64,000 nucleotides of DNA, taken from an uncultured Gemmatimonadota bacterium (GTDB lineage: Bacteria > JAAXHH01). The stretch spans positions 3,648,001 to 3,712,000 of the forward strand of contig OX638340.1 in the NCBI GenBank assembly GCA_951812955.1, in the 5' to 3' direction. Under the pieces are notes generated by a model. That model made no database searches. It had not been told where the DNA came from and saw only the letters and a program-made list of their open reading frames with translations. Position numbers and translations under genes: made by a program. The number at the start of each line of letters is the position of its first letter. Within the stretch, counting starts at the first letter, position 1. Positions 1 to 64,000 of the stretch are shown here, one piece after another.

Positions 1-660
1 TTCGACCCGGGGCCAGGAAAACCGGCCGCCGGGTTGCGTGTCCACCCGGAGCGTGACCTCGGCCGCGACTTCCACGCCCGATCCGGAAATCTGTCCGTCG
101 CCCATGCAGGCCTTTACATCGCCCAGCGACAGCAGGGCGCCGTTGACCTGGACGGGAAGGTAGACCCTGGACCCGGTCGTGATCTCCAATGTGTCCATGT
201 TGCCGCCGTGTCTGCCGGGGTAGACGGTTTCGATCTCCCCGTGCTTCGTGGCCACGCCAAGGACGCCGATCACCGGGCGCACCGGAAGGGCAAGCCGGTC
301 GTCCAGCTTGACTTGATTGTCGTCTACTTCCAGGACACGTACATTGTGATTCTGGATGTCCTGCCCGGGGACGCCCGCTTCCGAACGGACGGCGAACACG
401 CCGGTATCCGACGTTTTGATCTCCTTCACCTGAATGGAAAGCACGTCGCCGATATGGGCTTCTTCTATGCATATGGGACCGGATACGGGAATACCGTCGG
501 ACTTGTCAACGTCACCATGGGTTCGGGGTTCTTCCGTAAGGAGACCCCGGAAACAGTCCTGTGTTTCCACGACGACGGTCTCACCGCGGTTCACAGTAAT
601 GGCGGGTGAGACGTTCGGGCCGAATACCTGGTGTAACTGGTCTCTGGTTACCCGTCTGGT
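1..660 (-). CDS. Acetamidase/formamidase (FmdA_AmdA family), N-terminal part of the gene; the gene continues beyond the window start
   Basis: The minus frame is in the same codon phase as the spurious + ORF 34..609. Around 540-660 it reads ...FGPNVSPAITVNRGETVVVETQDCFRG, which matches the N-terminus (..AYRVNRG..GETVQVET..) of the complete paralog at 7730-8662. There is an in-frame stop at 727-729 and no ATG between it and the conserved block, so the start is uncertain (GTG at 594 or a non-ATG start upstream). Confidence 0.5.
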
Positions 661-765
661 CAGGACTGCTTGCTCGTTCTTGGACGTCCGCGACGTCCTG
701 GATGATCTGCGAAACAAAATAGTATTACCTCTCTTGGATGGGTTGGTGAATCCAACTGGAGCGGC

Positions 766-1785
766 TCAACCGAAGAGCTCATCTCCATATGCGAATATGG
801 CGGGCGTACCTCCCGTGTGCAGGAAGACGATGGTGTCGTCTGGCTGGAAGCGCCCTTCCCTGATGTGTATGGCCAGGCCGTCCATGGCCTTGGCCGTGTA
901 TACCGGGTCGAGTACGATGCCCTCGGTCCGCGCCACCAGGCGCATGGTCTCGAGGCTGGTGCGCGACGGTTCGCCGAAATCCGGTTTGGCGTATTCGCAC
1001 GTGACATCGAAATCTTCCGGCGTGAACGTTTGTTTCAGTCCGATGACCGAGGCGCATTCGTTGGCCACGGGTGCGAGACGTTCCTGCATTTCCCGGTCGT
1101 CCCCCACCCAGTAGTTGAGCCCGACGGCCTTGAAGCAGGCGGATACGGCGCGCAGTCCGACCACCAGGCCGACGATGGTATAGGTCATGGAACTCGTGTA
1201 GATTGCCTTGGGCGCAATGCCCCGCTGTGCCAGTTGCTCGCACAGTTCCAGGGTGGCGTCCACATAGGCCACGGCGCGCAGGATCGCACCGTCGCTGCTC
1301 GTGTCGTAGGGTTTCGATCCCTTTGTTTCCAGCTCCTTCATCTGCTTTTTCAACTCGTCCTTCACGGTCAGGGGAAAGACGTACTTGATCTGGTCCGCCA
1401 TGAGGTGGTTGAGCAGCAGGTTGCCGGAAACGGGGTAGGATCTATGGTCCCGCGGGATGACCACGATGGACTTCATGCCGAGCCGTGCGGCGGCGGCAGC
1501 GGTCTGCGCGGACTGGTTGGACTGGGAATCGGACCCGTGGAGCAGGCAGTCGCAACCCCTGTCGAGGGCTGGACCCAGCGAGTAGGTGAACTGGCGGGCC
1601 TTGTTTCCGCCCATGGCCAGTCCGGTCATGTCATCGCGTTTGACGAGAATTCGGGGGCCCCCAAGGGCTTTCCCGAGGCGAGGACAGTCCTGTAGCGGAG
1701 TGGGCAGGTGGGCCACCGGCGCTCGGGTGAACCTGCCCAGCAGGTGACGCAGTTTCTGCGCGGCGTCACGGTCGTACAACTTCAA
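766..1785 (-). CDS. PLP-dependent ACC deaminase / D-cysteine desulfhydrase family enzyme
   Basis: 339 aa ORF. It has the Lys-containing KRDD.TG..GGNK.R motif and overall collinearity with DcyD/AcdS (N-terminal ..LP.TPL.., C-terminal ..LDPVYTAKA..HTGG). The start is TTG at 1785, with GGAG about 9 nt upstream. Confidence 0.85.
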   Translation of the reverse strand: MKLYDRDAAQKLRHLLGRFTRAPVAHLPTPLQDCPRLGKALGGPRILVKRDDMTGLAMGGNKARQFTYSLGPALDRGCDCLLHGSDSQSNQSAQTAAAAARLGMKSIVVIPRDHRSYPVSGNLLLNHLMADQIKYVFPLTVKDELKKQMKELETKGSKPYDTSSDGAILRAVAYVDATLELCEQLAQRGIAPKAIYTSSMTYTIVGLVVGLRAVSACFKAVGLNYWVGDDREMQERLAPVANECASVIGLKQTFTPEDFDVTCEYAKPDFGEPSRTSLETMRLVARTEGIVLDPVYTAKAMDGLAIHIREGRFQPDDTIVFLHTGGTPAIFAYGDELFG

Positions 1786-1845
1786 TATGACTGCTCCAAC
1801 AGGCGGTACGCGGGACCTCCGCTTGGAAAGGTCCGTCGCGTTCGC

Positions 1846-3618
1846 CTAATGACCGAATGCAGCGCCCTCGATCCGGGGGTCCGGCGCACCCAGGCGATAG
1901 CCTGTGTCGGGGTCCACCATGATACTGTGGCCGTCACCCTGGCGGTAGGATCCACCGCCGAATCCGCGGCTGCTGAGCTCATGGCCCTTGGCCTGCAGTG
2001 CGTCCGCTGTCTCGCGCCCCACTCCGCCTTCCAACCGAAGGAAGTCCGGAAACCACTGGTGGTGTACACGCGGCGCGTCGACCGCTTCCTGGATGTTCAT
2101 GCCGTGATCGACGACATTCAGGATCAGCTGCATAGTCGTATTTATGATAGTGCGTCCTCCGGGGCTGCCCACGACCAGGTACAGATCGCCGTTACGCGTA
2201 ACGATGGTCGGCGACATCGAACTCAGCATACGCTTGTTCGGTTCGATGATATTCGGCGGCGTGCCGATCTGTCCGGTGGTTCTCGTGATCCCCGGCTGAG
2301 GATTGAAATCGCCCATCTCATTATTCGTGATCATGCCCGTTCCCGCGATGACGATGTGGGAGCCGTACCCGCCTTCGAGCGTGTAGGTGTTCGATACGCC
2401 GTTACCCCACTGGTCGACAACGGAGTAGTGCGTGGTCTGGTCGCTCTCGCTCGGCATCGTCAAATCGGGTCCCAGTTCTTCGCTGGGCGTGGCGAAGAAG
2501 GGATCGATCGTGGACCGGAGCTCTGCCGCGTACTCCTTCGTCGTTAAGTGTTCCGGTATCTCGACGAAGTCCGCGTCTCCAAGGTGCCGGGCACGGTCGG
2601 CGTAAGCCCGGCGCATCGCTTCGGCCATGATATGTAGTGTATTGGAGGAGTTATGGCCCATCCGGCCCAGGTCGTAACCTTCAAGCATGTTGAGCATAAG
2701 CGACATGGTGATGCCGCCGGAGCTCGGAGGGGGCATGGAAATGATCTCGTATTCCCCCCGATACTTGTTTCTAACGGGTTCCCGAATGATCGCCTGGTAG
2801 TTCGCCAGGTCGGTCCGGTCGATCATCCCTCCCCCGGCTTTCATATCCTTTTCAATCAATTCGGCGGTCACACCCTTGTAGAATCCGTCGTGGCCGTCCC
2901 GGGCGATGTGCTTCAGGGTTTCCGCCAGGTCTTTCTGAACCCACCGGTCGCCTGCCTGCCAGGCCTCGCCGTCGCTCCGGAGCATGGCCGCCTTGCTAGC
3001 CGGGATCTGATTGAATATGACCGTTCGGCTGTTCAATCCCCGGGCGATGCGCTCTGTCAGAATGAACCCGTTTTCGGCGAGATCGATGGCGGGCTGGATG
3101 ACTTCCGCCATGGACATGGTGCCGTATTTCTCCAGGGCCAGGGCGAATCCGGCCACTGTACCCGGCACGCCGATGGCCAGGTGGTGTATGCGGTTGGTCG
3201 GAGGATGGTAGGTTGAACCGTCGCGGCGGGTGAGGGTGATGTTCGGGTTCACCGCGCGGTTGCCGTCTTCATCCAGGTACATCCGGGCATGGGCCTTGCC
3301 CGGCGCTTTCTCGCGGTAGTCGACCGCCACGGCCGTTCCGTCGGCCATGCGTATGATCATGAACCCGCCGCCGCCGATGTTGCCGGCGGATGGGTGGGTC
3401 ACCGCCAGGGCCAGTCCGAGCCCCACGGCGGCGTCTACGGCGTTACCGCCCTTCTTCAGGATGTCCGCGGCGATCTGTGTGGCCAGAGGTTCCACCGCGA
3501 CCGCCATGCCTTTCTTGCCGACGACCGGCTTGCGGGACGCCGCATTGGCATCATAGATCGATAAGGCCGAGATAAACAGGCCGCATATTGCGACCAGGAT
3601 TGTCAGGCGATGCTTCAT
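1846..3618 (-). CDS. ggt: Gamma-glutamyltranspeptidase with N-terminal signal peptide
   Basis: GGT hallmarks are present, including the catalytic Thr in TTHYSVVD and the GGGG/PPSSGG blocks. I moved the start from 3702 to the internal ATG at 3618 (MKHRLTILVAICGLF.., a signal peptide), which has GAGGA 7-8 nt upstream. Confidence 0.9.
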   Translation of the reverse strand: MKHRLTILVAICGLFISALSIYDANAASRKPVVGKKGMAVAVEPLATQIAADILKKGGNAVDAAVGLGLALAVTHPSAGNIGGGGFMIIRMADGTAVAVDYREKAPGKAHARMYLDEDGNRAVNPNITLTRRDGSTYHPPTNRIHHLAIGVPGTVAGFALALEKYGTMSMAEVIQPAIDLAENGFILTERIARGLNSRTVIFNQIPASKAAMLRSDGEAWQAGDRWVQKDLAETLKHIARDGHDGFYKGVTAELIEKDMKAGGGMIDRTDLANYQAIIREPVRNKYRGEYEIISMPPPSSGGITMSLMLNMLEGYDLGRMGHNSSNTLHIMAEAMRRAYADRARHLGDADFVEIPEHLTTKEYAAELRSTIDPFFATPSEELGPDLTMPSESDQTTHYSVVDQWGNGVSNTYTLEGGYGSHIVIAGTGMITNNEMGDFNPQPGITRTTGQIGTPPNIIEPNKRMLSSMSPTIVTRNGDLYLVVGSPGGRTIINTTMQLILNVVDHGMNIQEAVDAPRVHHQWFPDFLRLEGGVGRETADALQAKGHELSSRGFGGGSYRQGDGHSIMVDPDTGYRLGAPDPRIEGAAFGH

Positions 3619-3958
3619 TGATCTTATCCTCTGTTCCGCTGTTAGGTACTTAGGGAAGCTTCGAGTTTGATGCGAACTTCGGAGTTTACTACACTTCACC
3701 ACTGGATTTCATGCCTGCCCTTCACACTCGCCTGGAAAGCAGGCACAGGCAATTAAGGCGGGGTTCCCGGTCAAGTCAAGGTCTATATGTTCTAATTTGC
3801 CGAAGAACGATCACTATAAATGTACGCCGTACTGCCTTTTTGCCTTCAGTTTTTCTCTGTTGATCGGCCCGGCTCACCATCGTATATTCGAACGATGTTT
3901 CAAACACAGAAAAACGACGGCTGAACTCATCCGCGAGACCCATCCACAGGTGCCCTTC

Positions 3959-5104
3959 ATGCGTAAACACTACCGTTTGATGATCCCAGGTCCCATCGAA
4001 ATAAGCCCCGACGTGGCGGCCCACATGGGCGATCCGATCACCGCCCACTACGGAGATCGCTGGGTGGAGATCTGGCGCAAGACCATTTCCAATCTTCAGC
4101 GCGTCATCGGGACGGAAGGCGATGTTTTCGTACTCGTGGGATCGGGTCACACGGCCAACGACGTGGTCGTGAACAGCCTGTTCAATCCCGGCGACCGGAT
4201 TCTGACCCTCGACAATGGCCTGTTCGGCCGGCGTCTGGATGATCTCGCCAGGGCGTTCGGCCTTGATTCCGTGGTGTTGGAGAAGCCCTGGGGCGTTCCC
4301 TTCGAAGCTTCCGACATCCACGAAGCGGCCGCGGCCAATCCCGGCCTGAAGGCGGTATTCATGGTGCACGGGGAAACTTCAACTGGCGTGGCCAACCCGG
4401 TACGCGAGCTGGCCGCCGCCGCGAAGGAACACGGCATGCTCGTCCTGGCGGACACGATCGCGTCCCTGGGCGGAGAGCAGTACCTGATGGACGCCTGGGA
4501 CATCGACGTCACGGTCTGCGCCTCTCAGAAGGCACTTGGCGCGCCGCCGGGCCTGGCCCTCGTGGCCGTGAGCGACCGGGCATGGGACGTCATGAAAGAC
4601 CGGCGCGAGCCCCGCGGATTCATGGGCGATCTTCAGAACCTGCGCCATTTCGCCGTTACTCAGGCCGACGTCCATCCCCATCCAGGCACCATGCCCGTCA
4701 ACAACTTCGTCGCCCTGGAGAAGAGCACCGCTTCGATCCTGGAGGAAGGTCTCGAGGCGACCTGGACCCGCCACAGAAAGATCGCCCGCGTGGTGCGGGA
4801 AGGGGTCCGCGCCATGGGACTGAAGATCATGGCCGAGGAACGGGCCGCCTGCGTCAACATGACGGTTATCCTTTCGGAAGACCGGTTCAAACCCGTCGCT
4901 TTTTCCGATTTCATGAAGGCCGAGTACGGCATGCACGTCGGCCTGGGCCTGGGTGACTACGTGAATCGGTCGATCCGAGTGGGCCACATGGCGCACAACG
5001 CCAACCTGGAGGCCGTAACGCCGTTCCTGGTCGGCCTGGAACAATACCTGCGCCGGCAGGGCTTCGACGTGGCGCGCGGAGCGTGTCTGGCCGGCCTTGA
5101 CTGA
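3959..5104 (+). CDS. Class V PLP aminotransferase (serine–glyoxylate / alanine–glyoxylate / serine–pyruvate aminotransferase-like)
   Basis: Class V fold-type I blocks: GPIEISPDV, VHGETSTGV and the SQKALGAPPGLA region containing the PLP-lysine. I trimmed the start from the TTG at 3797 to the ATG at 3959 (MRKHYRLMIPGP). Confidence 0.85.
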   Translation: MRKHYRLMIPGPIEISPDVAAHMGDPITAHYGDRWVEIWRKTISNLQRVIGTEGDVFVLVGSGHTANDVVVNSLFNPGDRILTLDNGLFGRRLDDLARAFGLDSVVLEKPWGVPFEASDIHEAAAANPGLKAVFMVHGETSTGVANPVRELAAAAKEHGMLVLADTIASLGGEQYLMDAWDIDVTVCASQKALGAPPGLALVAVSDRAWDVMKDRREPRGFMGDLQNLRHFAVTQADVHPHPGTMPVNNFVALEKSTASILEEGLEATWTRHRKIARVVREGVRAMGLKIMAEERAACVNMTVILSEDRFKPVAFSDFMKAEYGMHVGLGLGDYVNRSIRVGHMAHNANLEAVTPFLVGLEQYLRRQGFDVARGACLAGLD

Positions 5105-5155
5105 GCTGCCGGCCTTGACTGAACTGCCGGTCTGGACTGCCGGCCTGGACCGACC
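5091..5155. repeat. Imperfect short tandem repeat (about 18 bp x3: GGCCTTGACTGAGCTGCC / GGCCTTGACTGAACTGCC / GGTCTGGACTGCC..) spanning the aminotransferase stop and the downstream spacer
   Basis: Read directly from the sequence at 5091-5155. Confidence 0.5.
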
Positions 5156-5237
5156 TCTGGGGCCTGGAAAGAATGCCTCTGGTCGGCTTGTACTGATTCT
5201 ACTTCAATCTCCACCGACGATTCGGGAGAAACCGATC

Positions 5238-5564
5238 ATGATCTACGAAGAACGCATCTATAAAATCATGCCTGGCCGCGTGCCGGACATCCTGGACCGG
5301 TTCACCAACCACGCCCTGCCCCTCTTCGAGAAGCACGGCATGAAGCTGGTGGGCTTCTGGCAGACCGTGATCGGACCCAGCAACCACGAACTCACCTACC
5401 TGCTGGCCTTTGAGGACGCGAACCACCGCGACCGCACCTGGGCGGCGTTCATGGCCGATCCCGCCTGGATCAAGGCCAAGGCCGAAAGCGAAACGAACGG
5501 TCCGCTGGTGGCGGACGTGGCCAACCGGCTCCTCGCGCCGGTTCCTTTCTCTCCCCTGAAATAG
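5238..5564 (+). CDS. NIPSNAP family protein
   Basis: 108 aa. The sequence MIYEERIYKIMPGR..FEDANHRDRTWAAFMADPAW is typical of NIPSNAP. The ATG at 5238 has GGGAGAAA 8 nt upstream, so the longer ORF from 5097 is rejected. Confidence 0.7.
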   Translation: MIYEERIYKIMPGRVPDILDRFTNHALPLFEKHGMKLVGFWQTVIGPSNHELTYLLAFEDANHRDRTWAAFMADPAWIKAKAESETNGPLVADVANRLLAPVPFSPLK

Positions 5565-5582
5565 ACTGTCCCTTTCGGATTC

Positions 5583-7658
5583 ATGGTAAAATCCCCAAGA
5601 CTCAAAAAAGAACTCGGTTTCTTCGAAGTGTACGCCGTGGCGACGGGCACGACGCTGAGCGCAGGCTTCTTCCTGTTGCCCGGCCTGGCCGCGATGGAAG
5701 CCGGTCCGTCCCTCGTGCTGGCCTATCTCCTGGCGACCCTCCCCCTCATTCCGGCCATGCTGTGCATCGTGGAACTGGCCACAGCCATGCCCCGTGCCGG
5801 CGGCGTGTATTACTTCATCGACCGCTCTCTGGGTCCTTACGTCGGACTGATTACCGGTGTCGGAACCTGGCTTGCGCTCATCCTCAAGGTCACCTTCGCC
5901 CTTGTGGGAATGGGCGCCTATATTGCCCTGTTCTTCCCCGGCCTGCCGCAGAAACCCCTAGCCATTGTCCTGGCCGCTGGCCTCGGCGCGGTGAACTATT
6001 TCGGTGCCCGGAAGAGCGGCCGTCTACAGATCTACCTGGTGTTGGGCCTGTTGCTCCTCCTGGCCGGCTTTATTGGTGGTGGAGTACCGGCATTGGAATC
6101 TGCTGCTTTCGAGGGACTCTTCGACGTCGAGGTTACTACGCTCATGGGGACGGCCGGTATGGTCTACATCAGCTACGTGGGCGTAACCAAGGTCGCAAGC
6201 CTTTCGGAAGAAATCGAAAAACCGGAGAAGACCCTTCCCCTGGGCGTGTTCCTTGCCCTGGCCACCTCCGTCCTGGTATATGGTCTCGGCACGGCTATTA
6301 TGGTGGGTGTGATTCCCATCGAACGCCTTTCGGGCGACCTTACGCCGGCGGCAACTGCGGCCGAAATACTGTATGGCTGGTGGGGAAGCCTGTTCATCTC
6401 GGTCGCGGCCCTGCTCGCTTTCGTCTCCGTGGCGAACGCAGGCATCCTGAGCGCTTCGCGCTATCCGCTGGCGATGAGCAGGGACCAGTTGCTGCCCGGC
6501 AGAATCAGCCACGTAACTTCCCAGGGCGTGCCGGTCATCTCGCTGCTGCTTACCGTAGCAAGCATCCTCGTCATCCTGGTGGCCCTGGACCCCGTGGGCA
6601 TCGCCAAGCTGGCTAGCGCCTTTCAACTGGTCGTCTTCGCGTTCGTGTGCCTCGCGGTCGTCGTGATGCGGGAGAGCAGAATCGTCGAGTACGACCCGGG
6701 ATACCGATCGCCCTGGTACCCCTGGATGCACATCGCGGGCATGGTCCTGCCCTTCTTCGTGGTCTGGCAGATGGGTTGGCCCGCCATACTGTTCATCGCC
6801 GGGTTCATTGTCGCCGGGACCCTGTGGTATTTCTACTACGCACGGTTCCGGGCCGACCGCAATGGCGCCATCTACCACATCTTCGAACGGTTGGGTCGCC
6901 TGCGACATAAGGGCCTGGATTCGGAGATGCGGGATATCCTGAAGGAAAAGGGTCTCCGGGACGAAGACCCTTTCGAAGACATGATCACGCGATGCCAGGC
7001 CGTCGATCTGGAGCATGAAATCGAATTCGGGCGGGTTGCCAATGAGGCGGCAGAGAGGTTGTCGGCCCGTATCGGGCTTTCAGTCAATGATATCAGCGAT
7101 CGATTCATGCAAGGGACCCGTGCAGGCGGAACGCCCGTGGCAAAAGGCGTGATGCTGCGCCATTTTCGAATACCGGATCTCGCCCTGCCTGAGCTGGTGC
7201 TCGTCCGTTCGTTCGAGGGCGCACGTGTGAACTACCAGAACCCCGTGACCGGCTTGCAGGATTCAGACGAGATTCATGCGTTTTTCTTTCTGGTCAGCCC
7301 CTTGGAAAACCCCGCGTTGCACCTGCGCATGCTGGCCAGGATTGCGAATCGGGCCGATGACGAGAACTTCGGCCAGGTGTGGATCGCCGCGGTCGATGAG
7401 CACTCCCTTCGCGACATATTTCTGCGTCATGATCGGTACCTTACCGTCCCGGTCCTCCCCCAATCGCCCGCAAGCGTCCTGATTGGAAAGCGAATCTCGG
7501 AGATAGATATCCCCGAAGGATGTCGAATCGTGTGGATACGCCACTTCGATGAGGTTATCATCCCCAGGGGCGATACCGTGATCCAATCCGGCACGCTGCT
7601 GACCGTTATCGGAGAGCCCAACGACGTGAACGTTTTCCGACGAAAGTACCACGCCTAG
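5583..7658 (+). CDS. APC-superfamily amino-acid/polyamine permease fused to C-terminal cytoplasmic PTS-EIIA-type-2 (PtsN-like) and TrkA-C (RCK_C) domains
   Basis: 691 aa. The N-terminal ~430 aa form 12 TM helices with APC signatures. Next comes an EIIA-2-like domain with a retained His (..GVMLRHFRIP..). The C-terminal ..IVWIRHFDEVIIPRGDTVIQSGTLLTVIG.. is an RCK_C fold. Confidence 0.8.
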   Translation: MVKSPRLKKELGFFEVYAVATGTTLSAGFFLLPGLAAMEAGPSLVLAYLLATLPLIPAMLCIVELATAMPRAGGVYYFIDRSLGPYVGLITGVGTWLALILKVTFALVGMGAYIALFFPGLPQKPLAIVLAAGLGAVNYFGARKSGRLQIYLVLGLLLLLAGFIGGGVPALESAAFEGLFDVEVTTLMGTAGMVYISYVGVTKVASLSEEIEKPEKTLPLGVFLALATSVLVYGLGTAIMVGVIPIERLSGDLTPAATAAEILYGWWGSLFISVAALLAFVSVANAGILSASRYPLAMSRDQLLPGRISHVTSQGVPVISLLLTVASILVILVALDPVGIAKLASAFQLVVFAFVCLAVVVMRESRIVEYDPGYRSPWYPWMHIAGMVLPFFVVWQMGWPAILFIAGFIVAGTLWYFYYARFRADRNGAIYHIFERLGRLRHKGLDSEMRDILKEKGLRDEDPFEDMITRCQAVDLEHEIEFGRVANEAAERLSARIGLSVNDISDRFMQGTRAGGTPVAKGVMLRHFRIPDLALPELVLVRSFEGARVNYQNPVTGLQDSDEIHAFFFLVSPLENPALHLRMLARIANRADDENFGQVWIAAVDEHSLRDIFLRHDRYLTVPVLPQSPASVLIGKRISEIDIPEGCRIVWIRHFDEVIIPRGDTVIQSGTLLTVIGEPNDVNVFRRKYHA

Positions 7659-7729
7659 GGCTCGTAGCTGGCAGCCACATCGCGCATGTCGGCGTCGGCG
7701 ATGCCCGCTTCCCGGCGCATGTGCCACGC

Positions 7730-8662
7730 CTAGGGCACGTAGGGCGTCCCTGTCCGGTGCAGTTCCTTGGTTACCGCCATCTGACACGTCACGTAGGCGT
7801 GCACATCCGCGTTGCCGCGGCGGTTCAGCAGGCCGGCGGAGTAGCCCGGGCGGGCATCCGCGATGGTGCCCACGATGAGGTTTGCGTATTCCACGGTAGT
7901 CTCGTACCGGTCCGCGATGAGGGCGTTCATCTCGCTCCAGGCGATCTTGACGGCTTCCTCCCAGTTGTAGCCCTGTCCGCTGGTCAGGTATTCCTCCCGC
8001 GACTCCACGATCCGGGTTTTCTCCACGACCGGCGCACTGCACGGAAACCCCTGCGATTTATCCACCTTCATCGTGATCGTCGAATCGATTTCCACGCCCG
8101 TGCCGGTCAACTCGCCGTCCCCCATCCGCGCATGCACGTCGCCCAGGGTGAGCAGTCCCCCCGGTTTCTGGGCGCGGATGTGCACCGTGCTCCCCGGTTG
8201 GATCGCATTGAAATCCATGTTGCCGCCCGTATCGATCTGGTGGGGAGCTACCGATTCCAGCTGTACGACGCCGATCATGGGCCGGACCGGCACTACGAAG
8301 TCGGGTGGGAAATGAACGAGTCCGTCTCGCACCGGCGCGATCAGTCGCAGGCTGCCCCAGTGCGGTCCGCCGTTGCGGTAGAAGCCGTAGGGACCGACTT
8401 CCATGTCGATGATCTCCACGGACACCCAGTCCCCGGCCTCGATACCCTCGATGAAAAAGGGGCCACACGGACGCGAATGCCGATAGGGGTCCACGTCCAT
8501 GACCGCCCCGGCCCGCAGGTCCTTCTTGGCGAGGTAGTCCTGGTCGTGTCCCCCGTAGGTCTCCACCTGGACCGTCTCTCCAGGCTGGAGCACGCCCCGG
8601 TTTACACGGTATGCCGGGTCTTCGGGGCCGGACAGGTAAGGGGTGCGGGTGAATCGGCGCAT
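7730..8662 (-). CDS. Acetamidase/formamidase (FmdA_AmdA family)
   Basis: VNRG..PGETVQVET..D at the N-terminus, with family collinearity throughout. I moved the start to the ATG at 8662, preceded by GGAAGGAG; position 8680 is a GTG. Confidence 0.85.
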   Translation of the reverse strand: MRRFTRTPYLSGPEDPAYRVNRGVLQPGETVQVETYGGHDQDYLAKKDLRAGAVMDVDPYRHSRPCGPFFIEGIEAGDWVSVEIIDMEVGPYGFYRNGGPHWGSLRLIAPVRDGLVHFPPDFVVPVRPMIGVVQLESVAPHQIDTGGNMDFNAIQPGSTVHIRAQKPGGLLTLGDVHARMGDGELTGTGVEIDSTITMKVDKSQGFPCSAPVVEKTRIVESREEYLTSGQGYNWEEAVKIAWSEMNALIADRYETTVEYANLIVGTIADARPGYSAGLLNRRGNADVHAYVTCQMAVTKELHRTGTPYVP

Positions 8663-8859
8663 GAGATACTCCTTCCTCACTGGGCTGACAGATTATGGAG
8701 TAATAGAAATCATTCTGTATTGCCTTGATGTGTTTTTTGTCACCTTCGGGCGATTGTGCGTTATATTCCGGATTGTATTCGTTCCTTCGACCCCTTACAA
8801 GCCCAAAAACAGCGCCAATGCGCGACCAAATACGCGCTGCGCGCTGCGGAGAACTGCCC

Positions 8860-9711
8860 ATGCGACTGACGGAACAGCAACATGCGTTTGTGGATACCTT
8901 CGGCTACCTCGGTTTTCCTGGGTTATTGAAAGACCGGATCGACGAGATCATCGACGCCTTCGAGTCCGTGTGGACCGAGCGCGGCGGCGGGCACGACGGA
9001 AGGCCCCACGACGGTACGGCGCGGTCCTGCATCGTGCCCTTCATCGATCAGCATCCGGTGCTGTCCTCGCTCATAGACGATCCTCGGGTCAACGGCATCT
9101 TCAGCAGCCTCCTGGGCGATGATTTCGTCTACCTGGGCAGCGACGGCAATTTCTACGTCAGCGATACCAACTGGCATTCCGACACGGACTGGTCGGGCAA
9201 GATGCGTGGCAAGCCGCCCCGCATCTACTTCAAGATGGCCTTCTATCTCGATCCCCTGACGCGGGATTCGGGTGCGCTTCGGGTGATTCCGGGCAGCCAC
9301 CGGTACGGCGACGCCTATGCCGAAGCGCTGGAAACCCGGATCAGGAAGTCGGGGGAAAACTGGGGCGTCGAGGGCTGGGAGGTGCCCGCGGTGGCGCTCG
9401 AGACGCAACCGGGCGACGTCGTCGTATTCAACCAGAACACCAAGCACAGCGCCTGGGGAGGAAGCGACCGGCGCAGGATGTTCACGATCAATTGTACGGC
9501 GCGTTTCGCCGAGAAGGATATGCAACTACTGAAGAACGAGATCGCCGCGGGCGCCCGGTTCTGGCTCGACAGCGTCTACGGCGAAGCCATGCTGGAGACG
9601 GCCGGTCCGGCGCGCATGAAGCACCTGGAGCAGCCCCTGGCCCACCAGGACCACCTGGCGGAGGAAGTGCGGAAGGCTAAACTGCGGATGGCGGAGCCGT
9701 CGAGGGGTTAA
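8860..9711 (+). CDS. Phytanoyl-CoA dioxygenase (PhyH) family Fe(II)/2OG-dependent oxygenase
   Basis: WHSD..W, ALRVIPGSHR and a later H in ..KHSAWGG..RR: the His-x-Asp...His facial triad plus the Arg. The start at 8860 (MRLTEQQHAFVDTFGYLGFPGLL) aligns with the paralog at 21932-22720 (MFQLESHQKEFMDTFGYLHFPGLL). Confidence 0.8.
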   Translation: MRLTEQQHAFVDTFGYLGFPGLLKDRIDEIIDAFESVWTERGGGHDGRPHDGTARSCIVPFIDQHPVLSSLIDDPRVNGIFSSLLGDDFVYLGSDGNFYVSDTNWHSDTDWSGKMRGKPPRIYFKMAFYLDPLTRDSGALRVIPGSHRYGDAYAEALETRIRKSGENWGVEGWEVPAVALETQPGDVVVFNQNTKHSAWGGSDRRRMFTINCTARFAEKDMQLLKNEIAAGARFWLDSVYGEAMLETAGPARMKHLEQPLAHQDHLAEEVRKAKLRMAEPSRG

Positions 9712-10712
9712 CGCCAGGTCTGACGGGCGCGGACTTCGGAGAGGAACCGCTTCGCGTTGCCTGAGAAATGGTCCTCGATCTCCCGCGCGGTCAGACCCAG
9801 CATGTCCGCCACCTGTTTTTCCTGCCTGAGCTGCTCGTAGATGACCAGCGTCGCCCTGGAATCGCAGTGGGGCGTCGTTTCCGTCGTGCCCTCGTAGTAG
9901 GTCCACGCACGCCCGTAGGTCACGTACTTGCCGCGTGCGCATCCCGCCACAACGTTGTCCGAGCCAAACATGACGCGCGAGCGGTCCTCGTGTTTCATCA
10001 GCAGGTATTGGGTGTACAGGTCGTTCACGGCCGAGGTGTCGTACCAGATATTGGGCAGGCCGGTCAGGAACTGGATCGCCCGCTCCATCATGAAGCAGTT
10101 GAAGGCCCTTGCGCAGTGGGCAAGGATCCACTGGGCGCGGGGATACCGCTTCGTGTAATCTGCGAGGTCCCGCTGGTTGTCGGGGTCCGCCGGTCCTTCG
10201 GGCTTGGACATGTGCATCGTGATGGCAAGCCCCATGTCGTGGGCCACCTCGATGAAGGATTCGGGCAGAAAATCGCGGATGCGGCAGTAGGTGGGATCCG
10301 GGGCGAAGGTCCGGTACGGCTTCAGGCCCAGGAAGCCGTGTCTTTTTACCTGCGCGGCCACGTATTCCGGCGTCATGTCGGGCGTGACCATCATGTTGAT
10401 CCCCGATACGGGATCCTGCTTCATCTCCTCGGCCATCCAGTCGTTATGCCCTTCCGTGTCGATCCCCCCCGGGATCGGTGTACCGAGGACCAGGTAGTGC
10501 ATCTCGCGGCCGGGATACATTTTATTCGCCCAGTCCAGGTGGTCCTGGTAGTCGATTTCAAGGCGGAGCCCGGAGGGGTCCGGGTCCAGTCTTCCCCTGT
10601 GCCGCTCAGACCACATGTGGACGTGCATGTCGTAGACGGTGTCCGGTACGTAATCGGCCAGTTCTTCGTCCCATATGCCCCGATCGAATTCCTGGTAGTC
10701 CGGCGCTCGCAT
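9708..10712 (-). CDS. Amidohydrolase-2 family (TIM-barrel metal-dependent hydrolase/decarboxylase, ACMSD-like)
   Basis: DMHVHMW metal-binding start and collinear Amidohydro_2 blocks (..HMSKPEG.., ..FGSD..). I trimmed the start to the ATG at 10712, which has GAGGAGA immediately upstream. Confidence 0.75.
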   Translation of the reverse strand: MRAPDYQEFDRGIWDEELADYVPDTVYDMHVHMWSERHRGRLDPDPSGLRLEIDYQDHLDWANKMYPGREMHYLVLGTPIPGGIDTEGHNDWMAEEMKQDPVSGINMMVTPDMTPEYVAAQVKRHGFLGLKPYRTFAPDPTYCRIRDFLPESFIEVAHDMGLAITMHMSKPEGPADPDNQRDLADYTKRYPRAQWILAHCARAFNCFMMERAIQFLTGLPNIWYDTSAVNDLYTQYLLMKHEDRSRVMFGSDNVVAGCARGKYVTYGRAWTYYEGTTETTPHCDSRATLVIYEQLRQEKQVADMLGLTAREIEDHFSGNAKRFLSEVRARQTWR

Positions 10713-10936
10713 GTTGTCTCCTCGAGTTTTGGTCGGATCGCGCGGATTTACGCTTCTCGGGCACAACGTCCGGTATGCTTTGTGTGAACCCGAGCCATAC
10801 ATTAGTGGAACACCCATTTTAGTAGAAGTGGGCCGGAGTTTCAAGGCAAAAGAGTCTTTGACAACACCTCGTCCCGTCCACTTATTGCCCACGAGATCAA
10901 CTCCCTTAAATACCGCCATCTACGTTGGAGGCTATC

Positions 10937-12097
10937 ATGGCTGAAACACACGAAATGGACCGGCGGAATTTCCTGCGTAACACCGTCCTGGGCGGCGCGG
11001 GTGTTTCGCTGATCGGCACGCCGGTATGGGAAGCCGCGGCCCAAATGGTCAACGAACCCCAGATGCCGGCAGTAAACGGTGTCGGACTCGATGATCCCCT
11101 GCTGGTCCAGCTCAGCATCAATGAGAATCCCCTCGGCGCTTCGCACCGCGCCATCGAGGCGGTCGCGAGCAAGATGTTCGGCATGAACCGGTATACCATG
11201 CACAACGAGCTCGAGGAAGCCCTCGCCGACTTTCACGGCGTCGATCCCGAGTCGGTCTTCATGGGCGTCGGTTCATCGGAAATCCTGTTGACGGCGACGC
11301 TGGCGGCCTTCTGGGATCAGCCAGGCAATACGGTGACGGCCTTTCCATCCTATCGTTCCATACCGAGGACGACCGAGGAACTCGGACAGGCGGTCAAGAA
11401 AGTGCCCCTGACCGGAGACTGGCAGATGGACCTGTCCGCCATGGCTGCGGCGGTCGATGACCAGACCCGGATCGTCAGTATCTGCAATCCCAACAACCCA
11501 ACGGGCCAGATACTCGATGCCTCGGCGCTGGAGCAGACGATCAGGGCGATGCCGAAGGACGTAATCGTCTGCGTCGACGAAGCCTATATTCAGTTCGTGG
11601 ACGATCCGGACTACCCGTCGATGATTCCGTTGACGAAGGACGTCGAGAACCTGCTGATCTCCCGCACGTTCTCTAAGGCGTATGGACTGGGTGGCATGCG
11701 TGTCGGTTATGGCGTCGCGCACCCGTCGCTGTTGGAGAAAATGCAGCGGTTCAGCATCGGAATGCTCAACAAGAACACCCTATCGACCGTTGCGGCCCTC
11801 GCCGCGCTGGGAGACCAGGAGCACGTGAGGCGTTCGGCAGCGCTTGCACGGGAAGGCAAAGCGTATCTCTACGAAGAGCTCGAAGGCATGGGATACAGCC
11901 CCTTGCGCACGCAGACCATCTTCGTCACCGTCGAGGTCGGCCCCAACGTGCAGACTCTCATAGATCGCCTCTGGGAGAAGAAGGTCCAGGTCCGTCAGGC
12001 TTTCGACATGGAAGGCTTCATGCGGATTTCAGTCGGCCTGCCCCGGGAGAACGAAGCCTTTATCTCCGCCTTCAAGCGGGAACGCAGCGCGTTGTAG
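10937..12097 (+). CDS. Class I/II PLP aminotransferase (histidinol-phosphate/aromatic aminotransferase-like) with twin-arginine (Tat) signal peptide
   Basis: DRRNFLRNTVLGGAGVSLIG..AAAQ is a Tat motif. HisC-like blocks follow (NENPLG, NPNNPTG, and SKAYGLGGMRVGY containing the PLP-lysine). The ATG at 10937 has GGAGG 7 nt upstream. Confidence 0.75.
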   Translation: MAETHEMDRRNFLRNTVLGGAGVSLIGTPVWEAAAQMVNEPQMPAVNGVGLDDPLLVQLSINENPLGASHRAIEAVASKMFGMNRYTMHNELEEALADFHGVDPESVFMGVGSSEILLTATLAAFWDQPGNTVTAFPSYRSIPRTTEELGQAVKKVPLTGDWQMDLSAMAAAVDDQTRIVSICNPNNPTGQILDASALEQTIRAMPKDVIVCVDEAYIQFVDDPDYPSMIPLTKDVENLLISRTFSKAYGLGGMRVGYGVAHPSLLEKMQRFSIGMLNKNTLSTVAALAALGDQEHVRRSAALAREGKAYLYEELEGMGYSPLRTQTIFVTVEVGPNVQTLIDRLWEKKVQVRQAFDMEGFMRISVGLPRENEAFISAFKRERSAL

Positions 12098-12165
12098 ACA
12101 ACAGTCATTCAGGCAACAGGACCGGAGCGCGTCTTAGGCGCGTTACAGAAAGGTATTTCAATCCG

Positions 12166-12930
12166 ATGAATTACCCGAACACGCTCAAGCGGCGCATCCG
12201 CGACGGCGAACTGCTGCTGGGTACGGTCCTGACCGCCCATAATTCGTTTGACGCCTCGGTGGTCTGCGGTTCGGATATCGACTTCCTCTGGATCGATACC
12301 GAGCACTCCGCGAGTGCCGTAGAAGACCTGGGCATGGTGCCGGTGATCGCCCGCCAGCGGGACGTGGCGCCCATGATCCGGATCGCGTGGAATGATCCCG
12401 CCTTGATCAAGAAGGCCTACGATATCGGTGCCGTGGCGGTCATGATCCCCCAGGTCAACACGGCCGAGGAGGCGGAGCACGCGGTTCGGCACGCCCGGTA
12501 CGCTCCCGAAGGACAGCGCGGGATTTCCCCCTACTGGGCGATGATGGCGGGACTGGACTTCAAGCACGTAGTTAAAACGGCCAACGCGGAGACCGTCACC
12601 GTGCTGCAGATCGAAAGCGTCGAAGCCCTGGATAACCTGGACGAAATCAAGCAGGTGGAAGGAATCGACGTCCTCTTTCTCGGTCCCACGGACCTGTCCG
12701 CGACGATGGGCGTGATCGCTGAGACCGAATCACCCGAGGTACAGGGCGCTATGCGCGAGTTTCCCGGCCGGCTGGAAGGTTCCGGGATCATGGCGGGGAC
12801 GACGCTGGCCGATTTGCAGGATATCCAGCAGAAAATTGAATGGGGTTACCGATTCATCAACGTGGGCAGCCCCATGGGTTACGGTATGCAGGTGCTGAAG
12901 GACAACCTGGATGCGCTGCGGAGTGGATGA
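12166..12930 (+). CDS. HpcH/HpaI-family 2-keto-3-deoxy-acid aldolase
   Basis: 254 aa, collinear with HpaI/RhmA-type class II aldolases (..LWIDTEHS.., ..VMIPQVNTAEEA.., ..QIES..). Confidence 0.85.
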   Translation: MNYPNTLKRRIRDGELLLGTVLTAHNSFDASVVCGSDIDFLWIDTEHSASAVEDLGMVPVIARQRDVAPMIRIAWNDPALIKKAYDIGAVAVMIPQVNTAEEAEHAVRHARYAPEGQRGISPYWAMMAGLDFKHVVKTANAETVTVLQIESVEALDNLDEIKQVEGIDVLFLGPTDLSATMGVIAETESPEVQGAMREFPGRLEGSGIMAGTTLADLQDIQQKIEWGYRFINVGSPMGYGMQVLKDNLDALRSG

Positions 12931-12934
12931 GCGG

Positions 12935-13741
12935 ATGATCAACGAAGAACAGGTCCGGAAATTCCAGGAAATGGGATGGCTGGTGGTGGAGGGCGTCTAC
13001 ACCCACGAGGAAGCCGACGAGGTGGCGCGACTGGCACTGCAGACGGCGGATTCCATGGATGTAGAGGAATCCATGGCCGGCTATCTGCTGGACCGTTCCG
13101 AATCGGGAGAATCCGCGCCCCGGAAGATCGACAGTCCCTACCTGCGGAATCCGCTATTTCGCGATTTTGCCCTGGATGGCAGGCTTCGGGAGATACTCCG
13201 GCGAATCACCGGCGAAGAACCCCTGCTCAAGAGCGACCAGCTTTTCATGAAACCGCCGCGGTTCGGATCGGAGAAACCTTACCACCACGACAATTTCTAC
13301 TTCCGTTGCACGCCGGGCGGCCACGTGATCACGGCCTGGATCGCCCTCGACGACGTGGACGAGGAGAACGGCTGCCTTCGATACATCTCCGGTTCGCACA
13401 AGAAGGGGATCATCGAGCACGTGGAGGTCCCCGGCCAGCCCTACAACCTGGCTCCTCCGGACGACTTGATCGATTGGGAGAACGAGGCCTCAGCGCCGGT
13501 GCGCAAGGGCGGCGTGGTCTTCCACCACTCGGAGACCCTCCACTCGTCGCGTCGCAATACGTCAGATCGATGGCGGCGCGGCTACGCGACGCATTGGGTT
13601 ACCGCTGCGGTGACCAGCGAGACCGACAACCTGGACGGCGCATATTTTCAAAGCGACGAGTACGCGGAGTACGTGCGGGCCGTGGACCGGACGAAGGATG
13701 ACGCGGCGCAAGTTGGTACCGCCGATTCGGGAGGGGCCTGA
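12935..13741 (+). CDS. PhyH family Fe(II)/2OG-dependent oxygenase
   Basis: HHDNFYF and WIALDDVDEENGCLRYISGSHK motifs. The ATG at 12935 lies just after the aldolase stop. Confidence 0.8.
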   Translation: MINEEQVRKFQEMGWLVVEGVYTHEEADEVARLALQTADSMDVEESMAGYLLDRSESGESAPRKIDSPYLRNPLFRDFALDGRLREILRRITGEEPLLKSDQLFMKPPRFGSEKPYHHDNFYFRCTPGGHVITAWIALDDVDEENGCLRYISGSHKKGIIEHVEVPGQPYNLAPPDDLIDWENEASAPVRKGGVVFHHSETLHSSRRNTSDRWRRGYATHWVTAAVTSETDNLDGAYFQSDEYAEYVRAVDRTKDDAAQVGTADSGGA

Positions 13742-13779
13742 CTTTGACGACGGCAACGGTGGCCGGAACTATCACCGAT

Positions 13780-14427
13780 CTCATGTGGTCGGAGACGGCT
13801 TCGATCTACGACGCGATCCTCGCGCACCCTTTTATCAAGGGACTAACCTCCGGGGATCTCGACCGGTCTGCTTTCGAGTTCTACACCGTGCAGGACGCGC
13901 TCTACCTGAAGGACTACGCCCGGGCCCTGAGCCTTGCCGCCGTGAAAGCGCCGGATGAGGAGACCATCATCCTCTTCAACGAGCATTCGAAGGGCTGTCT
14001 CGTGGAAGAGCGGGCCATGCAGAAGAACTTCTTCGACGTCTTCGGCCTTTCGGCGGAACAGGTGTGGGCGACGCCCAAGGCACCCGCTTGCCAGGCCTAT
14101 ACGAGCTACCTGCTATCGGTAGCCTACGCCCGGCCCTTCCACGAGGTCGTGGCCGTGGTGCTTCCCTGTTACTGGATCTACTGGGAGGTGGGCAAGGCGC
14201 TGGCCGAGAAGGGATCGCCCGATCCCATGTACCAGCAGTGGATCGACACCTACGCAGGCGAGGAGTTCGCCGAGGCCGTCGTGGCCGTCCTCGAAATCAC
14301 GAACCGGGTCGCACGGGGACTTCCGGATGTGGATCGAGCAGCCATGCTACATCATTACGTCACGACCAGCCGGTACGAGTGGATGTTCTGGGACATGGGG
14401 TATCGGAAGGAAGCCTGGCCGGTGTGA
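13780..14427 (+). CDS. TenA/PqqC-like (heme-oxygenase-like fold; thiaminase II / aminopyrimidine aminohydrolase family)
   Basis: Collinear with B. subtilis TenA (..HPFIKGL..G.L, YTVQDALYLKDYAR, LPCYWIYWEVGK, YEWMFWDMGYRKE). The start is taken at the ATG at 13780; a TTG at 13744 is also possible. Confidence 0.75.
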   Translation, partial: LMWSETASIYDAILAHPFIKGLTSGDLDRSAFEFYTVQDALYLKDYARALSLAAVKAPDEETIILFNEHSKGCLVEERAMQKNFFDVFGLSAEQVWATPKAPACQAYTSYLLSVAYARPFHEVVAVVLPCYWIYWEVGKALAEKGSPDPMYQQWIDTYAGEEFAEAVVAVLEITNRVARGLPDVDRAAMLHHYVTTSRYEWMFWDMGYRKEAWPV

Positions 14428-14462
14428 GGAGGGCACCACGCCGGTGTCTATGGACCCAGTTA

Positions 14463-15245
14463 CTACGCTCGATCGTCGTCGCTAATCAGGTTACGCAGGA
14501 TGTCCACCAGCGCCCGTCCGGGTGCCTTCTCAGCGTATCCAGCAGATTCAAATCCCCGTTGTCCATTTCTCCGCACCTCAATCTCGCCCCACGGGACAAA
14601 GAACCCCTCTTTCAACCGGACTTCCACCAGGTCGCCGATGTCGTACAGCGTCGAGGTGTTGTTGTTAACTAGCCGGTTCGACCGGGTAATGGCCATGCCT
14701 TCTTCTCCTGAACCATCGATATCGTAGAACACCAGCAGGTCGGCCACCGTGGCGGCCACCCCGCGAAACAGGGCGTTGTTCTGAAGCGATACGATGAAGT
14801 TGGCCCCCCTGTCGGCGTCGATATCCGGGTGGATGTATAGACCGGCTCTGGTATTGGTCCAGATCCCGCGGGCGGCCCGTCGTACACGCTGGACAGCCGG
14901 GTCAGTGGATGATCCGTTTCCCGTTCGACTGGAGGCGCCGGTCCGGGCATGCTCTCTCCGTTCATGGGCAGTCTGCGAGGAAGTACGGTAACGAGGCGGC
15001 TGTTGCCGTTGGGAGGACGCCCTGGAAGACGAAGGCATCCGCAGCTTTTCCGGATTTCGGACGAGCCACTGGTAGGCCTCATTGATCTCCGTGAACTTGG
15101 CCGTGGCGCGGTCTTTCACACGGTCGGGCACCTTGTCCGGGTGCCAGATCAGCGCCAGCTCCCGGTACGACTTCTTCACGTCGTCAATAGACGCGCCTGG
15201 AGCGAGGTCGAGCGAATGAAGCGCCCTGTTCGTGGTATCGTCCAT
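14463..15245 (-). CDS. J-domain (DnaJ-like) protein with uncharacterised C-terminal domain
   Basis: N-terminal SYRELALIWHPDK (the HPD motif). The ~130 aa C-terminal region has no family I can recognise. Confidence 0.65.
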   Translation of the reverse strand: MDDTTNRALHSLDLAPGASIDDVKKSYRELALIWHPDKVPDRVKDRATAKFTEINEAYQWLVRNPEKLRMPSSSRASSQRQQPPRYRTSSQTAHERREHARTGASSRTGNGSSTDPAVQRVRRAARGIWTNTRAGLYIHPDIDADRGANFIVSLQNNALFRGVAATVADLLVFYDIDGSGEEGMAITRSNRLVNNNTSTLYDIGDLVEVRLKEGFFVPWGEIEVRRNGQRGFESAGYAEKAPGRALVDILRNLISDDDRA

Positions 15246-15375
15246 ACAGGGTTATTTAACCGATACAAAGGGTTGTCTCAAGGTTTTTGTGCCGGTATAT
15301 TCACCTCGTAGATTTTTCTGACCAGTGTGACCACTCTTTCGATTCAATATTCGTTCTTATGAACAAGGTCTAGAC

Positions 15376-16209
15376 ATGCCCATTACCGACGCCCTGCCCG
15401 ATATGAAGCGGGAACTTCGTTTTTTTCCGGCAAGATCCGAAAATCCGAAAGCGCTTTCCCGTGAACAGATCGACTTCTTCAACACGAACGGGTATCTGTG
15501 CCCCCTCGATGTATTTACGCCGCGGGAAGCCGAAGCGAACCGCCTGTATTTCGAGGACCTGATGGCCCGTGCAGAGAAGGAAGGGTACAACAGCTACTCC
15601 ATCAACGGCTGGCATCGGCATTGCGAGGGCATCTACAACCTGGCCATGAACGAGAGGATTCTGGACTACGCGGAGGACCTGGTCGGCGAGACGTTGATCT
15701 GCGAGATGACCCACTATTTCTGCAAGATGCCGGGCGACGTGCAGCGGGTGAGCTGGCACCAGGACGCCTCCTACTGGCCTCTGACCCCGAGCAAAGTGGT
15801 GACGATCTGGCTGGCCATAGACGACGTGGACGGGGAAAACGGACCCATGACGGTCATCCCCGGTTCACACCTTCACGGACAAATCCCCTTCGAGAACAGC
15901 ACGAAAGCCGAACGCAACGTGCTGGGACAGTCCGTCCACGACCCGCTCAGGTGGGGTGGCGATCCCGTGCCCTTTACCATGAAGGCGGGCCAGATCTCCA
16001 TGCACACCGACCTGCTGCTGCACGGTTCCGAGCCGAATGTTTCCGACCGCCGCCGCTGCGGACTGACGATACGGTATCTGCCGCCGGACGTCCGGGGCCG
16101 CTACCCGGAATACCACAGGGCCATCATCTGCCGAGGCAGCGATCCCTCGGGTTATTGGAGACCCATACCCCGCCCGACGGGCGACCAGATTCCTCCACGC
16201 AATCGCTAG
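15376..16209 (+). CDS. PhyH family Fe(II)/2OG-dependent oxygenase
   Basis: WHQDASYWPL and IWLAIDDVDGENGPMTVIPGSH motifs. Confidence 0.8.
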   Translation: MPITDALPDMKRELRFFPARSENPKALSREQIDFFNTNGYLCPLDVFTPREAEANRLYFEDLMARAEKEGYNSYSINGWHRHCEGIYNLAMNERILDYAEDLVGETLICEMTHYFCKMPGDVQRVSWHQDASYWPLTPSKVVTIWLAIDDVDGENGPMTVIPGSHLHGQIPFENSTKAERNVLGQSVHDPLRWGGDPVPFTMKAGQISMHTDLLLHGSEPNVSDRRRCGLTIRYLPPDVRGRYPEYHRAIICRGSDPSGYWRPIPRPTGDQIPPRNR

Positions 16210-16295
16210 TATCTACATTGTATCGACGGCGCATTGTCGGTATCTACGGCAAGAGTGGTATCAACGCCGCAATTGTGGTATCTACGGCGCAATAG
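16207..16295. repeat. Tandem array of 4-5 degenerate ~19-20 bp units (consensus about ATTGTnGGTATCTACGGCGC) in a convergent intergenic region
   Basis: Copies of GGTATCnACGGCGC begin at about 16220, 16240, 16259 and 16279, with a partial copy at 16209. Confidence 0.7.
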
Positions 16296-16335
16296 TACTC
16301 AAATTCAGCTATCCGCGCCGACTTAGAGACCAAAT

Positions 16336-17226
16336 CTATGCCGAAAGCGGCCTGCAGTTTTTACACGGCCGGCATCCGCCGTTCGTTGCGTCCTCCGTAC
16401 TGCTGAATTCAAGGCGGTGCTCCCGCTTGATGCGCCGCGCATCACGGCAGGTGGGGTAACAGTAAATTCCTGTAGTTCGGCTTCCGATGTAGCGTACACC
16501 CCGCTGCTTCCAATTAGCGAGATCTTCCCTCGGTATTCCTTCCCGTTCCAGCAGCGTCCATTTCATTTCCGGACCGTAGTAGTAGTTTCCCACGCCCCCG
16601 GTCGAGGGTACAAGCCGGTGGCAGGGCACCAGGAAGGGAACGGGATTCCGGGCCATGACCGTTCCAACGGCACGGACCGCCTTCGGTCTGCCCACCTCCC
16701 GGGCCAGCCAGGCATAGGGACGGACCTCTCCAGACGGTATCCTGGCCAGGTGTACCAGCACGGTCTGTTCGAATTCGGTAAGTCCCTCAAGGGTAACCGG
16801 TGGCTGAGCGATCTTTTCTCCTCTTATGGCCCGTCTGACTGCCAGGGCGTAGGTTTCCGGCAAGGAACCACGTACTACGGAACGCCCGAGCCTGTCTTTG
16901 TAAAATGACTCGAAGGCGCCGTCCTCCGCCACGTCGAGTTTAACCGCGGATATGCCCTTTGGCGTGAAACCTACGTGCGCCGGCCCGAAATCCGTGTCGA
17001 TGACATCGTACCGATCTGCAATCCTGATCATAACTTCCTCCATGAGCCCCGCGGGGGCGGTCAGTATCAGTTTGGGAGATGCCGCTGCGAGATGCCCCAT
17101 GAATGCGGCCTCTTCGCGGCATGCGGCACACACTTCCAGGTGTTCCACCACGGCCCGGCTCGCCTTATCGTACGCCTCGCCGGTTCTGATTTGATCCAGT
17201 TGCTGTCTTGCTTCGTTACAGTCCAC
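16336..17226 (-). CDS. Cytoplasmic ZAS-type anti-sigma factor fused to Ogt/MGMT (O6-alkylguanine-DNA alkyltransferase, N- and C-domains) and an Ada-N-like Cys4 zinc domain
   Basis: From the N-terminus, VDC..(27)..HLEVCAAC gives the C..HX3CX2C spacing of ZAS anti-sigma factors (RsrA is C11/H37/C41/C44). The central region has the MGMT blocks (..FEQ.VL..L..IP.GE...Y..LA...G.PKAVRAVG...NP, then active-site PCHRLV..G..GNYYYG...K..LL.REG). The C-terminus TTGIYCYPTCRDARRIKREHRLEF..GGCRPCKNCRP matches E. coli Ada-N (TTGIFCRPSCRARHALRENVSFY..GFRPCKRCQP). The start is a GTG at 17226, which overlaps the sigma stop (AGTGGACTGTAA). Confidence 0.75.
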   Translation of the reverse strand: MDCNEARQQLDQIRTGEAYDKASRAVVEHLEVCAACREEAAFMGHLAAASPKLILTAPAGLMEEVMIRIADRYDVIDTDFGPAHVGFTPKGISAVKLDVAEDGAFESFYKDRLGRSVVRGSLPETYALAVRRAIRGEKIAQPPVTLEGLTEFEQTVLVHLARIPSGEVRPYAWLAREVGRPKAVRAVGTVMARNPVPFLVPCHRLVPSTGGVGNYYYGPEMKWTLLEREGIPREDLANWKQRGVRYIGSRTTGIYCYPTCRDARRIKREHRLEFSSTEDATNGGCRPCKNCRPLSA

Positions 17227-17770
17227 TGGGGTCGTCCTCCATGATTTTGCGAAGTCTGCGTAGCGCCCGGTACACCTTGCCCCGCAGCGCCGATTCCGAC
17301 GAACCGGTGACTGCCGCGATATCCGCATAGGTGTATTGCTCGATGAATCGCAGAATGATCAATTCCCGGCTTTCTCTGCCCAGTCTTTCGAGAGCCTTCC
17401 GGATCGCCCTGGCCTGGTCGTTTTGGGGGACGAAGGCCTGCTCTTGAAGGTCGTCCTTCATCCGCTCTACCGCGCCTGTCATGCGTTTGCGCGACCTCAG
17501 CCTGTTCAACGCCAGGTTCCGCACGATGCGGTACAGCCAGGGACGGATTTCGAGCGTCCGGCACCGCTCCGAGTCGTACTTACCGGAGAGTGTTTCGTAG
17601 GCCTTGACAAAGGCTTCCTGCGTAACGTCGAGGGCATCGTCCGAACCACCGAGCATGTGGAAGGCGTAGGTGAAGAGTCTGTCCTTGTATGCCGCCACCA
17701 GGTTTGCCACCGCGCCTCTGTTGCCGCGATGGATTTCCAGCGCGATGCATCGTCCCTCTTCCTGCGTCAT
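17216..17770 (-). CDS. ECF (sigma-70 family, group IV) RNA polymerase sigma factor
   Basis: Region 2 (..DVTQEAFVKAY..) and region 4 (..LILRFIEQYTYADIAAVTGSSESALRGKVYRALRRLR) are both present. It is translationally coupled to the downstream anti-sigma gene. Confidence 0.85.
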   Translation of the reverse strand: MTQEEGRCIALEIHRGNRGAVANLVAAYKDRLFTYAFHMLGGSDDALDVTQEAFVKAYETLSGKYDSERCRTLEIRPWLYRIVRNLALNRLRSRKRMTGAVERMKDDLQEQAFVPQNDQARAIRKALERLGRESRELIILRFIEQYTYADIAAVTGSSESALRGKVYRALRRLRKIMEDDPSGL

Positions 17771-17814
17771 GCAAAGTCCTTTGTTGTCCTGACTACCGTC
17801 CCAGTCACAGATAA

Positions 17815-17839
17815 AACACCGTCGAGGCGGATTACGTTC
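17815..17839 (-). promoter_or_regulatory. Candidate SigR-like autoregulatory promoter (GAAC -35, 18 nt spacer, GTT -10) upstream of the ECF sigma gene
   Basis: On the minus strand the sequence reads ccGAACgtaatccgcctcgacggtGTTtta, about 45-70 nt upstream of the sigma ATG. This is pattern match only. Confidence 0.25.
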
Positions 17840-17972
17840 GGATCAAAACGAATTCGAGTATCCTTCTTGACAGCTTCTTTGCTGTTTCTTTCCTTACCAA
17901 TAAGATCCTTGTTTTCTTATCTTACTGCACATCAGTCGCAATTCGGCGAAATTCATTGTCCCATCTACGCCA

Positions 17973-18170
17973 ATGCCTCGAAAAGTCAGAGAGCTGATTA
18001 AGGATTTGGTAGATGCGGGATTTGTTGAAACAGGTGGGAAAGGCAGCCATAGGAAATTCACACATGTACGAGTATCGAAAATCGTGGTCCTATCTGGCCA
18101 CCTTGGAGACGATTCGAAAAGCTATCAGGAACAGGCCATTAACGTAGCAATCAAGGAGTCACAGAAATGA
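17973..18170 (+). CDS. hicA: HicA-family toxin (mRNA interferase) of a type II toxin-antitoxin system
   Basis: 65 aa containing ..GGKGSHRKFTH.., the HicA motif. A 4-nt ATGA overlap joins it to the downstream gene. Confidence 0.75.
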   Translation: MPRKVRELIKDLVDAGFVETGGKGSHRKFTHVRVSKIVVLSGHLGDDSKSYQEQAINVAIKESQK

Positions 18171-18406
18171 AGACGAGTGCTCAATATGTGAAGATAGTGG
18201 AATGGTCAGAAGAGGATCAGTGTTTCGTCGGCAGCTGTCCCGGCCTGCTCTACGGTGGGTGTCATGGTGATAACGAACAGGAAGTGTTCTCCGAGTTATG
18301 CCGGATCGTAGAGGAAACCATAAATTTGTATAGACGAGACGGCCGGTCCCTTCCTTCACCGACATCGGGAAAAGACTACGCCAATAAAATGCTGGATATC
18401 GTCTGA
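18167..18406 (+). CDS. hicB: HicB-family antitoxin (UPF0150-type, short form lacking a C-terminal DNA-binding domain)
   Basis: 79 aa with ..IVEWSEEDQCFVGSCPGL..GHGDNEQEVFSEL..E.. characteristic of the HicB RNase-H-like fold. AAGGAG lies 9 nt upstream of the ATG. Confidence 0.7.
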   Translation: MKTSAQYVKIVEWSEEDQCFVGSCPGLLYGGCHGDNEQEVFSELCRIVEETINLYRRDGRSLPSPTSGKDYANKMLDIV

Positions 18407-18424
18407 TTTGCCTGCAGCTTCTGC

Positions 18425-20215
18425 CTACCCGCCTCCCCCTAGCACCCTCTCCCAGAATCCGGACGATCCAGAGTTCCGATTCCCATCCTCGGCGATGTAG
18501 ATCGTGAAGGCCGTGTTCCCGATCTGCTCGCCCCGCCAGGACCGGAATCCCCTGCGGTTCGGTTCGAGGGCGTCTCCCCGGATGTCCGATTTCCATATCT
18601 GGTTCATCGTTGGGTACCACACGAACAGACCGCCGACCTCCTCCACCAGGATCCGCTCGGCCTGCCGGTAGACGTCCATGCGCTTTCCGTGGTCACCGAC
18701 CACGCCGCCCGCCTGGACCACGAGCCGGTCGAAGAGATCGTGTTTCCAGGCGTGTCGGCCGGAGGATAGCCACAGGTTCATCAGGCTGCTGGGATCGATG
18801 AAGTCGGCCCCGAAACGGACAAGGCCCAGGGGAAGCTGGTGGCTGTTGATCGCGTCCATGAAGATCTTGACCTCCATGTTCCGCACCACCAGTTCGATCC
18901 CCAGGTTCTGCTTGATCATGGCTTGGATCGCCTCGCCCGCCTCGTGTACCGGACGCACGTCGCGCCGGACCCACATTTCCACCCGCGGGAATCCCTTACC
19001 GTCCGGATAACCCGCTTCGGCCAGCAGCTTGCGGCCCAGTGCGGGGTCGTATCGCTGGATGGGCTTCAGCGCTTCCGTCGCATCTGCCGGGAAACCGGGC
19101 GGCAGCATGGAGTAGGCCGGTGTCGCGAAGCCCTGCAGTGCGGAATTGCAGACGGCGTTCCGGTCGATGGAGTGGCTGAAGGCCTGGCGGACCTTGAGGT
19201 TGTTGAAGGGCGGGTTGTACGTGTCCATCGTGAGGTAGTAGGTGGCGAAGTCGGTGTATGAGTGCAGTTCGCCGTTCAGCTTCGGATCGGTCTTAATCCG
19301 GGCGAGCTCCGCGTTGTTTGTGATGAGGGCGAAGTCGATCTCGTCCGCCTCGTAGGAGGCGAGCAGGGGCGGCGGTGTCGACGCGTTGTACAACTTGGCT
19401 ATAATCGTTTCCAGGTAGGGGCGCGCGGCGCCGTGGTACCTCGGATTGGCCTTGAGCACGACGCGGTCGGCCTTGGTCCATTCCTCCAGGTAGAACGGTC
19501 CGCTGGCGATGGAAGTCTCTGAGCTGGTGGACCAGGTGTCGCCGTGCTTCTCGACCGCCTGGCGGGGAGAGACCCAGCTGTCGACCATCAGGTCAGGCAT
19601 GTAGGCGCAGGGTTCGTCGGTCTCGATCAGCAGGGTGTAATCGTCGATCGCGTGCACACCGAGCGAGTCGAGGGGAAGCTCCCGGCCGACTACCCTGCTC
19701 CAGTTTTTGATCGGCCGGTAGTACCACTCCACGTCGTAGGCGTTTTCCGGGTCGGCCCCGCGACGCAGGGTGAAGACCCAGTCGTGGGCGGTCAGCGGTT
19801 TGCCGTCGGAAAACTCCAGGTCGTCGCGGAGATAGAAGTACCAGCCCAGTCCGTCGGCAGTGGGCTCCCAGCTGTTCGCCGCCGCCGGGATCAGGTTGAA
19901 ATCCTTGTCAAATCGAATAAGCGGTTCCGCGATGATCCGGTGGCCGTAGGTGCCCTTGTAGATCGTGCGGAACCATTCCATGTAGGTGTTGTCGAGCTGG
20001 AACAGGCGGACGTACTGCTCCGAAGGAGGCGCCGCGTCGGGGGGCAGCGTAACGCCCGCGGAATTAACGTAGCGCGCGGACTGCCCGGACTGCCCGGACT
20101 GCCCGAACTGCCCGGATGTCCCTGACTGCCGGTCGACTGCCAGGACATGCAGGATCCCTGCCGCGGTGGCGCAGCAAACCAGGATGATAGCAATAGCGCG
20201 GGCAGTTGAGATCAT
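18425..20215 (-). CDS. ABC transporter substrate-binding protein, family 5 (oligopeptide/dipeptide/nickel OppA/DppA-like), with signal peptide
   Basis: 596 aa with an N-terminal signal peptide and SBP_bac_5 collinearity. Confidence 0.85.
   Translation of the reverse strand: MISTARAIAIILVCCATAAGILHVLAVDRQSGTSGQFGQSGQSGQSARYVNSAGVTLPPDAAPPSEQYVRLFQLDNTYMEWFRTIYKGTYGHRIIAEPLIRFDKDFNLIPAAANSWEPTADGLGWYFYLRDDLEFSDGKPLTAHDWVFTLRRGADPENAYDVEWYYRPIKNWSRVVGRELPLDSLGVHAIDDYTLLIETDEPCAYMPDLMVDSWVSPRQAVEKHGDTWSTSSETSIASGPFYLEEWTKADRVVLKANPRYHGAARPYLETIIAKLYNASTPPPLLASYEADEIDFALITNNAELARIKTDPKLNGELHSYTDFATYYLTMDTYNPPFNNLKVRQAFSHSIDRNAVCNSALQGFATPAYSMLPPGFPADATEALKPIQRYDPALGRKLLAEAGYPDGKGFPRVEMWVRRDVRPVHEAGEAIQAMIKQNLGIELVVRNMEVKIFMDAINSHQLPLGLVRFGADFIDPSSLMNLWLSSGRHAWKHDLFDRLVVQAGGVVGDHGKRMDVYRQAERILVEEVGGLFVWYPTMNQIWKSDIRGDALEPNRRGFRSWRGEQIGNTAFTIYIAEDGNRNSGSSGFWERVLGGGG
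20077..20130. repeat. Coding 9-bp tandem repeat (GGACTGCCC x5-6) encoding (SGQ/FGQ)n near the N-terminus of the SBP
   Basis: The sequence runs ggactgcccggactgcccggactgcccgaactgcccggatgtccctgactgcc. Confidence 0.8.
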
Positions 20216-20385
20216 GGAGGGACCATCCGTTGGTCACAATGGCCACAATCGTCACTATAGAAGGATTGCAACGTACCTTATCCCCTTTCCTACCCCGCGT
20301 CAAGTATATGACGGTGATTCGGCTTGACCCCCATCGGGCGGTCTTTATTTTGCACGTGGACCTCAACAGGCCGGTGAATCACCCC

Positions 20386-20886
20386 ATGGATTCCTTCCTC
20401 ATATCTCAGGCGCTCGCCGCCGTCGCATTCACCTGCGGCGTGATCTCCTTCCAATACAAGAAGCGACGCAACGTGTTGCTCTGGTTGAGCGCCTCGGCGC
20501 TGACCAATGCGTGCCACTTCTTCGTGCTTGGCAGAAACGGCGCGGGAACCCTGTACGTCGTGATGGGCGTGCGTGTCTTCACGGCGGCTTTCACGACCGA
20601 CCAGCGCCTGATGTACGTTTTCATGGCGCTGATCGTGGCCGGATTCTTCGTGTCCTATGAACGGCCACTGGACATACTGGCGCTTTTCGGATCGCTACTG
20701 CCGACCTACGGGAACTTTCAGAAATCCGACCGCAAGATACGGCTGATCTACATGGCCTGCGCGCTGATCTGGATGATCCACAACTACATCGCCGGCAGTC
20801 CGGTCGCCGTCCTCATGGAAACCACGTTCCTGGTCAGCAACCTGGTCGGATACTACCGGATTTACCGGTTCGCGCTAAAGGCCTGA
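20386..20886 (+). CDS. YgjV-like inner-membrane protein
   Basis: 166 aa with roughly 5-6 TM segments. The ATG at 20386 is preferred over the long 5' extension of the ORF that starts at 20206. Confidence 0.5.
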   Translation: MDSFLISQALAAVAFTCGVISFQYKKRRNVLLWLSASALTNACHFFVLGRNGAGTLYVVMGVRVFTAAFTTDQRLMYVFMALIVAGFFVSYERPLDILALFGSLLPTYGNFQKSDRKIRLIYMACALIWMIHNYIAGSPVAVLMETTFLVSNLVGYYRIYRFALKA

Positions 20887-20946
20887 TCAGGCACACCCGA
20901 TTCACACTGAAGCCTGATAGTAGTTGCCCAGTTGGTCTTTGCGGGA

Positions 20947-21900
20947 TTACCCGTACATCCGGATCGGGGTGGGCTCGGTGGGACGGTTCTTTCGGGGCGG
21001 ACGCTGCGTAGTGACCTTCAGCGCCTCCTCCCAGCCCCGGCTCCACGTGTTGTAGTCCGCTAGCACGAATTCGGGATGGCGCTGGCTGCGGACGATGAAG
21101 TTGGGGTAGAAGGATCGTCCCGTGGGCAGGCCGGTCTGCTGATACCGCAGGTCGAGACTCCACCGGATCGATCCCGATCGGTTGGGGATGGACCGGTGCG
21201 GGATCAGCTTGTGCATGAGCAGCACGTCGCCCTTCTTCATCGGCAAAGACAGGACCTTGCCTTCGGGCAACCCGCTTTCTTCGATGCCGAATCCTTCGCT
21301 CCAGTATACGGTGCCGCGGTGGTGTACGCGGGGGATGATCTGCAGGCATCCGTTCTCTTCGTCGGTATCGCACAGGGGCAGCCAGACGGTGAGAATAAAG
21401 ACCGGATCGGCGTCTTCTTGGTGCACCTGCGCGTCCTGGTGCCAGGGCGCCACATTTTCTTTGACACGCGCAGCCAGGGCGTTCTCGTCGCCGCTGCCGT
21501 TGCCGCCACTATCGCCACTGGCCACGGCCTCCGGCAACTTCGCCCGCAGATGCTGTATGGGGCTGCACGTGATTTCGGGTCCGACGAGAGACCCCACCAG
21601 GTTCAGCATCCGGTCGTTACCGAGAAATCGGAATACCGCTTCGGCACGCATGTGCATGATGTCGATATCGTCATAGATCGAGGGGTTTTCCCGGGTGATC
21701 AGGGCCAGCCGTCGCTCGAAGGGTTCTCCCTCGTGAAGTTCGGTAATTCGTCCTTCTTCATGGAGACTGCGCGCCCGTCCGTCCACGAACGCTTCGATCC
21801 CGGCGATGACGGGATCCAGATCATCACCGGTGAGCGCTCCCTTTACGATGACGTATCCTTCATCTACAAAATGCTGAAACTGATCCTGTGTGAGTGCCAT
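20947..21900 (-). CDS. PhyH family Fe(II)/2OG-dependent oxygenase
   Basis: WHQD.. and LTVWLPLCDTDEENGCLQIIPRVHHRG motifs. Confidence 0.8.
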   Translation of the reverse strand: MALTQDQFQHFVDEGYVIVKGALTGDDLDPVIAGIEAFVDGRARSLHEEGRITELHEGEPFERRLALITRENPSIYDDIDIMHMRAEAVFRFLGNDRMLNLVGSLVGPEITCSPIQHLRAKLPEAVASGDSGGNGSGDENALAARVKENVAPWHQDAQVHQEDADPVFILTVWLPLCDTDEENGCLQIIPRVHHRGTVYWSEGFGIEESGLPEGKVLSLPMKKGDVLLMHKLIPHRSIPNRSGSIRWSLDLRYQQTGLPTGRSFYPNFIVRSQRHPEFVLADYNTWSRGWEEALKVTTQRPPRKNRPTEPTPIRMYG

Positions 21901-21931
21901 GTTATTGTATTCCCCGGTCCGTGTAGTTTGT

Positions 21932-22720
21932 TCAAGCCGCTTTCGGGATGTGAGAGATCAAGTTCTGCAGGTGCCGTAGTCGTTCGGGCGTGGCCGTGGA
22001 AACCAGGGGGCCGTTCTCCCTGCCAAAAACTTCCCGCGTCGTATAGCCGTGTTGACGGATGATCTTCTTGTACGCCTCGAGCGCAGGGCCTTCCGTATGA
22101 TGACCTGTAAATACGATCGTGAACATGCGCCGCCTTGTCCCCCCGCCCCACGCGCTGTGCTTGGTGGAATGATTGAACACGGCCAGGTCGCCGGGTTGGG
22201 TCTCGACGGCGACTGCGGGAACCTCGCTGCCGTGGAGCCCACCCCACCCTCCCTTCCTGCCCGTAAGGTGTTCGTGGACCGATTCCGCGTAGCCTTCGCC
22301 GAACCGGTGGCTACCCGGGATGACCCGGAGCGCTCCCGTGTCCCTCGTCATGGGATCCAGGTAGATCGCCATCTTGAAGAACCGGATCGGTTCGGGCCAC
22401 TGGGTGTCGGAGTGCCATCGCGTGTCGCCCACATACAGATTGCCGTCGCTGTTCCAGTACTGGTATTGATCGCCCAGCAGGCCGGCTGCGATGCCGTGTA
22501 TGCGGGGATCGTCCAGCAGCGTGCACAGGTAGGGATCATGGTTGATAAACGGCACGATGGCCAGCCGCTCCACGCCTGCGTGGTCGTCGCTCCCGTTTTT
22601 TTTCAGCAGCCCATCGAAAGCCGCTGCTATTTCATCGATCCTGTCGTTGAGCAGACCGGGAAAGTGTAGATACCCGAAGGTATCCATGAATTCCTTCTGG
22701 TGTGATTCAAGTTGAAACAT
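21932..22720 (-). CDS. PhyH family Fe(II)/2OG-dependent oxygenase (close paralog of 8860-9711)
   Basis: Collinear with the ORF at 8860-9711 (WHSDTQW, ALRVIPGSHRFGEGYAE, NHSTKHSAWGGG.RRRMFT). Confidence 0.8.
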   Translation of the reverse strand: MFQLESHQKEFMDTFGYLHFPGLLNDRIDEIAAAFDGLLKKNGSDDHAGVERLAIVPFINHDPYLCTLLDDPRIHGIAAGLLGDQYQYWNSDGNLYVGDTRWHSDTQWPEPIRFFKMAIYLDPMTRDTGALRVIPGSHRFGEGYAESVHEHLTGRKGGWGGLHGSEVPAVAVETQPGDLAVFNHSTKHSAWGGGTRRRMFTIVFTGHHTEGPALEAYKKIIRQHGYTTREVFGRENGPLVSTATPERLRHLQNLISHIPKAA

Positions 22721-22787
22721 CGTAGTTCCTCATATTCGCCAGATGTCCATTGGCGCCAGCCGACAGGCTTCTTTACCTCGGGATCCG

Positions 22788-23867
22788 TCAGTATTCTTCG
22801 AGCACGGATCCCTCGATGCCCCGTGTTCCATCTTCATAAACATAATAGTAAACGACCAGCACCCGTCCATCATTCAATTCGAGCGACCAGGGATACCCGC
22901 AGTCCGGTTCCAGGGAATCGGCGCGCACGACGATTTCCGGCGCGGTATCCAGGTCGCCGGCTTCGGGATCGAGGACACGCGCCAGGCATCCCATCTGTCC
23001 TTCCCACCGGGTTCCCACCGTGGCCAGGATGCGGCCGTCCCGCAGCCCGAGCAGGTGTCCGGGACATCCCCGCATCGTCGTCGACCGCCATGGGGACCAG
23101 GTCTCGCCTCCGTCATCCGAATGGACTTCCACCAGGTGCACGTCCTGTCCTGGTGGTTGGTTCGGATGACAACGGAAGAGTACCAGGATACGGCCGGACG
23201 GCGTCATGTGGATCGCCGGTTCGCTGAAATGAGCGACGTCGTCCACGGCAATGCGCCCGGCATAAGTCCAGGTATGTCCGCCATCGGTCGACGATTGCAT
23301 CATGCCGAAAAAGGGTGGCCTGCCTTCTGGATGATCCGTCGCCTTGCCAGGTAGCAGAAGACGCCCGTCCGGCATCTCCAGCAAACCGCTCCGGCAGACC
23401 CCGGAGTGCGACGCGGGATGGCCGTTCACGGCGTCCGGCATTGGTGGAAAGCTTTCGGGATGTGTCCAGGTCGTCCCATCGTCCAGCGATCGTACGTTGA
23501 AACCCACTCCCGGGCGGGACACCCAGGTATGCTTGGAGACCTCCGGCGGATCGGCGGGTAACAAATCCACCGTGCTGGCGTGCAGGAAGATTTCACCGGA
23601 TGAAAGGGGATGGGTGCCGAAATCGACCACGCCGCCGAAGGGGTAGGCCGTTACCAGTTCAACCGGCCCCCAGGACTGCCCTTCATCTTCGGACCGGCAG
23701 GCCCGCACGTCGAAGAGGGGATGGCTGTGGTGACTGAATCCCGTGGCGGGTGACCGGTGAAATAACGTCAGCAGGTCACCGCCGGGTGTCCGGATAATGT
23801 TCGGATGGGCGCCGTACCAGCCCTCATCGCGGTAGATCGTAATATGATCCGCTACGCGCCAGCTCAT
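22788..23867 (-). CDS. BNR-repeat (sialidase/exo-alpha-sialidase-like, GH33-type beta-propeller) glycosyl hydrolase
   Basis: Four Asp-box (S-x-D-x-G-x-T-W) repeats: SEDEGQSWG, SLDDGTTWT, STDGGHTWT and SDDGGETWS. Confidence 0.75.
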   Translation of the reverse strand: MSWRVADHITIYRDEGWYGAHPNIIRTPGGDLLTLFHRSPATGFSHHSHPLFDVRACRSEDEGQSWGPVELVTAYPFGGVVDFGTHPLSSGEIFLHASTVDLLPADPPEVSKHTWVSRPGVGFNVRSLDDGTTWTHPESFPPMPDAVNGHPASHSGVCRSGLLEMPDGRLLLPGKATDHPEGRPPFFGMMQSSTDGGHTWTYAGRIAVDDVAHFSEPAIHMTPSGRILVLFRCHPNQPPGQDVHLVEVHSDDGGETWSPWRSTTMRGCPGHLLGLRDGRILATVGTRWEGQMGCLARVLDPEAGDLDTAPEIVVRADSLEPDCGYPWSLELNDGRVLVVYYYVYEDGTRGIEGSVLEEY

Positions 23868-24020
23868 GTGGACTCAGTCCTTCCGGTGTTCGATCCAATT
23901 TGTTCACGTTGGATTGAATTTCAACGAAATCGACGATGGATTCAAGCACAAACCTGTGGCAGCCTTGCGGAAAACGAAAATATGGTCAGATTTCTCGACA
24001 AATCCGGACTGGCGGTTCCG

Positions 24021-24089
24021 TCTCAGGTGGACATCGCGGCAAGCCGCCTGCATGCGTCTGTCTCAGGTGGACATCGCGGCAAGCCGCCG
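24021..24089. repeat. 29-bp direct repeat x2 (GTCTCAGGTGGACATCGCGGCAAGCCGCC) with period 40 at the 3' end of the CPT-like gene
   Basis: The copies sit at 24021-24049 and 24061-24089. The second copy encodes the C-terminus ..RRLAAMST* of the minus-strand gene, and the first lies just beyond the stop. Confidence 0.8.
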
Positions 24090-24725
24090 GAGCGCGTCGG
24101 GCGCTCGTCCAGTTTCAATATGCCTCAGGATCATGCCGCCACCAGTTTCGGCGCTCATTTCGGATGTATCGATCTCGAGGTCATAGATGCCGGGTTTATG
24201 TACTTCCCGGTCCCAGATCCGTACGAGATCCGGGACAGGCGCGTCGGCCGGTATATCCTCTCCCCTGTGCCAGGTTTCCCTGCGGCGTCGCCACACTTCG
24301 TCAACCGGGCACCGCACGCCTACGAAATACACCCGCAGTCCGTTCAGCCGCTTCGCGCAGTCGTAGAGGATACCGCTCACGGTAGCGTAATCATCATGAT
24401 GCGCGACGTCAGAAACCACGTTCAGGCCCTTGCGAAGCTGGACTGCGATGGAATCGTAGAGCGCTTCGTACATGTTGGGTATCAACGGTTCGAGGTCGGG
24501 CCGTTCGCCGCCTGGCCGGTTCACGATAGCGGCGGGCCGCAGCCCGATCCCTGGGCGAAACCGCGGCGGCGTGATATCTATGAATCGATCGGCGCCGAGG
24601 TTCATCCATGGCTCCCGCGACATCTGCTGGATGGCGGACGCGATACTGGATTTCCCGGATCTGGGCGCTCCGTTGAGTATCACGGCTGTGCCTTGTACGG
24701 TCGTGGAATCAGGCAAGGCGCTCAT
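24063..24725 (-). CDS. Chloramphenicol-phosphotransferase-like (CPT) P-loop kinase family protein
   Basis: VILNGAPRSGKSSIA (Walker A), then ..EPWMNLGADRF.. and ..VYFVGVRCP.. are collinear with Streptomyces CPT. I took the start at the internal ATG at 24725 (MSALPD..), leaving a 187 bp divergent spacer to the next gene. Confidence 0.65.
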   Translation of the reverse strand: MSALPDSTTVQGTAVILNGAPRSGKSSIASAIQQMSREPWMNLGADRFIDITPPRFRPGIGLRPAAIVNRPGGERPDLEPLIPNMYEALYDSIAVQLRKGLNVVSDVAHHDDYATVSGILYDCAKRLNGLRVYFVGVRCPVDEVWRRRRETWHRGEDIPADAPVPDLVRIWDREVHKPGIYDLEIDTSEMSAETGGGMILRHIETGRAPDALRRLAAMST

Positions 24726-24912
24726 CTCCTTAATGACGTGCCGCAACACTCCCGAAAGCAACCCCTGTCGCCCTGCTGGAAACAGGTCCATCGGCGTCCC
24801 TGTTTCGTTGTGGATTCTCCGGAATATAGGACTTATCTTCGATGAGAGGAATTGGTATTTATCTTCTACGGCCGCGCTGTACAGGTATCCTTGTAACGGC
24901 AATTATCAGCCA

Positions 24913-26283
24913 ATGACGACTCGACTAATAACGGGCAACTACGAACTCAACGCGAGAATCACCGGCGCAGGTTCGGCGCCGGCTGCGACCATCCGTTTTT
25001 CCGGAGGCGAACAGGCAAACGCTGTCCTGGAAATCGACGGCCGTGGCTTTCGCGTAGTCCGGCGGGCCGGGAGAGCTTGCACCGTGCTGAAGGACTATAC
25101 CGGCGGGGGACCGCCCCCCTGGGAGGTACGCGTGCTGAAGAAGGGCAACTTCTTCCGTTTCCGCGTAAACGGAAACACGGGCTGGATCCGGGGCCCAACG
25201 GGCGAATGGGTCGGATTGTACGATCCATGGGAGAACACGCTGGTTCTGGAGGGGTCCGGGGGATGCGGATACGAATCCTGCACGGTCACGACGCTGCCCT
25301 GGCTGAGCCAGATGACGGAACCGGTCATTTCCCTGGGCCCGGCGGGCAGTCACTACGAAAAGCAGATCATTCCAGGCGCGAACATTGAAATAGACGGGCG
25401 CTACTACATGTACTGCATGGCGGGCATGGAAGGCGACCAGGAAGGGTCCTCGCGGCGTACCATCGCCGTGGCGGAAAGCACAAATCTTATAACGTGGAAA
25501 GTGCACCCTTCGCCCGTCCTTTCCCATGCGGACGCGCCGGGAGACAATATCTACGTGAACGGCGCGGTCGTCACGCCCGAGGGGCAGGTTGCCATCATGT
25601 ACGCCGTGCAGCAGTATCCGTCCTGGATCGGATTCATGATCGCCTTGGCCGATGATCCACTGGGCCCATTCACGCCCTTCGCGGGAGATCCCGTCTACCG
25701 GCATTTCAACGACGCCGCACACGAATTCGACCTGCGGCGGGTGGACCATCCGGATTACCGTTACATCATGTTCTACGCGGGTTACACGCCGCGGCAATCG
25801 GGGGGCTGGCCGGGCGGAGACCGGGGCTACCTGCTTTACAGCGACGACCTCGTGGACTGGCGCGAGGACGCGACCAATCCCGTATTCGGTCCGGAGACGA
25901 GGGACGACTGGGACGCCGTGCACGTCCGGCCACGGTCGCTCGATCGTATCGGCGACACGTGGTATCTCTGGTACGAAGGGTGCAACGCATGGACGCCGCC
26001 GGGCACGGCAGGGCGGGAACAGTGGTGCGATTCGGTCGGACTCGCCCGTTCGGCGGACCTTGAAAACTGGTCATACTATCCCCGAAATCCAGCGCTGCCG
26101 GCACTGGGAATCGGAGCTGAGCGTTTCGACAATACCTGGACCGGCTGGCCTCGCATGGTCGTAAAAGACGAGGTAGGATACGTGTTCTACACAGGAAACG
26201 CCCAGGTTGGCCTCAGAACGATTCCGATCCGTCGCCTGGTGGACTGGGAGTCCGAAGGCGGGGAGACGCTTCGGATGTTTTAG
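24913..26283 (+). CDS. Glycoside hydrolase with five-bladed beta-propeller catalytic domain (GH43/GH32/GH130-clan-like) and N-terminal jelly-roll/lectin-like domain
   Basis: The C-terminal ~300 aa carry propeller-type blocks (..DWDAVHVRPRS..DTWYLWYEG..). I trimmed the start to the ATG at 24913 (MTTRLITGNYEL), because the long 24472 ORF overlaps the divergent neighbour. Confidence 0.6.
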   Translation: MTTRLITGNYELNARITGAGSAPAATIRFSGGEQANAVLEIDGRGFRVVRRAGRACTVLKDYTGGGPPPWEVRVLKKGNFFRFRVNGNTGWIRGPTGEWVGLYDPWENTLVLEGSGGCGYESCTVTTLPWLSQMTEPVISLGPAGSHYEKQIIPGANIEIDGRYYMYCMAGMEGDQEGSSRRTIAVAESTNLITWKVHPSPVLSHADAPGDNIYVNGAVVTPEGQVAIMYAVQQYPSWIGFMIALADDPLGPFTPFAGDPVYRHFNDAAHEFDLRRVDHPDYRYIMFYAGYTPRQSGGWPGGDRGYLLYSDDLVDWREDATNPVFGPETRDDWDAVHVRPRSLDRIGDTWYLWYEGCNAWTPPGTAGREQWCDSVGLARSADLENWSYYPRNPALPALGIGAERFDNTWTGWPRMVVKDEVGYVFYTGNAQVGLRTIPIRRLVDWESEGGETLRMF

Positions 26284-27092
26284 GCGGGTTTTCCTGGGTC
26301 GTTCGGGGAAGATGGCTCGCGCGGGGCGGACGGGGCGCGCGGGGCGGACGGGGCGCGCGGGGCGGACGGGGCGGCCGCCCGCATCTTCCGCGCCTGGTAC
26401 CGGCGCGCCAGGTAAACCGGCAGGTACACCGCGAAGAACATGACAAGCGCCACGGCGTCGAGGATGGGGATGTACCACGGCCACGGCGCGAAGAAGAAAG
26501 GCGACACCGTACCCCAGGGCGGCTTCGAGAGGTACATGTAGTTCGACCCCAGGAGCAGATTGACGATACCCACGGCCATGGCGAATACATTCAGGGCTAT
26601 AAAGGCGCGAAAGAGTCCGGCCAGCGTGGGCCGCATGCCCAGGCCCCAGGTGGCGTAAAGGACGCCCACCACGATACCGGAGTGGACGATGAAGTACTGG
26701 AAGAAACGCCACGAAGGGAAACCGGCATCCATGGCACCCGGCGTGATCACGGCGTTGGCGGAACCGACCAGGCCCCAGAAGTAGGCGATCTCGTAGGTCC
26801 GCCGGCTGCGGAACAACAGGGTAGCGGCCGTGACCAGATTCGCGACACCGCAGATATGCAGCGGCAGGTGATTCCGTATGAAGTAGTCCAGGCCGAACTG
26901 CAGGAGGCGCTGTCCCCCGGCCGAGACTTCATTGATCAACAGCATGGCGGCGAGCAGGTAGCCGATGGCGGCGGCCACACGGCCGTCCGGGTTTCTTCGC
27001 GCCAACTTAGATAGCACGACGGCGAAGATCAGGGTCAGGCCCATCACCACGAGGTGCGGGGTCCCGAATGTCTGGAATTGGGATGGGTTCAT
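26280..27092 (-). CDS. Conserved polytopic integral membrane protein (TIGR02206/YwaF-like), with C-terminal (APSAPR)n low-complexity tail
   Basis: About 7 TM helices. The start is taken at the ATG at 27092 (MNPSQFQ..). Confidence 0.55.
   Translation of the reverse strand: MNPSQFQTFGTPHLVVMGLTLIFAVVLSKLARRNPDGRVAAAIGYLLAAMLLINEVSAGGQRLLQFGLDYFIRNHLPLHICGVANLVTAATLLFRSRRTYEIAYFWGLVGSANAVITPGAMDAGFPSWRFFQYFIVHSGIVVGVLYATWGLGMRPTLAGLFRAFIALNVFAMAVGIVNLLLGSNYMYLSKPPWGTVSPFFFAPWPWYIPILDAVALVMFFAVYLPVYLARRYQARKMRAAAPSAPRAPSAPRAPSAPREPSSPNDPGKPA
26319..26375. repeat. Coding 18-bp tandem repeat x3 (CGCGGGGCGGACGGGGCG) encoding APSAPRAPSAPRAPSAPR at the C-terminus of the membrane protein
   Basis: Read directly from the sequence. 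Confidence 0.8.
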
Positions 27093-27248
27093 GATGTAGA
27101 ATGGGTGAGGTGGCATTGCCCGATCTACCGAAGATACATCGCGAAGCATTCCGGTCAAGGCGGCGGGCTGATCAGGCCGGTGCCGCCCCCGGCGATGGAT
27201 CCGGCTTTTCCGGCAGGCATCCATAACCTGAAGAGATGACCATACTCC

Positions 27249-30053
27249 ATGATTACGTTGTTTAAAAACGGACTACCACAGTCACAGATCGTGCTGTCCC
27301 CTTCGTCCGGACCGGCAGAACGGCGTGCCGCTCTCGAGTTCCAGCGCATCGCGAAATGCATGTGCGGTGTTGAACTGCCCATACATAAGGTGTCGGACGG
27401 ACAATCTCCAGCCGGCGCCGATGGATCTCCAGCCGGCGCCGATGGATCAGATCCCGTCCCCGGAGACGCCTCAGGTCGGGTATACATCGGGTGGGCGCCT
27501 CAGGATCTCGCCATCAATCTCTCCGAAACCGCCCTGGGCTACGACGGTTATGTCATCCTGTGCGCCGGCAACATACTGGTGCTGACAGGACGAAAGCCCT
27601 ACTCGGCGCTTTATGCCGCGTACCGCCTGTTCGAAGAACATCTTGGCTGCGGTTTCTTCGAAGAAGGCGAGCAGATTCCCCGGACGGATACCGTCTCGAT
27701 TGGCGAACTGACGGACTACCGCAAGCCCCGGTTCAAGTGGCGGATGTATTTTGCGAACATGCAGGATGCCTACAGCGGCATGCGCTGGTGGACCTGGGAG
27801 GAGTTCAAACCCTGGATCGACTACCTGGTCAAGAAACGGTTCAACATCCTCGAGAGCGGCAACATCGCGGACTGTTGCGGCATCGGCGCGCTGGCGGCCA
27901 ACCGGCTGGGCGTACCGGTGGAACTGACCGACTGGCAGAAAGCGCGCATCGCGTTGCTGCGGCGCGTCTTCGACTATGCCCGGGAGGCCGGAATCCGGAT
28001 CCGGTACCGCATGCAGCTTCACGTGGGCACGCCCGCGGTCAATCCCGGTTTTTCTCCCTACGCTGACGGCCGACAACTCCAGGAATTCGTGGACGGGTAC
28101 GAGGCCATGACCGGCGCGAAGATCCGCGTGGCGCCCCTGGAGTGGTGCGGCGAGTCCGAGATCGTCCTCGACCCGCGGGACCCGGTGACCCGGCGGTTCA
28201 CAACCGCCGTGGTGGAGTCTTACGGACAAGCGCTGGGTACGGACCATCTCTACAGCCTGTGGCTGCCCACGGAGGAGACCTGGGTGGAGGATGACCCGGA
28301 CCGGGCCGCGGAACTGACCCGCGCGTCCGTCGACGGCATGATCCAGGCCATCCGGGAAGGCGACCCGGACGCGGTGCTGTTCAGCCCACGGGTGTGCACG
28401 GACAATCCCACGGCGGCCGCACAGGCGCAGGCGGTCCGGGACGCAGGCCTGCCCGTGATCGGCAACATGTTCCTCAACCACGGCGGCCGCATGTACGACT
28501 TCCTGCGGTGCGACTACTACTGGGGCCTGCCGTGGTCCACGGGCATGTGCGGCCAGTGCGGCCGGGAGACCAACCCCAACGGCGATATCGAAACGGCGAT
28601 CAACAATGCCCGGTCGCTGGCGGATCACCCAAAGGCGCGGAACCTCCAGGGCTTCATGGTGTCGACCGAAACCAACCATCGGAACGTCATGACCATGGAT
28701 CTCTACGCGGAGCTGTCGTGGAATCCAGCGGACCTGGATCCCGACGACTACATCGAACGGTGGAACCGCAGGAGATACGGACCGGCGGCCGAAGGCACCC
28801 GTCCAGCCGTCCGGATATTCGCCGAAACGATCATGGCCTACTTCGACCCGTGCACCCACAACGGTCCGCTTTACCGAAACTGGGACGGCACCCTGCTGCC
28901 CGGTCTCACTTCCGGGTCCGTCAAACGGCTCATCGGATTCCTGCCGTCCCTACACGAGATGCTCGAGATCCTGCTTTCCCCGTACGATAAACTCGGAGAT
29001 TCCCCCATGTACCGCTTCGACCTGGTGGATATCGGACGCACCTACCTGGCGGGCATCTTCAACCATCGCCTGGCTGACGCGCGCAAGGCCTTTCGCGCCG
29101 GGGACAGGGAAAGGTTCGAGCGAATGGCCGGGGAGACGGAGCAGGTAATGCTCGCCATGGCCCGGTACTGCAGTGCCCATGAGCAGTTCAGGCTGAAGAC
29201 CCACGACGAATGGGCGGCGCGGTGGCCCGAGATCGTGCCCGGCCACGCCAACGGCGAAAGCAACTGGATCACCTTCACCGCGCTGATTTCCCTGGAAAAC
29301 TGGCAGGTGCTGCTGGACTACCTGCCGGAAGATTTCGCCGAGATGATCGTCCACTATTTCCTCCCCCGCGTGCGGCAGTACATCGACCGGATGCGGACGA
29401 TGATGGACCGGGGCGAGGATATTTCGGAACGGCTGGTGGACCGGGATTCAGACGTGGATCTGCCGTCCCGCGTGGCGAATTGGTCGACGCCCCAGGGCAA
29501 CACGCCCTGGTCGCCCTACGGGGACACCTGCGAGCCCGAGTTGACCGAAGAGGACGAAGCACTCGCCCTTAGGCTCATCAAGGCCGGATCCGTAAGCGGC
29601 AGCTACGACTATTATGAGGGTCCACTCGATACGCTCGTCCGCGAGATGCTGGACGAGTTCCCGTCCCCCGGGGACATCGAGGAGATCCTCGCGGAGGAAG
29701 ACTACGCGCCGCCGAGTAACCGGCTGGTATTGCACGGCGTCCCCGGTGAGACGATCGAGGGCTTCAACGTGCCCGGTTTCGTGGAAAGGGTCGAGGTCCC
29801 GCGAGAACTCCAGAATCTCATCGCGGTGCGCGAGGTACGCAGGGAGTACAATATCGCCCGGGGTGAGATCGCCCTGTACCAGGTGACCGTACCGCCGGAG
29901 GTCGAACTGACCCGCCTCGAAGACGTATCCGCTTCCTCGGACGGCCACGATGTTGCGGTATTCACCTTCCAGGAGGGAGCAACTGATTACAAGGTATGGT
30001 TCGACAGCGGGACGGACCTGGACGTGGCCTCTTTGGTAGTGAAACGGATTTAG
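27249..30053 (+). CDS. Alpha-N-acetylglucosaminidase (NAGLU, glycoside hydrolase family 89)
   Basis: 934 aa. The block WRMYFANMQDAYSGMRWWTWEEFKPWIDYLVKKRFNILE aligns with human NAGLU [40 protein letters not shown]. The overall N-domain / TIM-barrel / helical C-domain layout fits GH89. Confidence 0.7.
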   Translation: MITLFKNGLPQSQIVLSPSSGPAERRAALEFQRIAKCMCGVELPIHKVSDGQSPAGADGSPAGADGSDPVPGDASGRVYIGWAPQDLAINLSETALGYDGYVILCAGNILVLTGRKPYSALYAAYRLFEEHLGCGFFEEGEQIPRTDTVSIGELTDYRKPRFKWRMYFANMQDAYSGMRWWTWEEFKPWIDYLVKKRFNILESGNIADCCGIGALAANRLGVPVELTDWQKARIALLRRVFDYAREAGIRIRYRMQLHVGTPAVNPGFSPYADGRQLQEFVDGYEAMTGAKIRVAPLEWCGESEIVLDPRDPVTRRFTTAVVESYGQALGTDHLYSLWLPTEETWVEDDPDRAAELTRASVDGMIQAIREGDPDAVLFSPRVCTDNPTAAAQAQAVRDAGLPVIGNMFLNHGGRMYDFLRCDYYWGLPWSTGMCGQCGRETNPNGDIETAINNARSLADHPKARNLQGFMVSTETNHRNVMTMDLYAELSWNPADLDPDDYIERWNRRRYGPAAEGTRPAVRIFAETIMAYFDPCTHNGPLYRNWDGTLLPGLTSGSVKRLIGFLPSLHEMLEILLSPYDKLGDSPMYRFDLVDIGRTYLAGIFNHRLADARKAFRAGDRERFERMAGETEQVMLAMARYCSAHEQFRLKTHDEWAARWPEIVPGHANGESNWITFTALISLENWQVLLDYLPEDFAEMIVHYFLPRVRQYIDRMRTMMDRGEDISERLVDRDSDVDLPSRVANWSTPQGNTPWSPYGDTCEPELTEEDEALALRLIKAGSVSGSYDYYEGPLDTLVREMLDEFPSPGDIEEILAEEDYAPPSNRLVLHGVPGETIEGFNVPGFVERVEVPRELQNLIAVREVRREYNIARGEIALYQVTVPPEVELTRLEDVSASSDGHDVAVFTFQEGATDYKVWFDSGTDLDVASLVVKRI
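27404..27445. repeat. Coding perfect 21-bp tandem duplication (ATCTCCAGCCGGCGCCGATGG x2) encoding SPAGADG x2 in the GH89 N-terminus
   Basis: Read directly from the sequence. Confidence 0.85.
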
Positions 30054-30195
30054 CGCGGGCCGCATATAACGCCAGCGGTTTGTATGACGCGTAACGGCGG
30101 AGTTTCCTTTTGACAGCCGCTGACCTCGCCGCTTAACATTGCATAGGGTTTAGCATACCGTCTGCACCGCGGAACATTGTCCGGAGCATCGACCT

Positions 30196-31002
30196 ATGAT
30201 GCCTGCACCGGAAGACTACGACCTCGACCTCAAAGTAGCGGAACTCAAGATCAATGGGTTTACGGCCTTTGAAGATCTCATTCCGCCAGAGAAGATCGAC
30301 CGGATTCGTGAGGCGTTCCTGCCCAGACTGAACCGGCTCAGGGATCGCGAGAAAGGCGGGATTCATCCGGAAGAGCGGGGTGAGGTGAGCACGGGAAAGG
30401 GGCGCCAGCAGTTCATCAACCGCTTTACGATGCACGTGCCCTGGGAGACTCCTTTCTCCGATCCGGATATCTACGAGAACCCGGTCGTGCTGGCCTTTCT
30501 CGAGAGATACTGGGGCGCGGACGATTTTCAAATCACCTGCTATCATTCCAACAACCCCTACCCAGGCAGTGAATTTCAACCGTGGCACCGGGACATCCAC
30601 CTGATCACGCCCCACGTGGGCCTGCCGGTCTGTCCCCACTTCGGCATCAAGTTTCCCCTCGTGGACACGAACGAGGAAAACGGCAGCTTCGAGGTCATGC
30701 CCGGCACCCAGTACCTGGCGGACCCGGAAATGGAGAAGGCGTACGACGAGATCCTGTGCAACGGCCATTTCCCGGGCGCGCACCGGATGAACCTGAAGAA
30801 AGGGACCATGTGGGTGCAGGACCCAAGAACCCTGCACCGGGGTACGCCGAACCGGTCCGATCACGCCCGCATGGAACTGGTCATCTGCTATTCCCGGCCG
30901 TGGTTCCGTCCGTCGACCGTAGAGATATCGCAGGCGGAATATGACAAACTATCTGAACGCGGCCGGGCAATGCTGACACGCAGCATCATCACGGCGTCCT
31001 GA
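30196..31002 (+). CDS. PhyH family Fe(II)/2OG-dependent oxygenase
   Basis: WHRDIHL.. and DTNEENGSFEVMPGTQ motifs with a later HRGTPN.S; family collinearity. Confidence 0.8.
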   Translation: MMPAPEDYDLDLKVAELKINGFTAFEDLIPPEKIDRIREAFLPRLNRLRDREKGGIHPEERGEVSTGKGRQQFINRFTMHVPWETPFSDPDIYENPVVLAFLERYWGADDFQITCYHSNNPYPGSEFQPWHRDIHLITPHVGLPVCPHFGIKFPLVDTNEENGSFEVMPGTQYLADPEMEKAYDEILCNGHFPGAHRMNLKKGTMWVQDPRTLHRGTPNRSDHARMELVICYSRPWFRPSTVEISQAEYDKLSERGRAMLTRSIITAS

Positions 31003-31044
31003 CCCCTTTCATCTGCCTACCGCGATCTGTATGAGGAGCAGCCC

Positions 31045-31839
31045 ATGTTGACCGAGGCCCAGATCGCCCATTTCCAGACCTTCGGATTCCTGGTCATACG
31101 ACAGGCCTTCACGCGTTCGGAGGTGGAGGCACTGATCCGGGAGGCCGATGCGGCTTACGCGGCGAAATCGGACCGCGAAAAAGACGGCTCGTCTTCGATG
31201 TGGACATCTGAGTTAGTAGAGGAACGCCCGGCCTTGATGAAGCTGATGGAGGACGACCGGATCTACCTGTCCATAGGCGGACTCCTGGGCCGGGATTTCA
31301 TCTGGAACGGGTCCGAAATCATGTGGGGGATCGACCCGACGCTGGCCGATCACACCTGGCATTTCGATGGCCATAAGACCTCGCGGAATCTCGACTATCC
31401 GCGGACCAAGGTCATGCTGTACCTCGATCCCCAGCGGAGGGACACCGGCGCGCTGCGCGTCATCCCCGGTTCCCATCGGGATCCTCTTCACAAAGCGCTG
31501 TTCCCCCTTCAGGACGCCCACCTGGGCGGAGACCCCAACCCTTACGGCGTCGAGGGACCGCAGATTCCCGCCTGCGCCATCGAAACGGATCCGGGCGACA
31601 TCGTCTTCTTCAACCAGTGGCTGTATCACGCGGTGTACGGCAAGGAGGGAAAACGGAGGGTCATCGTCCTCAAGTTCGGACCCCGGCCACGGACGCACGC
31701 CCATCTGGCCATGCTGCGGGACGGCGCACCTGCCGGGTTTGCGCCACATCCGGCTTTAAGCAACAGCAAGCGTCTCCGTATCAGGCGACTGGCCGAGGCG
31801 TGCTCCGAACTCGAAGCGCAGGTTGAAAAACTGGATTGA
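31045..31839 (+). CDS. PhyH family Fe(II)/2OG-dependent oxygenase
   Basis: WHFDGH and ALRVIPGSHRD motifs. GAGGAG sits 7 nt upstream of the ATG. Confidence 0.8.
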   Translation: MLTEAQIAHFQTFGFLVIRQAFTRSEVEALIREADAAYAAKSDREKDGSSSMWTSELVEERPALMKLMEDDRIYLSIGGLLGRDFIWNGSEIMWGIDPTLADHTWHFDGHKTSRNLDYPRTKVMLYLDPQRRDTGALRVIPGSHRDPLHKALFPLQDAHLGGDPNPYGVEGPQIPACAIETDPGDIVFFNQWLYHAVYGKEGKRRVIVLKFGPRPRTHAHLAMLRDGAPAGFAPHPALSNSKRLRIRRLAEACSELEAQVEKLD

Positions 31840-31858
31840 AGCGCGGACCGGCCGGCGG

Positions 31859-34800
31859 TCACACCGGCTGCCGGATCCTGGCCACTACGCCCCGCCACCA
31901 GTTCCGGAGGTCTTCGAAGGCGCTGTAGACCAGGGGCAGCGCGACCATGGCGCCAATAGTGGAGAAGATCAGGCCGCCCATAACGGATCGCCCCATGGGA
32001 TAGTAGGGCAGATCCCCCAGCGAGGCCGTGCCGATCGCCATGGGCAGCAGGCCCAGCATGGTGGTCAGCGCCGTCATCAGGATCGGCCGCAGGCGGTCGC
32101 GCCCGGCCTGGATGATCAGTTCCCGCCCCTTGAGTCGCCCCTCTTTCTCCAGGTGTTTGATGTGGTCGATGAACACGATGGCGTTGTTGACCACCACCCC
32201 AATCAGGATGACCACGCCAATGAGGGCGAGCACCGACATGCTGGTGCCGGTGGCCCACAGCATCCAGTAGCAACCGAAGTAGGCGAAGGGAATGGACACC
32301 AGGACGATGATCAGGGGATCGATGTAGGATTCGAACAGCGATCCCAGGAGCAGGAGTACCGCGACCAGGGCCAGCATGGCGGCCAGCATCATGGTCTGGC
32401 TGTCTTCTTCCAGCTGCTCCCACCGTTCTCCAAGCCGCCAGGAGTATCCCCGGGGCAGGGACAGGTCCGCGAGACTGCCGCTTATGCTGGTACCCAGGGT
32501 CTCAATGCCTTCGGCGGTAGTGTTCGCGCGGACCATGAGGATGGTCTGGCTGTCCCGGCGATAGATCGCTCGGAAGGCCGGACTCTGTGAAAAGCCGGCC
32601 ATGGTGGCCAACGGCAGTTGCGTTCCGTCGTCCAGGTAGACCGCCTGGTCCCGCAGCTGGTGGACGGTTTGCCGGTCTTCTTCGTCCGACTGCATCCAGA
32701 CCCGGATCTCCCGGTCCGCGGTTTTCAACCGCTTCATTTCTTGTCCCCGGATGCCCGACAGCGCCATGGTGGAGATACGCTGGGGCGTGAGTCCGAACTT
32801 GCCCGCCAGATCGCGGTCCACGGTGACTCTCAGCTCGTCCTGCGTGTCGTCATTGTCCAGGTCGGTGGTAACCGTCGTGATTTCCGGCAGAAGGCTCAAC
32901 CGCGCCTTCACGTCCTCGGCGACCTGCTCAAGCAGCCTGGGGTCTTCGCCGCTCAGGGCGATGCTCACCCTCGGGTCCTCCTCGCCTTCTTCGCCCCATC
33001 GCCACTTTACGACACGCCCCGGGGCCTCGGGAATCGTTTCGCGCAGGATCTTCGCGACCTCTTCCGAAGAACGGTAGTCGCCCGCCCCGCCCTGGGTGCC
33101 AAGTATCAGCAGGATGGCCGCGTATAGCGCCGTGGCCGCGGCAATGGCCTGGAAGGCGTAGGGCTTTCTCCTCACGGCTACGAGCAGGCAACCGCAAACC
33201 GCGAGCGATGCCCATACCCAGGAGCGTTTCGCATTGTGGAACAGCCCCTCCCAGACGGAATCGTCCCGTTCGTTTTTGAGATAGACGTTGAACCACACCT
33301 GGCCGGCCCGGAAGTCCGTGCGAATGGCCGAGATGTTCAGCGAATCGGCCGCGGCCAGCCACTCGTTTTCCCGTTCGGTCACAAAGCGGCCCGTTTCGGC
33401 CAGATCGAGAAACGGACCGGGTTCGATGAACATCCATACCTGTCGCTGGTCCGTGGGCGTGTTGTCCAGGCTGACCTTATTCATGGGTACGAGCACGGTC
33501 AGGATGACGAATCCGGCCAGAATGAGCGCCGTGTCGATCCGATGGTTCAGCACCCAGCCGATCAGCCTGCTGTATCGCCGTTCCAAGGCATCCAGCAGAC
33601 CGATGTCAGGCAGGGAGCCGTCTTTCAGCAAACGGGACGCCAGCAGGGGAATGAAGGTCAGCGACATGACCAGGGAGGAAAACAGGGAGATGGTAATGAC
33701 CAATCCCAGTTCCCTCATCTGCGTTTGCGCCCCTCCGCCCCCGATGAAGAGCAGGGGAAGGAAAACGATCGCCGTGGTGAGCGTAGCCGCGCTGACGGCC
33801 ACGGAGACCTCGCGGGCACCCTGGATAGCCGCCTTTACAGGTTCCACGCCCTGGCGTCTGAGCCGGAGGATGTTCTCCAGGACTACCACGGCATTGTCCA
33901 CCAGCATGCCTATGCCGAGCATAAGGCCCATCAGGGAAACGAGGTTGAGCGAAAGGATCTGGTAACTCGTATTTATGAAATACATGGCCGTGAACGTGAC
34001 CAGGATGGACGCAGGGATGGACGCGGCGATGATGAAGGTGGTCCGGTACTTTCTCAGAAAGAAAAACAGCACGCCTATGGCGAACAATCCCCCCCACATC
34101 CCAGCGTTACCGAGCGCATTGAGCGAACTCAGGATCCACGTGGACTGCTGGAAGAAGACGTGGTAGGTCAGGCCGGGCCAGCGTGGGTCCCGGGTCAGAT
34201 CGTCCAGCGTTTCCCGGATGGCGGCCGTCACCTCCACGGTGTTCGCATTGGACTCCTTGCGGATGACCATGCCCACGGCGTCCTGGCCGTCGAGGCGGTA
34301 TCGCTGCCGGCTTGTGGGTTTACGGTAGGCCACTTCCGCGACGTCGTCGAGACGAAGGCCCCGGTCGTTAACAGGGAACGACCGGATGTCTTCCACGGAC
34401 TGGAACGCACCCGTGAGCCGAACCAGGTAGCGGAAGCCGCCGTCCTCCACATATCCCCCCGGAGAGTCCATGTTGGCCTGTTCCATGGCACCCAGAAACT
34501 CTTCGGGATTCACCCTGTAGGCCTTCAGCCGGTCTTCATCCATGTCGATGATCACCTGCCGGGCCTGCGATCCCCAGGTGTCTATACCGGCAATGCCGTC
34601 CAGGCGTTCGAGGCGGGGCCGAAGCTGTTCGTCGACTACCTGGAACAACGCGTCCTGGTCGCCGTGCCAGGACATGGCGAGCCACATGATCGGGATATCG
34701 GTACTGGAGAACTTCCTTACCCAGATACGGTCTATTTCATCGGGCAGCCGGGGCCGTACCCGCTCCACGCGGTCGCGGACCTCCACATAGGCCAGCTTCA

Positions 34801-35128
34801 TGTCGGTGTCGTAATCGAAGCGCAGGTCGACACTCACCCCGTTGGTCCTCGCGTCAGACTCGACGCGAATCAGTCCCCGGAGGGTCTTCAGTTCTCCCTC
34901 CAGGGGCCGGGCGATCAGCTGAACGTTGTCCTCGGGAGTGGAATTGGGATAGGGGACCCAGACGTTCATCCACGTTCCTTCGATCGCCGGGATGAACTCC
35001 AGGGGAAGCAGTCTGAAGGAGACCGCACCGAACAGGATTGCGCTGACCAGCACCATGAAGACCGTCACCGGCCTGCGGAATGCGAAGGCGGTCCAGTTAG
35101 CGGGTGTAAGGAATCGAAACATCATCAC
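31859..35128 (-). CDS. RND efflux transporter permease (HAE1/AcrB-MdtC-like), second of two tandem RND permeases
   Basis: 1089 aa with a 12-TM/two-large-periplasmic-loop architecture and AcrB collinearity. Position 35128 is a GTG; an ATG lies at 35125. Confidence 0.9.
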   Translation of the reverse strand: MMMFRFLTPANWTAFAFRRPVTVFMVLVSAILFGAVSFRLLPLEFIPAIEGTWMNVWVPYPNSTPEDNVQLIARPLEGELKTLRGLIRVESDARTNGVSVDLRFDYDTDMKLAYVEVRDRVERVRPRLPDEIDRIWVRKFSSTDIPIMWLAMSWHGDQDALFQVVDEQLRPRLERLDGIAGIDTWGSQARQVIIDMDEDRLKAYRVNPEEFLGAMEQANMDSPGGYVEDGGFRYLVRLTGAFQSVEDIRSFPVNDRGLRLDDVAEVAYRKPTSRQRYRLDGQDAVGMVIRKESNANTVEVTAAIRETLDDLTRDPRWPGLTYHVFFQQSTWILSSLNALGNAGMWGGLFAIGVLFFFLRKYRTTFIIAASIPASILVTFTAMYFINTSYQILSLNLVSLMGLMLGIGMLVDNAVVVLENILRLRRQGVEPVKAAIQGAREVSVAVSAATLTTAIVFLPLLFIGGGGAQTQMRELGLVITISLFSSLVMSLTFIPLLASRLLKDGSLPDIGLLDALERRYSRLIGWVLNHRIDTALILAGFVILTVLVPMNKVSLDNTPTDQRQVWMFIEPGPFLDLAETGRFVTERENEWLAAADSLNISAIRTDFRAGQVWFNVYLKNERDDSVWEGLFHNAKRSWVWASLAVCGCLLVAVRRKPYAFQAIAAATALYAAILLILGTQGGAGDYRSSEEVAKILRETIPEAPGRVVKWRWGEEGEEDPRVSIALSGEDPRLLEQVAEDVKARLSLLPEITTVTTDLDNDDTQDELRVTVDRDLAGKFGLTPQRISTMALSGIRGQEMKRLKTADREIRVWMQSDEEDRQTVHQLRDQAVYLDDGTQLPLATMAGFSQSPAFRAIYRRDSQTILMVRANTTAEGIETLGTSISGSLADLSLPRGYSWRLGERWEQLEEDSQTMMLAAMLALVAVLLLLGSLFESYIDPLIIVLVSIPFAYFGCYWMLWATGTSMSVLALIGVVILIGVVVNNAIVFIDHIKHLEKEGRLKGRELIIQAGRDRLRPILMTALTTMLGLLPMAIGTASLGDLPYYPMGRSVMGGLIFSTIGAMVALPLVYSAFEDLRNWWRGVVARIRQPV

Positions 35129-35167
35129 CCCGGTGATTCGGATCTACAATAATTGGATACCAGTTCT

Positions 35168-38100
35168 TCACGCGTTCACATCAGGTTTTCGATCCAGCAG
35201 CGTATAAACGACAGGTATTACAATCAGGGTAAGCACAGTGGATGAAATCAGTCCCGCGATCACGGTGATGGCGAGCGGCGTACGGATTTCGGCGCCTTCG
35301 CCTATGCCCAGTGCGAGGGGCAGCAACCCCAGGACGGTCGTGGCGGTCGTCATCATAATAGGGCGAAGTCGTACTCTTCCTGCCGTAATGACGGCATTGA
35401 TCCGGTCTTCGCCTCTTCGCCGCAACCGATTGATGTAGTCCACCAGTACAATCGCGTTGTTCACCACGATGCCCGCGAGCATGATAATGCCGATCAGGAC
35501 CACGACGCTGATCGTGATGTCGAGCAGATAAAGGGCTACCAGCACGCCGGAAAGGGCGAGCAGAAAGGAGAACATGACGATGAAGGGATGTATCAGCGAC
35601 TCGAACTGGGAAGCCATGACCAGGTAAACCAGGAAAACGGCCATGGCAATGGCGAGCAGCATGCTGCGCGACGCAGTGTTCATCTCCCGGTATTGGCCGC
35701 CAAGGTCGATATTGAAGTCAGCGGGTAACGGGAGCCCGGCCAGCCTGTCCTGGATGCCCCGCGCCACGCTCCCCAGGTCGATTCCCGTCAGATTGGCCGT
35801 TACGAGCGCCACGCGCTGCTGGTCTATGCGCCGGATCTCGCTCGGTCCCTCGTCCAGATGCACCTGCGCCACGGCGCTGAGCGGCACGGCGCCGCGTTCA
35901 GCAGCTGGCTGCGAGGACCGGTCATTCGACGATTCGGGATCCTCCCCGAAGGCATTCTGGTCCGCCATGTCTTCCGTATTCGTGTTTCCGCGACTGCGGG
36001 CGTTGACGGCCAGAGCCTTTAACTGGGCGATCTCCGTTCGATCTTCCTCCCGTGCGCGGACGAGGATATCGATCTTTCGGTCTCCCGCGGAAAACCGGGT
36101 GGCGACGCTTCCGCGGACCTTGTTCCTGATCGCGTCGGCCGCCTGGCCGATATCCACGCCCAGGGCCGCCATGCGGTCGCGATCGAAGACGACCACGACT
36201 TCCGGATGCCCGGCCTCCATCAGGGATCGGGCGTCCCTGAGGCCTTCCAGGTCTTCGAGGGATTCGACGACTTGACCGCTGACGGAACGGAGATCCCTCA
36301 GGTTGTAGCCCCGGATTTCTACCTCCAGCGGCGTCTTGAAGCTAAACAGTGCGGGGCGGACAAACTCCATCCGGACCTCGGGTATGTCCGCCAGGCGGGA
36401 CCTGAGCCGCTCCATGACGTCGTCGCTTCCCTGCTGCCTCACCGACTCCTGCCGGAGCATCACGGCCACCCGGGCGATATTCTCCCGTTCTTCCTCGACG
36501 AGCGTGCCGCCCGATTCCACCGCGCCTACCACGACATAGACTTGCTCGATGGCCGGGTCGTCCCGGATCAGGGTTTCTATCCGTGTCGCAGTCGTGTCGG
36601 TGGTGGCCAGCGGCGTGCCCGATGGCAGGATGAGGTCGACGGCAAACTCACCCTGTTCCAGTTCAGGAATCAGCTCGGTCCCCAAACGCGGAACCAGTAC
36701 CGCCGAGGTTGCTACGATCCCCGCAACGAAGAGCATGGTGACAAACCGGTGTTCCAACGCGCGGGAGAGCACCATTACATAGATATCCTGGCATTTCGAG
36801 ATCGCGAGGTTGAACAGGTTCAGAACCGGGTGGACGATTTTGCCCAGCAGCCAGAATACGGCGCGAACCAGCAACCACACCGGGGTCAGGACCAGCGCCA
36901 GCACGTTGGGTACGACCGTAAAGAGAATCTTGAACAAGCTGCCGACCAGGAACCGGATCAGCCGGAAGAAGGGCAGTATGAAGCGAAAGGCGAACACGGC
37001 GATCCATCGCGGGACCCGCCCGGCGGCCGACAGCAGCCATCGGATCCGGCCTTCATGCCCGATCGTGTCGCGGCCCTGAACCACGCAACCTTTCAGCCAG
37101 CGCCATACCAGCACGAAGAAACGGCCGGCGAGATACACCGGGTAGAAAACGATCCAGTTTGCCCGGGAAGGTCCATCATCCTTGCGCGTTCTGAATCTGC
37201 GGGCGGTCTCCCCGAACCACGTGAGACCGGGAAAAGTTCCAATGAACCAGGCTCCTGTGTCCTTCCGCGCCTTCCGGGGGAACCAGCGCCAGGCGCGGCC
37301 CCGTTCCTCCGGCGCGGACCGCCGGTAGTCCCGGTACGCGGCCTGTATCCAGAGACCGGCTCCCGCCGCGCCGCCGGTACCGCCTTCCCGGGAGGCCATC
37401 ATGGGTATGAACGTCAGTGCCACGGCGAGCGAGGCCAGCAGGGCGAAGGTGACGGTCAGAGCCTGGTCTGTGAAGATCTGGCCGGCGACCCCTTCGATGA
37501 ACACGATGGGGAAAAACACGGCAATTGTCGTGAGGGTCGAAGCGGTCACAGCCATGCCTACTTCCGACGCCCCGCGGCGGGCCGATTCGACGATGGAGTC
37601 CCCCTCCTCCCGGCACCGGAATATGCTTTCTAGCACGACGATGGCGTTGTCGACGAGCATGCCGATGCCCAGGGCCAGTCCGCCGAGCGACATGATGTTG
37701 AGCGTGGTGTCGCTGAAGAACATCAGGATGAAAGTGATCAACACCGATACGGGAATGGCCACGCCCACGATGAGCGTGCTCTTCAGGTTGCGCAGGAACA
37801 GGAAGAGGACCAGGATCGCCAGCACGCCGCCCCACTGGGCGGTATTGATCACTTCGTCGATGGCGTTTTCGATGAAACGGGACTGATCGGATATGATGTA
37901 CAACGAGACGCCTTCCGGCAGCGTCGAAACGATGGTGCGTCTTTCGTCTGCAACAGGCGGTCCGGTGGTTTCCGTCCCATCCGTGGCTGCATTCTCATTT
38001 CCGCCGCCATCTGCGGGACCCGCTTCATCGGCATCCCCCTCCTCTCCACTTCTGGTCCCGATGTCGCCAAGGCGCTCCTTGATCGCGCGGGCGACCGTCA

Positions 38101-38965
38101 CCGTATTCGCGTCGGCCTCCTTGAACAGGGCGATTTCCACGCTCTCCTGCCCGTTGATCCGGGTAACGGTCTTCCTTTCCTTATAGTGGCGCCGCACCGT
38201 CGCAAGGTCGTTCAGCCGGACAGGTACCTCGCCCCGGCCGGAGATGATGATTCCGCCGATTTCTTCAACCGACTGGAATTCGTTGACCGCGCGAACGATC
38301 AATTCCTCGTCGCCTTCCCGGAGTCGTCCGCCGGCCTGGTTGATGTTTTCGGCGGCTAGCCGGCTGTTGATGTTTTCGAAGGTGAGTCCCAGCCGCGTCA
38401 ACTGCGCTTCGTTGATCTCCACCTGTATTTCCTCGATCAGGCCCCCCTTCATGCGCACCGAGGCCACCCCGGGGATCGTCTCCAGTTCCCTGCGGATTTC
38501 CCAGTCCGCCAGGTTACGGAGCATGATCAGGTCTTCGCCGGACAGGCCGAGGCGCATGATCGGGTCGAGTTCGGGGTTGTATCGGAGCAGCAGCGGCCTT
38601 TCGGCGTCCTCTGGCAGGAAAACCCGGTCCACCCGCTCTCGGACGTCCATGACCGCGAGGTTCATATCCGCATCCCAGTCGAATTCCAGCACCACGTCGG
38701 AGATGCCGGCGCGTGAAATGGAGCTGACTTCGACCAGTCCGTTGATGACGCCTACGGCTTCCTCGATACGCCGGGAAATGAGGTTCTCGATCTCTTCAGG
38801 TGCGGCGCCTTCGTACTCGGTCCGTACGGTCAGCGAAGGATAGGAAATGTCGGGCAGCAGATTTACCGCGAGGCGGCCGAAGGAGACGTAGCCGAAAATC
38901 AGCGCCGCCAGCACCAGCATGGTGACGGTGACCGGCCTGCGGATGGCGAAGTCGACGATGGTCAT
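35168..38965 (-). CDS. RND efflux transporter permease (AcrB/MdtB-like), unusually large, with insertions
   Basis: 1265 aa. AcrB collinearity is clear, but three extra segments are present: an acidic low-complexity insert in periplasmic loop 1, a ~200 aa Arg/Trp/Phe-rich hydrophobic insert in the central cytoplasmic loop, and a polar insert in periplasmic loop 2. Confidence 0.9.
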   Translation of the reverse strand: MTIVDFAIRRPVTVTMLVLAALIFGYVSFGRLAVNLLPDISYPSLTVRTEYEGAAPEEIENLISRRIEEAVGVINGLVEVSSISRAGISDVVLEFDWDADMNLAVMDVRERVDRVFLPEDAERPLLLRYNPELDPIMRLGLSGEDLIMLRNLADWEIRRELETIPGVASVRMKGGLIEEIQVEINEAQLTRLGLTFENINSRLAAENINQAGGRLREGDEELIVRAVNEFQSVEEIGGIIISGRGEVPVRLNDLATVRRHYKERKTVTRINGQESVEIALFKEADANTVTVARAIKERLGDIGTRSGEEGDADEAGPADGGGNENAATDGTETTGPPVADERRTIVSTLPEGVSLYIISDQSRFIENAIDEVINTAQWGGVLAILVLFLFLRNLKSTLIVGVAIPVSVLITFILMFFSDTTLNIMSLGGLALGIGMLVDNAIVVLESIFRCREEGDSIVESARRGASEVGMAVTASTLTTIAVFFPIVFIEGVAGQIFTDQALTVTFALLASLAVALTFIPMMASREGGTGGAAGAGLWIQAAYRDYRRSAPEERGRAWRWFPRKARKDTGAWFIGTFPGLTWFGETARRFRTRKDDGPSRANWIVFYPVYLAGRFFVLVWRWLKGCVVQGRDTIGHEGRIRWLLSAAGRVPRWIAVFAFRFILPFFRLIRFLVGSLFKILFTVVPNVLALVLTPVWLLVRAVFWLLGKIVHPVLNLFNLAISKCQDIYVMVLSRALEHRFVTMLFVAGIVATSAVLVPRLGTELIPELEQGEFAVDLILPSGTPLATTDTTATRIETLIRDDPAIEQVYVVVGAVESGGTLVEEERENIARVAVMLRQESVRQQGSDDVMERLRSRLADIPEVRMEFVRPALFSFKTPLEVEIRGYNLRDLRSVSGQVVESLEDLEGLRDARSLMEAGHPEVVVVFDRDRMAALGVDIGQAADAIRNKVRGSVATRFSAGDRKIDILVRAREEDRTEIAQLKALAVNARSRGNTNTEDMADQNAFGEDPESSNDRSSQPAAERGAVPLSAVAQVHLDEGPSEIRRIDQQRVALVTANLTGIDLGSVARGIQDRLAGLPLPADFNIDLGGQYREMNTASRSMLLAIAMAVFLVYLVMASQFESLIHPFIVMFSFLLALSGVLVALYLLDITISVVVLIGIIMLAGIVVNNAIVLVDYINRLRRRGEDRINAVITAGRVRLRPIMMTTATTVLGLLPLALGIGEGAEIRTPLAITVIAGLISSTVLTLIVIPVVYTLLDRKPDVNA

Positions 38966-38983
38966 GGAGGGTGTTTCCGAGAA

Positions 38984-40087
38984 TCAGGGCGTTACGATCT
39001 TGACCCGCGTGCTGTCCTTCATGCTTCGGTGCCCGGCGATGACGATCCGGTCACCGGGATTCAGCCCTTCTTCAATCTCTACGAAATCGGCGTCCTGCAA
39101 GCCCAGGCTGAGTTCGGCGCGGACCGCCAGGCTGTCGTCCACCACGGTAAAGACGTTGTTGTCGTCCAGCAAGGCGATCTTGGGAATCAGCAGGACGTCC
39201 ATGTGCTGGTCGGCGAGTATCTTGACGCGGACGAACATGCCGGGTTTCAAACGCCAGCCGGGGTCGTTAATCCGAATCGTTACCTTGAAGGTGCCGTTCT
39301 GCGGGTTGATGATGGGACTTACGCGGAAGATCTTCCCTCCGAATTCACCGTCGGGAAGGGTATCGGTTTCAAGCACGACGTCCTGGCCCGCGGACACGTG
39401 GGCCCACTCCATCTCAGGCAGGTACGTGTAAATCAGCAGGGTGTTCAGATCCACCAGGGTGAAGAGGGCGTCGCCCGTCCTGGCCATGTTGCCCACATTG
39501 AGATGCCGTTCGGTTATCGTGCCGCTGAAAGGAGCCTTGATAGTGGTTTTGTCGTACGACACCTTGGCGGACTCCCAGTCCGCCTGGGCCATGATGTACT
39601 CACGTTCCTTGCCTTCGTGGTCCACTTCGCTGATGAGCTCGCCTTCCAGCAGGGCGACAGACCGGTCGAACTCCTGCTTCCGAGCCTGTCTGATCGCCTC
39701 CGCCCGTGCCAGGGCGACTTCTTCCTCGGCATGTTCCAGGACGGCCAGCGTCTGGCCCTGCTTAACGTGGTCCCCCTCCTGAACCAGGATATTCTCGATC
39801 ATCGCGGTGGTTCGCGGGAATATGCGGGCGTCGCGGTCCGCTTCCACCGTGGCGGTCGTCAGGATGACGTCGGAAATGGTACCCAGGGAAGCGGAAATCA
39901 CGTTCACGGGGACGGGGGGCGGAGCGGTGGAATCCGCCTCGGCCTCGCCTTTCTTGCCTTCGTCCGGGCTATCACCCGTGCCGGAACTGGCGTCGCCGCA
40001 TCCGGAAGCGACGAAGGCCGCGAAGATCACAAGGAGGAACAGCCGGTGTAACTTCATTCCGCTAAGACTGGATCGCATCTGCCTCAT
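38984..40087 (-). CDS. RND efflux periplasmic adaptor subunit (membrane fusion protein, HlyD/AcrA family), probable lipoprotein
   Basis: The signal ..MKLHRLFLLVIFAAFVASGC contains a lipobox. Biotinyl-like beta-barrel and coiled-coil hairpin blocks follow. The ATG at 40087 has AGGGAG upstream; 40057 is an alternative start. Confidence 0.85.
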   Translation of the reverse strand: MRQMRSSLSGMKLHRLFLLVIFAAFVASGCGDASSGTGDSPDEGKKGEAEADSTAPPPVPVNVISASLGTISDVILTTATVEADRDARIFPRTTAMIENILVQEGDHVKQGQTLAVLEHAEEEVALARAEAIRQARKQEFDRSVALLEGELISEVDHEGKEREYIMAQADWESAKVSYDKTTIKAPFSGTITERHLNVGNMARTGDALFTLVDLNTLLIYTYLPEMEWAHVSAGQDVVLETDTLPDGEFGGKIFRVSPIINPQNGTFKVTIRINDPGWRLKPGMFVRVKILADQHMDVLLIPKIALLDDNNVFTVVDDSLAVRAELSLGLQDADFVEIEEGLNPGDRIVIAGHRSMKDSTRVKIVTP

Positions 40088-40139
40088 TTTCGCTCCCTGT
40101 AACAACCTGAATCGACCTCTTGAATTATACGCGAGTCAC

Positions 40140-40260
40140 GTATTGTATACATCATTTAATGACTTCAATTCAAAGGAAGTTCCCGTTAAACTGTACGTAA
40201 GACTTCCGAATGTGGAGTTAAGTTACAGAAAGTTCGGACTTAAACTGTCTGCGCTCCGGA
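40140..40260. promoter_or_regulatory. AT-rich leader upstream of the MFP-RND-RND operon with 9-bp direct repeat TTAAACTGT x2 and a TCCGAA/TTCGGA inverted pair
   Basis: Local G+C is far below the genome background. The direct repeats are at 40186-40194 and 40240-40248. This is a putative promoter/operator; no regulator gene is adjacent. Confidence 0.25.
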
Positions 40261-40476
40261 TTACGCCGCATGTTGTTGGACGGACGGTGTCTTTTTCCGG
40301 TTTACGCTACGGCCAGCCGAGATTCGAAGTACAGGTCCATTACCCGGCGACCGCTGGCGACCTCGGCAGGAACAGCGATGGGGGCGTCGGAAACGTACTC
40401 GCTGGAGTATCAATTCCCGTGGGCAGGCAGGGAAAGAAAAACGCCATCGTCAAGCGCGGCTGAAACGGCACTACCC

Positions 40477-41316
40477 TCATCCGGCCGCCGCCAGCAACCG
40501 CTCCATGTTACCGCCCAGGACGAGGTCCATATCCGCCTTTGCAATGAATGAACAGTGCGTTCGGACGGCTTCCAGCGAATGCTGATAGGTGCTCGCCCGC
40601 GCGACCGGCGGGTAGTTGGACGCCCAGCACATGCGTTCCGGGCCGTAAGCCTCATAGAGCTTGCGTACGATCCACATGCAGTCCGAATAGGGATATTCCC
40701 ACGCGGTCTCCGAGGTGTATTGAAAGCCGGACAGCTTGATGTGGATATTGGGTACGTCAGCGGAGTTCAAAACCTCCTGGAGCAACGGACGCGGCGGAGG
40801 TTCTCCGACCTTCAAACTGGCCATGTGATGGCATAGGAAAGGTACCGTCGGAAACCGGCGCGCGAGCTTTCGCAGGGCGGGCATCCAGGCCGGACTTAGA
40901 GCCAGGGACGCGATCTGGTTGAGTTCGGCAGCTTGCTCGAAAAACGCGAGTCCTTCACTGGATTCGAACCAGTCAAAGTCGTCCCGGAGATAGTGGGTAA
41001 ATCCCTTCAACCGGTATTTTTCGACGGCCTCCGCAAGCCTTCCCGCACCCCCCGGTGTATGGTAGGTGTCGGTCCAGCCGCAGTCCACGTCGGCGAACTG
41101 GACGAACCGGTCCGGGTACCGGCGGACGCAATCCGCCCCGTAGTCGTTGTTCCCGGGATTGTGTTCGATCCGGGCGCAGACCAGCACCGCCTTGTCCACC
41201 CCCACCGTGTCCATTTCATAAAGCAGCATCTCCGCCCGGCCCCGGTTCTCCGGATCCGGGACTGCCGGTTCGTAGGGCCAGAAGTCCCATGCATGGGAAT
41301 GACAGTCGATGATCAT
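40477..41316 (-). CDS. Amidohydrolase-2 family TIM-barrel metal-dependent hydrolase
   Basis: MIIDCHSHAW is a metal-binding His-x-His start. Amidohydro_2 collinearity. Confidence 0.75.
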   Translation of the reverse strand: MIIDCHSHAWDFWPYEPAVPDPENRGRAEMLLYEMDTVGVDKAVLVCARIEHNPGNNDYGADCVRRYPDRFVQFADVDCGWTDTYHTPGGAGRLAEAVEKYRLKGFTHYLRDDFDWFESSEGLAFFEQAAELNQIASLALSPAWMPALRKLARRFPTVPFLCHHMASLKVGEPPPRPLLQEVLNSADVPNIHIKLSGFQYTSETAWEYPYSDCMWIVRKLYEAYGPERMCWASNYPPVARASTYQHSLEAVRTHCSFIAKADMDLVLGGNMERLLAAAG

Positions 41317-41398
41317 GGTTGTATTCTCCTTTGTTCAGGTACGCGCCAAGGGTTTCTGTTGCTTCTGTTCGGGTTTCCGTGGCCGGGGATATCCGTAT

Positions 41399-42283
41399 TC
41401 AATTCCGATTGACTACCCAGAGTCCGGCCGCCAGCAGCGCCAGGCCGCCGGTGAGGTACGTGGTCACCTGGTCGCCGAGGATCAGCCAGCTCAGGAGGAC
41501 GCCGAAAAGGGGTGTCGTGAAGAAAAAAGCGCTGATCTGCGTGGCGCTGTGACGCTGCAGCAGCCGTATCCATACGAGAAAGCAGAAACCGGCCACGATG
41601 GCGCCCTGGTACAGCACCGCGGCTACGATGCCAAGGTCTATCGTGACCGGGAGGTGCCATTCGGTCGATATCCAGAGTATGGTGAATATTGGCAGCACGA
41701 CCACCTGTTGCCAGAAGATCACCGCCACGGGGGAGATGCGCCTGACCAGCACCTTGTTGATCATGATCTGGATGGCCAGGCTGACGGAGCTGAGCAGGAC
41801 AAGCACATCGCCCAGGGGTGTCGAAGGACCGCCCGCTTCATCATAAATGGTCAACACCATGCCGCCGCCGGCCAGGACCAGGCCGACAAGCTTCATCGGT
41901 GTCAGGCGATCGCCTGGAATGATGAAATGAGCGATCCCGGCGACGACGAACGGGTAGGTCTGCATAAACAGGACGGCGTGGCTTCCCGAGGTCTGTTCCG
42001 CGCCGATATTCAGGAACAGGATCTGCGCGGCCATGACGAGGGCGGGCACGGCGATGATCAGGCGGTCGCCCCGTGCCACGTAGAGCGAGACGCCGGCCAG
42101 CCGCGTCCACGTGTAGACGCACACCAGGGCTACGCCGAATCGCAAGACCGCCAGGAGGACCGGCGGGATGCCCTCCAGCCCCACTTTTACCGACACGACC
42201 AGGCCGCCCCAGAGCGTACACAGCATCAGTACGAGCAGCACGGGTCTCGTAGTCAGCGGCTGGTTTTCGTCGATATGGCTCAC
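41399..42283 (-). CDS. DMT-superfamily (EamA-type) transporter
   Basis: 10 TM helices in two EamA repeats. The start at 42283 is a GTG. Confidence 0.8.
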   Translation of the reverse strand: MSHIDENQPLTTRPVLLVLMLCTLWGGLVVSVKVGLEGIPPVLLAVLRFGVALVCVYTWTRLAGVSLYVARGDRLIIAVPALVMAAQILFLNIGAEQTSGSHAVLFMQTYPFVVAGIAHFIIPGDRLTPMKLVGLVLAGGGMVLTIYDEAGGPSTPLGDVLVLLSSVSLAIQIMINKVLVRRISPVAVIFWQQVVVLPIFTILWISTEWHLPVTIDLGIVAAVLYQGAIVAGFCFLVWIRLLQRHSATQISAFFFTTPLFGVLLSWLILGDQVTTYLTGGLALLAAGLWVVNRN

Positions 42284-42368
42284 CCGGGCCGGCCTTTTGC
42301 GGGAGGTAGACAGCGAGAGGAAACGGCAGGGCGTGATTATACGGCCTCAGAATGCATGGAGGCAATGT

Positions 42369-43418
42369 TTAAGTTCGGGGCCGGGCATCCATGCGCTGGA
42401 AACGCAGGGCCACGTTGACCAGCGCGATCATGACCGGTACTTCAACGAGCGGGCCGATGACGGCCGCGAAGGCCACGCCTGATTCGATGCCGAAGACCGC
42501 CACGGCCACCGCGATGGCCAGTTCGAAGTTATTGCTTGCGGCGGTGAAAGAGAGCGTGGCGTTCTTCGAATAGTCCGCGCCGATCTTCCGTCCCATCCAG
42601 AAGGTGATCAGGAACATGAGCACGAAATAGACCAGGAGGGGCAGGGCGATGCGGATCACGTCCAGTGGGATGGCCACGATCGTGTCGCCCTTCAGGCTGA
42701 ACATGACCACGATGGTGAACAGCAACGCGGCCAGGGTAATGGGGCTGATGCGGGGTATGAAGGCCGTCTCGTACCACGGCCTCCCCTTGATCCGCAGCAG
42801 GATCAGGCGCGTCGCCATGCCGCCGAAGAACGGGATGCCCAGGTAGATCAAAACGCTTTCCGCGATCTGTACGATCGTAACCGGAACGACACTCCCCTCC
42901 AGTCCGAAATAGGGCGGCAGGACCGTAATGAAGACGTAGGCGTACACGCTGTAGAAGAACACCTGGAACAGGCTGTTCAAGGCTACGAGGCCGGCGGCGT
43001 ACTCCGTGTTTCCCTTCGCCAGTTCGTTCCACACGATGACCATGGCGATGCACCGGGCCAGGCCGATCAGGATCAGGCCGGTCATGTATTCGGGATGTCC
43101 GGGCAGGAAGAGCGCCGCGAGACCGAACATCAGTATGGGGCCCACGATCCAGTTCAGGAAAAGGGACGCGCCGAGGATCCGCACGTTTCGGAACACGTCC
43201 CCCAATTCCTCGTACTTCACCTTGGCCAGCGGTGGATACATCATCAGAATGAGCCCGATAGCGATAGGCAGGTTGGTCGTGCCCACCTGTCCCAGCTGGA
43301 TCAGGGCGGGAACCTCCGGCGTCCACACCCCGAGGCCGACGCCCAGGCCCATGGCCAGGAAGATCCACAGGGTCAGGTAACGATCGCGCAACGATAGTCG
43401 TTTCGTCGTGGATTCCAT
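42369..43418 (-). CDS. acr3: ACR3-family arsenite efflux permease
   Basis: 349 aa, collinear with ACR3/ArsB-type BART-superfamily carriers (..LAKVKYEEL..). It is the terminal gene of the arsR-arsC-acr3 operon. Confidence 0.85.
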
Positions 43419-43462
43419 TTTTACTCTCTGGTTGATTTCCTAAGAGGACCTATGCCTGTCTT

Positions 43463-43620
43463 GTGCGATGAACCGTATACGCGTCATGATGAACGATATA
43501 GGCGTCATGATGAACGATATAGGCGTCATGATGAACGATATAGGCGTCATGATGAACGATATAGGCGTCATGATGAACGATATAGGCGTCATGATGAACG
43601 ATATAGGCGTCATGCGATCC
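43463..43620. repeat. Perfect 21-bp tandem repeat (GCGTCATGATGAACGATATAG x6, plus degenerate flanking copies) between arsC and acr3
   Basis: Six identical units at 43481-43606, a degenerate copy upstream, and a partial copy that overlaps the arsC stop codon. The nearest edge of the array is ~45 bp upstream of the acr3 ATG. Confidence 0.95.
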
Positions 43621-44263
43621 CGACCCGCTTGAACAGCCAACCCATCTCCCGACTGATCTCCCGGCATCGTTCGTCGTATATGTCAGTCTCCCGGTCCGTT
43701 CCGTCGGAGGACCTCGGATCTTTGTAGGGAATGAGTATACGTTTGTCGGCGCCGTATACCGCGGGACAGTTGCGGTCCGCGTCCGAACAGGTCAGGACCG
43801 CGCAGAAACGGTCCGGGGGGTTCGCGGGATCCAGGAAAGTCTTGGAGAACGCGCGCACCGGGGAAAGTTCTGCCCCGGGATGGACGAGGTAGACCGGGTT
43901 TTCTCCTGTCGAGTTTCGTTCGATCCGAAAACCCGCCCGGACCAGCGCCGATACGGCCCTCGGATCGAAAGCGGAGACTTCGGTGCCGCCCGAGAAGGCG
44001 GATATCATCGGTACGCCGAGAAAGCGCGCCATGGTCTGTGCCCAGATCTGCGCAATCTGACTCCTGCGGGAATTGTGGGTACAGATAAAGGTGAGCCGGG
44101 CCGGTTCGCCGCTTCCGATCTTCGCCGAGGCGTATGCAGCAACGGATTCCAGCTCCTTCCTTCGTTCTGTAGAGATCAGGCTGGATTCCGCCATGCGGGC
44201 CTTGAGATAGCGATGGAGGGCCGGGTACAAGGTGGTACAGGTATCGTGAGGGGGCGGTCTCAT
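43610..44263 (-). CDS. arsC: LMW-PTP-family thioredoxin-coupled arsenate reductase (ArsC) with variant P-loop and N-terminal extension
   Basis: The P-loop is CTHNSRRS (CX5R retained; canonical CTGNSCRS). The Cys82/Cys89-equivalent pair LTCSDADRNCP matches B. subtilis TLCGDAADKCP. The ATG at 44263 overlaps the arsR stop by an ATGA. Confidence 0.7.
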   Translation of the reverse strand: MRPPPHDTCTTLYPALHRYLKARMAESSLISTERRKELESVAAYASAKIGSGEPARLTFICTHNSRRSQIAQIWAQTMARFLGVPMISAFSGGTEVSAFDPRAVSALVRAGFRIERNSTGENPVYLVHPGAELSPVRAFSKTFLDPANPPDRFCAVLTCSDADRNCPAVYGADKRILIPYKDPRSSDGTDRETDIYDERCREISREMGWLFKRVGIA

Positions 44264-44688
44264 CGCTCCTCCCGCGAAAGCATGGACCGGTCGAAAAAAG
44301 CCGGATCTTCCCGGTCGTCTGCCTGGAGTTGGGCCAAGGAGGGCTGAGGCACGCAGATTTTGCCTTCACCGGCCAGTCCGCGCAACCGGTCCAGGTCCGC
44401 CAGGATCCGTTCGTGTACCTGCCGGGCGGAGACCAGGTAAACCGTCACGTATTTCAGGGCGATGGAAGAGTCTCTGGCCAGCGCGTAGTAGATCCAGACT
44501 CCGTCGCGGCGGCCCGTGAGCAGACCGGACTGCTTGAGCACGGCCAGGTGCCGGGAGATTTTGCCCTGGGGCATATCCAGCACGGCCATGATTTCGCACA
44601 CGCACAGTTCCCGCTCGGTCAGCAGGAACAGGATGCGGAGGCGCGTGGCGTCCGAACAGGCTTTGAATACGGCAAGATCGTTGTCCAA
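44260..44688 (-). CDS. arsR: ArsR/SmtB-family metalloregulatory repressor
   Basis: As(III)-site ELCVCEI motif within the wHTH. TTG start with GGAGACAGG upstream. Confidence 0.8.
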   Translation of the reverse strand: MDNDLAVFKACSDATRLRILFLLTERELCVCEIMAVLDMPQGKISRHLAVLKQSGLLTGRRDGVWIYYALARDSSIALKYVTVYLVSARQVHERILADLDRLRGLAGEGKICVPQPSLAQLQADDREDPAFFDRSMLSREER

Positions 44689-44731
44689 ATTCCTGTCTCC
44701 GATGCTGAAAGAAAGGATTATATCTTCATAA

Positions 44732-44754
44732 ACGAATATACGAATATAGATCTA
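44732..44754. promoter_or_regulatory. Candidate ArsR operator: 9-bp direct repeat ACGAATATA x2 overlapping the perfect 10-bp palindrome ATAGATCTAT
   Basis: Sits in the AT-rich 190 bp divergent spacer, 45-65 bp upstream of the arsR start. Confidence 0.3.
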
Positions 44755-44876
44755 TTTGTCAAGGGAAATGAAGCGATCGGTAATCGCCGGTATCGGTGGA
44801 CACCCGGCAACGCATGTTGTATATTAAGGAAGTCATTTGCGGGATCAACTCGATGTACGCTACACCCTGGAGAATC

Positions 44877-46349
44877 ATGCCGTCCCGTCCCCATGTCCTT
44901 CTCGTCTGTACCGATCACTGGCCGGGCAGGCTGTTCGGCCACGCGGGTCATCCGGTGGTCCAGACTCCGACCCTGGATACCCTCGCGCGCAGCGGTGTCC
45001 GGTATACCCGGGCCTACAGCGAATGTCCGGTGTGCATTCCCGCGCGAAGGACGCTCATGACCGGCACGACCACGGCCACACACGGCGACCGGGTGTTCAA
45101 GGTCGATGACCCCATGCCTCGGGTCCCGACCCTGGCACAGACCTTTCGGGACAACGGCTACCAGGCCTACGCGGTTGGCAAACTGCACGTGTACCCGCAG
45201 CGGGACCGGATCGGGTTCGACGACGTGGTCCTGGCGGAGGAAGGCCGTCCGAATATCGGCGCCCTGGACGATTACGAGGCCTTTCTCGGGGAAAGCGGAT
45301 ACGCCGGGGAGGGATTCACGCACGGCATGAGCAACAACGAGTACGGCCAACGTCCCTGGCACTTGCCCGAGGCCATGCACGTGACCAACTGGAACACGCG
45401 CCAGATGGCCCGTATGATACGCCGGCGCGATCCCACCCGGCCGGGGTTCTGGTACCTGTCCTACTGCCATCCCCATCCCCCGCTGACTCCGCTACAATGC
45501 TACCTGGACCTCTACCGCGACGAGCACCCAGGTGAGCCGTACTGCGGCGACTGGGCACGGGACCCCGACAGCCTGCCATATGCGCTGAAGGCGGTCCAGG
45601 GAAGATTCGGGGGCATGAGTGATGCCCAGGTCGCCTGGGCAAGACGGGCATTCTACGCCCTGTGCACCCATATAGACCACCAGCTGCGCGTGGTGATCGG
45701 CACGTTGCGGGAGGAAGGCCTGATAGACGACACGATCGTGCTCTTCACGGCCGACCACGGCGACATGCTGGGCGTCCACGGACTGTGGGCAAAGCGGCTT
45801 TACTACGAGCAATCCGCCAACGTGCCCATGATACTCGTGGCCCCGGCCGGCGACGACCGGGTCGGACACAACCGCGCGGACGGACGGCTCGTAGGCTGGC
45901 AGGACGTAATGCCCACGCTGCTGGACCTCGCGGGGCTCGATGTCCCGGATACGGTCGATGGCCTCTCCATGGCGGGCGAAGAGAAACGGGAATACCTGTA
46001 CGGAGAGTGCGGCGAAAACGCCCAGGCCACCCGCATGATGCATGACGGCCGGTACAAGCTGATCTATTACCCGGTGGGCAACCGTACACAGATGTTCGAC
46101 CTCGAGGAAGACCCGGACGAATGCCGCGATCTGTCCGAGTCGAACGACCACGCCCCAATCCTGCGCCGGCTTACGAAGCGGCTGGTGGATGAGATGGCCG
46201 ACCTGGATCCGGCGTGGTTCCGGGACGGACAACTGACCGGCCTGCCGGACCGCGAATACACGCTGCCGCCCAACCGGGGCCTGTCCGGCCAGCGGGGACT
46301 GCACTGGCCGCCGCCACCCATGGATCCGGGGTCGTCCTACGTCCCCTGA
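44877..46349 (+). CDS. Formylglycine-dependent sulfatase (arylsulfatase/choline-sulfatase family)
   Basis: LLVCTDHW at the N-terminus and C-x-P-x-R in SECPVCIPARRTLMTG, followed by ..LFTADHGDMLG... The ATG at 44877 has GGAGA 5 nt upstream. Confidence 0.85.
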   Translation: MPSRPHVLLVCTDHWPGRLFGHAGHPVVQTPTLDTLARSGVRYTRAYSECPVCIPARRTLMTGTTTATHGDRVFKVDDPMPRVPTLAQTFRDNGYQAYAVGKLHVYPQRDRIGFDDVVLAEEGRPNIGALDDYEAFLGESGYAGEGFTHGMSNNEYGQRPWHLPEAMHVTNWNTRQMARMIRRRDPTRPGFWYLSYCHPHPPLTPLQCYLDLYRDEHPGEPYCGDWARDPDSLPYALKAVQGRFGGMSDAQVAWARRAFYALCTHIDHQLRVVIGTLREEGLIDDTIVLFTADHGDMLGVHGLWAKRLYYEQSANVPMILVAPAGDDRVGHNRADGRLVGWQDVMPTLLDLAGLDVPDTVDGLSMAGEEKREYLYGECGENAQATRMMHDGRYKLIYYPVGNRTQMFDLEEDPDECRDLSESNDHAPILRRLTKRLVDEMADLDPAWFRDGQLTGLPDREYTLPPNRGLSGQRGLHWPPPPMDPGSSYVP

Positions 46350-46370
46350 AAGACCGACGGAGAACAGCTC

Positions 46371-47165
46371 ATGCGCGTTTTACGAATTCTTATGGCGTCG
46401 ATCGTCCTGTTATGCGGGACCCTGCCGGTTGCGGCATGGGGGCCGAACGGTCACCGCATCGTGGGCCAGATCGCCGAGAACCACCTGACGGACGCGGCCC
46501 GCAGGGGCATCACCGAACTCGTCGGCCGCGCCTCGCTGGCTCAGATCAGTACCTGGGCCGACGAGATCAAGTCCGATCCCGCCTGGCGCCACGCCTCGCC
46601 GTGGCACTACATCAACGTGCCGCCCGGCCAGACGCTTGAAGAGGTGCGCAGAAACCCGCGCGGCGACGTGGTCGAGGCCATCGAACGGTTCGAACGGATC
46701 TTGAGGGACCGCGATGCGGGCAGGAAAGAACGGGTGGACGCGTTGAGATTCCTGGTCCACCTGGTGGGCGACATCCACCAGCCGCTCCACGCCGGATATG
46801 GCAGCGACCGCGGCGGCAACGATATCCGGGTCCGATGGTTCGGCGAGAGCACCGACCTCCACACGGTCTGGGACGAACACCTCGTAGAGTACCAGCGTCT
46901 GAGCTTCACGGAATGGGTCCGATTCTTCGGGCATGCGCAGCCCGGTGAGATCAACGCATGGCGCCGGTCCACCGTAGTGGACTGGATGCGTGAGTCGAGG
47001 AGCATGCTACCGGCCGTGTACGATTACGGCGGATCCCGTTCCGCCAAAACGCCCTACCTGGGCTACGCCTACATCTTCAAACACAACGATGGCTTAAAAA
47101 TGAGGCTGCTGCAGGCCGGCATCCGGCTGAGCGGCCTGCTGAACGACATATTCGCCTCGCCCTGA
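46371..47165 (+). CDS. S1/P1-family zinc-dependent nuclease, secreted
   Basis: Signal peptide, then the mature N-terminal WGPNGHRIV. GDIHQPLH and further His/Asp Zn ligands follow. Confidence 0.8.
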   Translation: MRVLRILMASIVLLCGTLPVAAWGPNGHRIVGQIAENHLTDAARRGITELVGRASLAQISTWADEIKSDPAWRHASPWHYINVPPGQTLEEVRRNPRGDVVEAIERFERILRDRDAGRKERVDALRFLVHLVGDIHQPLHAGYGSDRGGNDIRVRWFGESTDLHTVWDEHLVEYQRLSFTEWVRFFGHAQPGEINAWRRSTVVDWMRESRSMLPAVYDYGGSRSAKTPYLGYAYIFKHNDGLKMRLLQAGIRLSGLLNDIFASP

Positions 47166-47175
47166 TCCCCGCTCG

Positions 47176-48000
47176 TCATCCCCCGAACAGCATAATCGCG
47201 CCCGCTGCCAACACGAGCCCCGTGATGGTTATCTGCAGGGACCGCTCGGGGATCTTCCGGGACATCCGGACGCCCAGCGGAACACCCACCAGGGATCCTG
47301 CAGCCATGGTCACGGCGATGGCGAGGTCCAGCTGGCTGCTGCCGGCGTAAATGATCGAACTCGTGAGGGTCAGCGTCAGCGCGATGAAAATGGATGAGCC
47401 TACCGTGTCCACCGCGGTCAGGTGGAAAATGATGATCATGAGCGGTACGATGAGAATGCCGCTCCCAACCGAGGTGGACGCGATCAGTCCGCCGATGACG
47501 GCGCCGAGCACCGCCACGAGGAAAACCTTCGCGCCCGTGACCCGGTGGGGGATCCGCTGGTCGGACGCCGTGCGGGATCCCGGTCGCATGAACATGTGCC
47601 AGAGGATCAACAGGCCAGAAAGAATGACTACCGCCGCGATGAACTGGCGAAGATTCGTCTGTAATTCGAGCCAGGCCGGGTCGGACTGGTCCATGGCGCC
47701 GGCGTATCCCGTGATCCAGACGGCCACGGCTATGGTCGCCGGCACTGCGCCTACCAGGAAGTAGGCGGATGTGCGGAAACGGATGGTGCCCTGCCTGAAA
47801 TGGAAAAAGACGGCCGGAAGCTTACAGAGGCAGGAATAGAGGTGGGCCGTGCCCACGGCCACCGTGGAAGGCAGGCCGAATCCAAGGGTAAGAACGGGCA
47901 GAATGAGTACTCCGCCGCCGATGCCGGTCATGCCGATGCAGGCGCCGATCAGCGCGCCGGCCACGAGTTGCGCGACTGCTGTCAGGATATCCACGTCCAT
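47176..48000 (-). CDS. TauE/SafE-family sulfite/anion exporter (DUF81)
   Basis: Two 4-TM repeats with Gly-rich GIGGG/VGSG motifs. Confidence 0.8.
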   Translation of the reverse strand: MDVDILTAVAQLVAGALIGACIGMTGIGGGVLILPVLTLGFGLPSTVAVGTAHLYSCLCKLPAVFFHFRQGTIRFRTSAYFLVGAVPATIAVAVWITGYAGAMDQSDPAWLELQTNLRQFIAAVVILSGLLILWHMFMRPGSRTASDQRIPHRVTGAKVFLVAVLGAVIGGLIASTSVGSGILIVPLMIIIFHLTAVDTVGSSIFIALTLTLTSSIIYAGSSQLDLAIAVTMAAGSLVGVPLGVRMSRKIPERSLQITITGLVLAAGAIMLFGG

Positions 48001-48112
48001 AGAATGTGAGACGGCTCCCTATACCTGGACGAAAACCGGCTCCTGACCTCGTACGCGTCCGCCCATTTTTTTCTTGCCACACCCGTCAAAACGATGCAAA
48101 CATGAGCTTGCG

Positions 48113-48772
48113 ATGATACCTACCAAACCATACGCGGCTACGGACCTGGGCATCTTCCGGTTTCTTGATGGCAAATTGCTGGTATACCTGGTCGAGTTGA
48201 AGATCGAACCCTTCGTGGGCCGATATTCACTGCCGGGAACGCTGGTGCTTGAGACCGAAGACCTGGAGGCGGCTGTCCGCCGCGCCTACCGCGAGGCAAC
48301 GGGGCGGGACAGCGCCTACTTCGAGCAGGTTTATACCTTCTCCGCCATCGATCGCGATCCCAAGAGGCGCACGATTTCGACAGCCTACATGGGGTTTCCC
48401 GTCAGCCCGGACGAGTACTTTGTACCCGTGGACAAGTATCGCAAGGGCGATTGGTTCTACGTCAACGATACCCCGTCGCTGGCGTACGATCACAATGAGA
48501 TTCTAAAGGTGTGCACGAACAGGATCGCGGCCAAGCTGAATTACACCAATATCGCACTGCTGCTGCTTCCCGGTGAATTCACCATGGCGGAACTTCAGCG
48601 CGTGTATGAACAGGGGCTTGGCGAAAGGCTGGAAACCCGGAGTTTCAGCGACAAGGTCCGGTCGCTGAAGATGATAGAAGCCACTGGTGGAGAGCGCGAG
48701 GAAGACAATGCCCCTCCGGCTCCCCTCTACCGCGCCGCGCACCGGGACCTGCGGGAAATCCCCTTCATCTGA
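48113..48772 (+). CDS. NrtR-like protein: Nudix-fold domain plus C-terminal winged-helix DNA-binding domain
   Basis: Degenerate Nudix box GTLVLETEDLEAAVRRAYREATG. The C-terminus ..ILKVCTNRIAAKLNYTNIALLLLPGEFTMAELQRVYE.. matches NrtR_C. The ATG is at 48113. Confidence 0.6.
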   Translation: MIPTKPYAATDLGIFRFLDGKLLVYLVELKIEPFVGRYSLPGTLVLETEDLEAAVRRAYREATGRDSAYFEQVYTFSAIDRDPKRRTISTAYMGFPVSPDEYFVPVDKYRKGDWFYVNDTPSLAYDHNEILKVCTNRIAAKLNYTNIALLLLPGEFTMAELQRVYEQGLGERLETRSFSDKVRSLKMIEATGGEREEDNAPPAPLYRAAHRDLREIPFI

Positions 48773-48808
48773 AACGCCGATCAACGCACACCGGGACAAT
48801 GCTTCCGG

Positions 48809-49729
48809 CTACATCATGCGCTTGATGATCCGGTCGGACTGACCCGGGGTGATCCCCAGTTCCCGCCCTGCCATGGAGCCGCCCTCGTCCAGTACAGGCT
48901 CCCGGTCCCCCAGCGTGGGCGTATCCGGCTTCTGAAAGAACAGGCCGGTGTAGATTTCGTCCCCCCAGATCAAGGCTTTTTCGCAGGCCGCCTTCCAGTC
49001 GCCTGGATCATGGCCTTCGTCCTCCAGCTTCTTGACACGCTGCTTGAAGAAGGGGTAGTCGTTGTCCTTGTTGAAGGTAACGCAGGGGCTGAATACGTCG
49101 ATCAGCGCAAAGCCCCTGTGCCGGACGGCCTGTTCGATCAGACCGGTCAGGTGGCGGGCGTCGCCGCTGAAGGCCCGTGCCACGAATGTCGCGCCGTTCA
49201 TGATGGCCGCCGTGATGGGATTGATCGGCGATTCCACGCTGCCGAAGGGTGTGCTCTTGGTCTTCATTTCGATACTGCTGGTTGGCGAGACCTGGCCGGT
49301 GGTCAAACCGTAGATCTGGTTGTCCATGACGATGTAGGTCAGGTCGACATTGCGCCGGGCCGTATGCGTGAAGTGGTTTCCGCCAATCCCATAACCGTCG
49401 CCGTCTCCGCCCGTGACGAACACGGTAAGCTCGTGGTTCGCCATCTGTGCTCCCGTGGCCACGGCCAGGGCACGGCCGTGCAGCGTATGCATTCCATACG
49501 AGTTGAAGAAACCCGGGAAATTGGAGGAACAGCCGATCCCGCTGATCGTGAGAATCTCGTGGGGCCGGAGTCCGAGGTTTACGCAGGCCCGCTGCAGACT
49601 GCTCAGCACGCCGAAATCGCCGCAACCGGGACACCAGTCCGGATCCACCTTGCCCTTGAAGTCCTTCGCCTTCAACGGTGTCGCCGGTTTTTCTTCCACT
49701 GCTTCGCGTGGTACAGTTTCCACTGACAT
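48809..49729 (-). CDS. korB: 2-oxoacid:ferredoxin oxidoreductase beta subunit (TPP-binding, KorB-type)
   Basis: CPGCGDFG and TPP-binding GDGDGYGIGGNH blocks. Confidence 0.85.
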   Translation of the reverse strand: MSVETVPREAVEEKPATPLKAKDFKGKVDPDWCPGCGDFGVLSSLQRACVNLGLRPHEILTISGIGCSSNFPGFFNSYGMHTLHGRALAVATGAQMANHELTVFVTGGDGDGYGIGGNHFTHTARRNVDLTYIVMDNQIYGLTTGQVSPTSSIEMKTKSTPFGSVESPINPITAAIMNGATFVARAFSGDARHLTGLIEQAVRHRGFALIDVFSPCVTFNKDNDYPFFKQRVKKLEDEGHDPGDWKAACEKALIWGDEIYTGLFFQKPDTPTLGDREPVLDEGGSMAGRELGITPGQSDRIIKRMM

Positions 49730-49741
49730 GTTGGGAACTCC

Positions 49742-51622
49742 TTAGACGATGACTTCCTGATAGGGCACGAATATGTCCGTCTGACCGGCCAGCAGTTCCT
49801 TGACGCCGTCCACGATATGATGGGGCATGAACGGTTCGCCGTCGTACTTCCGGATGTGTCCTTCGGCCGTCAACCCGGTCTCGCCGCGCAGATAGCGATG
49901 GAACTGGCCGGAATGGTTGTTTTCCACGATCACCGTGCGCTTCGCGCTGGCAAACACTTCCGCTATGGCCTCCGCATGAAGCGGGACGATCCACTTGACC
50001 GGCAGATGGTTTACGGCGATGCCGTCACGGTTGAGAATTTCCACCGCTTCCCTGATCACGCCGTGGGTCGAACCCCAGCCGATGAGCGTGATTTCGGCGT
50101 CGGCGGCATCGGCGCCTGAAAGCGTGGGCGGTTCAATGCGCCTCGCGACATCCTTGAACTTGCGGGCCCGCTTTTCCACCATCTTGCGTCGCTTGTGGGG
50201 ATTGGTGAACTCATCGCTGACCAGGACACCGTCTTCATCGTGCTCGTCCGTGGCCACAACGTGGGCATATCCCTCCACGCCCGGGAGCGCGCGGGGAGAA
50301 ATGCCGCTATCGGTGTTTTCGTACCGCAGGTAACCGTTGCTCGGTGCGCCGATGAGCCCGTGCCCGTTGGCCTCCTGCGATCCCGTTGGTATGTCGCTCA
50401 CGCCGTTCCTGGATTCGGTGATCAGTTCGCCCCGGTCAATTTCAGGCTGCATATCGATGGCCTCTGGGTCGACGCTGAAGGTGCCTTCGGAGATCAGCAG
50501 ATCCGAGATCACGATGCCCGGGCACTGGAAGTGGTCCACCAGGTTAAACAGTTCGGGCATCGTATTGAAGGCGTCAAGCGCATCGGTCGGCGCCACGATG
50601 AAGCGCTCGAAATCTCCCTGGCTCGCGCCCAGAATCTGCCAAAGGTCGCCCTGCTCCGTCTTGGTGGGCACGCCCGTGGACGGTCCGGCGCGCTGCACGT
50701 CGATGAAGACGACCGGTATTTCCAACATCGCCGCGCTGCCCACCGCCTCGGTCATCAGGGCGAATCCGCCGCCCGACGTCGCGCACATGGACCGGCAGCC
50801 CACGTGAGCCGCGCCGATCGCCATGTTGGCCACGCCGATCTCGTCTTCGACCTGACGTACCATGATACCCAGTTCCCGGGCGTTCTGCGCCATCCAGTGG
50901 AGGACGCCGGTGGATGGACTCATGGGATAGGCACAGTAGAACTTGACCCCGGCGGACGCGCCGCCCATGGCCAGCGCATCGTTGCCCGTCCATACCGCCA
51001 GCGGCTTTCCGCCGGAGGGAACGGCAAGATTGAAATGTTCGAAATGCTCTGCGGCGTAGTCGAATCCCGCGCGTGCCACGCCCACGTTCTCGTCGACGAC
51101 TTCCTGGCCCTTGCGCTGAAACTGCATGGTGATGATCTCTTCCAGGATCTGGAAGTCCATGCCGAGCAGGTTGAGGATCGTTCCGAGGGCGACGGTGTTC
51201 TGCACCAGCTTGTTCCGGTTGTTGTCGGTCAGTTCGCCGATGGGAAGCGGACACAGATGCACGCCGTCTCCCGGGCTGCCCGGCGTAATGGTGTCGCCAT
51301 TGTATATGACCCGCGTGCCGGGACCCATGAGCCCCAGGTGCCGGTCCATCGTATCCTGGTTCAGGCAGACCAGCAGGTCGAGTTTGTCGCCATGGTTATG
51401 AACCGGCCGATCACTGATCCTCATCGTGAGGAAAATATGACCGCCCCGGATGATCGACTGGTAGGCATTGTAGGCGTTGAGATGCAGTCCGCGTCGGATG
51501 AAAATCCGGGCGAGCACGTTGCCCGGCGTGGCGATTCCCTGGCCTGCCGCACCGCCTATGGCAATGGCAAAGTCGAATCTTTCTGAACTCATCGGTTGCT
51601 CCTGTCTGTACATCAAGGACAA
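49742..51622 (-). CDS. korA: 2-oxoacid:ferredoxin oxidoreductase alpha subunit with fused N-terminal gamma domain (KorA-type)
   Basis: 626 aa. N-terminal gamma-domain blocks (..IGGAAGQGI..) are followed by the alpha-subunit core. Located immediately upstream of korB on the same strand. Confidence 0.85.
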   Translation of the reverse strand: MSLMYRQEQPMSSERFDFAIAIGGAAGQGIATPGNVLARIFIRRGLHLNAYNAYQSIIRGGHIFLTMRISDRPVHNHGDKLDLLVCLNQDTMDRHLGLMGPGTRVIYNGDTITPGSPGDGVHLCPLPIGELTDNNRNKLVQNTVALGTILNLLGMDFQILEEIITMQFQRKGQEVVDENVGVARAGFDYAAEHFEHFNLAVPSGGKPLAVWTGNDALAMGGASAGVKFYCAYPMSPSTGVLHWMAQNARELGIMVRQVEDEIGVANMAIGAAHVGCRSMCATSGGGFALMTEAVGSAAMLEIPVVFIDVQRAGPSTGVPTKTEQGDLWQILGASQGDFERFIVAPTDALDAFNTMPELFNLVDHFQCPGIVISDLLISEGTFSVDPEAIDMQPEIDRGELITESRNGVSDIPTGSQEANGHGLIGAPSNGYLRYENTDSGISPRALPGVEGYAHVVATDEHDEDGVLVSDEFTNPHKRRKMVEKRARKFKDVARRIEPPTLSGADAADAEITLIGWGSTHGVIREAVEILNRDGIAVNHLPVKWIVPLHAEAIAEVFASAKRTVIVENNHSGQFHRYLRGETGLTAEGHIRKYDGEPFMPHHIVDGVKELLAGQTDIFVPYQEVIV

Positions 51623-51994
51623 GCTGATCTGCCGACGTACGCACGAGTTGTTATTTAGGTATCACGAACGAATAGCGGGAACCAACAAGATACACACTGC
51701 CCTGTGGAGTGTCAACCATTCCTTATGTTTCTTGGGTACAGGCTGCTCCATGGCCCATCGGGTGCCTGCAGCAGGCCATTTTTTGTCGGCGACAGGTAAC
51801 CAGAAAAAACCTAAGCCGCGCTCATGCCCAGGCGTTATTCTACCTTGACACCGGCAGGAATACACCGCTTTATTTTTGATCGAAATCCACCCGTTCATCC
51901 CGAACGGGACCCTGCGCAAATCGGAGTTCGGCCGCGCCCTGCGCATTGCCTCGAACACGAACAACGCGTAAAACAAGTATATCGGGATAGGAAA

Positions 51995-52768
51995 ATGAAC
52001 GGCGCCGAAATCGTACGTCGGTACGAAGAAGATGGTTACGTCGTCGTGCCCGGGGTCATCGACAGCGAGCTGACCGCCGAGGCGCAGGGACATATCGAGT
52101 GGATGGGAGAGAAACACCCCGATGTCCGCCCCGAACAGTACCATCACCACCTGATCGTGGACGATCCGTTCTGGATACGACTTTGCACCGACCCTCGGCT
52201 CATCGACGTCATCGAACCGTTCCTGGGTCCCGATATCGCGCTCTTCGCGGCGCACTACATCAGCAAGCCGCCCCGGGACGGGCAGCCCGTACTCTGGCAC
52301 CAGGACGGGAACTACTGGCCGCTGGAGCCCATGGAGGTCATCACGATCTGGCTGGCCGTGGACGATTCGAACCCGGAAAACGGATGCATGCGGGTCGTCC
52401 CCGGCAGCCACCGGGACCAGAACCTGTTCAAACACCGTGCTTCGGACGGGGAAAACGTGTTGCGTTCGGAACTCGATCTGAAGGTGGATGAATCCACTGC
52501 GGCGGACGTCGTCGTGCCGGCGGGCGGCGTTTCGCTGCACGATCCCTACCTGATTCACGGCTCTGAGGCCAACCGGTCCGACCGTCGGCGATGCGGGTTG
52601 ACCCTCCGGTATATCCCCACGACCACGCGTATAAAGCGCGAGAACTTCCCGGCCTACCTTTGCCGCGGCAGGGCGGTGGAGGGCATCAACCACTATCCCC
52701 CGCTTCCCCGCTTCCGTGCCGGCGAACACTATCCCTTTAACGGGTGTGACCGGCCGCCGTGGAACTGA
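51995..52768 (+). CDS. PhyH family Fe(II)/2OG-dependent oxygenase
   Basis: WHQDGNYWPL and IWLAVDDSNPENGCMRVVPGSHRD motifs. The ATG at 51995 has AGGAAA upstream. Confidence 0.8.
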   Translation: MNGAEIVRRYEEDGYVVVPGVIDSELTAEAQGHIEWMGEKHPDVRPEQYHHHLIVDDPFWIRLCTDPRLIDVIEPFLGPDIALFAAHYISKPPRDGQPVLWHQDGNYWPLEPMEVITIWLAVDDSNPENGCMRVVPGSHRDQNLFKHRASDGENVLRSELDLKVDESTAADVVVPAGGVSLHDPYLIHGSEANRSDRRRCGLTLRYIPTTTRIKRENFPAYLCRGRAVEGINHYPPLPRFRAGEHYPFNGCDRPPWN

Positions 52769-52780
52769 CCGGACCTTCGC

Positions 52781-54139
52781 TCAGATTATCCCCATATCCT
52801 TCAATTCCTGCCTGACCGCGTACATGGCGCCTTCGGATGCCAGGACCCATAGACGGTCCCCTGGAGTCAGCCTGCGCATGATGTCGTGAAACACGTCGCT
52901 GACATCCGCTGCCGCGGCCATTTCTTCCGCGTCCATCTGCTCGTCCATCAAGGCCAGGTGCGCCCCGCCCGCGCCGGCCACGTGCACGGACCTCGACCGG
53001 TCCGCCATCCCATCCAGATCGTCGTCAGAGATCCACGGTCCGTTTCGTCCGTCACGTACGGCCTCGTCAAGCAGAAACAGGTAGTGGCCCCGCCGCCGGT
53101 CAAGCAGGCAGGTCCTGAGCGCTTCATGGAGCGAAGTCCTGTTCTTGATCGTCAAAAGGCGTGCTTCCCGCTCATGGATCACCACCCGCTCGTCCCGCCC
53201 TCCGATGGACGTTACGGACTCGAGACCCTTGCGTATCGACACGGGACTCAGGCCGAGCGTGATCGCGGCGGCCGCCGCGGCCGCCGCGTTGTACACGTTG
53301 TGGAGCCCGGTTAACCGAAAGCGCACGTCCAGGGGACCCCGAGGGGTGATGAGCCGGAAGTTCGATTCTTCCGATCCCAGGTCCACGTCGATCGCGTAGA
53401 CCGTGGGCAACGGCCTTTCCCAACCGCAGCCTTCGCACGCGTAGTCGCCCAGATGGGCGAGACAGGTGATTCGGTAGGTCAGGGGAACGCCGCAACGATG
53501 GCATGGCACCTCCGGAATGGACGAATCCGCCAATTGCAGGCGCTCATCCTCCACACCGAAGTAGGTCAGCCGGGGCGGCACGCCGCGCGTGAATCCGCCG
53601 CAGAGGACCGGATCGTCTGCGTTTACGAGGATGTTCTGTCCGGCGGTCATGGTGCCGAACCAGTTGCACCATTCCCCAGCCAGGGCAATAGCGTCGACCC
53701 CCTGGCTCAGTTCATCGTCGTACAGATTGTTCAGTACGAGCGTGCGGGGACCGCATACCCTGATCGCCCTGCCAAGTATGCCGGTTTCGAAACCGAATAC
53801 GCCGTAGTCCGCATGGATTTTGCCACGCCGGTCGGTCGCCCGGACCAGGGTTGAGACGACCTCGTCGACGGAAGGCGCGATGTCTTCAGGGTAAAGCGTG
53901 CGTGCGTCGGCCTGCCGGAGAATCGCGGCCAGGATCCTGCAGGTCGTGTGCTTGCCGTTTGTCCCGGTAACTCCGACGACGCCTTGCTGGAACTGACGCA
54001 CCAGTGATCGGGCCAGACGCGGCCAGGCAGCGGCGGTGAGGGTGCCCGGCGGGATGCGTCCGCGGGAGAAATCAAACAAATCGGCCGCCTTCGCGACGGA
54101 CTTGTCAATCGAAAGGGCGGCCGATTGGAGTATACGCAT
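52781..54139 (-). CDS. MurT-like Mur-ligase-family protein (central Mur ligase domain, Cys4 zinc ribbon, C-terminal DUF1727-like region)
   Basis: The P-loop is GVTGTNGKHTT. The ribbon is CHRCG..(9)..C..(7)..CEGC. No gatD-like amidotransferase is encoded next to it. Confidence 0.6.
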   Translation of the reverse strand: MRILQSAALSIDKSVAKAADLFDFSRGRIPPGTLTAAAWPRLARSLVRQFQQGVVGVTGTNGKHTTCRILAAILRQADARTLYPEDIAPSVDEVVSTLVRATDRRGKIHADYGVFGFETGILGRAIRVCGPRTLVLNNLYDDELSQGVDAIALAGEWCNWFGTMTAGQNILVNADDPVLCGGFTRGVPPRLTYFGVEDERLQLADSSIPEVPCHRCGVPLTYRITCLAHLGDYACEGCGWERPLPTVYAIDVDLGSEESNFRLITPRGPLDVRFRLTGLHNVYNAAAAAAAAITLGLSPVSIRKGLESVTSIGGRDERVVIHEREARLLTIKNRTSLHEALRTCLLDRRRGHYLFLLDEAVRDGRNGPWISDDDLDGMADRSRSVHVAGAGGAHLALMDEQMDAEEMAAAADVSDVFHDIMRRLTPGDRLWVLASEGAMYAVRQELKDMGII

Positions 54140-54174
54140 AGGAGGTTGATCAATGCCGGGGAATCAACCCTTGG

Positions 54175-54582
54175 TCATATCTTTACGCCGCGCCATTCGT
54201 CCCTGTCACCGGAAATATCGACAATGTTTCCGTCGGGATCGATGGCCTTGAAAGCGATCTCCGGCGGGGTATCGGAGGAGATGGCGTCGCGGCCCTTAAC
54301 GGTCTTCGGCGCTTCCGCTCCCCAGTTCCGGACCCTGTGCCAGGCGGCGTGGAGATCGTCAACCAGCACGCCGAAATGAATGTACTCCTCGCCTTCCTCT
54401 AGCGTCGGCCGCGACGGATCGTCATGGGGCAATAGCGTGATATTTGCGGTTCCGTCACTGAGATCGACCGCTTCGCCGTTTCCCCGCCGGCCGATGAAGT
54501 CAAAACCGATGACTTCCTCGTAGAAACGCCGCGAGACCGCCACGTCCCGGCACCGAAGTGCCAGGTGACGCAGAAAAGCCAT
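54175..54582 (-). CDS. VOC-family (glyoxalase/bleomycin-resistance/extradiol dioxygenase fold) protein
   Basis: 135 aa; ..HLALRCRDVAVSRRFYEEVIGF.. and a paired beta-alpha-beta-beta-beta module. Confidence 0.75.
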   Translation of the reverse strand: MAFLRHLALRCRDVAVSRRFYEEVIGFDFIGRRGNGEAVDLSDGTANITLLPHDDPSRPTLEEGEEYIHFGVLVDDLHAAWHRVRNWGAEAPKTVKGRDAISSDTPPEIAFKAIDPDGNIVDISGDRDEWRGVKI

Positions 54583-54638
54583 ATCGTGATCCTCCGGATG
54601 CTACCGCCTATTGCCCGTAAAGCGGGAAACCGCCTGGC

Positions 54639-56063
54639 TTAGAGCCGCTTCTCTTTGGCTATTTCCTCGATGGCGCCGATGAACTGGTCGGTCTGGGCAT
54701 CGGTCACCATGACGTGCATCGACGTCCGGTTGGCGTCCCAGTTGATCTCGTCGTGGGTGACGTTCCGGATGTAAATACGGTGGCGTTCCCACAGTGTGTT
54801 GTTCAGGTCTCGGGTACTCACGCCACTGACCTTGAACGATACCAGCGCGGCACTCATGCGCGGGTCCGGCGAACTGTAGACGTCGACACCGTCCATGTTG
54901 CGCAGGGCGTTGGCTACCCGTGTGGCCTGGTGGCGGTTCCGGCTTTCGATGGCCGCCGGACCGATCATGTTGTGGAAGTCCAACGCGGCGTCGATGGCGA
55001 CGCGCGCCGGGGCGTTCGAGGAACCCCGCAACTCGAACTTGGCAGCTCCCGCCAGGTATTCGTCGTAGTACACCTTGGCGAAGCCCGTGGGTTCCAGACC
55101 GTACATGGTGAGTCCGTTCACGGGGCCGGAATACAGGGTCGGCCACACACGGTCCACGATGTCCTCTTTCACGTAGAAGAAACCGGTGTACATGGAGGCC
55201 ATCATCCACTTGTGACACGGACCCGCGTACATGTCGCAACTCAGGTCGTGCATGTCGAGGTCGAGCATGCCCGGCGGTTGCGCCCCGTCTACCAGGGTCA
55301 GGATGCCCTTGGACCGGGCCATCTCACAGATTTCCTTCACGGGAAGGACCAGGCCGTCGCCGTAATTGACATGGCAGAAGCTGAGCAGCTTCGTCCGCGG
55401 CGTGATGGCGGCCTCGAAGGCCTTCAGCAGCATATCGGGATTGTCGGGCGGATGGAAATCCGGGGAGGACAGGTCGATCATCACGGTCTTCGTCCCCTGC
55501 CGTGCCGCCCGGAGATTGATAGGCTGAACTCCGCTGGAGTGATCGTGGTTGGTCGTCACGATCTCGTCGCCCGGTTCCATGTCGATACCGAATGTGCCGA
55601 AGTTCATGCCCTCGGTCGTATTGTTTGTGAAGGCGACCTCGTTCGACTTGCAGCCGATGTACTTCGCCATCTTATTGCGCATATTCGTCCGGAAGTCGCT
55701 GTTGTAGACGTAACTGGTGTAGCTCTTGTAGTTCGAGTTCGCGCCTTCCATCGCGGCGACCTGCGCCCTGTGCACCGGACCGGGGGACGGTCCGCGCGTA
55801 CCGGTGTTCATGTAGGACACGCCATCGCGGATGATGAACTGGTCGGCCACCCAGTTCCAGTACGCCACGTCATCGGGTTCCGGAAGATGGTCTTCGGGTA
55901 TAGGCGGCTTGGCCCCGGCTTTTCCGGCCATGGACAGCAATGCGGTTCCCGCGGCGAGCCCTCCAGCGATTCGACCGATGAAACCTCGCCGGGACAGTGC
56001 TTTCAGCTTTTCCGAATCTTCGTATTTCGGGTCGAAATTTAAACCGGTCTCTTCCGTAATCAT
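54639..56063 (-). CDS. Class V PLP aminotransferase-fold enzyme (cysteine-desulfurase / isopenicillin-N-epimerase-like) with Tat signal peptide
   Basis: Tat motif LSRRGFIGRIAGGLAAGTALLSMAGKAGA. Class V blocks follow, with the PLP-Lys in ..YAGPCHKWMM... I trimmed the start to the ATG at 56063, which has GGGAGA upstream. Confidence 0.75.
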   Translation of the reverse strand: MITEETGLNFDPKYEDSEKLKALSRRGFIGRIAGGLAAGTALLSMAGKAGAKPPIPEDHLPEPDDVAYWNWVADQFIIRDGVSYMNTGTRGPSPGPVHRAQVAAMEGANSNYKSYTSYVYNSDFRTNMRNKMAKYIGCKSNEVAFTNNTTEGMNFGTFGIDMEPGDEIVTTNHDHSSGVQPINLRAARQGTKTVMIDLSSPDFHPPDNPDMLLKAFEAAITPRTKLLSFCHVNYGDGLVLPVKEICEMARSKGILTLVDGAQPPGMLDLDMHDLSCDMYAGPCHKWMMASMYTGFFYVKEDIVDRVWPTLYSGPVNGLTMYGLEPTGFAKVYYDEYLAGAAKFELRGSSNAPARVAIDAALDFHNMIGPAAIESRNRHQATRVANALRNMDGVDVYSSPDPRMSAALVSFKVSGVSTRDLNNTLWERHRIYIRNVTHDEINWDANRTSMHVMVTDAQTDQFIGAIEEIAKEKRL

Positions 56064-56293
56064 GGTGTATCTCCCAAGTGATGCCTCCGGCGCGCTCATG
56101 CAGTTAAACCGGTGTAGGCCACCGCGGCAGACCGTGCCAGGGGATCTGGAAATAAGGCTATTGTAGCGAGAATCTGTAAAGAGAGTATACAGGGCACCGA
56201 AGGGGGACTTCAAGTAAAAACTGCATTTCACGGGATTTGCGGCCGGATGGTTCCGATTTCTGGTTGCGGGGTGCCGGAAACTCCGCTTACTTG

Positions 56294-56391
56294 ATAGGTG
56301 CCTGTTCGATCTTCAAAGGCAATTCCATCGGGGATAGCTGGATATAGTTGCCCGTTCGATTTTCGAGTGTAGTTCTATCGGGGAAAGCTCG
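56294..56391. repeat. Imperfect ~48-50 bp direct repeat x2 in a 430 bp divergent intergenic region
   Basis: ATAGGTGCCTGTTCGATCTTCAAAGGCAATTCCATCGGGGATAGCTGG at 56294-56341, and ATATAGTTGCCCGTTCGATTTTCGAGTGTAGTTCTATCGGGGAAAGCTCG at 56342-56391. Confidence 0.7.
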
Positions 56392-56492
56392 ATTCGACCG
56401 CTCCGAGCCGGAAGGCAAGTGCATACAGTCCAGGGGCGACTACCAGTCACCGGCCGCCCATATCCGCCGCGAAGCCAGAAAGGGTATGCTAC

Positions 56493-57620
56493 GTGAAAAT
56501 CGAAGACATCGCCTCGTATTTCATCGGAGGCGGGTACGTCATCCGCATCCGGACCGACAGCGGCCTCACCGGGGTGGGCCAGACCGCCTGCTGGGGATAT
56601 CCGGAAGCCGTACACCAGATCGTTGAGCGGTTCAAAGACTACCTGGTGGGACAGGACCCCTTCCGCATCGAGCATCACTGGCAGTACCTCTACCGCATGT
56701 CGCCCTTCCGGGGAAGCGCCTTGTCCGGTGCGGTCAGCGCCGTCGATATCGCCCTGTGGGATATAAAGGGGAAGCACTTCGGCATACCGATCTGGGAGTT
56801 GCTCGGCGGGAATTGCAGGGATAGAGTCAGGCTTCATCTGCTGGGTGGCGGCGGCACCCCGGAGGCCATGTACGAATCCGCGCGCAACGCGGCGTCGGAG
56901 GGCTTCACGGCGCTCAAGTTCGATCCCCTGCCGGGCGGCTACCAGGACATGGCCCTGGACCGGATGATACGTACCGCCCGGGATCTCGTCGCGGCAGCCC
57001 GGGACGGCGGCGGCCCGGACATGGATCTCATCGTGGAGGTCCACCGCAAGTTGACCCCGTTGACCGCCATGCCACTGGCCAACGCCCTGACCGAATTCAA
57101 CCTCTATTTCATCGAGGATCCCATCCAGATCGACAGCATCATGGCCCAGGGCGAAATCGCGCGGCGGATCGGTATCCCCGTCGGGAACGGGGAACGCCTG
57201 AACACCATTTGGGAATTCCAGGAACTCCTGGCCCACGGCGGACCGCAATACGTGCGGCCGGACGTGGCCCTGGCGGGCGGCCTGACGCACTGCAAGAAGA
57301 TCGCCGCCATTGCCGAGGCCCATCACTGCGCCGTCGTCACCCACAATTTCCTGACGCCCCTCATCACCGCCGCTTCCGTTCACCTGGACACCTGCATACC
57401 GAACTTCGTGACGCAGGAGTACAGCATGGGGGACGAATCGGAGGCCAGCACGGTGTACCGGACCAACATCCGGCGGGAAGGCGGGTACATACCGATTCCC
57501 CGCGATCCGGGCCTGGGTGTCGAACTGGATGACGAATTGCTGGCCGGCGCGGCGTTTTCGCCAATGAATACCGCGAATACGTTGCTCAGGTCGGACGGTT
57601 CGGTGGCCAACTCGGTCTAA
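56493..57620 (+). CDS. Enolase-superfamily enzyme (mandelate racemase / muconate lactonizing enzyme / D-galactonate-dehydratase-like)
   Basis: Capping domain (..VDIALWDIKGK..) and TIM-barrel metal ligands (..KFDP.., ..FIEDP.., ..GERL..). GTG start at 56493. Confidence 0.8.
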   Translation: MKIEDIASYFIGGGYVIRIRTDSGLTGVGQTACWGYPEAVHQIVERFKDYLVGQDPFRIEHHWQYLYRMSPFRGSALSGAVSAVDIALWDIKGKHFGIPIWELLGGNCRDRVRLHLLGGGGTPEAMYESARNAASEGFTALKFDPLPGGYQDMALDRMIRTARDLVAAARDGGGPDMDLIVEVHRKLTPLTAMPLANALTEFNLYFIEDPIQIDSIMAQGEIARRIGIPVGNGERLNTIWEFQELLAHGGPQYVRPDVALAGGLTHCKKIAAIAEAHHCAVVTHNFLTPLITAASVHLDTCIPNFVTQEYSMGDESEASTVYRTNIRREGGYIPIPRDPGLGVELDDELLAGAAFSPMNTANTLLRSDGSVANSV

Positions 57621-57662
57621 GACTTCACGCCCCGGCGCAGGGCCGGGAGGTAGAGAGCGTAC

Positions 57663-58451
57663 ATGCGTCGATTCAGTTTATTGCATCCGCTGTGGATGGC
57701 CTTTTACGACGGGGAGATCTACGAGGATGTGGCCCGGTTCTGGCGAAACCGCGTGTTTTTGTACCTTGTCCTGCTTCTGGCCCTGACCTGGATTCCTGTC
57801 ACGATACAGATCCAGAACCAGGTGGACGAATGGGTCAGCCGGGAGGCCCCGTTCTATATCGACCAGGTCCCGGACCTGAGCCTGTCCGGCGGCGAACTCT
57901 CCACCTCCTCCTCCGCGCCGACGCTGCTGCGGGACCGGGACGGGACGGTCATGGCCGTGATCGACCCCACCGGCCGGTACACCAGCCTGGACGACACCGA
58001 AGCGCCGGTGCTGGTGACGAAGACCCGGATCTTCGTCCGGGGAGAGGGCGACCAGGTCGAAGTCAGTACACTGCCGGACGGACCGCCGGAGACGCTGACC
58101 CGGGAGGACCTGTACGTGATCGCAGACTGGACCCGGTCCCTGGTCAACACGCTGCTCTTGCCCGTCCTGCTCGTGCTTTCCTTCGCGTACCGGTTGCTGC
58201 AGGCGATGCTTTTTGCCTACGTGGCATCATTTTTCACGGCGTCCACCGGAGGGAGCCTTCCGTACCGTACGCTCCTGAACCTGGCGGTCATCGCCATCAC
58301 GCCGGCCGTCGTGCTGGACACCGTGCACGTGCTCATGGAATCTCCGCTGCCGGACTGGTTCTGGTGGCCGGCGTGCGTGGTGTTGTCCCTCGGCTATCTG
58401 CGCTTCGGCATCCGGGTCACGCTGGAATCCGAACAGCGGTCCGCGGCCTGA
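57663..58451 (+). CDS. Hypothetical membrane protein (DUF1189-like)
   Basis: 262 aa. One N-terminal TM, then a ~120 aa extracytoplasmic segment, then 3 TM helices. The family assignment is tentative. Confidence 0.5.
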   Translation: MRRFSLLHPLWMAFYDGEIYEDVARFWRNRVFLYLVLLLALTWIPVTIQIQNQVDEWVSREAPFYIDQVPDLSLSGGELSTSSSAPTLLRDRDGTVMAVIDPTGRYTSLDDTEAPVLVTKTRIFVRGEGDQVEVSTLPDGPPETLTREDLYVIADWTRSLVNTLLLPVLLVLSFAYRLLQAMLFAYVASFFTASTGGSLPYRTLLNLAVIAITPAVVLDTVHVLMESPLPDWFWWPACVVLSLGYLRFGIRVTLESEQRSAA

Positions 58452-58573
58452 ACGCCTTCGGTATGTCTGTCGCAAAGCAAAGGCTTCGAGCAAAACGGGT
58501 TTCAGGACATTGCATGATCATTGCTTCAAATATTGGTCGTCCTTTCTTTCACCCACAGATGTGAGGAAACGCC

Positions 58574-60238
58574 GTGAAACGCATATTGCTTTTGATCAAC
58601 CATCACAGGCCGCCGTTCAGCCAGTTCGCAGCCATGTTCGAACGGGTCGTGAACGGCGCTTCTCATTTCAAGCTGGAGGTAACCGACGACCGGGACGCGC
58701 TGTGCGACCTGTCGGATTACGACGCCGTGGCGCTGTACATTGCGGCCGGAGAACTGAGCCGGGAGCAGGAACAGGGGATCACCGGCTACGTGCGGAACGG
58801 GGGCGGGCTGCTGGCCGTGCACACCGCGAACGCGGGACTGGCGAAATACGCCGACTACATCGAGATGATCGGTACCGAATTCATCGGCCACGATCCACTG
58901 GGCGACTTCGACGTGGAAATCGATCCGTCCTTCGACGACATCCTGCCGCGTCTGAGCCGGAGTTTCCGCGTCGAAGACGAATGCTACAACATGGACATCA
59001 AGACGGAGGCGCCGCTCAAGTGGTTCCAGCACGGGATCTGGAAACTCGAACGCAAACCCCTGGGATACGTGCGGGACTACGGGAAGGGCAGGATATTCTA
59101 TACGGCCCTCGGCCACGACAACCGGGCCTTCGTCCACCCCGATTTTCAGGACCAGTTGATCAAGGGGCTGCGGTACGTGTGCGGGATGGCCGACGGATCG
59201 CCCGTCCGCATCGGACTGGTGGGATACGGGCCACTGTTCGGCATGGGGAAGCACCACAGCGATCAGATCGCCGCGACCCGCGGTTTCGAGCTGGGAGCGG
59301 TCTGCGACCGGGACCCCGCCCGGCTGGAAGCGGCGCGGGAGGAGCAGGGCGACCACGTGCCCATGTTCCAGGATGCTGCGGAAATGGCCGGGAGCGGGTT
59401 GGTAGATCTCGCCATCGTCATCGTCCCCCACGCCTATCACGCACCCGTCGCGAAGCCCCTGCTCGACGCCGGCCTGCACGTCATCACGGAGAAACCCTTC
59501 ACGGTCAAGGTTTCCGAGGCGGACGAACTGATCGCCCTGGCCAGGGAACGGGGCGTCATGATCTCCGTGTACCACAACCGGCACTGGGACCCGGATATCC
59601 TTTCCATGAAGGAGATCGTCGGCAGGGGCGATATCGGAGAGGTGTATTCCATAGAAAGCGCCCTGGTCGGATACGGCCTGCCGGGCCAGGCGTGGCGATC
59701 CGAAAAGTCGATTTCCGGCGGGGCGATGTACGACTGGGGCGCCCACAATTTCGAGAAAATCCTTCAGCTGGTGCCGCGGTACGATGGCCAGGGAAACCGG
59801 ATCAACAAGCGGGCTACTCTCTTCGGAAACTACATGAAACGGGTCTGGCACAGCGTCACCAACGAGGATTACTGCCGGGCGTACGTCCGTTTCGATTCGG
59901 GCCTGGAGGCCCAGTTCACGACCTCATCCATCCATGCGTCCCGCAAGCCCATGTGGACCGTCCAGGGGACCGGCGGATCGATCGTCATGGAGGGGGGCGA
60001 CGGCGCGGGCACGGTGACGATGGCCAGCGCGGACGGACGCCACCGGGCCGTGGAGGTCAAACCCTATGACCGTGGCCATAACTGGCAAGGCTACTACAAG
60101 AACGTGGCCGACCACCTGCTCTCCGGCCTTCCCCTGGAAATTACCGGGGAATGGGCAAAGGGACCCATTCAGTGTGTCGAGGGTTGTGAAACGGCTTCGA
60201 GAGAGAATAGACTGGTGGAAATCGAATTCGATTTCTAG
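58574..60238 (+). CDS. Fusion protein: N-terminal ThuA-like (class-I glutamine-amidotransferase-like) domain plus C-terminal Gfo/Idh/MocA-family NAD(P)-dependent oxidoreductase
   Basis: Residues 1-200 ..GGGLLAVHTA..FIGHD..YTALGHD.. are ThuA-like. Residues ~205-554 carry a Rossmann segment (VRIGLVGYG) and the GFO_IDH_MocA C-terminal domain. GTG start with GAGGAA upstream. Confidence 0.7.
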   Translation: MKRILLLINHHRPPFSQFAAMFERVVNGASHFKLEVTDDRDALCDLSDYDAVALYIAAGELSREQEQGITGYVRNGGGLLAVHTANAGLAKYADYIEMIGTEFIGHDPLGDFDVEIDPSFDDILPRLSRSFRVEDECYNMDIKTEAPLKWFQHGIWKLERKPLGYVRDYGKGRIFYTALGHDNRAFVHPDFQDQLIKGLRYVCGMADGSPVRIGLVGYGPLFGMGKHHSDQIAATRGFELGAVCDRDPARLEAAREEQGDHVPMFQDAAEMAGSGLVDLAIVIVPHAYHAPVAKPLLDAGLHVITEKPFTVKVSEADELIALARERGVMISVYHNRHWDPDILSMKEIVGRGDIGEVYSIESALVGYGLPGQAWRSEKSISGGAMYDWGAHNFEKILQLVPRYDGQGNRINKRATLFGNYMKRVWHSVTNEDYCRAYVRFDSGLEAQFTTSSIHASRKPMWTVQGTGGSIVMEGGDGAGTVTMASADGRHRAVEVKPYDRGHNWQGYYKNVADHLLSGLPLEITGEWAKGPIQCVEGCETASRENRLVEIEFDF

Positions 60239-60270
60239 TCGCAGTTAAACCCGGAAGAGACAACTCCGAT

Positions 60271-60510
60271 ATGACGAAAAAAGAGAAAATAGAAGCAGGA
60301 TTCACCATACTTGCCATCTTCGCGCTCTGGCCGGTGATCCTGGGTTGGGAAAACCCGATCTACCAGGTCATCCTCGTCGTGATCCTGGTCGTGTTCATCG
60401 CACTCGTCGCCCAGAAGTTCCGCCGCCTCCGGTCCATCTACAACGCGACCAAAGTGGAAGCGAAGAAGCGCAGGCCACCCGGTGGTAATGCGGATGAACC
60501 CTTCGACTGA
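60271..60510 (+). CDS. Small two-TM membrane protein (hypothetical)
   Basis: 79 aa with two hydrophobic helices and a basic C-terminal tail. Confidence 0.4.
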   Translation: MTKKEKIEAGFTILAIFALWPVILGWENPIYQVILVVILVVFIALVAQKFRRLRSIYNATKVEAKKRRPPGGNADEPFD

Positions 60511-60539
60511 CGGAGCGATGTCCCGCGACGAGTGCGCTG

Positions 60540-61520
60540 TCAGGCGTATTTCCCAGGAAGTTCCGGTGCGGAGATTTCGTCCAGCAGGATACGGTCTTCC
60601 GGTTCGAGCGTCCATCCCACGGCACCGAGTGACTCCTCGACCTGTTCGGGAAAGTCCGGACCGATGATCGGCGCCGTCACCTCATCGTGGTCAAGGATCC
60701 AGGCCAGCGCCACCTGCGCCGGCGTCCTCCCGTACTTATCGCCCAAGGCAATCAGCGTCTGCACGATGCCGTCCAGCTTCTCCGTCATGGCCTCGTCAAA
60801 GGGATACGAACTGCGGCTCAGTCCCGGGCGGGGATTCCTCCCCCAGGGGCTGTTTTCGGGCGGCACGGCCCCGCGGCGGAACTGGCCGGTCAGCAGGCCT
60901 ATGGCAAGCGGGCTGTAACACATGAGACCGAGTCCGTGGTCCCTGGCCATGGGCATGAGTTCGAGTTCCGTCTCCCAGCGCGCCAGGAGGCTGTAGTTGT
61001 ACTGCAGGCAGACGAAAGGCTCGAGATTGAGCCGGTCGCTTGTCCAGAGGGCGTCCACCACCTTGTAGACCGGCCAGTTGCTGCAGCCGATGTACCTGAC
61101 CTTGCCCTGGCGAACGAGGTCGTTAAAGGTCGAGAGGGTTTCCTCGAGGGGCGTGACCGGGTCGAAACTGTGGGCCAGGTAGAGGTCGATGTGGTCGGTC
61201 TGCATCCTTTTGAGGCTGGCCTCCACACCCTGCATCAAGTTGACACGGGACAGACCGGTATAGTTGGGCCCATCGCCTTTCCTACCGAAGATCTTCGTAC
61301 ACACCACGACGTTTTCGCGCCGGCCCTTGAGCGCTTTCCCGATGATCTTCTCTGATCTCCCCTCGCCGTAGAAGGCAGAATCGATGAAGTTGCATCCCAG
61401 GTCGAGGGCCGTTTCGATCACGCGGATGCCGGCGTGTTCGTCGATCGCGCCCCGAAAGGCCGTGCCGAGGCAGATCGGCGACACCTGCAGGCCGGTTTTG
61501 CCCAGATAGCGGTATTCCAT
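60540..61520 (-). CDS. Aldo/keto reductase
   Basis: Begins MEYRYLGKTGLQVSPICLGT. The AKR catalytic tetrad is in place. The ATG at 61520 has AGGATGG upstream. Confidence 0.85.
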   Translation of the reverse strand: MEYRYLGKTGLQVSPICLGTAFRGAIDEHAGIRVIETALDLGCNFIDSAFYGEGRSEKIIGKALKGRRENVVVCTKIFGRKGDGPNYTGLSRVNLMQGVEASLKRMQTDHIDLYLAHSFDPVTPLEETLSTFNDLVRQGKVRYIGCSNWPVYKVVDALWTSDRLNLEPFVCLQYNYSLLARWETELELMPMARDHGLGLMCYSPLAIGLLTGQFRRGAVPPENSPWGRNPRPGLSRSSYPFDEAMTEKLDGIVQTLIALGDKYGRTPAQVALAWILDHDEVTAPIIGPDFPEQVEESLGAVGWTLEPEDRILLDEISAPELPGKYA

Positions 61521-61557
61521 GATCCATCCTCTCAAAATCGGTTTAACAGACAGTCGC

Positions 61558-62400
61558 TCACGACCGGGATACATCCGCTTCGGCGAAGGCGTTCGCCAGG
61601 GTCCGGTAACATAGGGCGGCCGCTTCGAAGGGGTCGTAACCGGGATGTCTCTGCACCATGTGACTGACCTCCGCCGTGATGGATCCCGTGTACCCGGCTG
61701 CGTGCATGGCGCGCAGGTAGGTCACGAAATCGAAATCGCCCTCGCCGGGCACAAGAAACTCGAAATCCGGGACACGGCCGCGCTGGTCCTTGACGTGGGT
61801 ATGGACCGCGTAGGGGGCCATGAGCCGGACCGCCTCCTCGATGGACATACCCAGGACGTCGAAGTGGCTGATGTCGAAATTGAGCCCCAGGTAGGGGGAG
61901 CTCATCGTCTCCACGAGTTGGACGGACTTCTGCGCGGTGTCCAGGGCGGAGCCGACGTGGGCCTCCATCCCGATCACGACTTCACGTGCGGCGGCGTAAT
62001 CCAGCAGTTCCCGGACCCGTTCGAGGATGAAATCCAGCCTGGGTTCCCAGTCTTCAGGCGCGCCGCCCAACACGGTGTCCAGGACCGGCATGCCGCGGCC
62101 GTCGCTCCACTCGGCGCACAGGTCGACGGCCTGTTTCAGCACGCGCATGTTCTCGCGGTGCGCATCGGGATCCTCGTCGAGCAGCGAGCGGTGGGCGGCA
62201 ACGGCGGGCATGTCAAGGCCGTACTGTTGAAAGATCCGCTTGATCCGTCGCCGTTCATCGGAGTCCAGCCGGTCCGCGGCCGTCGTATAGTTTGGGAGCA
62301 CCGTCAATTCGACGGCGTCGAATCCCTGTTCGCTCAGGAACGACAGGGCCTGGTCCACGGGGACGCTGGGCATGCCCCAGGTGGTGTAGCCTATCTGCAT
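61558..62400 (-). CDS. Sugar-phosphate isomerase/epimerase (xylose-isomerase-like TIM barrel)
   Basis: Begins MQIGYTTWGM, with ..ELTV.. and metal ligands in ..HVKD... The start is taken at the ATG at 62400, so the 42-bp duplication is excluded from the CDS. Confidence 0.75.
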   Translation of the reverse strand: MQIGYTTWGMPSVPVDQALSFLSEQGFDAVELTVLPNYTTAADRLDSDERRRIKRIFQQYGLDMPAVAAHRSLLDEDPDAHRENMRVLKQAVDLCAEWSDGRGMPVLDTVLGGAPEDWEPRLDFILERVRELLDYAAAREVVIGMEAHVGSALDTAQKSVQLVETMSSPYLGLNFDISHFDVLGMSIEEAVRLMAPYAVHTHVKDQRGRVPDFEFLVPGEGDFDFVTYLRAMHAAGYTGSITAEVSHMVQRHPGYDPFEAAALCYRTLANAFAEADVSRS

Positions 62401-62448
62401 GGGTCGGTACTTTCTGGCCGTGTTGTAGTCGATACGCGAATTCGCCAG

Positions 62449-62532
62449 CCCCGCCGGGTCGATTCTCCGCCTCGTCAACCCGGTAGTGCGCCCCGCCGGG
62501 TCGATTCTCCGCCTCGTCAACCCGGTAGTGCG
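62449..62532. repeat. Perfect 42-bp tandem duplication (CCCCGCCGGGTCGATTCTCCGCCTCGTCAACCCGGTAGTGCG x2) in the 5' leader / intergenic region
   Basis: Two identical copies at 62449-62490 and 62491-62532. Confidence 0.95.
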
Positions 62533-62556
62533 GTCCGCCCTGCCCGGCCGATTTAA

Positions 62557-63465
62557 CTATAGCATGTCGCGGCCGGTAAGAAACGCCTTGAGCTGCTCCA
62601 TCTCTTCGTCCGTAAGATCGGGCAGGGGGCTTCTCCGCCAGCGGCCGCAGATTCCCGCCAGTTCCAGGACGGCGTGCTGGGCTGCGTCCCCGCCGGCCGG
62701 AAAGGCGCTGTACAGGTAATCGAACAATGGCATGTCGTAGCGCGCGATGATGTCTACGGCCGAATCGAGGTCTTTTTTCTCAATGGCGGACGAGTAGGCG
62801 CGGGCTACTTCGGGCTTGAACTTGATGAAGGTGGACATGTACCCATCGCAGCCGTAGGGCAGCATGTCCATGTGGGTCTGCTTCTGGCCGCCCGCGAAGA
62901 TCACCCATTTTTCGTGGGCTCTAACACAGGCACCCCGCGCGAAATCCGGGCCGAAGTCTTCCTTGAATCCCACGACCCCGGGCACCTCGTCCAGGAGCCG
63001 TTCGACCGTTTCGAGCGCGCCCCGGACGCCCACGCTCACCAGCCCGGCGCTCAGGATGAACGCCGGAAGGGCCTGCGACACCGCGCCGTAATACGCCACG
63101 AGCCCATCCACCGTCATGCCGCGGTCGGGAGGCGCCACGATCAACGCGTCCGCTCCGCAGTCCCGGGCGTACTCCGCGAAGCCCGCGGTCTGTTTCGTGG
63201 ACCAGAACCCCGCGCTCGCGATGAACAGCGCCCGTCCGTTGACGACGCGGGCGGTAAACTCCGTCATCTCGGCGATCTCCGCCTCGGTCAGCAACGAATA
63301 GAGACTGTCCCCCGGGGTGAACAGTACGGTTCCCGCACCGGAATCGATGCAGAAATCCACGAACCGGCGTAACCCGGCGTAATCGATGCCGTCATGCTCG
63401 AGAAAAGGCGTGTTGATCGAGGCGACCGGGCCGGCCAGGTGGTGACGGAAACGGTCTGTATCCAT
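62557..63465 (-). CDS. DapA-family (dihydrodipicolinate synthase / N-acetylneuraminate-lyase-like) class I aldolase/lyase
   Basis: DHDPS-family collinearity with the Schiff-base Lys region (..VVGFKEDFG..). ATG at 63465. Confidence 0.75.
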   Translation of the reverse strand: MDTDRFRHHLAGPVASINTPFLEHDGIDYAGLRRFVDFCIDSGAGTVLFTPGDSLYSLLTEAEIAEMTEFTARVVNGRALFIASAGFWSTKQTAGFAEYARDCGADALIVAPPDRGMTVDGLVAYYGAVSQALPAFILSAGLVSVGVRGALETVERLLDEVPGVVGFKEDFGPDFARGACVRAHEKWVIFAGGQKQTHMDMLPYGCDGYMSTFIKFKPEVARAYSSAIEKKDLDSAVDIIARYDMPLFDYLYSAFPAGGDAAQHAVLELAGICGRWRRSPLPDLTDEEMEQLKAFLTGRDML

Positions 63466-63466
63466 C

Positions 63467-64000
63467 CTATGTCCGCCCTTCAGCTGACCAGGAGTCGAAG
63501 GGGTTGCCGTTTTCAGCGAGGGGAAAAGCGACCCGCGCACCCGTGATGTGGGAAAGATGCGCGCCCATGGCCATCTCGATATGTCGGCGGGCCGTGCGCG
63601 CATGGCAAAGTTCGTATTCGGGTTCCCTGCCCTCGATGAGATCCATCATGGACCTCGCCATGCGGTGATGGGCGTTGATCCATTTCTGCCCGCCCGAAAC
63701 CTGTTCGTGGGCGAGCACTTCCCATCGATCGTCGTCGAAGGGCCGCGGGTTCGAGTGGGGATGGAAATAGATATCCGGACCATCCTGCGTGGGGCCGGGC
63801 AGGATGAGCGTCCCGGCGGTCCCGTGGATATCGATGCGATAGGGATTCTCGATACCGTCACCCGCGAAGGATTCGAACTCAGCGTTGAATCCGTCGAACT
63901 GGTAATGCGCCCATATGCCGTTTCCCGCGGAGGTGCCCATGCCGAACAGGCCTTCCTTCCGGTCGATCGGTCCGGCCGTCCGGCCGTCCTGCGTGATGAT
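63467..64000 (-). CDS. Gfo/Idh/MocA-family oxidoreductase, C-terminal part; the gene begins beyond the window end
   Basis: The C-terminal alpha/beta domain ..WAHYQFDGF..GTAGTL.. is typical of the family. The stop lies 1 bp upstream of the DapA-like start, consistent with an operon. Confidence 0.6.
   Translation of the reverse strand: MITQDGRTAGPIDRKEGLFGMGTSAGNGIWAHYQFDGFNAEFESFAGDGIENPYRIDIHGTAGTLILPGPTQDGPDIYFHPHSNPRPFDDDRWEVLAHEQVSGGQKWINAHHRMARSMMDLIEGREPEYELCHARTARRHIEMAMGAHLSHITGARVAFPLAENGNPFDSWSAEGRT

Follow-up and report, generated by a model that had tools for sequence, protein, structure and literature searches.

A probable locus-specific minisatellite in the arsC-acr3 spacer of an uncultured Gemmatimonadota bacterium and its probable recent expansion

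Bacterial VNTR or minisatellite loci are tandem arrays of repeats of roughly 10 to 100 bp that are used for MLVA typing. Contingency repeats usually have units of 1 to 9 nt that lie in open reading frames (ORFs) or between promoter hexamers, and each step in their copy number switches expression. The mycobacterial MIRUs are portrayed in two articles (PMC3184786 and PMC12548453) as intercistronic elements of 40 to 100 bp that occur at ~40 to 50 loci per genome, are thought to insert as mobile elements (Supply et al. 1997, via these articles), stand in tandem in variable number, and carry an ORF coupled to the neighboring gene by a 4-nt overlap. The REP/BIME elements of enterobacteria are G+C-rich, form stable stems, and are dispersed in hundreds of copies (Higgins et al. 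1982 and Stern et al. 1988, as cited in PMC3184786). Here, we describe a tandem array of 21-nt units between arsC and acr3 in a 64-kb stretch of DNA from an uncultured Gemmatimonadota bacterium, the whole of which we call the window (Table 1). Quite likely, the array is a minisatellite (VNTR) specific to this locus that lies in a presumably transcribed spacer of the arsR-arsC-acr3 operon, has expanded recently, and most likely has a small effect.

Table 1. Features of the ars operon and its repeat array, with positions in the window.
Feature	Position	Strand	Remarks
Promoter-like site TTGACA-16-TATATT	44735..44762	minus	upstream of arsR; 11/12 consensus positions
arsR	44260..44688	minus	ArsR/SmtB model matches; first operon gene; stop overlaps arsC start
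arsC-like gene, 217 aa	43610..44263	minus	stop TGA 43610-43612
Mini-ORF, 57 codons, putative	43440..43613	minus	3' part of mechanical ORF 43440-43667
Six identical 21-nt units	43488..43613	minus	transcribed-strand sequence ATGACGCCTATATCGTTCATC
Terminal unit, ancestral 23-nt type	43465..43487	minus	transcribed strand ATGACGCGTATACGGTTCATCGC; 3 mismatches to the 21-nt unit
Shine-Dalgarno-like AGAGAG	43424..43429	minus	5 nt upstream of acr3 ATG, read from sequence
acr3, arsenite efflux transporter	42369..43418	minus	TIGR00832, 450 bits (cutoff 282.8)
EamA-family transporter gene	41399-42283	minus	downstream of acr3

The product of the arsC-like gene scores under the Pfam and TIGRFAM cutoffs; by its sequence, it reads as a distant homologue of the low-molecular-weight phosphatase-type arsenate reductases. 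In an alignment with the ArsC of B. subtilis (1JL3; E = 9e-8), both the CX5R loop and the C-X6-C pair are in register. Full-length homologues of this protein have 213 to 250 aa, and the length of ~217 aa is kept. Its N-terminal extension of ~55 aa is conserved in the clade and absent from solved ArsC structures. ArsC evolves faster than Acr3 by far in this clade, with amino acid identities of 68% to 91% compared to 91% to 98%, both at a four-fold-site identity of 0.70 to 0.93. On the minus strand, a promoter-like TTGCCT-18-TATAAT (42336-42365; 10/12 consensus positions) directly follows the stop of acr3 and precedes the EamA gene, which may have a promoter of its own.

Tandem Repeats Finder places the array at the top of all tandem repeats in the window (43467-43614, period 21, 7.0 copies, 97% matches without indels, score 275). 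Scanning the whole 64 kb with the pattern GATGAACGATATAGGCGTCAT and up to 3 mismatches returned the six exact copies listed in Table 1 and one 3-mismatch copy at 43467-43487, with zero further matches anywhere else in the window, and none of 100 dinucleotide-preserving shuffles matched. The first-pass annotation of this DNA had described six identical 21-bp units with degenerate edge copies; both searches agree with the identity of the inner copies and reveal one diverged copy at the acr3-proximal end, whereas there is none at the arsC end. This terminal unit is also the top match in the window of a covariance model built from 13 units (33.9 bits, E = 2.8e-7; scanned with filters off). The model found no further unit in the 64-kb window, nor did it match anything beyond the spacer in 91 kb from related loci, which brings the DNA searched to ~155 kb, and the exact 20-mer occurs a single time in the contigs of a related metagenome-assembled genome (MAG). 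With no second site in the DNA searched, the repeat does not behave there as a dispersed element of the generic REP kind. The array had further been said to begin at the arsC stop codon and to end ~45 bp before acr3, which agrees with our coordinates: the TGA is part of the ATGA of the first transcribed unit (43593-43613), resulting in an AUGA overlap, and 46 to 48 nt separate the array end (43465/43467) from the acr3 ATG (43418). Each unit is an imperfect palindrome, ATGA-N12-TCAT, in 21-bp phase, and the perfectly periodic part of the array measures 134 bp.

A scan of a collection of genomes and metagenomes with the 20-mer retrieved two orthologous loci, the MAG "Gemmatimonadetes bacterium APA_bin_41" (L001) and MKWU01000410.1 (L005). 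Searching for ArsC homologues and the contigs encoding them added 11 more distinct contigs (L020 is the same contig as L008), for a total of 13 orthologous contigs from related Gemmatimonadota assemblies with 83% to 98% nucleotide identity to the window. Every contig of sufficient length shows the same synteny of TauE, S1-P1 nuclease, and sulfatase genes followed divergently by arsR-arsC-acr3-EamA-amidohydrolase. The 20-mer matches L002, L003, and L004 are single units within unrelated sequence and therefore chance matches, and a scan of viral contigs with the ancestral pattern likewise gave six single matches in unrelated ORF-like contexts that we attribute to chance. Read on the transcribed strand, the orthologous arsC-acr3 spacers contain two units in L001 and L005 (one of 21 nt and one of 23 nt; ~98% identity to the window), two 23-nt units in L008 and L019 (96%, measured for L008 only), one 23-nt unit in L006 and L007 (95%), three 23-nt units in L009 (93%), three units in L018 (91%), two in L010 (89%), one in L011, L012/13, and L014/15 (~83%), and none that is recognizable in L016/17 (~83%). 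The copy number at this one orthologous site is therefore not invariant but 1, 2, or 3 in syntenic spacers compared to 7 in the window, in line with the VNTR or slipped-strand hot spot that the first-pass annotation had considered. Its proposal of a recent expansion fares equally well: in a global alignment, the spacers of the window and L005 differ by a single gap of exactly 105 nt (5 x 21), and five of the six 21-nt units of the window are missing from both L001 and L005. The identity of the window to these two loci falls from ~98% on the acr3 side (39500-43200) to ~93% to 95% on the arsC/arsR/sulfatase side (43600-45200), a step located right at the array, where recombination may have left a boundary in the repeat or close to it.

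The orthologue series appears to be a clean natural record of the birth of a minisatellite. Judging from the unit types in the spacers of the relatives, the ancestral unit has 23 nt, ATGACGCC-N5-GGYTCAYCGC, with the arsC stop as its invariable starting point. In the window, the 21-nt unit corresponds to the first unit of the L001/L005 allele, i.e., the 23-mer minus its terminal GC and with two substitutions, and thus seems to be a derived form of the older 23-nt unit, a point that is absent from the first-pass annotation. The starting state would have been a single 23-nt segment at the arsC stop codon with GCAT at both ends. Such a unit is preserved in the single-unit allele of L006, where it is flanked by GCATGA and GCATAA, and this short direct repeat GCAT(G/A)A may have given slippage its foothold. 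Duplication would then have created the two to three diverged units of several relatives. In the lineage of the window, the first unit would have lost 2 nt, leaving a multiple of three, and this 21-nt unit would have multiplied until six identical copies stood where there had been one, with slipped-strand mispairing in replication as the most plausible cause. Because the acr3 side of the window is so similar to that of L001 and L005, the burst is probably recent and would postdate the split from these strains.

The phantom MTPISFI-repeat ORF pointed out in the first-pass annotation is present as a mechanical ORF, and its 3' part forms the mini-ORF of Table 1. The start AUG of this mini-ORF overlaps the arsC stop, all units are in frame, giving (MTPISFI)x6 and then MTRIRFIAQDRHRSS, and the stop UAG at 43442-43440 lies 21 nt before the acr3 ATG. 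All orthologues share an overlap of the arsC stop with a start codon (GUGA in L011 and L016, otherwise AUGA), and each duplicated unit copies this stop/start junction. The 23-nt units are thereby read as successive ORFs of 8 codons (MTPxWFIA* type) that each end on the next AUGA or UUGA; as 21 is a multiple of three, the 21-nt units fuse into one ORF of 57 codons. Where the ORF ends relative to acr3 differs among the orthologues: it stops 40 nt upstream in L006 and enters acr3 in frame in L009. Free initiation at the internal AUGs of the array is unlikely since no purine-rich Shine-Dalgarno sequence precedes them. Reinitiation into the array is conceivable because every unit copies the AUGA overlap, and termination-reinitiation at the first AUGA would be a plausible, modified form of the "decoy start codon" idea raised earlier. 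The array is presumably cotranscribed with the operon, ribosomes finishing arsC could reinitiate and read through it, and its translation would keep the long spacer covered by ribosomes. The array RNA is unstructured, with C/G = 1.75 and 26 YC dimers in 149 nt, and one may speculate that such C-rich, G-poor RNA could attract Rho if left untranslated. The mini-peptide itself does not seem to be under selection, as variation in the unit alignment does not fall on third codon positions. We also rejected stop read-through, or a SECIS-like hairpin after the UGA: the spacer contains stops in L010 and L012 and is out of frame in the window, L008, and L011, with L006 and L009 having it in frame and free of stops.

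The Shine-Dalgarno-like AGAGAG probably provides acr3 with a ribosome binding site (RBS) of its own, and it reads CCAGAGAG or CCGGAGAGG in most orthologues and GAGCG in L006/L007 and L016/L017. When 0 to 12 units were modelled in silico, the SD-AUG region of acr3 kept a mean unpaired probability of 0.55 to 0.59, and the whole arsC-acr3 junction folds at -54.5 kcal/mol with z = +0.64, i.e., no better than shuffles. A tuning of acr3 translation through RNA structure, which the first-pass annotation had envisaged, thus finds no support in the predicted folds. Given this predicted accessibility, which does not depend on copy number, and the separate RBS, any effect of the array on expression would most likely be small, and the negative results point to near-neutrality. 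Just upstream of the acr3 Shine-Dalgarno site, a stretch at 43431-43451 (GGTCCTCTTAGGAAATCAACC in the window, AGTCCACCACGNAATCAAC in L006 and L016) surpasses the repeat unit in its conservation across the L016 lineage (~83% identity), and it is present in L016 even though this contig has no unit.

Conservation of the unit itself gives a similar picture. Unit identity between genomes is 0.65 to 0.96 compared to 0.70 to 0.93 at four-fold degenerate sites of arsC and acr3, values at which synonymous sites are far from saturated. With these levels about equal and one lineage (L016/17) devoid of the unit, purifying selection on the unit as a whole finds no support. In the 23-nt unit, the arms are conserved a little better than synonymous sites (typically 16/18 compared to about 0.73) and the loop varies, so that some constraint on the ancestral unit, as RNA hairpin or DNA palindrome, is conceivable. 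Its persistence at one spot across genomes down to ~83% identity could mean that it is either tolerated or useful.

Several other explanations have to be weighed against this reading. The seven-copy allele is known from one assembly and more than three units occur only there, so the count could be an assembly artefact hiding a true allele with another number of units, e.g., two. Look-ups of the window's ArsC and Acr3 returned no identical protein elsewhere, which leaves the strain with this single assembly, and the 134-bp periodic stretch is expected to form a loop in k-mer graphs for k up to ~113 and may be resolved unreliably by short-read de Bruijn assemblers. However, independent assemblies, including contigs of 3.9 Mb, confirm both the repeat, at two or more units, and its variability, the flanks of the array are clean and unique, and the number of units is integral. 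Assemblers, moreover, usually collapse tandem repeats and rarely expand them, and we consider an artefact unlikely. At the DNA level, the palindromes at 21-bp phase (two helical turns) could be phased sites for ArsR or another dimeric regulator, iterons, or an internal acr3 promoter, and a protein-binding array was among the options of the first-pass annotation. Yet the unit bears no likeness to the inverted repeat that is conserved upstream of arsR in nine loci, an AT-rich motif of the ATATCCTTAT-N8-ATTAGGATAT type in distant relatives that overlaps the arsR promoter-like site and is the likely candidate for the ArsR operator. No sigma-70-like promoter or intrinsic terminator was found in or beside the array on either strand by a scan that recovers the arsR promoter. 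Helical phasing is not conserved, since the units of the relatives have a 23-bp period and are thus out of helical phase, and L016/L017 lack the unit. Iterons are further disfavored by the lack of a replication gene nearby and by the chromosomal position of the locus, which is syntenic in 3.9 Mb contigs. Taken together, we regard binding sites of any of these kinds as extremely unlikely. In the arsR upstream region itself (44728-44762), the window holds an 8-bp tandem, ATATACGA x2.6. A unit-like fragment near the arsR promoter, ATGAAGATATA, was also tried as a link to the ArsR operator and discarded, as orthologues have ATATAGATATA or ATTAGGATATA in its place.

At the RNA level, the unit could be a functional, REP-like stem-loop straddling the arsC stop, i.e., an mRNA stabilizer or processing mark that the array multiplies. 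Together with the preceding GC, the ancestral 23-nt unit is predicted to fold into GC-AUGA-c-GCC / 5-nt loop / GGC-UCAU-c-GC, a stem of 9 bp that is interrupted by two bulges. Its predicted energies range from -6.6 to -10.4 kcal/mol, and the best z-score is -2.6. In the 13-unit alignment, 89.7% of cells are paired compared to ~30% to 43% in slid registers, all five one-sided changes preserve G-U or G-C pairing on the sense strand, and conserved arms enclose a variable loop. However, the same alignment has no compensatory double changes and no pairing measure above shuffles, pairs are broken in several units (e.g., u1 and u2 of L018, u2 and u3 of L009, and u1 of L010), the arms barely exceed the synonymous level, and the L016/L017 orthologues manage without the unit. 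Little of the hairpin is left in the expanded 21-nt unit (-2.9 kcal/mol, z about 0), and the array is no stabler than shuffles. The stem also lacks a U-tract behind it, and the scan for terminators gave no candidate site. Rfam 15 contains no family that reaches its gathering score in our search, with two chance-level matches of 13 to 14 bits (E > 1). A functional stem-loop therefore seems quite unlikely to us. A copy-number rheostat, by which the array would set acr3 output relative to arsC and its variation would be selected as at a contingency locus, could operate either through a longer untranslated, C-rich, G-poor, and unstructured spacer that invites attack by Rho or RNases or through a coupled mini-ORF that delivers ribosomes to the acr3 start or withholds them. 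Such a device would be consistent with the copy number differences among close relatives, the composition of the array RNA, the AUGA-type overlap at the arsC stop of all orthologues, and a frame-preserving unit whose ORF stops 21 nt before the acr3 ATG; short coupled ORFs are discussed as ribosome-delivery devices, with MIRUs as an example, in PMC12548453. Against it stand the Shine-Dalgarno site of acr3 with its predicted accessibility constant from 0 to 12 copies, the variable coupling geometry in L006 and L009, and the internal AUGs without purine-rich sequences upstream; moreover, any duplication of the arsC stop region automatically places an AUGA at each junction. We rate a rheostat as rather unlikely, and a change of the ArsC:Acr3 ratio with copy number, which would amount to tunable stoichiometry within a resistance operon, is something that nothing we found argues for. 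It is more improbable still that the array is a miniature MIRU counterpart outside mycobacteria, in which a "stop-start" cassette of AUGA and a short ORF would duplicate itself and thereby determine how many ribosomes or how much intact mRNA gets to acr3; if this were true, strains would have heritable and quickly adjustable levels of arsenite efflux.

As a minisatellite, the locus is a ready strain marker for these uncultured Gemmatimonadota, with alleles of 1, 2, 3, and 7 units and flanks that are highly conserved, and its value is mainly of this practical kind. Assembly and annotation call for caution here, as the array gives rise to a phantom ORF of 75 aa and could break or mis-size short-read contigs. 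The window contains further tandem repeats. At 62448-62539, a 42-bp unit with a TTGACG motif inside is tandemly duplicated (2.2 copies, 96% identity) between the co-oriented minus-strand ORFs 62557-63603 and 61558-62520. A degenerate 20-bp array at 16220-16293 (3.8 copies of GTATCTACGGCGCAATTGTG, 73% matches) directly follows the stop of the plus-strand ORF 15376-16209 in a convergent intergenic gap and could be a set of binding sites. Finally, a 50-bp unit is present twice at 56294-56393 (78% identity) across the gap between the minus-strand ORFs 54639-56231 and 56313-57383, extending into the 3' end of the latter.

Compared to the known systems, the arsC-acr3 array is not a REP element, contingency repeat, operator array, or iteron set. 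It shares with contingency loci the slipped-strand mechanism and a variable copy number beside an adaptive gene, but its 21-nt unit is a multiple of three and lies outside ORFs and promoter hexamers, with no evident switch. Like REP/BIME elements, it consists of short imperfect palindromes in tandem in a transcribed intercistronic spacer with a possible mRNA stem-loop, yet its hairpin is weak and without covariation, and it is not dispersed in the ~155 kb examined. In its working, the array appears most similar to the mycobacterial MIRUs without being a member of this family: it lies in sense orientation in the spacer of co-oriented operon genes with no promoter or terminator between them, and the small sense ORF of the unit starts with a 4-nt overlap (AUGA) on the stop of the upstream gene. 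Unlike MIRUs, its unit has only 21 to 23 nt, occupies one locus in the ~155 kb searched, and would stem from local duplication of the arsC stop region rather than from insertion, and its mini-ORF does not overlap the acr3 start but ends 21 nt short of it in the window and at varying distances in relatives. The array most likely belongs to the bacterial VNTRs or minisatellites: units of at least ~10 bp stand head to tail with identical inner copies and a diverged edge copy, their number varies at one orthologous site between conserved flanks, and replication slippage is the expected mechanism. What distinguishes it from other VNTR loci is its place within the ars operon of uncultured Gemmatimonadota.
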